A stretch of 32,242 nucleotides of DNA, taken from a virus (taxonomy: Duplodnaviria > Caudoviricetes). The notes beneath the pieces are model-generated. The model was given only the letters and a program-made list of their open reading frames with translations. It had not been told where the DNA came from and did no database searches. Position 1 is the first letter of the stretch, and every line of letters starts with the position of its first letter. Below are positions 1-32,242 of this stretch, piece by piece. Position numbers and translations under genes: made by a program. The stretch lies in IMG/VR virus record IMGVR_UViG_3300037598_000406, positions 1 through 32,242 of that record. One strand, written 5' to 3'.

Positions 1-812
1 ATGTCCCCCTGTTCGACGATATAGTCTCCCAATCGGGTAGCTAACCACCTGGATAGCTCGAAGGTCGGCCAGCCCCCATACTGGCCGTAGGCGAAGATGG
101 TGGCGCCGAAGATGGTATTGTCCTTCATGAACTCGCTATCGGCGTCCTTGAGCTGTTGGAGGTACTTTCTCTCGGTCGTATACGTCCTCCAGCCGTGCCC
201 CTTGGCGCCGCAGTCAATCCCGAACTCCGTGAGTATCGTCGGGCGATAGACTCCCGCCGCCTGAATCATCTTCCGATAGCGCAGGGTGTACCACTCGGCA
301 TCGGAGAGCACCTCCGGGCAGCCGTAGCCATGATAGGCCAGGTAGTCCGCCACCTTCAGAGCTGGAGCAAAGTATTTCATCAGGGATATATCGGCGGGGT
401 TTCCCACCGAGAAGCTCCCCACCAATACATCAAGCTCCGGGCACTTGGCCTTCAGCTCCAGCGCCCATACGCGGTTGAACTCCGCCAGCTTCTGCATCTC
501 CAGCGGCGTATGGACGATTGGCTCGTTGATGCACTCGAAGGCATCGAACCTCTCGCCATTGGCCTTGTGGATGTCGTAATGTATCGCCGCCAGGTGCTTG
601 GCGTTGGATACAGACCACTCCCACAGGTCTACCTGTTGCCCCAGGTAGCGAGCGATGAGGTAAACATCTCCCGGAATCTCCGGCATCCACTTGGCATAAT
701 CGCCATAATTGACGATGACCAGCTTCGCTACCCTGGGGCGATACTCCACTATCCAGTCCTTGCCATAGTCAGCCGGATTGAGGCATTGAATGCCCAGTTT
801 CGATTTTCTCAT
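1..812 (-). CDS. Clan GH-A glycoside hydrolase-like TIM-barrel protein (partial, runs off the left end; absent from the ORF track)
   Basis: Manual translation from ATG 812 (GGAGG RBS) is open to the window edge: MRKSKLGIQCLNP...FDAFECINEP...DYLAYHGYG...RYR...PTILTEFGID...GW...GATIFAYG...W. NEP acid/base and TEFG nucleophile motifs are present. Confidence 0.8.
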   Translation of the reverse strand, partial: MRKSKLGIQCLNPADYGKDWIVEYRPRVAKLVIVNYGDYAKWMPEIPGDVYLIARYLGQQVDLWEWSVSNAKHLAAIHYDIHKANGERFDAFECINEPIVHTPLEMQKLAEFNRVWALELKAKCPELDVLVGSFSVGNPADISLMKYFAPALKVADYLAYHGYGCPEVLSDAEWYTLRYRKMIQAAGVYRPTILTEFGIDCGAKGHGWRTYTTERKYLQQLKDADSEFMKDNTIFGATIFAYGQYGGWPTFELSRWLATRLGDYIVEQGD

Positions 813-821
813 CTCGTCCTC

Positions 822-1823
822 CTATCTCTCCTGTACTTGCCATAGATAGCCCATATAGTCCACTGTAGTTATCTCAGCCACTTCGACTGTATAAGACTCA
901 ACTTCAGCGAAATCCCATCTCAGCCTTTGAATGGCCTCCTCCGCCATGAGATTGGCGTAGGATATGAGGCCGTTCCTGACGACAATCGCCAGCATCTCCG
1001 GCTCAGGGAACTCAGCGCCATATTGCTCCTCAAGCCCTATCCTCAACTGATGGACGACCCCCGACCAGGCATTGTGGAGCGAGGCCCTCAAATCCACCTC
1101 CCTCCTCTCCACCGGGTCGAGGATTTCCACCCTGGCCGTGAGCTTCAGCACCTCGATTATCTCATCCCCCTCGCTATAGCTGAGATAGGCATAGACGATG
1201 ACAGTCTCCATCCTCTGTATCGGCTCGATATAGCTCAGCGGGAGGATATTGCCGCGCTGGACGTATCTCGCCTTTCCCCAGAGAGGATAGGCGATGGCCT
1301 CCCCATAGGGGACGACGCTGGAGGCGACAATGGCTATCAGAGACAAGCTCACCAGCCATTGCGGAATGGAAATCCTCTTCTTCGGGGGAAAGATGGTCAA
1401 AGGCACCGGGCGAATCGGCCCGGCCAGGAGCCTGAAATTCCTCAAATCTATCTCGAACCTCCTGGTCTTCCACCAGAAGATACCCTTGATGAGGGCGGCC
1501 ACCATGGGCCCGATGGCAAACCACCCCAGGATGGCGGCCATCAGCAGATAGCCCTCCCTGCCCAGGTTTCGGGTCAGAACTCGATACGGCGCAAATCTCA
1601 CCAGGGCGAAGAGGACAGCGATATAGACGATGCCCTTCTTGAAGCTCTCCAGGGCCGAGCGGGCCCTGGCCGAGGCAATCCTGTCCCTGGCTGCGATGAG
1701 GGCCTTCTTCAGCTCCTCAGCCGTGGGGAGGAAACCGAAGCATATAATGTCCGTTCCCCCGGCGAGCAGTGCCCCTCCGTCGCACCAGACCTCCTTGCCC
1801 TTTCGATAGCACTCAATCCTCAT
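822..1823 (-). CDS. Membrane protein, about 3 TM segments plus a soluble C-terminal domain
   Basis: 333-aa ORF tightly packed with its neighbours; hydrophobic stretches GIVYIAVLFALV, LLMAAILGWFAIGPMVAALI, WLVSLSLIAIVASSVV. Confidence 0.7.
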   Translation of the reverse strand: MRIECYRKGKEVWCDGGALLAGGTDIICFGFLPTAEELKKALIAARDRIASARARSALESFKKGIVYIAVLFALVRFAPYRVLTRNLGREGYLLMAAILGWFAIGPMVAALIKGIFWWKTRRFEIDLRNFRLLAGPIRPVPLTIFPPKKRISIPQWLVSLSLIAIVASSVVPYGEAIAYPLWGKARYVQRGNILPLSYIEPIQRMETVIVYAYLSYSEGDEIIEVLKLTARVEILDPVERREVDLRASLHNAWSGVVHQLRIGLEEQYGAEFPEPEMLAIVVRNGLISYANLMAEEAIQRLRWDFAEVESYTVEVAEITTVDYMGYLWQVQER

Positions 1824-2832
1824 CAGCCAGCTCCTCTATAATAGCTTTGAGAAACAGATAGGTCTGCTCCGCCCTCTCATCCAATCCCCAGGTGCTGCGG
1901 CCTGGGGGGAAAGTCTCGGTGGTGACTGCAATGCACCCGAACTTCCAAACGGCCCATTCCGAGGCGGTCAGCCAGTCGCACATGGTGGGCCGGACGATGT
2001 CCAGCAATCTCCCCTGGCCGACCATCAGCCCGCCGTATTCGTTCTCCAGGCGGCGCTGCCAGGGCGCCTGAAGGAGTTGCCCTCCCGCCTTTTTATACCG
2101 CCTGATGACCTTCCCCACCAGCGAGAAGCCAGGATGGTCTCTGAGATGCCTCCTGGCCCTCCACGAGCGAAAGGCCCCAAACATCCCGCAGGCCCAGTCC
2201 TCGATGACCCTGCGGAACCACCTGTCCGGCTCAAGCAGGGCCAGGCCAGCCCCAAGCCCGCTGGGTAGCATGGGCCCTCCAATTGCCCCAGGCAGGAGGT
2301 TGAGATAGCTCGGATGAATGGGATAGCACTCTATGACCAGAATCCCCGCCCCATTCCAGAATATGGGCGAGGTGAGGGAAGTCGTCTCATGAGCGGCATG
2401 GACGAACGTGGGCGCAAATTTGGTCATGAGGGCCCTATTTCTCGCCGCCTGTATGCTGGGGATGGAGAGGGAAAACTCGCTGTTTCTGTCGAAATAGCAC
2501 TGATAATAGGAGCCATCCACCCCATAGCCGCGCTGAGGTGGGTCGCTACATGGATTGCCGGAGAGGTCAACGAATCCATACCCCTCCTCGTCCAGCGCCT
2601 CCGGGTCTAATACCATCAGCCCCAGGGCAATATCGTCGGGGAGCTTCATCCCCTCGATGGCCCACCGCATGGCTAACGCCGGCGCTGGCTCCAGGCCATG
2701 AGTGGAGGCGATGAATAGCACCCTGTGCCTCGCCTCAAGGCTTCCTAGCACGAACATCCTGGCATCGGGTTGCCACTCCTCTATTCCCCTCTTTTCGGCT
2801 GCTGCTTTTATGTCATCCCACGTGACTTTCAT
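1813..2832 (-). CDS. M14-like zinc carboxypeptidase / deacylase-fold protein
   Basis: Likely start MKVTWDD at 2832 (GGAGG RBS). Motifs STHGLEP (HxxE), DRNSEF (DxNRxF-like), HAAHE (third Zn ligand) and C-terminal TTETF (candidate catalytic Glu). Confidence 0.65.
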   Translation of the reverse strand: MKVTWDDIKAAAEKRGIEEWQPDARMFVLGSLEARHRVLFIASTHGLEPAPALAMRWAIEGMKLPDDIALGLMVLDPEALDEEGYGFVDLSGNPCSDPPQRGYGVDGSYYQCYFDRNSEFSLSIPSIQAARNRALMTKFAPTFVHAAHETTSLTSPIFWNGAGILVIECYPIHPSYLNLLPGAIGGPMLPSGLGAGLALLEPDRWFRRVIEDWACGMFGAFRSWRARRHLRDHPGFSLVGKVIRRYKKAGGQLLQAPWQRRLENEYGGLMVGQGRLLDIVRPTMCDWLTASEWAVWKFGCIAVTTETFPPGRSTWGLDERAEQTYLFLKAIIEELADED

Positions 2833-3517
2833 AGTCCTCCAGCCATCCATAAGGACACGGAAGGCGAACCGTCCAGCGTCCAGCCTGTGCTGCCCTCCTG
2901 TAGAGGGGGACAAGCTCGTCAAGCGCCCACCGGCGGGCGACGTGGAGGGCCTCGACGTAGGCCCTCTCCGGCGGCGCATTGTTAATCGTCTCCCGCAGGA
3001 CGGCCAGGCCGGCGTGGACTTCGACCTTCACATTATCGGGGTGAATGCTGTGATAGAGATTCCTGTATCCCGCCACCGTCTCGGCGATATGCCCACGAGC
3101 GAGGGCCTGCACCACGCTTGAGAAAAGTGGCAGGAAGAGAAGCAGATATAGCCCCGTCCAAATCTCCGAGAATCTGCCCTGGGCATTGATGATGGATAAT
3201 AAGCCATAGAATTGCAACAGATAATAGAGCCTTCCCAGGATAAAGGTGCTCCAGATGAAGATAATGCTTCTCTGAGACATGGCCGAGCTGGAAGCCCTGA
3301 CGAATCTCACGTCATGTATCAGCTCGATGAGCCGAATTATCTCGTGGTCGCGTAGTTGGCGCGGCGACAGTATCACCAGGTCTGGCTCCACGCGCTCCTT
3401 ATAGGCCCAGTGAGCCAGTCCGGTGCAGTCGTGCGGAAAATGCAGCGCCAGTTTTCCTTTGAGCGGAACGAGATAAGCTAAATTCATACTAATCATGGCT
3501 GATAGACCGGGTAGCAA
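2813..3517 (-). CDS. Membrane protein, 2 TM segments
   Basis: 234-aa ORF overlapping both neighbours; hydrophobic IIFIWSTFILGRLYYLL and IWTGLYLLLFLPLF. Start codon uncertain. Confidence 0.6.
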   Translation of the reverse strand: MLPGLSAMISMNLAYLVPLKGKLALHFPHDCTGLAHWAYKERVEPDLVILSPRQLRDHEIIRLIELIHDVRFVRASSSAMSQRSIIFIWSTFILGRLYYLLQFYGLLSIINAQGRFSEIWTGLYLLLFLPLFSSVVQALARGHIAETVAGYRNLYHSIHPDNVKVEVHAGLAVLRETINNAPPERAYVEALHVARRWALDELVPLYRRAAQAGRWTVRLPCPYGWLEDYESHVG

Positions 3518-4140
3518 AAGAGTGGGACGCGTATGGGCACGCCCAGTATCATCAGCTTAATGTATTCCCAAAATCCCCTGGGTACGACATCCAGGGCAAT
3601 GGGCGGCAGCCTTCTCAGCAGGCGCCGATAGTACTTCCCAAAGTGCGGATGGCGAGAGTGTTTCTCTATCCACTCGTTCTCCGTCCCATCCCAATCGCAG
3701 ATGGCGGCGGCCAGCTCCTTTAAGCGCTCATCTATCTCCTGATGGATATAAGTGATGCGGCGGCAGTATCTATACTTCCACAGGAATCTCGCATAAAGGA
3801 GGAGCTGCAACAGCCTCCATATCCCATCGGCGAAGAACCAGAGCGTAATCCAGCCCCGCGTCAGGACGAACCACGACCCCCACTGGAAGAGCTGGGAGAA
3901 ATCGAAATATATAGCCAGGGCTGAGTAGGCCGCCCAGATGGGAACTGCCGCAGCGATATGACGATAGATGTCCAGCTTCCAGTCGAAGTTCGCCAAATCC
4001 GAGAGGAATTTCCCCATGAGCTGAGCCACCTCCGGCCCGGAGAGGAGGCGATAGCTCTTTATCACCACCTCACGGAAGTTCCCATCCGGGACAGCTACGG
4101 CCCACGATGTGTACTTGCATGGGAGGATATAGATATTCAT
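3493..4140 (-). CDS. Membrane protein, 2 TM segments
   Basis: 215-aa ORF; hydrophobic IAAAVPIWAAYSALAIYF and GWITLWFFADGIWRLLQLLLY. Confidence 0.65.
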   Translation of the reverse strand: MNIYILPCKYTSWAVAVPDGNFREVVIKSYRLLSGPEVAQLMGKFLSDLANFDWKLDIYRHIAAAVPIWAAYSALAIYFDFSQLFQWGSWFVLTRGWITLWFFADGIWRLLQLLLYARFLWKYRYCRRITYIHQEIDERLKELAAAICDWDGTENEWIEKHSRHPHFGKYYRRLLRRLPPIALDVVPRGFWEYIKLMILGVPIRVPLFCYPVYQP

Positions 4141-4151
4141 CGCCCGGAGCG

Positions 4152-4616
4152 TTACAGGAAACTAAACGCGAAAACCAGCGAGTCCCTGCCGTAGACTATC
4201 AGGGCATTTGTGCCGCTCTCATCCTCGAAGGACACGAACCAGACCTCGATGGGATAGCCTTCATAATCCGTAGCGTCAATTTTAGCCACGACGTTAAAGT
4301 TCCAATATGAATAGTCAAGGTCTTCGAGGAGAGGAGTGCCCGGCACCCATCCCATCATCGTAAACCTGAGAGTAAGCTCCGGCGCTATGGCCTCTAGGAA
4401 AAGCTCCGTATCCTTGTGCTCGATGGCCTTGAGGAAATTCGTCAGATACACCGGTATCTCCTCAAAGCCCCGGAGCTTTCGCTCGTAGGTCAGGGCGGCC
4501 TGCCAGTCCTCGATGGCCTGCATGTGGTTATAGAGGGACAGCAGGGAGGCGCACAGCCCTATTAGCAGCGCCAGGAATAGCGCCCCTGAGACCCAAAAGA
4601 GTTTGTTTTCTTTCAT
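4152..4616 (-). CDS. N-terminally anchored membrane or secreted protein
   Basis: GGAGGTGA RBS; N-terminal TM LFWVSGALFLALLIGLCASLL; ATGA overlap with the upstream gene. Confidence 0.75.
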   Translation of the reverse strand: MKENKLFWVSGALFLALLIGLCASLLSLYNHMQAIEDWQAALTYERKLRGFEEIPVYLTNFLKAIEHKDTELFLEAIAPELTLRFTMMGWVPGTPLLEDLDYSYWNFNVVAKIDATDYEGYPIEVWFVSFEDESGTNALIVYGRDSLVFAFSFL

Positions 4617-5698
4617 TCGTCACCTCCTAGATATAGATTTAGAAACTCACGGGCGTCATCAACTGTGACCTTCGGATAATAGTAATAAGGACGATATGCT
4701 CTCTCCTCGGCGTCGGGGAAACGACTGGAGGATGAACTGAGCGAGAATTCGTCTTTCCTGGCTCCCCGCAGGTAATAATAGGGCATGATGTAATATGTCA
4801 GCCTGACTCGCACGGAGGCGGGGAAAAGCCTGTCCGCCCTGTAGAGCGCCAGCCTGTCGTGGGCGCTGAAGGAGAGCTTTGCCCTGGTCAGCGCCCTCTC
4901 TCCCGCCTCTTTGCGCAGCCAGGCCAGCAGGTGGTTGACCCTCTCGTAGAGCCACCCGCAGGAGCGACACGTCGTATCTCCCCGACCAATCTCCCCATAC
5001 TCGACCCTGTGCTCCAGATAGCGATATGCCCATCGCCTGAGCCTCAGAAGCGATGATTTAAGGAGCCTGTCATCGTGCGTCTCCAGCCAATACGCCAGCC
5101 CAATCTCCATAGAGTGCAGCTCGGTGGCCGTCTCGTTGTATTGCCCCTGGATATGCACAATCTCATGTATGAGCGTATGCCAGATGCCGCTGTCCTCCCT
5201 GAGATAGCGGGCATTGATATAGATATTATTCCCGCCGTAATAGACATATCCCCCGACGCGCCAGTAATGCTCCACCTGGTGGGGGTACACATCCTGCCAG
5301 TCGAATGTATACACCTCCGCCGGTCGTTTGAGTTTATCGGCGGATGTTACCGATTCGCTCACATAATACGGAAGAATTAACTCTATAAACTCCTTGACCT
5401 CCTCCAGCGAGGGCGGCGGATATGAGGGCAGCGAGTATATCATCTGACTCAGCCTCACCACATCCTCCGCAGCCCTGGCGGGAGGGGTATCGCAAATTCG
5501 CTGCGAGACGAGCCTGATTCGGGCCGTCGCAGGAGCCCAATGCCATCCGGTATCCCACCACCGTGCGGTGGCATCCCCCCAGACGACGATGGCATCGTAG
5601 CACTCCTCCAAATAGAAAAACCCCTCCACAAACCAAACGCAAACCGGCAGCGCCGCCAGCAGAATGCCCAAGACTATGAGTTTCCATGTTTTTATCAT
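4613..5698 (-). CDS. Membrane-anchored HExxH zinc metallopeptidase (gluzincin-like)
   Basis: N-terminal signal/anchor; IYIN strand followed by TLIHEIVHIQG..NETATE (HExxH plus downstream Glu). Confidence 0.7.
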   Translation of the reverse strand: MIKTWKLIVLGILLAALPVCVWFVEGFFYLEECYDAIVVWGDATARWWDTGWHWAPATARIRLVSQRICDTPPARAAEDVVRLSQMIYSLPSYPPPSLEEVKEFIELILPYYVSESVTSADKLKRPAEVYTFDWQDVYPHQVEHYWRVGGYVYYGGNNIYINARYLREDSGIWHTLIHEIVHIQGQYNETATELHSMEIGLAYWLETHDDRLLKSSLLRLRRWAYRYLEHRVEYGEIGRGDTTCRSCGWLYERVNHLLAWLRKEAGERALTRAKLSFSAHDRLALYRADRLFPASVRVRLTYYIMPYYYLRGARKDEFSLSSSSSRFPDAEERAYRPYYYYPKVTVDDAREFLNLYLGGDE

Positions 5699-5886
5699 CA
5701 GTTACCTTCTCTTTCGATAAGTTCCTTGAGTTCATTTACATTGAAGTATTCCAAAATCAGCCCTTTTTGGACTATTTCAACTACGTTCAAAACCTTGCAC
5801 CGGGGACAGAGAAGCGATACCGTCCCGGCAGCTATCTTATAGAGCAACAAAACACGGCGGCATTTCCTACATCGAAGTTCCTCCAT
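5698..5886 (-). CDS. Com-family (phage Mu Com-like) zinc-finger regulator
   Basis: MEELRCRKCRRVLL...SLLCPRCKVLN matches the Com pattern RCxxCxxLL...CPRCK; GGAGG RBS. Confidence 0.75.
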   Translation of the reverse strand: MEELRCRKCRRVLLLYKIAAGTVSLLCPRCKVLNVVEIVQKGLILEYFNVNELKELIEREGN

Positions 5887-5895
5887 TTTAGCCTC

Positions 5896-8187
5896 CTATC
5901 TCTGATTAAAGCGATTATGCCGGTAATAAACCTGCTCGATGGCCTCGGCTATCACCCTGGCGCAATCCTCCCAGTTGAAATCTTCGGCCCTCTTGAGGCT
6001 GGCCTCGCTCATCTTAGCCAGTATATCACCCTTTTCCCTTAAGCGCAAGAGGAGCTGCGCCAGGTCGGTATAGCTTATCTGAGCCAGCCTCACCCCGGTA
6101 TGCCAGTGGGTGATGGCCGAAGGCTTGAGCAGGACGCCCACATCCGGGGTGACGATTTCATTGCGCACCCCATCGTAGGTAGCCACGATGGGGAGGCCGC
6201 AGGCCATCGCCTCCACCAGCGGCAGGCCGAAGCCCTCGACGCTCTCCGGCGCCACATAGAGGTCGGCGCAGTTATACCTCTCCACCAGGCCATAGCCAGC
6301 CATCGGATGGATGGCCCCCTCTATCACGCCGGCCTCCTTGACGCCATACTCTTGGGCGAAGAGCACTGGCGGAAATCTCACCATCCCCCGCAGGTTGTAG
6401 GACTCGGCCAGGTGGAGCAGGGGTATCGGCTGATAGCCGCTCTTCTCGATGGGATTGGTGTGGATGTAGAAGAGGAAATCGGTATGCCCTCGCGAGGCCA
6501 GCCAGCGGGCCGCCTCTATCAGGATGCCCTGGTTGGAGGTGCGCTTGTTACGCTTGACATTCATCACCACGAAGAACTTATCCAGCCCAGCCTGCTCCCG
6601 AAGCCTGCGGCGCTCCTCCTCCGGAAGCCTCCTGAAGACCTCCCTGTCCACGCCATGCCATGCCCACCGAAGGCGGATGGCCCCAAGGCCGAGGGCCTTC
6701 CCGGCCATCTCAAACATCTCCACGCCCCACTGCGTGTAGGTGATACACTCTCCTCCCCGCGCCTTGATGCTGCTCGCCATCTCCAGGAAGATACGAGGAA
6801 TCGGAATGCCCTCGATTGGAAAATAAACCACCACCGGCCACTCGCTGATTCGCTGCCATATCTTCTGAACGGTGCCTGGGTCATAGTTGATATAGATTAC
6901 ATCTGGTTTGTAAAAGTCCAAGAATTGCTCCAGCATGTAGAGGCCGCTGGGGTCGTACTCGCATGGGCGCCAGACCGGGAAGGGGTCTTCCATCGGGCGC
7001 GGACATGTATCCAGCATCCCGATGGCCGCCAGCTCGAAGCCCCACTCCTGCCAGTACCGGGAGACGTTCTTCGTCACCACCCCGAAGCCCGTGGTGAGCG
7101 TGGGGGAATCGGACAGGATGGCGACCTTTATCCTCTTCGGCTTGACGGCGGGCCAGATTTTCGCCCTGTCGCCTCCGATAATCACACGAGGCTCCTCCAA
7201 AACCTCGACGAGCTGGCGGCCAATCACCTTCAGGTCATACTCCTTGGCTTTCTGCCGGAGGGCGGCGGCATATTCCACCCTAAACGCATCATCGGTGCAT
7301 AGCCTCCTTAGCCTCACTAACGCCTCCTCTTTTGTTCCCCAAGTCAAAGCGCCGCCCTCCGGCATCCCACCCGAATCGTGCACCAACGCGGCCACTCCAG
7401 CGGCCATCGCCTCCTCGACGATGATGCCCCTGTGCTCGGCCATGCTTATATCCTGGGCCTCGAAACCAGTGGCCGAGAAGAGGATGGAGGCCCTCTTCAT
7501 GAGATTGATATAATCCTGGCGGCTCAAGTCGTGGTGGAAGTAGATGGGCTTCCTGATGGCCTCTGCCTGGCGCTTGATGCGCTTGAAATAGTCCTCATGC
7601 TGCACGCTGCCCACCAGGTGAAGCTCCCAGCCGGGGACATCTAGCTTCTCGAACAACTCCAAGGCCACATCGTGGCGCTTGTTGTTGCCGGATGGCACCT
7701 CGAAGAACCTCCCCACGACCAGGATGATTTTCTCTTTCTCGCCTGGAGGCTGAAATTCCCCCCAGTTGATGGGCGGATAGATTACGATGGCGTCATCTCT
7801 ATTCCACCTCTTCGAGACCGCCCAGGCGCAGAACTTGCTGTTAGCGATGATGACCTGATAATCGCTCACATCCCAGCGATATTGCGGGAAGAAAGTGACC
7901 AGGACGTTCAGCCTGGCTAATCCCCCATACTTGATAAAATGGGAGATATTGATAAAGACATCGAACTCCCTGGGGTCGTAGACGCCTGAATAGACCCAGC
8001 GGGTGTTGCTCAAGTCCAGGCCATAGTCCTCCCTGGCTTTGTCGAACATGGGCAGGACGCCACGCTCGACGACGGCCAGGACTTCGTAGTGCTCGTCAAG
8101 GGCCTTCAGGAAGGAGAAGGTGTGATATTCGCCTCCGCCATATCCTCCCTGAGCGCCTACATGCCCGCAATAGACCATCAGTTTCAT
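5896..8187 (-). CDS. Tandem two-domain GT4 (GT-B) glycosyltransferase
   Basis: Two GT4 signatures: EHRGIIVEEAMAAG and EGFGLPLVEAMACGLP; N-terminal GGGE loop, second domain begins with SDSPTLTTGFG. Confidence 0.9.
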   Translation of the reverse strand: MKLMVYCGHVGAQGGYGGGEYHTFSFLKALDEHYEVLAVVERGVLPMFDKAREDYGLDLSNTRWVYSGVYDPREFDVFINISHFIKYGGLARLNVLVTFFPQYRWDVSDYQVIIANSKFCAWAVSKRWNRDDAIVIYPPINWGEFQPPGEKEKIILVVGRFFEVPSGNNKRHDVALELFEKLDVPGWELHLVGSVQHEDYFKRIKRQAEAIRKPIYFHHDLSRQDYINLMKRASILFSATGFEAQDISMAEHRGIIVEEAMAAGVAALVHDSGGMPEGGALTWGTKEEALVRLRRLCTDDAFRVEYAAALRQKAKEYDLKVIGRQLVEVLEEPRVIIGGDRAKIWPAVKPKRIKVAILSDSPTLTTGFGVVTKNVSRYWQEWGFELAAIGMLDTCPRPMEDPFPVWRPCEYDPSGLYMLEQFLDFYKPDVIYINYDPGTVQKIWQRISEWPVVVYFPIEGIPIPRIFLEMASSIKARGGECITYTQWGVEMFEMAGKALGLGAIRLRWAWHGVDREVFRRLPEEERRRLREQAGLDKFFVVMNVKRNKRTSNQGILIEAARWLASRGHTDFLFYIHTNPIEKSGYQPIPLLHLAESYNLRGMVRFPPVLFAQEYGVKEAGVIEGAIHPMAGYGLVERYNCADLYVAPESVEGFGLPLVEAMACGLPIVATYDGVRNEIVTPDVGVLLKPSAITHWHTGVRLAQISYTDLAQLLLRLREKGDILAKMSEASLKRAEDFNWEDCARVIAEAIEQVYYRHNRFNQR

Positions 8188-8405
8188 GTTACTGTCTCCG
8201 GCTTGTATGGAGAGTAGGAGGCCCGCACGTGCACCTTCAGGGGCTCACGGGCCATCACCTCCAGTAGAGGCATCCGCCGCCCCTCCTTATCATAGATAAC
8301 GATGCTGAACAGCTCCTCGGTATCCAGGGGCGTGAGGTCAACGTGATACTCCCACTCGCCGTGGGCCTGGTCGTATGAGTGCCACTCTCCGAGTTTTACT
8401 GCCAT
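8184..8405 (-). CDS. Small hypothetical protein
   Basis: Likely start MAVKLGEW at 8405 after GAGGA; fills the gap with overlaps to both neighbours. Confidence 0.6.
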   Translation of the reverse strand: MAVKLGEWHSYDQAHGEWEYHVDLTPLDTEELFSIVIYDKEGRRMPLLEVMAREPLKVHVRASYSPYKPETVT

Positions 8406-9106
8406 AACAATTCCTCTTCGACATAACATGATGGAAGCCTGCGGACGGCATACTTCCGTCCGGTCAGGTCGCCCGGCTTCTCGAAGCCGGAGCCATACAT
8501 GGATAGATATTGCGATTCCTTCTCGGCCAGCCGCTTCTCATCGAGCCAGCCGAGATGGAGGATTCCCACATTGAAATCGGCGATTTCATCGTCGAGAAAC
8601 TCGATTAGCTGCCCGCCGGATAGCTTCATCACGTGCTCGTGCACCTGTCCCACCCATCGCAGCCTCTCATCAGCCCTCCACACCCTCGGCCAGGTCTCCC
8701 ATCCCCCGTGAGAGGCGGCGTAGTGAGACTTGTCGCTGACAATATTGTATTGCTTGACCCTCACCGCCACAATCTCAGGCGGGAGATTTCGCAAAGCCTG
8801 CCTGAACCACGATTTGTACCGTGCGGGAAAAATCTCGTCGCTGTCAATCCTCATCCACCACCACTCCTCGCCACGCGGGGCGTGGTCAAATGAAACCTGT
8901 CTTTGCAACGCAAAGTGGCCTGGCCACTTGTGCTCAACGAGTTTGATGTTTAGGATGCCCTTTTGCCTATGGATGATATTCAGCGTCTCGTCCTGAGAAC
9001 CGCCGTCCACAATGGTCACGTGATTTGCCAGGCCATGAAGCGACTTCAGACACGCCAGCAGGGTATCTTCGTTGTTCAGGACTATCATCGTGACAGCTAA
9101 TTTCAT
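8396..9106 (-). CDS. GT2 glycosyltransferase (WaaE/KdtX-like)
   Basis: MIVLNNE...IVDGGSQDET...RIDSDE (DxD)...GQVHE...ILHLG. Confidence 0.9.
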   Translation of the reverse strand: MKLAVTMIVLNNEDTLLACLKSLHGLANHVTIVDGGSQDETLNIIHRQKGILNIKLVEHKWPGHFALQRQVSFDHAPRGEEWWWMRIDSDEIFPARYKSWFRQALRNLPPEIVAVRVKQYNIVSDKSHYAASHGGWETWPRVWRADERLRWVGQVHEHVMKLSGGQLIEFLDDEIADFNVGILHLGWLDEKRLAEKESQYLSMYGSGFEKPGDLTGRKYAVRRLPSCYVEEELLWQ

Positions 9107-9855
9107 TTGGCTAACTCCGGGTACTTCTTGATGAGCTTAAGCCAGTTGGGATGGGTCTGGCCCGGATGCTCCCTATCGAACCGCCTGAGCACCCTATCAC
9201 GCCAGGAGCCCTGGCTCTCGCTATCGTCCACCATCATCGGGATGCCGTTCGCCAGAACGACCTCCCCTCCTGCCTCGACAAGGCGGATGCCGAAATCCCT
9301 GTCGGCGAAGCCCATGCTTAAATCAAACTCCTCGTCAAAGCCGCCCACCTTCTCCACAAGCGAGCGAGGACACGACATCCCGGCGCTTGTGACCCAGGAG
9401 GCCGGCCCCTCCCGACGAATCTCAAACGGGATGAGGTAGTAATGCTTGGCGACCCTATTGGCGAGATGAGGAACCAATACACAATTCGGAATAAAGGCAT
9501 GGTATAGCTGAATAAGGAAGAGCGCGTGGGGGTGGAATATCAAATCATCGTCGAGGAAGAGGATAACGTCGTTATGGGTATGGCGGATGGCTATATTGCG
9601 GGAGCTATAGACCCTGGGAAGGTCATCGGGGTGACGCTCGCGATAGATGTACTCGGCCTTGAAGGGGAGGGAGCCCCAGTCTATGGAGAAACCCACCTGG
9701 GGCTGCGAGCCATCGTCCACCACGCAGCAGTCCAAATGCTCGAATCTAAAGAAGAGCTGCTCCGAGAGCTGGCGGACGACCCTGGCGAGGGATTGAGGGC
9801 GATTATAGGTGGCTATCACGACGCTAATGCTCGGAAGCTCTAACGTATACGGCAT
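9103..9855 (-). CDS. GT2 glycosyltransferase
   Basis: True start MPYTLELPSISVVIATYNR at 9855 (GGAGGAG RBS); VVDDGS, RNIAI, LFLDDD, VGGFDEEF, DRDFGIR. Confidence 0.9.
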   Translation of the reverse strand: MPYTLELPSISVVIATYNRPQSLARVVRQLSEQLFFRFEHLDCCVVDDGSQPQVGFSIDWGSLPFKAEYIYRERHPDDLPRVYSSRNIAIRHTHNDVILFLDDDLIFHPHALFLIQLYHAFIPNCVLVPHLANRVAKHYYLIPFEIRREGPASWVTSAGMSCPRSLVEKVGGFDEEFDLSMGFADRDFGIRLVEAGGEVVLANGIPMMVDDSESQGSWRDRVLRRFDREHPGQTHPNWLKLIKKYPELAK

Positions 9856-10889
9856 CACTTCTCCTCCAGTAACGCTAAATACTGACTGGCTAATCGCCTC
9901 CCGGCCATCTCCGAGGACAGAAGATTTACGGCCCGATGTCTGTTGAACACCCCCATCCTCTGCTGAAGGACGGGGTCTGAGAGGATGAGCTGGAGGCGCT
10001 CGTGTAGAATATCCCACCGCCTGCATGGGATGATGAAGCCCCCCTCCGGCCTCACTATCTCGTGGAAGGCGCCGACGCCGGTGGTGATGACCGGCAGTCC
10101 CGAAGCCATAGCCTCGGTCACTGCCACCCCCCACTGCTCGACCCAGGCCCTCAGAGGGTCGTGGGAGAGGAGCGGGAGGCTCACCAGCACGAATACAGTG
10201 GCCTCCTGATAGATGCCCGGCAAATCCTCGTGGGGCACAGCCCCCAGGAAGCGGGCGCTCACCTCGTATTCCTCGGCCATCTGAGCGAAGACATCTATCC
10301 GCCCATCGCCGACGACCCAAAGCTCGGCATCCAGCCCGGCCATCGCCCAAATCAGGTCTTGGATGCCCTTCTCCAGGGTCACGCGGGCCACGGTGAGCAC
10401 TACCCTGGTATCGGGCACAAAGGGCAGTGGCGCAAACATGTCGGTATCCACCCCTGGGGAGATGACCCGGATTTTATCCTTCGGCACGCCCTCCAGCAGG
10501 AGGACGTTGGCGGCCATGCTGCTGCGGGCGATATAGAGGTCGAAGGCGCCCTGCCAGGCCAGCCCTCCCGTCTGCCTGTTCTTTCCGGGGAGGTTATCGA
10601 AGCAGGAGCACACCAGGCGCGTCCCCGGCTCGGCCCTGGACGCGCAGTACCGCGTCAGGGCATAGTGGAGGTCGGGCAGGTCTAGGATGGTCGGCTCAAG
10701 GGATAAGACCTCATCCGGGTGCTTCCAATAGACCATCTCGGCACCCTCCATCCTCTCGCCGCCCCTCAGCTCCACGGCGATGATGACCTCGGCCTCGACG
10801 CCCTCCCGCTCCAAGGCGTCGGGTAGCGATTGATAAGTCATAAGGTCATGCGGGCTAAACTTGTCAGGGCGAGCGATTACGATACGCAT
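9855..10889 (-). CDS. GT4 glycosyltransferase
   Basis: PGVDT, VARVTLEKG, EQWGVAVTEAMASGLPVI. Confidence 0.9.
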   Translation of the reverse strand: MRIVIARPDKFSPHDLMTYQSLPDALEREGVEAEVIIAVELRGGERMEGAEMVYWKHPDEVLSLEPTILDLPDLHYALTRYCASRAEPGTRLVCSCFDNLPGKNRQTGGLAWQGAFDLYIARSSMAANVLLLEGVPKDKIRVISPGVDTDMFAPLPFVPDTRVVLTVARVTLEKGIQDLIWAMAGLDAELWVVGDGRIDVFAQMAEEYEVSARFLGAVPHEDLPGIYQEATVFVLVSLPLLSHDPLRAWVEQWGVAVTEAMASGLPVITTGVGAFHEIVRPEGGFIIPCRRWDILHERLQLILSDPVLQQRMGVFNRHRAVNLLSSEMAGRRLASQYLALLEEK

Positions 10890-11590
10890 CAGGCTCCTTT
10901 CGTCCCGTTATGGCCCTCTTTGTCGGGCCGTAAGGTGAAATGATAGACGACGGCGGTGGAGTATCCCACCTTGAAGCCGGCCCGCTGGGCAGCTCGGCAA
11001 TACTCACGGTCGCTGCCGATATGGGGATAATTCTCCTCGTCCAGAAGGCCCACCTTCTCTAGCACGTCCTTGTGTATCCCCATCACGGCCCCGGTGACCC
11101 ACTCATACCAGTTACGGCAGCGCCTCGGCTCGAAGTAGCTGATATTGGGCTGCCTCATCCCGTAGTGGAAGCCCTCCCCATAAGCTCCGGCGTGGTCAAT
11201 CCTCCCATCGGCGGTGAGGGTCTTGCAGCCGACGATTCCCCACCTCAAGACCTCGGCCTGCCCCACCATAATCTCGGCCCATCCAGGCGTGACCTCGGTA
11301 TCGGAATTGAGGAGGATAAACCAATCATATCCCCCATCCTGCCGGGCCAATCTCAGGCCCTCGTTGCACGCCTGGGTGAACCAGAGACGCCTCTCCACGA
11401 GCCTTCCGGTGAGGCGATTGAAATTATCCCCTAACCAGCGGATGAGGCCCTCGGTCTCTGTATCCGTCTCCCCTGAGACGATGTAGGCGTGCCAGGGGAG
11501 ACAGGTGTGGAGATAGAGGGATTCCACACAGGCGGCCAGGTGCATGGCATCCTTATAACTGGGAATGATGATAGCGACATTTCTCACCAT
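10889..11590 (-). CDS. GT2 glycosyltransferase (rhamnosyl/GalNAc transferase-like)
   Basis: Start MVRNVAIIIPSY at 11590; ACNEG, LLNSDT, WVTGAVM, VGLLDE, SDREYCR. Confidence 0.88.
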   Translation of the reverse strand: MVRNVAIIIPSYKDAMHLAACVESLYLHTCLPWHAYIVSGETDTETEGLIRWLGDNFNRLTGRLVERRLWFTQACNEGLRLARQDGGYDWFILLNSDTEVTPGWAEIMVGQAEVLRWGIVGCKTLTADGRIDHAGAYGEGFHYGMRQPNISYFEPRRCRNWYEWVTGAVMGIHKDVLEKVGLLDEENYPHIGSDREYCRAAQRAGFKVGYSTAVVYHFTLRPDKEGHNGTKGA

Positions 11591-12555
11591 ACGAGACCCG
11601 CCTTCACCTTCTCGGCCAGCTTGATGTACTCCCCCGCCATGCGCCAGTGATTGAACCACGAGACGGAGCGGCGACACTCATAGGGATTTATCTCGTCAAT
11701 GTGGCTCAGCGCATAGGCATAATCATCGAGGCTATAGCAGATGTAGCCATTGCGCCCGCTCTGGATGTACTCCGGGAGGCACCCATTATCGCTCGCGAGC
11801 ACCGGCGTCCCGCAATGGAGTGCCTCCAGGACGATTATGGCCCCCGCCTCGACCCATCCGGTACCGCCCACCGGGTGGATTAAAGCCTTCGCCCTCATGA
11901 TAAGCTCCAGCTTCTGCTGGCCGCCCACATCCCCCATGTAGATTATCTTGTCGCTGTCGAGATGGGGCTTGATGGCGTTTCTGAAATACTCCGGCACCCA
12001 GGCAGGCCCGCAGATGATGAGCTTATGCCTGCACCTCTTCGCCACATCAATGGCGATATGGGCCTGCTTCTCCGGGATGACGCTCCCCATGTAGAGGAGA
12101 TAGTCCTCCCTCTCGCCGAGGTAGAGAGGATACTCCCCGGCGCGGATGCCATAGTAAATCACCTTCGCCTCCTCCATCTTGAGGTGGCGGCGCTGAGCAT
12201 AGGAGATGCAGACGACGTTATGGGGCCAGGAGAGGCTCATGACCTGATAGACGTTTATCGAGGGGAAGTTGGGCCAGAGCCTCGGAATCACCTTGTCGTG
12301 GCTCATGTCAATCAGGGCATCGAGCCTCTTGTGCCACTCGCCCGCCGCAAAAGCGTGGGCGAACTGACGCTCCGATAGCGTGACGGCCTCCAGCTTCCCG
12401 CCAGGCGGGGCCTTGGAGCCCTCCTTGGCGAAGAGTGTAACATTATGTTGCATTTGGGAGAGGGCGCAGCAAAGCCACCAGGCTATCCGCTCAATCCCCC
12501 CATAACGCTCAGGCGGCGTGGGTATCGCCGCCGTGGAAATCACTCCTATTTTCAT
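11584..12555 (-). CDS. GT4 glycosyltransferase
   Basis: Start MKIGVIST at 12555; PPERYGGIER, PEKQAH, EAGAIIVLEALHCGTPVL. Confidence 0.9.
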   Translation of the reverse strand: MKIGVISTAAIPTPPERYGGIERIAWWLCCALSQMQHNVTLFAKEGSKAPPGGKLEAVTLSERQFAHAFAAGEWHKRLDALIDMSHDKVIPRLWPNFPSINVYQVMSLSWPHNVVCISYAQRRHLKMEEAKVIYYGIRAGEYPLYLGEREDYLLYMGSVIPEKQAHIAIDVAKRCRHKLIICGPAWVPEYFRNAIKPHLDSDKIIYMGDVGGQQKLELIMRAKALIHPVGGTGWVEAGAIIVLEALHCGTPVLASDNGCLPEYIQSGRNGYICYSLDDYAYALSHIDEINPYECRRSVSWFNHWRMAGEYIKLAEKVKAGLVW

Positions 12556-12803
12556 CCTCCGCCCTCCCCTTTCGAGAAGGGCAGCAGTTGGTCTGCCCCC
12601 TCGTCCTCCTCGATGGCCTCGTCGCAATGGCCGGGGTCAATCAAGTCCAGCAGCCAGCAGAGCCACTGGTAAGGTGGAACTTTGTCCCTGAACTTCCCCA
12701 GCCGGGAGGAAATCGTCTCATCAGGGTCGCCGAGGAGGATTGCATTGAGAAGCTGGTCGAAAGCTGTGCATACATTTATGATATACTTCTTTATCTTACT
12801 CAT
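12552..12803 (-). CDS. Conserved small phage protein (DQxxN...DETISSRxG...C..LD..DPGHC type)
   Basis: Motif recalled from phage hypothetical proteins; GAGGTGA RBS. Confidence 0.7.
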   Translation of the reverse strand: MSKIKKYIINVCTAFDQLLNAILLGDPDETISSRLGKFRDKVPPYQWLCWLLDLIDPGHCDEAIEEDEGADQLLPFSKGEGGG

Positions 12804-12804
12804 C

Positions 12805-13107
12805 TCACCTCAGTATCTTTATACACCCTAAGAACTCTGTGCGGAAACCGAATTGACACACCAAATCTATCCTCCTGTGCCTGGTGAAGGTAATCAAAGG
12901 GCCGCGATGCCTGCCCACCACGAAGGTGAAAAACCAGGCATCGCATGGCACGTTCGGCCTATCCAGCTCTATCCGCAGCCAATACTCGCCGCTTCCCCGA
13001 TAGACCCTCTCGGATAGCTTCCAGTAAAACCTATACGTCGAGAGGAGCTTGCAGCCAGAGGCCACAAGCAGGGAAGCGATGAGCGCAATTAAGATTAGCC
13101 TTCTCAC
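12805..13107 (-). CDS. Putative lipoprotein
   Basis: GTG start at 13107 gives MRRLILIALIASLLVASG-C, a basic N-region, h-region and lipobox; coupled (GTGA) to the upstream micro-ORF. Confidence 0.6.
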   Translation of the reverse strand: MRRLILIALIASLLVASGCKLLSTYRFYWKLSERVYRGSGEYWLRIELDRPNVPCDAWFFTFVVGRHRGPLITFTRHRRIDLVCQFGFRTEFLGCIKILR

Positions 13108-13217
13108 GGCGATTTGAGGCTCAAAAACAGGAGCACTATAAAGACTGCGAGCGAGCCTAAGCCCACTCCCAAGCCGAACGCCCCGATGACCACAAACCAA
13201 CACGGAGCACCAAGCAT
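13104..13217 (-). CDS. 37-aa single-TM microprotein (not in the ORF track)
   Basis: GGAGGTGA-gat-ATG; MLGAPCWFVVIGAFGLGVGLGSLAVFIVLLFLSLKSP*; stop overlaps the lipoprotein GTG. Confidence 0.6.
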   Translation of the reverse strand: MLGAPCWFVVIGAFGLGVGLGSLAVFIVLLFLSLKSP

Positions 13218-13220
13218 ATC

Positions 13221-14003
13221 TCACCTCCCGTATTTTACTACTGGGTTGACCCAGCCCTCGTTGGGATTCTTTCCCACAATCTCGGCCAGCTCCATGTTCA
13301 CCGAGGAGGTGAATCTCTTTAGCTCCTCGGTGGTCATGGCCGCAAGCTCGTAGACGGTGGGTATCCTCCTCTCCGGGGGAGCTTTCTTATTGTAAATCCC
13401 CAGGCCATACCACTTCTTCCGCCCGATTTCATGCCATTTCATATCTAAAAGGAGCTTATTTCGGGCGGAGTAGGCATGGTAAAAAGGAGGCTTCTTGCTG
13501 TAATCCCTCGGAGGATGGAATACGCTGACACGCGGGTCAACCAACACCCGATAACCACGCCACTCTATCTCATATCCCAAGTCCAAGTCAAACCACTGCG
13601 TAAAGATAAAATCCTCATCGCACAGCACCTCTGTCTCCAGGCGGATGACGCCGGCGATGCCATCAAACCACTTCGGAAAGGGGGAGGCCAACGGCTTCCG
13701 AGGCTCTCCCTCCCTGTTCGGCCTGATGAGGCCGACCTCCGGATGGCGGGAGATGTAGTTTAACATCGTCTCAAGATACTCCTGATGAACTATCTCCACA
13801 TCGCAGTGGAGAAAGTGGACGAATGTGGCCTTCGTCATCTTGAGGACGGTGTTCCACACCCTCGGCTCGTGGTTCAGCTCCGGCCACCAATAAACCGGGA
13901 AGCCGGGGTAGAGAGACCGCAGGCGGTTCTCCAATCTCTGGGCCCTCTTCTTGTCCCATCCTAAGATGCATATAGAGCACAAAGGGCTAGGTCTCTCCGC
14001 CAT
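13221..14003 (-). CDS. GT2-like glycosyltransferase
   Basis: CSICIL N-terminal strand, HFLHCDV (xDx), DEDF...FDLDLG...GYRVLVDPRVSVFH. Confidence 0.8.
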   Translation of the reverse strand: MAERPSPLCSICILGWDKKRAQRLENRLRSLYPGFPVYWWPELNHEPRVWNTVLKMTKATFVHFLHCDVEIVHQEYLETMLNYISRHPEVGLIRPNREGEPRKPLASPFPKWFDGIAGVIRLETEVLCDEDFIFTQWFDLDLGYEIEWRGYRVLVDPRVSVFHPPRDYSKKPPFYHAYSARNKLLLDMKWHEIGRKKWYGLGIYNKKAPPERRIPTVYELAAMTTEELKRFTSSVNMELAEIVGKNPNEGWVNPVVKYGR

Positions 14004-14382
14004 ACCTCCTCTTTAACTCCTCCAGGGCCAGGCGGCGATGCTGCTCCCTGGTGAGGTCGCGTATCTTCACGCCATGAGACTCGCCGAGGTTGTAGACGCA
14101 GCACCACACCGCGCCATCGCAGCGCTCAAGGTTGCACTTATCGAAAATCGGACAGATGACGCGACACTCCAGCCGGTGCAAGCTATCGAGTAGCTCCTCG
14201 TCAGCAGCGGCGGCCCTCTCCAGCGGCTCCTGGACATAGCGGGCCAACTGGGCCAGCGACAGCCCGTCGTAGGCGCAGAGGGACAACCCATTCCGAAAAG
14301 GGGCGCCCTCCTCGAAATGGGCCTTGAGGCCCTCGTAGATGAACTTCCACACCCTCTCCAGGTCGGCCTTCTTTACCTCCAT
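13987..14382 (-). CDS. Cys-rich hypothetical protein
   Basis: Start MEVKKADLE at 14382 (GGAGG); CRVICPIFDKCNLERC...WCC cluster. Confidence 0.65.
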   Translation of the reverse strand: MEVKKADLERVWKFIYEGLKAHFEEGAPFRNGLSLCAYDGLSLAQLARYVQEPLERAAAADEELLDSLHRLECRVICPIFDKCNLERCDGAVWCCVYNLGESHGVKIRDLTREQHRRLALEELKRRYGGET

Positions 14383-14861
14383 GACGCCCACCCTCCATCG
14401 AGCACAATCTGTATCGAATATCCATACATGCCAGGGGTATTGACCAATATCCACCCCGGCGGGGCGGAAAGTGCCACCAGGCACTTTTTCCCATCCGGGC
14501 TGAGATACTCGTTCCAGGGAAGGTCGGTGCGGATATTCGATACCACGAGGTGATTGTTGTACCAAAGCTCATAGATGCGGGGAACTCCGTCGTGCAGGAA
14601 GAAAAGCTCCCCACGCTCATCGGTATTGCCCGCCCAAATATCCACAGGGGCCAGGACACCCGGCCTGTGGCTCGTCTGAAGGACGAAGCGAATATTGATG
14701 GCGGGCTTCCCATCGGGCCAGGTGGCATAGATGCGAATGTATCTATTATGCCCCTGCCTGGATGTCTGAGCATTGTATCGTGTGATTTTGACTTCCTTCA
14801 CGCCAGCGATGCCGTAGATATAGGGATTGAATTCGGGTTTATCGGTCTCGATTTTGTCCAT
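14373..14861 (-). CDS. Hypothetical protein, possible prealbumin/Ig-like beta domain
   Basis: GAGGT RBS; DGKP...TDERGELFF pattern typical of transthyretin-like beta sandwiches. Confidence 0.6.
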   Translation of the reverse strand: MDKIETDKPEFNPYIYGIAGVKEVKITRYNAQTSRQGHNRYIRIYATWPDGKPAINIRFVLQTSHRPGVLAPVDIWAGNTDERGELFFLHDGVPRIYELWYNNHLVVSNIRTDLPWNEYLSPDGKKCLVALSAPPGWILVNTPGMYGYSIQIVLDGGWASWR

Positions 14862-14882
14862 CGCAAACCTCGGCTATGAAGT

Positions 14883-14930
14883 GCTATGGGCATGGCATGG
14901 CAACAATCGCCTCTATGCCATGCCCATAGC
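14883..14930. repeat. Perfect 16-bp inverted repeat (hairpin; terminator or processing site)
   Basis: GCTATGGGCATGGCAT (14883-14898) / ATGCCATGCCCATAGC (14915-14930), intergenic. Confidence 0.8.
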
Positions 14931-14944
14931 CTTTGCCTTTAAGC

Positions 14945-14968
14945 TACTTCTCGATTTACTTCTCGATT
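14945..14968. repeat. 12-bp tandem duplication TACTTCTCGATT x2
   Basis: Directly visible, followed by a partial third copy AACTTCT. Confidence 0.8.
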
Positions 14969-15135
14969 AACTTCTGACTGGCCGCAGCCATCGTGTGGAT
15001 TTCCTCGATGATGGTCGCCAGCACTTTCTCGGCGACTGCCGCAGCAATTGCCTCCGTAGCGGCCTTTGTGCCACTCTCCCACAGGTTGTCAGTCTCCACT
15101 CCCGTGCGGACGTGAAGTTGGCTGAGGAGTTGCAT
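14956..15135 (-). CDS. 59-aa helical hypothetical protein (not in the ORF track)
   Basis: MQLLSQLHVRTGVETDNLWESGTKAATEAIAAAVAEKVLATIIEEIHTMAAASQKLIEK*; more protein-like than the overlapping frame. Confidence 0.4.
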   Translation of the reverse strand: MQLLSQLHVRTGVETDNLWESGTKAATEAIAAAVAEKVLATIIEEIHTMAAASQKLIEK

Positions 15136-15353
15136 TGTGAGCTGATGAAGCTCCTCTGATTATTATTCGCCTGATGAAATCTCAGGCTATTAAAAGATAT
15201 TGACATAGCCGCAACCGCCCGCTCCGCCTTAATCTGCTCCGCCAGAGCGATTATGCGGTTGGCAGCTTCGTGCACATCATCGTCGGTGTGTAAGTTTGAG
15301 TAGCTATCGCCACAGAGCAGGCGATAGGCGATGAGTTCAGACCAGGTGAACAT
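14967..15353 (-). CDS. Hypothetical protein (N-terminal half plausible, C-terminal half doubtful)
   Basis: AGGAGGT RBS; N-terminal helix HEAANRIIALAEQIKAERA; the tail is R/S-rich and shadow-like. Confidence 0.5.
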   Translation of the reverse strand: MFTWSELIAYRLLCGDSYSNLHTDDDVHEAANRIIALAEQIKAERAVAAMSISFNSLRFHQANNNQRSFISSQCNSSANFTSAREWRLTTCGRVAQRPLRRQLLRQSPRKCWRPSSRKSTRWLRPVRS

Positions 15354-15393
15354 AAACCTCCTAGTAGGTGATTTCTATTGTATCCGTATCGCT

Positions 15394-18300
15394 CTAATTT
15401 GGCTTTTTAATTATAACTGGCTTATAGTTACCTGGCAAAAACATGAAATCGCTCCCCGACTCAAGCGAATAATCATCATAAGTTTCCCAATTGCCGGATG
15501 TTAAATCCGTATTGGGGTCATCCGGGTCTACACAATACCCATCCTTACCCACGCCATTCCTATAACACATTGCAAAGTCGGGCGGAGTAGCTCCCGCCGC
15601 TTTCGGGTTATGATAATTGGCAAGACTTTTAGCTTCGTCAGCAGGTATTAACTCCACATAATCATTGGGCAACTTATCAGCTTCCCAGTAAATCTGCCCA
15701 GTATCTGTTGTCCAGATGACAAACAAATCTTGTCCATTCACCGTTGCACTGTAAACCTTCCACGTGCCATATACTGCCGAAGCCCCCAACGCCTCGGCCT
15801 GATTGGAAGCTCCTGTAATCTCATTGATTTCAGGAGTACCATTCAAGTAGGAAAGTGCCCAAAATGCATAATAAGATATATGATTGGCTGTTTCACTAGG
15901 GCCTCCACACCTCAACGAATATTTACACGCCCAATGGTCAATACTTGGGGCAGAAAAACTAAACCACCAAATAAATGGTACTTTATCCGCTCCTCTAGTA
16001 AGTGGAGGAATCAATTGGCGGTATAACCAACGAGCCTGTTCTCGCTCCGTTATTGCATCAAGATTGTGATACCCCGCCTCACTTACTGCCACATATTTTA
16101 TCCTATCATCTTTATATCCAATATAACCATTACTATACACTAAAGTCGATTCAGTATGATAATTAGCCAACAAAGCATCATATCCCCAAGCCTCAACAGA
16201 AGATTCCACAGGAGGAATTGCTTGACATTTCGACTCCAGTTGGTCTGGCCCCTCATTATAAAGATATGCTGTCATTTCCTCAAGGCAACCTTCCGCCCAA
16301 CAAGAAATATTAGCATAGTTGTGAATCTCCAAACCATCCATAAATGAACCCAATCCAAAATCCATAACCCGCTTTATAAATAATGGGTCAAAATAACTAC
16401 CGGCGTGCGCCCAATGCCCTCCCGTTGCAGGCAATGCCCCCTCAGAGGCAGCATACAATCCAATATAACCCCGCGCCACAAAATCCACATATTCTAGATG
16501 GTCAGGAATATTATCTGTACCACTGCCCACAACCTCACCGGGGTCATCGCAATTCCAATCTGTATTGGACTCCCCTGCCCATATATGTCCCTCATCCCGA
16601 CTGCAATCCGGGTCGCCCACATAACCATCCTCCTCATTAGAAGGACTAATTCTAACCCAATCTATTTGGTCATAATTATCATACCACTCAAAAGCACCCG
16701 CATAACAATCATTAAGCCCTTCACCCAATGGCAATCCAGCCAAGTAGTCTTGAACTTTAGTATCATTACATATATTAGTCATATCAATACGCGCCCCGCT
16801 AACAGCAACTATATCTGGATGATTAGCCAGCCAAATATTCACATCATCAGGGCTTGTTGGTTCCCATAACCCAGTATCCAATGTGCCCGCACCAATAGCA
16901 TAAATTTCATCATAGCCATCAGGGTCTCCCCAAAATCCTGAAAGCGCTCCGTAAGGCAACCTCTCTCCATAGCTCGTAGGCATTGACCACTTCTTCTTCA
17001 CCCAACTTATCTCCAACTTCGCCGCATCCTCTGGATACGCGTCATACGGCTCTACCACAGCATAATTCGATGCACTCCCAGGCTTCGGGCGGATTAGTAT
17101 AACCAACGAGTCATACTTATCCCAATCAGCCCGCCCAACGGCTTCCTGGATTATCACCGCTAAGTTAGGCGAAGTCACAACGCCAGTGCTATCTATCGTC
17201 CACTCCACCCATAGCCCGCAATAATCCTGAGAAGCCTCGGATAGGGCATCGCAATAGCCCGCTATATCGTCGGGATATTTGTCTATCAGCCTTTGAGCGA
17301 TTGTATTTCCCGTGTTGAAGTCCTTAGTGCTTAGGGCATTGACCGAATCTTCCGTGAAGACTTCGACGGTTATTCCCTCAGTGGCATTGATATAGCTAAC
17401 ATCCAAAATCAGGCGGGCGTCTGTAATAACCGAGCCATACTCTAAGGGAACATAACGGAATAGGAAGCCTGCAAAGTACTCCCTTCCTTGATAATCAAAA
17501 CCGAGGCGCACAGTGCTCGAATTATAGACATTTGCTCCATCCTCGTTTACGTGATAAGCATCATCCCAGCCCTGAATGCCATCCTTGTCGTAATAGTCGC
17601 CAACTTGCAGCCGCAAGGGGCGGTTGGGATTAACCTCACCCCAGCGAGCCGAGACCGTCATTATATCAATGACTGTAATGTCACAATCCCCATCGTAATC
17701 CGCATCCACATCATACCCTGGGTCGCATTTCGTGCAATTTGGATATTCGCCTTCCTCACAGTCAAGATTCCATCTAGCGGCCACGCGCATAACGTCAAAT
17801 ACGTCAACCTCGCCATCACATTCAGAGTATGGGTCAACCTCGCCAGAACTATTGTCCCAGGGGAAGTCGGGGTCACAGCGCACAAAGTCGCTGGTATGCC
17901 CCGCATCCATCTCCACATCCAATAAGATGGGGGTAAAGTTTCCAGTTGTCTTGGCTGTTACCGTAAAGGTCGCGAGAGTGCCCCATCCAGTAACATCGGC
18001 TTGCGTCGAATAAGCGCCGAAGCTGCCATATCCCGCCGCATTATCTATATCCGTCCCTGCCTCAACGGCACTATTGATAAACCCTCCATCTGCAATATCA
18101 TCAATCGTCACCTGGCTTGTATCTGCCCCAATCAATACCTCGTAGGCATCAATAGCATCCACCTGATTCTTTACTATTATATCGAAGGTATATGTATTGC
18201 CTGCCACCACATCCCGATTGGGGGGATATATCAAGACGAGCGATTCCTTCTCAGGGCCCACAGAGTAGAACCCCGAAGGATTAGCCATATTGTTGTATAG

Positions 18301-19422
18301 CATCTTGACTTTATCGCCGAAAATCACTCGATTCCAAATACGTATTTCATCAAGTCGCCCATCAAAGAAGTGTATCCATTCAAGGTCATAATACCTCCGA
18401 TGAGCGGCTACCTCAACTTCACGATTGTTCTGGATTGTTTTGACGACATCTCCCACACCCAAATCAACGAGGCTGCCATTAACGTAACAATACAATACAT
18501 TTCCCCCCGCCTTGTCAGCAACAAGGTGAGAATAGGTACCCACAGAGATGCTTGAGCTGGCCTTGCAATAAACGTAATCGCTGCCATTTATTGCACTAAA
18601 ACTTAACAGGCCATCCGGCACGCTGAAACTCCACCTAGCAGTATCCAAGTTCTCAATGCCTTTGCGCAACAAGGGGTCGCGTACGTCGCTGAAATTATCC
18701 GGGGAGGCCCATACCTCAACAGCGAAAGTATATGAGGAGACATTTAGGGAACTATCATGAGGAATAACTAAGTAATCATCTACCCCATCGAATTCCAGCC
18801 CGTAACCTACCTTGCCTGCAACTTGATACAATACTCCCCCGGAAGTCGAGGCGTGATTAGCATTGGCAGTACTGTCATACAATGTGCCTCCCGACTCCTC
18901 AAAGTGATATACCGCCTTATAGTAATCGGTCGGCCAAACGCCATTGACATTCTCCTGCGAGGAGGTAACTGTAGAATCCCCATAGCACAGGTAAATGGTT
19001 TTGCTCTTGCCATCCTCCAAAAATGGAATGCGAACATACGCCGTTAATGCGCCAGTCGTGGGGTCATACTGAGTTACCTCAAAATCGTATTTGCTGGTAC
19101 AGTAGACATCGGGAGAGAAAATCAAGTCCGCCGGGACTGTCAAGTTGCCCGATACACCACCCAAGGCGGTATTCTCAACATGACCGCCATTAGCCACCGT
19201 GCGAAGCTCCGGCAAGGTGGACTTAAATAGCAATGGGAATTCATAGGTATTCATCAATACCCTACTTCCAGGTATAGTGATAGTTCTTACATACTTATAC
19301 CCTATCGAGCTTGCCGCCATTGCCTCTGGAGAGGTCAATAATACAACAGTATAAGCTGCAAACAAGCCTGCAAGAATTGCTATTACAGGCATCCACCTTG
19401 AGTTCCAAACCTTTTTAATCAT
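15394..19422 (-). CDS. Large secreted modular protein: signal peptide, DUF2341, LamG, cohesin-like, dockerin-like, beta-sandwich, clan GH-A catalytic domain
   Basis: Start MIKKVW at 19422 (AAGGAGG). AYVRIP...IYLCYG (DUF2341); YHFEE..G...FDGVDDY...FDGRLDEIRIWNR (LamG); TFDIIV...GTLATFTVTAK (cohesin-like); DGEVDVFDV and DYDGDCDITVIDI (dockerin/EF-hand); SNEE, DGLEIHNY, VSEAGY, IWWF (GH-A). Confidence 0.8.
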   Translation of the reverse strand: MIKKVWNSRWMPVIAILAGLFAAYTVVLLTSPEAMAASSIGYKYVRTITIPGSRVLMNTYEFPLLFKSTLPELRTVANGGHVENTALGGVSGNLTVPADLIFSPDVYCTSKYDFEVTQYDPTTGALTAYVRIPFLEDGKSKTIYLCYGDSTVTSSQENVNGVWPTDYYKAVYHFEESGGTLYDSTANANHASTSGGVLYQVAGKVGYGLEFDGVDDYLVIPHDSSLNVSSYTFAVEVWASPDNFSDVRDPLLRKGIENLDTARWSFSVPDGLLSFSAINGSDYVYCKASSSISVGTYSHLVADKAGGNVLYCYVNGSLVDLGVGDVVKTIQNNREVEVAAHRRYYDLEWIHFFDGRLDEIRIWNRVIFGDKVKMLYNNMANPSGFYSVGPEKESLVLIYPPNRDVVAGNTYTFDIIVKNQVDAIDAYEVLIGADTSQVTIDDIADGGFINSAVEAGTDIDNAAGYGSFGAYSTQADVTGWGTLATFTVTAKTTGNFTPILLDVEMDAGHTSDFVRCDPDFPWDNSSGEVDPYSECDGEVDVFDVMRVAARWNLDCEEGEYPNCTKCDPGYDVDADYDGDCDITVIDIMTVSARWGEVNPNRPLRLQVGDYYDKDGIQGWDDAYHVNEDGANVYNSSTVRLGFDYQGREYFAGFLFRYVPLEYGSVITDARLILDVSYINATEGITVEVFTEDSVNALSTKDFNTGNTIAQRLIDKYPDDIAGYCDALSEASQDYCGLWVEWTIDSTGVVTSPNLAVIIQEAVGRADWDKYDSLVILIRPKPGSASNYAVVEPYDAYPEDAAKLEISWVKKKWSMPTSYGERLPYGALSGFWGDPDGYDEIYAIGAGTLDTGLWEPTSPDDVNIWLANHPDIVAVSGARIDMTNICNDTKVQDYLAGLPLGEGLNDCYAGAFEWYDNYDQIDWVRISPSNEEDGYVGDPDCSRDEGHIWAGESNTDWNCDDPGEVVGSGTDNIPDHLEYVDFVARGYIGLYAASEGALPATGGHWAHAGSYFDPLFIKRVMDFGLGSFMDGLEIHNYANISCWAEGCLEEMTAYLYNEGPDQLESKCQAIPPVESSVEAWGYDALLANYHTESTLVYSNGYIGYKDDRIKYVAVSEAGYHNLDAITEREQARWLYRQLIPPLTRGADKVPFIWWFSFSAPSIDHWACKYSLRCGGPSETANHISYYAFWALSYLNGTPEINEITGASNQAEALGASAVYGTWKVYSATVNGQDLFVIWTTDTGQIYWEADKLPNDYVELIPADEAKSLANYHNPKAAGATPPDFAMCYRNGVGKDGYCVDPDDPNTDLTSGNWETYDDYSLESGSDFMFLPGNYKPVIIKKPN

Positions 19423-19460
19423 ATTCTCCCTCCTTTTATTGTTTTTGTTTCTTAGATTCT

Positions 19461-20072
19461 TTAGAAAGGTATATACAGCTCCCATTCTCTACCTCCTTCT
19501 TTTTGTAATATTCCAAAGCCATAGGCCCAGGGAATCTCCAGCGACATGGAGACATCCTTCCGCGTCCTCCACTGCTCGAAGACCTCCCTGGGGCCGCCCG
19601 GCCCTGGTAGATAGACTATATCGTGAAGCACGGCCCAGCCTCCATCCGAGAGCAAGTCCCAGGCCATAGTGAGTTCGAGCCTGACCCTATCGGCGTGATG
19701 GTCTCCGTCAATGTAGATGAGGTCAGCCCCGCCCTCCATGCAGGCCAGGAACTCCAGGCTATCCATGTGAAAAAACTTCCACCTGCTCTTCCAATTGAGC
19801 CGTAAAGAAGAAACGGCCTCGCTACAGTCCTCGATGTCGCAACTGTAGAGAAGGCCGTTTGTAGTCCGCAGTGCGGTCAAAAACATCAGTGTCGAGATAC
19901 CTTCCCCGACACCAATCTCATAAACAACTTTAGGGCGACAGGCCAGACAGAGTAGATAAATCGTCAGCGCATAGTCCAAGCCAGCGCCCCTTGCAACCAC
20001 CTCGCTCAGCGAGCGAGCAAGAGGATATATTTGTCTTTGGCGCTCTTGTAGCTCAGTTAAGTCTACTACCAT
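19461..20072 (-). CDS. Class I SAM-dependent methyltransferase (Methyltransf_24-like)
   Basis: Start MVVDLTEL at 20072 (GGGAG); YEIGVGEGIST, YSCDI, DLIYIDGDH, GGWAVLHD. Confidence 0.88.
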   Translation of the reverse strand: MVVDLTELQERQRQIYPLARSLSEVVARGAGLDYALTIYLLCLACRPKVVYEIGVGEGISTLMFLTALRTTNGLLYSCDIEDCSEAVSSLRLNWKSRWKFFHMDSLEFLACMEGGADLIYIDGDHHADRVRLELTMAWDLLSDGGWAVLHDIVYLPGPGGPREVFEQWRTRKDVSMSLEIPWAYGFGILQKEGGREWELYIPF

Positions 20073-20096
20073 AGGCGCTCCCAAGATGATATTCCA

Positions 20097-20241
20097 AGTG
20101 GGGCGGCGCCCGGCTCGCCGCCCCACTACCAGAAAGGAGGAGAAAGATGAACGGCGCGGCCCCCTGGAGGCTGCTCGCAACCTGCCTGCAACCAATATCC
20201 CTATCGCAAGGTGAAAATCGCAGCCCCTCCCTGGCGGCTGC
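20097..20241 (-). ncRNA. Putative structured sRNA or 5' leader with an anti-Shine-Dalgarno segment
   Basis: Directly downstream of a consensus promoter; three small hairpins, a pyrimidine tract UUCAUCUUUCUCCUCCUUUCU (20151-20131), then a perfect 12-bp GC hairpin (20097-20108/20116-20127). Confidence 0.55.
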
Positions 20242-20245
20242 TGTT

Positions 20246-20274
20246 ATTATATCACAAATCAGTAAAATTGTCAA
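20246..20274 (-). promoter_or_regulatory. Consensus sigma70/sigmaA promoter
   Basis: TTGACA (20274-20269), 17-bp spacer, TATAAT (20251-20246), in an AT-rich intergenic gap. Confidence 0.9.
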
Positions 20275-20314
20275 ATCGGGCTTTTGAGGGCGTTTGACTT
20301 ATAAATCATTTAAC

Positions 20315-20348
20315 TTAAAAGCAGGGGGTTGACCTGCGCAACCCCCTG
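20315..20348 (-). terminator. Intrinsic terminator ending the packaging operon
   Basis: 10-bp stem CAGGGGGTTG/CAACCCCCTG (20322-20331/20339-20348) followed on the - strand by CTTTTAAGTT. Confidence 0.7.
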
Positions 20349-20401
20349 GAGGTAATCGCCCACCGTTGGCTTGGCAATGGTGGGGGGATAATTCGATATA
20401 C

Positions 20402-21397
20402 TTAGCCTATCCAGGCATCCCATTCGCCTCTCTCGAAGGGAAGCTCATACTCCGCCTCATCGTCAATGGGCGTCTCGTCGTCCCCAAGGGGAACGAGCCA
20501 GCAGCGGCAGTTGGAGAGGCAGGCCCTATTCCCAGGGCGAACGTCGAGCAGCTCTATCCCCCGATGGATGCGCCCTATCTCCTGAGCGCACCCATTCGGC
20601 CCCCGGCAGGTATGCCTGTCGAGCCAGCCGACCCAGAGGAAGAGCTTATCGGCGAAGGCCACTGGCGCGTCGGGATAGTCGGGCACGCCCCATTCCTCTG
20701 GCGGACGCCACATCTCGATATGCCAGGGGATGATGGCGGGAAAGGCCCACTTGACCTCCGGGAGCCCCCTGAACCTTTGAGCCTTCCTGCGCCGCTCCAC
20801 AGGTGGCCTCCTGAGCACGGCCTGCTGAATGGCGGCCCAGAACGCGCCGCTGTACATGCCCGCCCGTGAGCGCAGGGCCAGCAGTCCCTCGGAGAGGGAG
20901 CGCCTTCCCCTGCGGGCCTCCATGATAATATCCCACAGGGCGTAGGAGAGGCCATCCGGACGCCGGAGATAGTAGCGATTATGGGCCACCTCCCATTGAT
21001 GGGCCATGAAGTCCTCCCGGCTCCAGTGGACGCTGCCCTTGCCGAGCGTCCAGGCCAACGCCAGCCAGTACCAGGCGGCGCGGTCGAAGTAGCCAGCGAG
21101 GGCTTCGAGATAGTCCCTCAGCTCCGTCTCAGGCACAGCGCGGGCCGACTCCCCGGCGCGGGCCACCATCGCCCTGGAGAAGTCGTCATAGAGGCCCAGG
21201 AGAAGCTCCTTATAGCGCCTCTCGGCCATTGCCCAGTCCTCCCGCAGATAGCGGGCTGGCTCTGGCACCTGCCGCCGCTCCAGGAGGAGGGAAAGAAGTT
21301 GCTCAAGCGCCTCTTGGAGGCGTCGGGGAGCCTTTGGATAGAGACGTACCAGTCTCATCCAACGCTCCCTCTGCATGGAGAAGTCCGATGGCTTCAT
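20402..21397 (-). CDS. Head morphogenesis / minor capsid protein (Mu gpF / SPP1 gp7-like)
   Basis: Follows the portal gene; C-terminal DRHTC...C...G...PG...CLSNCRCWL. Confidence 0.65.
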   Translation of the reverse strand: MKPSDFSMQRERWMRLVRLYPKAPRRLQEALEQLLSLLLERRQVPEPARYLREDWAMAERRYKELLLGLYDDFSRAMVARAGESARAVPETELRDYLEALAGYFDRAAWYWLALAWTLGKGSVHWSREDFMAHQWEVAHNRYYLRRPDGLSYALWDIIMEARRGRRSLSEGLLALRSRAGMYSGAFWAAIQQAVLRRPPVERRRKAQRFRGLPEVKWAFPAIIPWHIEMWRPPEEWGVPDYPDAPVAFADKLFLWVGWLDRHTCRGPNGCAQEIGRIHRGIELLDVRPGNRACLSNCRCWLVPLGDDETPIDDEAEYELPFERGEWDAWIG

Positions 21398-22820
21398 TTA
21401 TCAACTCCCCTAAGACTCCGGTGGCCCTGTCCAGGGCGCCCACCATATGCACCGGAATCTTCAGTATTTTCGCAAGCTCGGTGAGGGCTATCTCCCCCAG
21501 CTCTGGATGCTGGGCGTTAATGGCCGTCTGGAGGACGTTATAGAGGACTCTCCTCTTCAGGCTGAAGAGGGGGTTGTGTCGGACATAGCACTCCGGCGCC
21601 CTTTCCCCGAAGTGGTCTACCACGAGCTGCCTCACGGCGTATTGATTGACGTAGGAGAGAAAGTCCAGGGCGAGGGTATCGCAGGCCGTGAGGTATGCCT
21701 CCAGGCGTCCGAGGCCCTCGTAATACGTGCGAGCGCCGCCGCGCTCAGGAGGGGTCTCGACGCAGACGAGCCCCCGCAGGATTTCGTCGTTGAGAGCCTC
21801 GATGCCGCGAGCGTAGAGGTCGCCCCGCCCGGTCACGTCGAGCTGGGTGATGTCCCAGAGCTTGTTGCCCCGGTCATCCCTCACCATCGGCATGGCGAGG
21901 GTGGTGAATTCATCAGTCTTGTGGAGGCGGTCTCCAAGCCACTGGAGGTTATCCACCTCGTCGCCATCCTCGTTGGTGGAACGGCCCGGAGGGGCCCAGC
22001 CTATCTTCGTCGGGGCGGCGTGCTTGCTGTAGTAGAGCATCCTCATGACCCATAGCTTGCACTTGAAGAACCAGGGCGCGTAGACGTGATTGAGGGCCGG
22101 CTCGCCCCAGAAGCCAGCCCGCAGGAAGTTGTGGGGATAGAGCCAGGCTTTCCAGGCCGGGACGTGTACCTTGTCAAAGCCCTTCTTCTGATAATAACCA
22201 TTGAAACTACCATCCTCTGTGAGGGGAAGGCTGGGCACAATCGTTGTAATCTTATTATACCTGAACTCCTTATAGACCAGGGCCGGCCCGTCCCAGACGA
22301 CCTCTCCATCCCTCTCGACGTGGATGTCCCTCACCTCCCATATCTTCTCGGCGAAGGCGGCGCCATCCACGAGCGCCTGCATCGCAATCTCCGTCAGCCG
22401 CCAGAGGTGCGGCTTGACGAAGACCTGCTTGACGAACTCAGCGATATTCGGGTCGCTGCATTCTACGAACGCCTCCTCCATCGCCGCCTTCACCGGCGCT
22501 GTCTTGATGGTGAGGCCATAATGGACGATGGGGTCTTTCCTCATCCTTTCGAGCGTCTCGTAGTCAATATCCTTGGCCTGATACTCCTCGGCCAGGATAT
22601 TAAAGAGGGCCCTGTCGCCCCGGTAGGTGAGGGTAGCCAGGCGAGCGTCCTCCCGCCCCTTGATGGCGTCCCAGGCTTTCTGAAGGCGTCGCCTCCATGT
22701 ATCGGGCTCGGCACTCAGCCTGGCGAGGTCGCTCCTCACAGCCCTCGTCAGCACGGGCCCCAGCGCCCTTGCCACGTCCTCCGGTATCTCCACAGTCACG
22801 GTTCTGTTTCTCATGCCCAT
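21303..22820 (-). CDS. Portal protein (DUF935 / Mu gp29-like)
   Basis: Follows TerL; 505 aa; MRKDPIV, ALVDGAAFAEKIW, GEPALNHVYAPWFFK...W...APTKIGWAPPG, VNQYAVRQLV. Confidence 0.8.
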   Translation of the reverse strand: MGMRNRTVTVEIPEDVARALGPVLTRAVRSDLARLSAEPDTWRRRLQKAWDAIKGREDARLATLTYRGDRALFNILAEEYQAKDIDYETLERMRKDPIVHYGLTIKTAPVKAAMEEAFVECSDPNIAEFVKQVFVKPHLWRLTEIAMQALVDGAAFAEKIWEVRDIHVERDGEVVWDGPALVYKEFRYNKITTIVPSLPLTEDGSFNGYYQKKGFDKVHVPAWKAWLYPHNFLRAGFWGEPALNHVYAPWFFKCKLWVMRMLYYSKHAAPTKIGWAPPGRSTNEDGDEVDNLQWLGDRLHKTDEFTTLAMPMVRDDRGNKLWDITQLDVTGRGDLYARGIEALNDEILRGLVCVETPPERGGARTYYEGLGRLEAYLTACDTLALDFLSYVNQYAVRQLVVDHFGERAPECYVRHNPLFSLKRRVLYNVLQTAINAQHPELGEIALTELAKILKIPVHMVGALDRATGVLGELINEAIGLLHAEGALDETGTSLSKGSPTPPRGA

Positions 22821-24493
22821 TTCAGCTCCTTAGCTCTATTAGTTGACGAGCGAATACTCATCGGCAGCCCCCAGTTCATCTCGCTCCTCTCCAATCGCCT
22901 CTTGTTGAGCATAAAGGCCCCGAAGCCTATATCCCTCGGCCCCCTCACCTCTATCTCCTGGAGGGTGAAATTGAAAAAGCGATTTTTGAGAATTTGCCTC
23001 AGACGCGTCACGGCCAGCCAGTAGGCCATGAGCACGTCATCCGTCTCGCCACGAGGCCACATGTGCATCTCGTAGATGAGCAGGTCGGTCAACTTGCGCG
23101 AGCGCTCATCTCCTCTGGGGATGACGTTGCGCTGCTGCTCCGTCAGCGTCGAGAGGGCAGGGATGCCGGTCTCAAAGCTGCGATTCACGTCCTGGCCCGT
23201 CCAGTGGGGAACGATTATCATTCCGCTCTCCTTCGGCAGACTCTCGATGAAGTAGCCCTGGAGGGCATTCTGCTCGATGACGATTTCGCTGTCATAGCGC
23301 CTCCAGATGTCCACGATTTTCTCCCACTGCTCCAGAAAGCGGGCCCCCTGCTTGCGGTAGATGTCGAGCCAGTAAATCTTCCCGTCTCTATCCACACCTA
23401 ACGTCACGGCGGCGAAGTAGCTCTTGCCCTTCCCCTTGAGAGCGAGAGCCGGGTCTACCCCCGTGACCTTCACCAGCTCCGAGGTGTGGTGTTCAATGGG
23501 CAGCACCATCGTCTCCCGGAACTGACGCTTGATGAAGTCCATCGGGAAGTGGCTCTCCTCCTCGGACATGGGTCGGAGGAGATAATTGAGGTTGAACTGG
23601 ACGAAGCCCTGGTCTCGCCTCATCTTCATCAGTCGCTCCCAGCTCCAGCGCTCCGGCCAGAGGACTATCTTCTTCTCGAAATTGAGGATGGCGGGGCTCT
23701 CGAAGACCTTGAAGTCCTCCCGTTTGACCAGCTCCGAGTATGGGTCGAAGAGGGCCTTGCGGGTGCCGACGATTATCTTCTGACCCTGTGGCTCGACCAT
23801 CGAGAAGCTATCCTCTATCCAGCGGAGGGTTTTGTTGGCCCGGTAGCGAGTGGCGCAGTTATCGGGATTGCAGACATCATCGTAGATGACATATTCGGCG
23901 TGAGGGCCCACATTGCTGGAGCCGACTCCCAGCGTCAAGACGGTCTTGTCCTTCTCGATGAGGATACGGCCCGTGTGGTCTGTGGGCCTCCTCCTCACGG
24001 TGATGTGGTCGGTTCCCCATCCCCTATCTTGAGGGAGCTTGAAACCTTCGTAGCCCTCCCGAAAGGCGTCGCGATGGCTGAACCCCTCGACGATATAGGG
24101 ATTGAACTCCAGATGGGCTTTAATGGCCGAGAGGAAGGACTGGGCCTGCTCCGCCACGCTGCTCAGGATGATGAAGCGGGAATTGCGGTCGCAGCATATC
24201 CTCCACGTCGGGTAGAAGATGGAATGTACCGAGGATTTCCCGTGGCCGCGAGCCGTGAGGTTGATATATGTCGGCTCGGCCACCAGTAGCCAATACCACC
24301 CATCCGGCACCTTCTTGTGGAAATCCGGGATGGGAAGAGGGGGCCTGATGAAGCGCTCCACAAACATAAGCAAACTCTTATGATGCCAGATGGCCCGGTC
24401 GTGGCTCCAGGCCGGATATTCCAGCCCCTTCTTGTAGAGGGCTAAGACCAACTCGGCCCAGAGGGCCACCTTGTCCTTATCGTAGTTTGTCAT
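22811..24493 (-). CDS. terL: Terminase large subunit
   Basis: Walker A ARGHGKSS, Walker B YVIYDD, IVGTR coupling motif, LWPERW, RNase H-like TGVDPA and ETDDVLMA. Confidence 0.95.
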   Translation of the reverse strand: MTNYDKDKVALWAELVLALYKKGLEYPAWSHDRAIWHHKSLLMFVERFIRPPLPIPDFHKKVPDGWYWLLVAEPTYINLTARGHGKSSVHSIFYPTWRICCDRNSRFIILSSVAEQAQSFLSAIKAHLEFNPYIVEGFSHRDAFREGYEGFKLPQDRGWGTDHITVRRRPTDHTGRILIEKDKTVLTLGVGSSNVGPHAEYVIYDDVCNPDNCATRYRANKTLRWIEDSFSMVEPQGQKIIVGTRKALFDPYSELVKREDFKVFESPAILNFEKKIVLWPERWSWERLMKMRRDQGFVQFNLNYLLRPMSEEESHFPMDFIKRQFRETMVLPIEHHTSELVKVTGVDPALALKGKGKSYFAAVTLGVDRDGKIYWLDIYRKQGARFLEQWEKIVDIWRRYDSEIVIEQNALQGYFIESLPKESGMIIVPHWTGQDVNRSFETGIPALSTLTEQQRNVIPRGDERSRKLTDLLIYEMHMWPRGETDDVLMAYWLAVTRLRQILKNRFFNFTLQEIEVRGPRDIGFGAFMLNKRRLERSEMNWGLPMSIRSSTNRAKELKWA

Positions 24494-24953
24494 CGGTCGC
24501 CTCGACTGTCACCATCTCTCCGCCAATGGCCTCGATATAGGTCTCAAGCTGGTCGATGAACTTATCGGCCTGCTCTATATCGACCTTGGAAAGTATCTCG
24601 CCCAGGTCGGGCCTGCCGGCGGTGGCGCCGGCGGTAGGCTCCTGCCCTAGATAGATACCACAGAGACCTATCCAGTCCGACTTCAGCTCCCTCATGGCCC
24701 TTATCAGCGAGGCTAAGCTCGCAGGGCTGCATTCGGGAGGCTCCTGCTGCCAGCGGGCCAGAATCCGCCCGATGACCGTAGTCAACTGCTGGGATAGCTT
24801 GCGCCACTCCAGGATAGTCTCTGCGGCGAGGGCCAACTGCTGGCGGCGAAACTCTAGATATTTCGCCTCCAATTCAGCATGATGTGATATAAGCTCGTGC
24901 CTTCCCTCTCCGGCCACCTGGATAGTGACCGGTTTTTTATCAAGAATTGCCAT
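24477..24953 (-). CDS. Putative terminase small subunit
   Basis: 158-aa helical protein immediately upstream of and overlapping terL; positional call only. Confidence 0.55.
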   Translation of the reverse strand: MAILDKKPVTIQVAGEGRHELISHHAELEAKYLEFRRQQLALAAETILEWRKLSQQLTTVIGRILARWQQEPPECSPASLASLIRAMRELKSDWIGLCGIYLGQEPTAGATAGRPDLGEILSKVDIEQADKFIDQLETYIEAIGGEMVTVEATDDKLR

Positions 24954-24982
24954 TTGACAAATTTAGCAAAATATAGTATAAT
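24954..24982 (+). promoter_or_regulatory. Consensus sigma70 promoter for the rightward arm
   Basis: TTGACA (24954-24959), 17 bp, TATAAT (24977-24982). Confidence 0.9.
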
Positions 24983-25001
24983 AGAGGCAGGTGGTAATCT
25001 A

Positions 25002-25030
25002 ATTATACCTCAAAAGGGAGGTTTGGGCAA
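25002..25030 (-). promoter_or_regulatory. Putative sigma70 promoter for the terminase operon
   Basis: TTGCCC (25030-25025), 17 bp, TATAAT (25007-25002) on the - strand. Confidence 0.65.
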
Positions 25031-25228
25031 ATGGAGAAAAGTTTGGACTTTGAGGTAGGCCAGATAGTGAGGCACCGACTCCATCCTGGTCTTCGTGGCC
25101 GTATCATCGAAATGGAAGGGAGATGGGCCTTTTTGGAGTTACTTACGTATCCGAGCCATTTCTTCCACATGTGGTTTGCAAACAGGCCCATGCCCGTCCT
25201 CCTGGAGAACCTGGAGAGGGTGGAATGA
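25031..25228 (+). CDS. Small SH3/KOW-like hypothetical protein
   Basis: GGGAGGT RBS; FEVGQIVRH...GRIIE pattern; ATGA coupling to ruvC. Confidence 0.7.
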   Translation: MEKSLDFEVGQIVRHRLHPGLRGRIIEMEGRWAFLELLTYPSHFFHMWFANRPMPVLLENLERVE

Positions 25229-25695
25229 AGGTGGTTGGGTTCGACACCGGCACCCGCTATTGTGGGTGGGCCATCCTGGAGGATGGGAGGCTGTGCGATG
25301 CCGGTCGCTGGCATCTCACGGGCAGATTCCTCAAGAGGCTGGAGTTCCTGGCCTCAGAAGCCAGGAGGCTTCTCAGGGAGGAGCTGCCGGATGGAGTGGC
25401 TGTGGAGACGCCTTTCGTCCGCTATCCGATGGCCGCGATACAATTGGGAAAGGCCGTCGGGATAATCCTGGCGGCGGGGTTCGAGCTGGGGATTCAGGTG
25501 ATAGAGGTCTCCCCCGCCGAGGGAAAGAAGGCCCTCACGGGGAGCGGCCTGGCTACGAAGCACGGGGTGCGGGAGGAGGTGTTTCACAGGTTCAAGAGAG
25601 ACCTGCCCACCGACGCCGCCGACGCGGTGGCGGTGGCTATGGCGGGCCTCGAAAGATTGAAAGTGTCATCTGACACTTTGGAGGAAACAAAATGA
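25225..25695 (+). CDS. ruvC: RuvC-like Holliday junction resolvase
   Basis: True start MKVVGFDTGTRYCGWAIL at 25225; VAVETPF, KKALTGSGLATK, DAADAVAVA. Confidence 0.92.
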   Translation: MKVVGFDTGTRYCGWAILEDGRLCDAGRWHLTGRFLKRLEFLASEARRLLREELPDGVAVETPFVRYPMAAIQLGKAVGIILAAGFELGIQVIEVSPAEGKKALTGSGLATKHGVREEVFHRFKRDLPTDAADAVAVAMAGLERLKVSSDTLEETK

Positions 25696-25790
25696 GTGAG
25701 GAGACAGCTATGGAAGTGATAATCTTCGGAGTAGCGGTTTATATACTGATACTGATGATATTGGTCTACTGGGCCAATCGCTTAAGCTAA
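25692..25790 (+). CDS. 32-aa single-TM microprotein with two possible starts (not in the ORF track)
   Basis: MSEETAMEVIIFGVAVYILILMILVYWANRLS*; GGAGGA before Met1 and GAGGAG before Met7. Confidence 0.6.
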   Translation: MSEETAMEVIIFGVAVYILILMILVYWANRLS

Positions 25791-25822
25791 ATCGCTAAAC
25801 TAAAAATGAAAGGAGAATAAAA

Positions 25823-26131
25823 ATGGCTTGGGTATCGAAGAGTTTTTCTCTCAATCTGGAGAGGGATAAAGATGTCTTGGATTTTCTGGCGTCTCAGCGC
25901 AATCAGAGTTTAGTGATTCGGGACGCCCTCCGCCTCATGGCGGCGAAGAACCCTCCCGATAGGAAGGATGAGGTCTTGGAGACCCTCAAGAGGATTGAGA
26001 AGCTGCTCATCCAACAGAGCGAGCTTCTCAAGAAGGCAGCCTTTGCCGTCGAGGAGGGCGAGGAGCTGATTGAACTCGCCGAGGTGGGAGGCAAGTTTGA
26101 GATTGAGCCAGAGGAGTTCTACTTTGAATAA
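25823..26131 (+). CDS. Ribbon-helix-helix-like DNA-binding protein
   Basis: GAAAGGAG RBS; SKSFSL strand, DKDVLDFL helix, NQSLVIRDALR helix, coiled coil, acidic tail. Confidence 0.65.
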   Translation: MAWVSKSFSLNLERDKDVLDFLASQRNQSLVIRDALRLMAAKNPPDRKDEVLETLKRIEKLLIQQSELLKKAAFAVEEGEELIELAEVGGKFEIEPEEFYFE

Positions 26132-26151
26132 ATAGAGAAAGGAGGGGAAAG

Positions 26152-26931
26152 ATGAAAAGAGACTATCTATCGAAGAGGTTTTCCATCCCGCTGTGGGCGC
26201 TCCTTGCGATTCTTGCCGTCTGCATCGTCACCCTGACGATACCGGATGAGGGGTCGTATTACCACAAGCGGGAGCTGGAGGAGGCCACTCCTCCCCCGGC
26301 TTTCCTGGAAGTCGAGGCCCCTGGGGAGGTAGAGTCTCGCCTGATTGGTATTGACGTGAGCCAGTATCAGGGCGAGATAGATTGGGAGAAGGTGGCGGCC
26401 AGCGGAGTGCGCTTCGTCATCATCAGGGCCACGATGGGGCTGGGCGGCACCGACCCCAACTTCATCTCAAACTGGGAGGGGGCTAAGAAGGCGGGTCTCC
26501 TGGTGAGCGCTTATCACATTTTTTTCCATGATGAATCGCCCGTAAAGCAGGCACTCGCCTTCGTCCAGGCCCTCGATGGGAGGGAGCCGGATTTCCCCCT
26601 GGCGCTGGATGTGGAGATTCCGGCGCGGGGGAACTACGGCGCCCAGCTAGAGGATATGTGCCTTACAATGGAGATACTCACGGGCCAGAGACCCATGATA
26701 TACACCGCCCAGTATATTTGGAACACTAACGTGGGCTGGGGCCCGAAGTGGCATCTCTACCCGCTATGGGTGGCGGACTACGATGCCGCCGCTCCCGCCA
26801 TGCCCGATGGCTGGGAGAGGTGGAGCATCTGGCAATACTCCAATAAGGGCCGCATCTCCGGGATAGAGGGCCACGTAGACCTCAACCTCTTCGAGGGAAC
26901 TGAGGAGGAGCTGAAGAGGCTCGGAGAATGA
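26152..26931 (+). CDS. GH25 muramidase (endolysin) with N-terminal TM/signal anchor
   Basis: GIDVSQYQG, IRATMG, AYHIF, ALDVE, LWVADY, WQYS, VDLN; N-terminal LWALLAILAVCIVTLTI. Confidence 0.92.
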   Translation: MKRDYLSKRFSIPLWALLAILAVCIVTLTIPDEGSYYHKRELEEATPPPAFLEVEAPGEVESRLIGIDVSQYQGEIDWEKVAASGVRFVIIRATMGLGGTDPNFISNWEGAKKAGLLVSAYHIFFHDESPVKQALAFVQALDGREPDFPLALDVEIPARGNYGAQLEDMCLTMEILTGQRPMIYTAQYIWNTNVGWGPKWHLYPLWVADYDAAAPAMPDGWERWSIWQYSNKGRISGIEGHVDLNLFEGTEEELKRLGE

Positions 26932-27467
26932 AACGGGCTTATCTGGTCTTTGGGCCCGAATCCAGCGGCACAAGGCTTATGACGCGCATCCTGATTCTGG
27001 CAGGATGTCAGGGGTCATGGGGGCACTATCAGCATTATGACCACCATTTCCCAAAGGACAGCCCGATAGTCTGGCGGCGCAGTGTCCCCCACGCAAGGCA
27101 ATGGCCGGATATAGTGGACATGGTGACGAGCCTGCGCAATGCGGGCTATTCGGTAAAGGCTGTCGTTACCACCAGGCATTGGTGGCCCATGATTTGCTCC
27201 CAGGTAAAGGCCGGCTATGTCCCATGCTTAGATACTGCTCGCAAAAATGTCAGAAGGGCATACCGTCACATCTTCAGCTCATTGGAGCAGGCCAATGTAG
27301 AGTACGTTATCGTCAGCTATGAGGCATTGGTGGAAGAGAGGGGGCCAGCAATAAAGGCTATACTTAATGAATTGCAACTGCCCTCTTCTGCCGACATTGA
27401 GGTCGTAACAGAAAGGATTTTGAAAGAGATAAATCTGATAAATGCAAATCAAAAGCATTACCGCTAA
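26928..27467 (+). CDS. Sulfotransferase-like P-loop protein
   Basis: VFGPESSGTRLMTRIL (5'-PSB-like), TTRH...CSQ (3'-PB-like R..S), VSYEALV (YEDL-like). Confidence 0.7.
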   Translation: MKRAYLVFGPESSGTRLMTRILILAGCQGSWGHYQHYDHHFPKDSPIVWRRSVPHARQWPDIVDMVTSLRNAGYSVKAVVTTRHWWPMICSQVKAGYVPCLDTARKNVRRAYRHIFSSLEQANVEYVIVSYEALVEERGPAIKAILNELQLPSSADIEVVTERILKEINLINANQKHYR

Positions 27468-27493
27468 TTATCAATAGAAAGGAGGAGAGAACT

Positions 27494-27826
27494 ATGCAGA
27501 CTTTGGAGAGAATCACCGATAGTTGGCAGGCAACTCGTCAATCCCCCGTCGTCGAGGTGGAGGTACACCTCAAGGACGATGAGGTGTTCGCCGTCTTTAT
27601 TGATGGCGAGCCGATGGTGCTGAGGGAGGCTGGCTTCGCCACCGTCGGCCTCATCGCCGGCACCGAGGTGGCGCTAAAGGCGAGGGGGTGGCCGGACTGG
27701 GCTATCTCCCAGGTGAGGCGGCTCCACCTGAAGGGAGTCTTGCCCTCGCTGAAGGGCAAGCTCCCGAAGTGGGAGGAGGCCCGTGAGGAGTGGGAAAGGG
27801 CATTTGAATACCTATCTCAGGAGTAG
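27494..27826 (+). CDS. Hypothetical protein
   Basis: AGAAAGGAGG RBS; 110 aa. Confidence 0.75.
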   Translation: MQTLERITDSWQATRQSPVVEVEVHLKDDEVFAVFIDGEPMVLREAGFATVGLIAGTEVALKARGWPDWAISQVRRLHLKGVLPSLKGKLPKWEEAREEWERAFEYLSQE

Positions 27827-27832
27827 AGCAGG

Positions 27833-28171
27833 ATGGATAAAAGGTTGCCCATCACATTTCTCATCCCCGGCGTGGTGAGGACGCCCGGCATGGCAGGTTA
27901 TATCGCCTATCGCCCAAAGCTACGGGGCTACCTCCATGACCAGATGGAGGCCCTGGCCTGTCTCCACATCGGAGGCCCCATCTCCATCGAGATGGAGGCC
28001 AACGAGCAACCCGGCTCCCTCGTGGGGCTTATAAACGCCTTCGTGGACGCGAGCAAGGGCGTCGTATGGGGGCAGGTGGTGACTGTGATGGAGATTAAGG
28101 CCAGGGTCATCCATCGGGGGAATGCCCCGTATCTCAAGGTGGTGATTAACAAATGGCAAAGGTCTCGATAA
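27833..28171 (+). CDS. RusA-fold protein with degenerate catalytic motifs
   Basis: ITFLIPG...GPISIEM...PGSLVGLINAFVDASKGVVW...V..I...PYLKVVI aligns by eye to the RusA layout. Confidence 0.5.
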   Translation: MDKRLPITFLIPGVVRTPGMAGYIAYRPKLRGYLHDQMEALACLHIGGPISIEMEANEQPGSLVGLINAFVDASKGVVWGQVVTVMEIKARVIHRGNAPYLKVVINKWQRSR

Positions 28172-28380
28172 ATCTGGACGAGATAAGCTCCATCCTCAAG
28201 CAAATGAAGGTCGTGCGGGGCGCTCCTTACTACGACCACGGCAAGCGCTCCCGTGAGGAGCAGAAGGAGTACCTCCGGAGGAAGGGCGCAGCCATCAAGA
28301 ATATAGACCAGTGGAGATTGCGCCTCCAGAAGAAGGAGGAACGCCGCAGGGCGCGGAAGCGCAAATTTAAGATGAGGTAG
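28153..28380 (+). CDS. Small highly basic protein
   Basis: K/R-rich, 75 aa; AAGGTGGTG RBS-like sequence; packed in the operon. Confidence 0.65.
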   Translation: MAKVSINLDEISSILKQMKVVRGAPYYDHGKRSREEQKEYLRRKGAAIKNIDQWRLRLQKKEERRRARKRKFKMR

Positions 28381-28381
28381 G

Positions 28382-28612
28382 ATGAGGAGGACGGCTATGG
28401 GATACCTTGTGGAGCCCACCTATTGGGAATACTGCCGTAAATGCGGAGCGCTGCTTGTCACAGTGCCGGAGAGCTTGTGCGGCTATTGCTCCGAGGAGTG
28501 TGGCGGCAACGCATACCTCCAGGCCGTCGAACGACATCATACCACCCTTGTCAGGCTTCTCCAAAACAGCTCCGACGGCTACATCCTTATCCCAATAGAA
28601 GAACCTGGATGA
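28382..28612 (+). CDS. Small zinc-finger protein
   Basis: CRKCG...YCSEEC; the true start may be the second Met (GAGGAGG RBS). Confidence 0.7.
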   Translation: MRRTAMGYLVEPTYWEYCRKCGALLVTVPESLCGYCSEECGGNAYLQAVERHHTTLVRLLQNSSDGYILIPIEEPG

Positions 28613-28618
28613 GAGGGG

Positions 28619-29926
28619 ATGAGAGCAAAAGTTAACATCATAATCGGAGATTGCCGGCAGGTGCTCAGGAGTTTCCCCGATGGGTACTTCCACTGCTGTG
28701 TGACCTCCCCTCCCTACTGGGGGCTGAGACATTATAGGCTCCCCCCGCTGATTTGGGGCGGGGAGGGGGATTGCGAGCATGAGTGGGGAGACACCCTTAA
28801 ACGCCGGCAGGTAGGAGGTCAGCTCAAGGGCTATTCCTCTCAATGGCAGCTCCCCAGCAGGGAAGCCCATCATGGCGGTACCGCCGGCCAGTTCTGCCAG
28901 AAGTGCGGGGCCTGGCGGGGGCAGCTTGGCCTGGAGCCCTCCCCGGAGCTGTATGTGGAGCACCTCGTGGAGGTCTTCCGGGAGGTACACCGAGTGCTCC
29001 ATCCGTCAGGCACCCTCTGGCTGAACCTCGGCCATACCTACATGGGTTCCGGCCAGGGGTGGCAGAAGGAGGACTCGTCGAGCTGGAGGAGGCAGTGGCT
29101 CGATGAGTTCGAGGAGGCCAGGAGGCAGGCCCCTACCCTTATACGCCACAGCCACTTCAAGCCGAAAGACCTGGTGCCCATCCCCTGGATGGTGGGGATG
29201 GCGCTTCAGAGGGAGGGGTGGTGGCTGCGGAGCGACATCATCTGGTTAAAGATTAACGCCTTACCAGAGAGCGTCAAAGACCGCCCGACGCTGGCTCACG
29301 AGTATTTGCTCCTCCTCTCGAAGAGCCGAAGGTATTACTATGATAGCGTAGCCATCCGTGAGCCGGCGAAGGAGGTCAGCATCGAGCGCTTGAAGCGAGG
29401 GGTGGGGGTGCACAAGTACACCGAGGGCGCCCCCGGCCAGAAGCCTCACACGATACACAGGCCGAGGAAGAAAAATCCAGCCAGGCTCGTGCCCACCATG
29501 CGCAACAAGCGCACCGTCTGGTCGCTGGCCGTGCAACCTTTCAAGGGGGCCCACTTCGCAGTATTCCCAGCGTCGCTCGTCCGCCCTCCCATCCTGGCCG
29601 GCACCAGCGAGAGGGGTTGCTGCCCGAAGTGCGGCTCCCCCTGGGAGCGTCTCGTGCGCAAGGCTTATAGCCAATACGAGGAGACCGTCACCATCGGCTG
29701 GAGTCCCACCTGCGATTGCGGGGAAGAGCCCGTGCCCTGTCGCGTCCTCGACCCCTTCGCCGGCACGGGCACGACCGGCCTGGTGGCCGCCAAGCTCTTT
29801 CGGGATAGCGTCCTGATTGAGCTGAGCCCCGAATATGGGCGCATGGCGGAGGAGAGGCTCCGCCGGGAACTCGGCGGCCTCTTCACGGAAATCGAGATAA
29901 AAACTTTTAGAAAGGAGGAGATATGA
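28619..29926 (+). CDS. Orphan N4/N6 DNA methyltransferase (beta class) with Cys-rich inserts
   Basis: IIGDC, VTSPPYW, GTLWLNLG, DIIWLK, HEYL, HFAVFP, VLDPFAGTGTT, IELSPEY; inserts CQKC, CPKC, CDC. Confidence 0.93.
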   Translation: MRAKVNIIIGDCRQVLRSFPDGYFHCCVTSPPYWGLRHYRLPPLIWGGEGDCEHEWGDTLKRRQVGGQLKGYSSQWQLPSREAHHGGTAGQFCQKCGAWRGQLGLEPSPELYVEHLVEVFREVHRVLHPSGTLWLNLGHTYMGSGQGWQKEDSSSWRRQWLDEFEEARRQAPTLIRHSHFKPKDLVPIPWMVGMALQREGWWLRSDIIWLKINALPESVKDRPTLAHEYLLLLSKSRRYYYDSVAIREPAKEVSIERLKRGVGVHKYTEGAPGQKPHTIHRPRKKNPARLVPTMRNKRTVWSLAVQPFKGAHFAVFPASLVRPPILAGTSERGCCPKCGSPWERLVRKAYSQYEETVTIGWSPTCDCGEEPVPCRVLDPFAGTGTTGLVAAKLFRDSVLIELSPEYGRMAEERLRRELGGLFTEIEIKTFRKEEI

Positions 29927-30282
29927 AAGATAGCAGCGAGTTAATCTACATCACAATCCTACTCCTGGTCTTCGTCATCATAGTGATAATCGTGGTAGGG
30001 CCGGCATCCTCGCCCGCGCCCGATACAAGTTCCCTCATCGAGTGTCTCCAGAGCGTGGGCCTCGACATGCGCGGCTCAGGGCGCCGTGAACTCCCCTCCG
30101 GGTGGGAGTGCAACGTCATCCTCGACCGTTACCAGGTCACGCGGGATGAGGCCCTCCAAATGGCGAGGATGGCGAAGCTCTGCGAACCCCGATGCCGTTA
30201 TATCATCGTTGAATCGTACTGGTATACGAATGTTCGTTTTACCTTCGATGCGGAGGACGATTTCAAAGAAATAACGAAATAA
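29923..30282 (+). CDS. Membrane-anchored protein with Cys-containing extracellular domain
   Basis: AGAAAGGAGG RBS; strong N-terminal TM. Confidence 0.75.
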   Translation: MKDSSELIYITILLLVFVIIVIIVVGPASSPAPDTSSLIECLQSVGLDMRGSGRRELPSGWECNVILDRYQVTRDEALQMARMAKLCEPRCRYIIVESYWYTNVRFTFDAEDDFKEITK

Positions 30283-30314
30283 GAATTAGGAATTAAGAAA
30301 AGAAAGGAGGCGCT

Positions 30315-30515
30315 ATGAAAAACAGACTTCTAGAAATCGAGGCTATCTGGCGGGAGGACGCCAAGACGGGCGAGGGGGCCGTCACCGAGGTGGTCTTCCG
30401 GAGGGAGCGCTCCATCAGGCGTTACAAGCTCACCCCCTCCTCGCTGGTGCGCCTGATGAACATAGTCCCCAGGGCCGATGTCTCCCTCTGGCTCACCCAT
30501 GAGGACGAGCTATGA
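30315..30515 (+). CDS. Hypothetical protein
   Basis: AGAAAGGAGG RBS; ATGA coupling to the next gene. Confidence 0.75.
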   Translation: MKNRLLEIEAIWREDAKTGEGAVTEVVFRRERSIRRYKLTPSSLVRLMNIVPRADVSLWLTHEDEL

Positions 30516-30802
30516 CGAACGACATCCTCTCCTACGGCGACCTTCGGGGGGAGGAGGCCCTCACCGCCTTTGTAAGCGAGCGTGGCCTGGATGCTTTTCT
30601 CGCCGAGTTTCTATATCCATACGTCAGGAGGCTCTATCTCCATCTAAGCGAGGAGTTAGGGCGGGCCATCCAGCTCTGCTATCCCGACGGCGCCCCCGAT
30701 GGCCTGGCCTATCTCGCCGTGCTCGACCTCTCCGAGCGTTGCAGGAGGTATGAGTCCCTCATCCAGGCCCTCGAAGACTATCTCAAGGAGGAGGCCCCAT
30801 GA
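30512..30802 (+). CDS. Hypothetical protein
   Basis: ATGA overlaps on both sides. Confidence 0.7.
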   Translation: MTNDILSYGDLRGEEALTAFVSERGLDAFLAEFLYPYVRRLYLHLSEELGRAIQLCYPDGAPDGLAYLAVLDLSERCRRYESLIQALEDYLKEEAP

Positions 30803-31002
30803 AGAGACTCACTTTCGCCCACTATCTCGACTTCGAGTATTACATCAAAAGGCATCACCCAGACCTCTATCTCCGGTGGCAGCTAGATGCCCCTACCTAT
30901 GTTTCCCTCATCGAGTGGATATGCATAGACTCCCCCTGCATTCTGGAGAGCTGGCTCGCCAGTTGCGAGGGGCTGGAGGACAATGACCGCTTCATAGAAT
31001 AA
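30799..31002 (+). CDS. Hypothetical protein
   Basis: GGAGG RBS; ATGA coupling. Confidence 0.7.
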   Translation: MKRLTFAHYLDFEYYIKRHHPDLYLRWQLDAPTYVSLIEWICIDSPCILESWLASCEGLEDNDRFIE

Positions 31003-31020
31003 AATAGAAAGGAGGAAGCT

Positions 31021-31119
31021 ATGGAAACTCTATTCGCCATCGCCCTGGTCATTGCACCACTGGCGATGTTCTTGCTCGTCGTGACGCTGATAGTGTCCGT
31101 CCTAGAGCACACCAAATAG
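31021..31119 (+). CDS. 32-aa single-TM microprotein (not in the ORF track)
   Basis: AGAAAGGAGG RBS; METLFAIALVIAPLAMFLLVVTLIVSVLEHTK*. Confidence 0.7.
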   Translation: METLFAIALVIAPLAMFLLVVTLIVSVLEHTK

Positions 31120-31140
31120 AATCAAAGAAAGGAGGCTGCT

Positions 31141-31464
31141 ATGCACTCTCTCACTCACCCCATTTCCCTCATCTTAGCCGTCTGTTTCGCCACGGGCCTG
31201 GCGGTATGTCTCCTGAGCCTCGCCAGCCTCCTCGACGACCTGCGTCGGGAGAGGAAGCCCATCCTGTGGGAGACGACCCGCGCAGTCAAATGGGCGGGCC
31301 ATAGCGCCTGGGAGCTGCAATTCACCAGAGGGCGCTTCACCCTCGCCCTCGCCCTCAACTTCCACTACTGGGTCATCGGCCTCGCATTGCGAGGGGGCGA
31401 AGATTCCCGCCTGGCCTTCTACCTCGGCCCACTGGGCCTCACTCTCATGCTGGATAGGAGGTGA
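31141..31464 (+). CDS. Membrane protein
   Basis: AGAAAGGAGG RBS; N-terminal TM. Confidence 0.7.
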   Translation: MHSLTHPISLILAVCFATGLAVCLLSLASLLDDLRRERKPILWETTRAVKWAGHSAWELQFTRGRFTLALALNFHYWVIGLALRGGEDSRLAFYLGPLGLTLMLDRR

Positions 31465-31468
31465 GAGA

Positions 31469-31693
31469 ATGCCCACAGTGATATTCCACGCCGAGTATGC
31501 CGACGGCATACACGTATATAACACATACACCCACTCCTACCCCCTCTGTCCAGATTGCCGCCATCCACTCGACCTCCACGACCGCTGGAACATCTGCCAC
31601 GCCGAAGGGTGCGGCTACGCCCCCTGCTCCAGGGAATTTCCAGCAGACGAGGAGACAGGTGATACAGAGACCATAAAAGGAGATACCCCATGA
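31469..31693 (+). CDS. Small zinc-ribbon protein
   Basis: GGAGGTGA RBS; CPDC...CHAEGC. Confidence 0.7.
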   Translation: MPTVIFHAEYADGIHVYNTYTHSYPLCPDCRHPLDLHDRWNICHAEGCGYAPCSREFPADEETGDTETIKGDTP

Positions 31694-32061
31694 AAGCAAT
31701 GGCATGGCTCTTGAGCGCCACCAGCGCCCTCATGCTCTACCTCATGGGCAATAAAAGCAAATGGGGGCCACGCCTGGGCCTCCTCAACCAGGCCCTCTGG
31801 ATTATATACGCCATCGGCCTGGAACAATACGGCCTCCTGCCAGGCATCGCCCTCTACACCATCGTCCACCTGCGTAACCTCTACCACTGGGAGGCCAGGA
31901 GGCCCCTCTCCTCTTCCCTCCCAACCCTCATCACCCACACCATCGCCAATATATTGCTAAACAAATCCCTGTGGCACGATGAATATGGCCGCCCCATCAC
32001 CTGGCGCCAGGCACTCCGCCTGACCCGCCATAAGCCTATAAATAAGGAGGAAGAAGTATGA
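31690..32061 (+). CDS. Small 3-TM membrane protein (PnuC half-repeat-like)
   Basis: AAAGGAG RBS; GNKSKWGPRLGLLNQALWIIYAI...QYGLL...Y...RNLYHW. Confidence 0.6.
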   Translation: MKAMAWLLSATSALMLYLMGNKSKWGPRLGLLNQALWIIYAIGLEQYGLLPGIALYTIVHLRNLYHWEARRPLSSSLPTLITHTIANILLNKSLWHDEYGRPITWRQALRLTRHKPINKEEEV

Positions 32062-32242
32062 ACACAAAAAGAGAAGTCCTCACCGACTGGACTGCCAGCA
32101 GCGTCATCGCCACCGGGCGCCTGGAATGGAAACGGGCGTGGTTCATCGGCAGCAAAGACCGCTACAACGAATACGCCCGCTGGCCCCAAAAGGTAGACCT
32201 CGGCGATACCGCCATCATCTGCCGCCGAGGCGTCACATGGGG
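32058..32242 (+). CDS. Hypothetical protein (partial, runs off the right end)
   Basis: AAGGAGG RBS; MNTKREVLTDWTASSVIATGRLEWKRAWF... open to the window edge. Confidence 0.65.
   Translation, partial: MNTKREVLTDWTASSVIATGRLEWKRAWFIGSKDRYNEYARWPQKVDLGDTAIICRRGVTW

Follow-up and report, generated by a model that had tools for sequence, protein, structure and literature searches.

The window analysed here, the whole stretch of 32,242 nucleotides, is a marine tailed-phage fragment carrying genes for terminase, portal, RuvC and a GH25 lysin together with a glycosyltransferase block. One further record (G001) is identical to the window across the 9 kb compared and extends 7.6 kb further right. Another (G007) overlaps the window's last 127 bases at 100% identity and G001 at 99.95%, and via this overlap the phage reaches ~75.7 kb in two records. 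G007 contributes a divergent promoter pair, a run of small plus-strand genes and a replication initiator, as well as capsid, prohead protease and tape measure genes on the minus strand. Gene starts were assigned by a simple in-house script, and the labels 'early' and 'late' are inferences from what the genes encode and how they are arranged. The ORF scan, which covered a subset of all ORFs, turned up no integrase. Because the best lysin relatives in GTDB come from Anaerolineae and other Chloroflexota (43-48%), the host is probably a member of the Chloroflexota.

The lysin gene (26152-26931, plus strand; Pfam PF01183, PHROGs endolysin) encodes an N-terminal hydrophobic segment (residues 12-30, hydropathy 2.6), and its product may act independently of a holin. 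Its operon is headed by promoter B, a perfect consensus match at 24954-24982 (plus strand), and no plus-strand terminator is listed between this promoter and the lysin. Promoter B stands face to face with the packaging promoter at 25030-25002 (minus strand); a face-to-face consensus promoter pair also precedes the small terminase gene in a relative (L013 4574-4665; portal identity 55%). The window's pair (24954-25030) is a candidate switch that would choose between packaging genes and lysin operon. Promoters at 25030-25002 and 15438-15410 in the window and at L130 1770-1798 form a second class, possibly a later one, in which a perfect -10 is combined with TTGCCC or TTGCCA at -35. The gene directly before the lysin (25823-26131) matches nothing in Pfam or PHROGs, and by inspection its N-terminus resembles a ribbon-helix-helix DNA-binding domain.

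The feature under study lies 6 kb from the lysin, between the packaging genes and the glycosyltransferase block. Promoter A (20246-20274, minus strand) is a perfect sigma-70 consensus, TTGACA-17-TATAAT (12/12), with an extended -10. It would read into a methyltransferase gene (19461-20082, minus strand; start 20072, SD GGGAG at 20082-20078; Pfam Methyltransf_24), the first gene of the minus-strand glycan and virion block. Since G007 carries the capsid, prohead protease and tape measure genes on its minus strand, the minus-strand genes left of promoter A probably run on into these head and tail genes. The first-pass annotation had described a perfect leftward promoter firing into ~170 non-coding nucleotides and insulated from the packaging operon by a terminator, and each of these points was borne out in the sequence: the leader measures 167-169 nt up to the methyltransferase start, and an intrinsic U-tailed terminator at 20322-20348 (minus strand) closes the packaging genes upstream of promoter A. 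Among the eight consensus-type promoters of the phage, only promoter A has a long leader, its first SD-led start lying at +174, compared with +29 to +57 in six of the others and no such start in one. An anti-SD tract is likewise present behind promoter A only, and is absent behind 14 consensus promoters in five related records. Promoter A itself resembles promoters of the related record G005, which stand 20-30 nt ahead of a gene.

At least seven glycosyltransferase genes occupy window positions 5896-14003, and G007 holds a 1363-aa LamG protein and a further GT4 (L129 14447-15523). Glycosyltransferases likewise lie beside the packaging genes at the related loci L011, L013 and L014, which suggests that the virion is glycosylated.

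The candidate antisense RNA (20097-20241, minus strand) is at the same time the methyltransferase 5' leader. Both of its ends are predicted; from the promoter it would start at 20241 or 20239. Within it, a pyrimidine tract at 20128-20152 (minus strand) is complementary to the whole stretch from SD to start codon, spacer included, at the lysin and at early genes. A hairpin with a perfect 12-bp GC-rich stem and a 7-nt loop (20097-20127) follows 3' of the tract on the minus strand. This hairpin has no U tail on either strand, so the 3' end of a 145-nt RNA is an assumption. No Rfam family reached its gathering score in either the window or G007:2000-10000, and the three matches up to E 10 between 19900 and 20500 were to families other than the phage c4 RNA, with CcsR1 at E 9.8 (11 bits against a gathering score of 65). 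As a whole, the RNA folds no better than shuffled sequences (z -1.0 to -1.4), and predicted folds place the tract in a linker and closing helix, outside any hairpin loop. The earlier picture of a tract lying free between hairpins did not hold: in the predicted fold, the SD-side half of the tract is paired to the 5' end of the same RNA. Within the 143-145 nt RNA, opening this half costs 5.1 kcal/mol, compared with 1.2 kcal/mol for the AUG-side half. Binding through a toehold would be possible with such a partly open tract, but RNAs of this kind typically present an exposed loop instead.

These folds bear on an explanation in cis, in which the tract pairs with the 5' end of the RNA or, across the hairpin, with the methyltransferase SD, and thereby determines how well the methyltransferase, which opens the glycan block, is translated; early mRNAs could flip this structure by binding to it. 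The absence of a U-tailed terminator between leader and methyltransferase gene fits such a role. So does the long transcript starting at 20241, in which GGGAG pairs with the tract at a probability of ~0.5. If the transcript starts at 20239, that value falls to ~0.15 and the 5' end takes the tract instead (~0.7), so the balance hinges on a 2-nt shift of a predicted start. Moreover, five SD pairs leave both the complementarity to spacer and AUG and the homology to gene-start cassettes described below unexplained, and we regard a cis-acting leader as improbable.

The central claim of the first-pass annotation was a match of 20 of 21 positions between the reverse complement of 20151-20131 and the lysin ribosome site and start (26136-26156, plus strand). 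We reproduced it; the match extends on neither side, and its lone difference becomes a U-G pair, so that the tract can form 21 contiguous pairs with the lysin start, one of them G-U. The next best site for the 21-mer in the window reaches 15/21. The target itself is predicted to be open, with an opening cost of 1.2 kcal/mol. Also correct was the identification of CCUCCUUUCU with the 16S rRNA 3' tail, which is equal in all six copies found, from three of the five Chloroflexota genomes searched.

The complementarity is not confined to the lysin. Contiguous helices of the tract measure 21 bp at the lysin, 19 bp at the start of G007:3474, 16 bp at window position 27494 and 15 bp at 29923. The latter two mark secondary predicted targets at 27476-27498 (plus strand, rank 10 of 63) and 29909-29927 (plus strand, rank 7 of 63). 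When the reverse complements of the 63 real starts of the phage were treated in the same way, the best partner gave no more than 18 and the second-best no more than 16, and none was better in mean energy over eight partners; in related phages, helices of at least 21 bp arose from 3 of 160 real starts. A whole-phage search for the best antisense site of each start gave the lysin the longest among the 63. Two other starts reach 20, and one phage start has a G-U-rich 20-bp site that is apparently due to chance; G007:3474 is paired by the same tract as the lysin. G007:3474 (L129 3474-3602) is the first gene after the early promoter and encodes a 42-aa arginine-rich peptide. The peptide has no family or Atlas match, and we take it to be reminiscent of lambda N-type RNA-binding antiterminators.

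How specific the pairing would be depends on the level at which it is scored. By tract-level net energy, computed for the 45 best hybrids, the lysin comes first of 297 candidate starts at -32.3 kcal/mol, against -25.6 kcal/mol for the next. With the whole folded RNA against the 63 starts, G007:3474 ranks first in all six settings, and the lysin second in five and fourth in one. Net binding lies near -30, and ranks 3 to 9 fall within 5 kcal/mol of the lysin. The expectation that the lysin would head the ranking was thus upheld for the isolated tract and not for the full RNA. A timer acting on the lysin alone, its other pairings being incidental to the shared SD, would explain both the longest helix and the first place at the tract level, but leaves the 19 contiguous pairs of G007:3474, its precedence in every whole-RNA setting and the closely following ranks unaccounted for; we give this reading little credence.

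The predicted targets are biased instead by gene class. None of the 11 top-ranked targets of the whole RNA falls among the 23 starts of the virion and glycan block, the medians of non-virion and block starts are -16.5 and -10.4 kcal/mol (Mann-Whitney p 4e-5), and major capsid and portal rank 48 and 50 of 63. This bias fits a function and a mere origin alike, because a relic early start would also resemble early rather than late sites. At the other extreme from a single target stands a general SD decoy, an RNA that mimics the 16S tail and broadly dampens host translation. The last 10 nt of the tract do equal the Chloroflexota 16S 3' end. Nevertheless, none of 167 SD-led Chloroflexota starts (30 loci, not from the actual host) gave a helix of at least 15 bp, the best being 14 bp, as opposed to 4 of 63 starts in the phage, and we consider a decoy very improbable.

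The origin of the element is clearer. In front of five genes of the early region stand a GC-rich hairpin, ACTAGA and a strong SD, followed by the start codon, and four of these five cassettes add a long upstream hairpin and an operator-like palindrome. We built a covariance model (R1) from four G007 cassettes with the window site left out, the training copies having been picked after the likeness was noticed. It scored the fifth cassette at 44.7 bits and window 20097-20153 (plus strand; hairpin, ribosome site and ATG) at 31.7 bits (E ~1.6e-6, a rough value). The next non-cassette site reached 18.5 bits, the lysin site alone 13.9, and the window site on the minus strand 9.4. The GC hairpin, ACTA, AAAGGAGG and the start codon are all present; neither the long upstream hairpin nor an operator-like site was found before 20097. 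By this score, the window site is a sixth copy of the early gene-start cassette, lying backwards in the predicted promoter A transcript. In its hairpin, two pairs are swapped and one is missing relative to the closest cassette hairpin (G007:7771-7802), and the pairing is preserved. The hairpin alone is equalled by 384 of 50,000 random hairpins of the same make-up, and pair counts in the four-cassette alignment show no covariation.

Among the alternatives offered in the first-pass annotation, a relic plus-strand ribosome site therefore proved right as to origin. Taken further, an early cassette, perhaps from a related phage, would have landed here by recombination as a relic or cryptic gene start, its lysin match being chance or copying among similar ribosome sites and its leader having no trans role. 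The much higher plus-strand score and the fivefold repetition of the cassette in the early region speak for this. So does the commonness of the signal: 20 phage genes share the AAAGGAGG site, and therefore ten of the tract's 21 letters are generic. Partners at 20/21 exist for 6 of the 159 starts of three related phages, so copying does yield such pairs, and the exact 21-mer is an ordinary gene start in five of six IMG/VR matches, in two unrelated gene families. The lack of conservation in relatives, detailed below, points the same way.

Several observations weigh against a mere relic. The hairpin, SD and ATG are undecayed, and no plus-strand promoter was found between 18101 and 20130. The 46-codon ORF behind the cassette (20147-20287, plus strand), which crosses promoter A, is probably not a gene: its codon score is lower than that of 23 of 24 short phage ORFs, nothing similar occurs in the phage or in four related phage records, and it has no Pfam, PHROGs or Atlas match. 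A type I toxin-antitoxin system was considered and rejected, as the product of this ORF has a low hydropathy (1.24) and lacks both promoter and terminator. The spacer fits the lysin and not the sibling cassettes, all five of which carry GGAGGTG, whereas the window copy alone has a lysin-like spacer. A simulated new AAAGGAGG site reached at least 20/21 against any of the 20 such genes in 69 of 20,000 draws (~0.35%), and none of 62 real starts of the phage has a partner above 18/21. The twins in related phages are always nearby gene starts; the lysin does not lie nearby and is not headed by a cassette. Finally, promoter A would transcribe the complement of the cassette whatever its origin, so that origin and function are not mutually exclusive. 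On balance we judge a relic with no trans role rather unlikely.

As far as the relatives examined show, the element is lineage-specific. It is missing from the corresponding place of both L013 (portal 55%) and L014 (32%; complete genome G003), and in L013 a homologue of the 331-aa protein leads straight into the next gene. The lysin starts of G004 and G005, records about half complete, have no antisense site beyond 14-15 bp. The only locus retrieved by single-protein searches with the methyltransferase, the portal and the terminase was the identical copy G001, and a search with the 331-aa protein recovered nothing except itself. A metagenome scan with a portal alignment gave two distant loci, and portal relatives, again distant, occur in 1 of 401 Anaerolineae-class genomes. 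Among the sequencing runs listed as containing this sequence, none was of RNA. No variant letters appeared in DNA contigs of eight runs where the region was covered; two of the eight runs may themselves be the source of this DNA, and in others the element was partly covered. We also scanned IMG/VR for the architecture itself, using a narrow pattern of a consensus promoter followed 80-110 nt on by a reversed start and SD. The ten loci found comprise this phage, five copies of one terminator-like hairpin, and others, and none of the nine other loci has a 19/21 twin start in its flanks. The cassette model scored no higher than 13.1 bits across 374 kb from other phage loci and found nothing in a further 132 kb. 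Scores of ~30 bits in 2 of 151 Anaerolineae-class genomes were set aside after inspection as seemingly unrelated SD-bearing sites. We likewise dropped the idea that the 21-bp repeat marks an excision site around the packaging genes, given that the packaging genes adjoin glycosyltransferase genes at L011, L013 and L014 too.

The explanation that we favour, tentatively and with slightly less than even confidence, is a multi-target trans-acting antisense RNA, made from an inverted gene-start cassette behind a consensus promoter, that turns down translation at the lysin start and at the starts of several genes that are likely early. Established at the level of the sequence are the promoter, the homology to the cassette, the complementarity and the non-virion bias. 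Transcription would begin at 20241 or 20239 from promoter A, and a stable RNA ending at the 12-bp hairpin would arise via weak termination or by trimming of the long transcript. The accessible AUG-side half of the tract would then nucleate pairing and zip into the SD half, and the paired ribosome sites of the lysin and likely early genes would be repressed. Because promoter A stands at the head of the glycan and virion block as well, such an RNA would likely serve to turn down early genes and hold back the membrane-anchored lysin while the virion genes are read. Thus, of the earlier proposal that a trans-acting anti-ribosome-site RNA times lysis, the trans reading remains the best single one and the 21-bp lysin helix the longest, but lysin specificity is lost, as G007:3474 outranks the lysin when the whole RNA is considered.

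In favour of this multi-target RNA, complementarity to translation starts at other loci exceeds background, perfect pairing in the hairpin has survived three pair-level changes, the plus-strand reading lacks a promoter and scores as non-coding, and the lysin ribosome site is strong, open and downstream of a consensus promoter. Against it, no relative has the element, the anti-SD half is predicted to be partly buried and a U-tailed terminator is absent at the leader end; moreover, a U-rich tract may pair loosely with any purine-rich site. A consensus promoter should also fire early. Unless the promoter is under some form of regulation, this is hard to reconcile with a switch that operates late, and the RNA may instead dampen its targets from the outset or work in a carrier state. 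A bolder version, which we hold to be doubtful, is an early-to-late switch made of RNA only. Here the inverted cassette in the virion operon leader, tuned to the lysin start, would silence the early mRNA class and the lysin, docking first by kissing with the cassette hairpins. It would be the RNA equivalent of T4 RegB, observed shortly after it arose. The 7-nt loop of the hairpin can pair fully with the loops of two of the five cassettes, with six G-C pairs; loop-loop kissing is a conjecture. The virion block also encodes a SpoIID-family cell-wall hydrolase and an RRXRR/HNH endonuclease (L130 4331-4954 and 16421-17503), and this hydrolase may share the lysis job with the lysin.

The candidate can be set beside several known regulators. 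The host-encoded Cuckoo/CcsR sRNAs of Alphaproteobacteria carry a C/U-rich anti-SD motif, CCUCCUCCC, repeated in hairpin loops, and have many mRNA partners. The candidate shares the C/U-rich anti-SD character and the many possible partners, but has a single CCUCCUUUCU tract outside a loop, complementarity to spacer and AUG, and no repeated CCUCCUCCC loops. The c4 RNA of phages P1 and P7 pairs in trans around the ribosome-binding site of a phage mRNA, with the antirepressor as target and recognition sequences thought to lie in loops (PMC12197685). Both RNAs are phage-encoded and pair in trans at the ribosome site of a phage mRNA, a pairing that is predicted in the case of the candidate. In contrast to c4, the candidate has no Rfam match, its tract lies outside a hairpin loop and would cover the start regions of many genes from SD through spacer to AUG, and its source is a gene-start cassette. 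No antirepressor family matched among the ORFs scanned, and the target G007:3474 has no known family.

A closer parallel in purpose is PAK_P4as15 of Pseudomonas phage PAK_P4, described as a cis-encoded antisense RNA of ~550 nt that matches the endolysin gene and is proposed to repress endolysin translation and delay lysis (PMC5563952, PMC12197685). Antisense control of lysin translation is thus proposed in both phages; unlike PAK_P4as15, the candidate is encoded 6 kb from the lysin rather than opposite its gene and has several predicted targets. In T4, the RegB endoribonuclease inactivates early mRNAs at GGAG in the SD, easing the early-to-late transition, and a leader structure of gene e blocks premature lysozyme translation from early mRNA (PMC3014915). 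The outcome predicted for the candidate would combine the two effects. However, RegB is a protein nuclease and gene e is controlled in cis, as opposed to one trans-pairing RNA for both.

Phage trans-acting RNAs with known targets are few, and antisense control of lysis has so far only been proposed, in cis, for PAK_P4as15 (PMC5563952, PMC12197685). Within the open-licence literature searched, we found no trans-acting phage RNA covering the ribosome sites of a lysin and early genes. If the proposal is true, it would illustrate a simple origin for a regulator, in which a repeated gene-start signal, inverted behind a promoter, is at once complementary to a whole gene class. Judged from its DNA, the arrangement is real and unusual, and the antisense function is put forward as a proposal. 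The element is amenable to reporter fusions that do not require culturing of the probable Chloroflexota host.

The early region of G007 holds further repeated elements. Its cassettes (L129 4221-4361, 5126-5287, 6261-6430, 7690-7836 and 8868-8990) contain a long interrupted hairpin in four copies, a second hairpin, ACTAGA repeats and a strong SD. The three that were folded are more stable than shuffled sequences (z -3.8 to -5.4). These cassettes have no Rfam match and were found by pattern in this phage only; possible roles are RNase III-type processing or antitermination. The 17-bp operator-like palindrome occurs seven times in the early region (L129 2746, 3058, 4030, 5092, 6243, 7658 and 8544) and once within the glycan block (window 12436). 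A 179-aa gene with a weak helix-turn-helix match lies divergent from the early promoter (L129 2184-2723). Short tandem iteron-like repeats stand between divergent promoters at L108 10350-10800, and three repeats of 17-20 bp lie within the replication initiator gene (L129 11718-11775).
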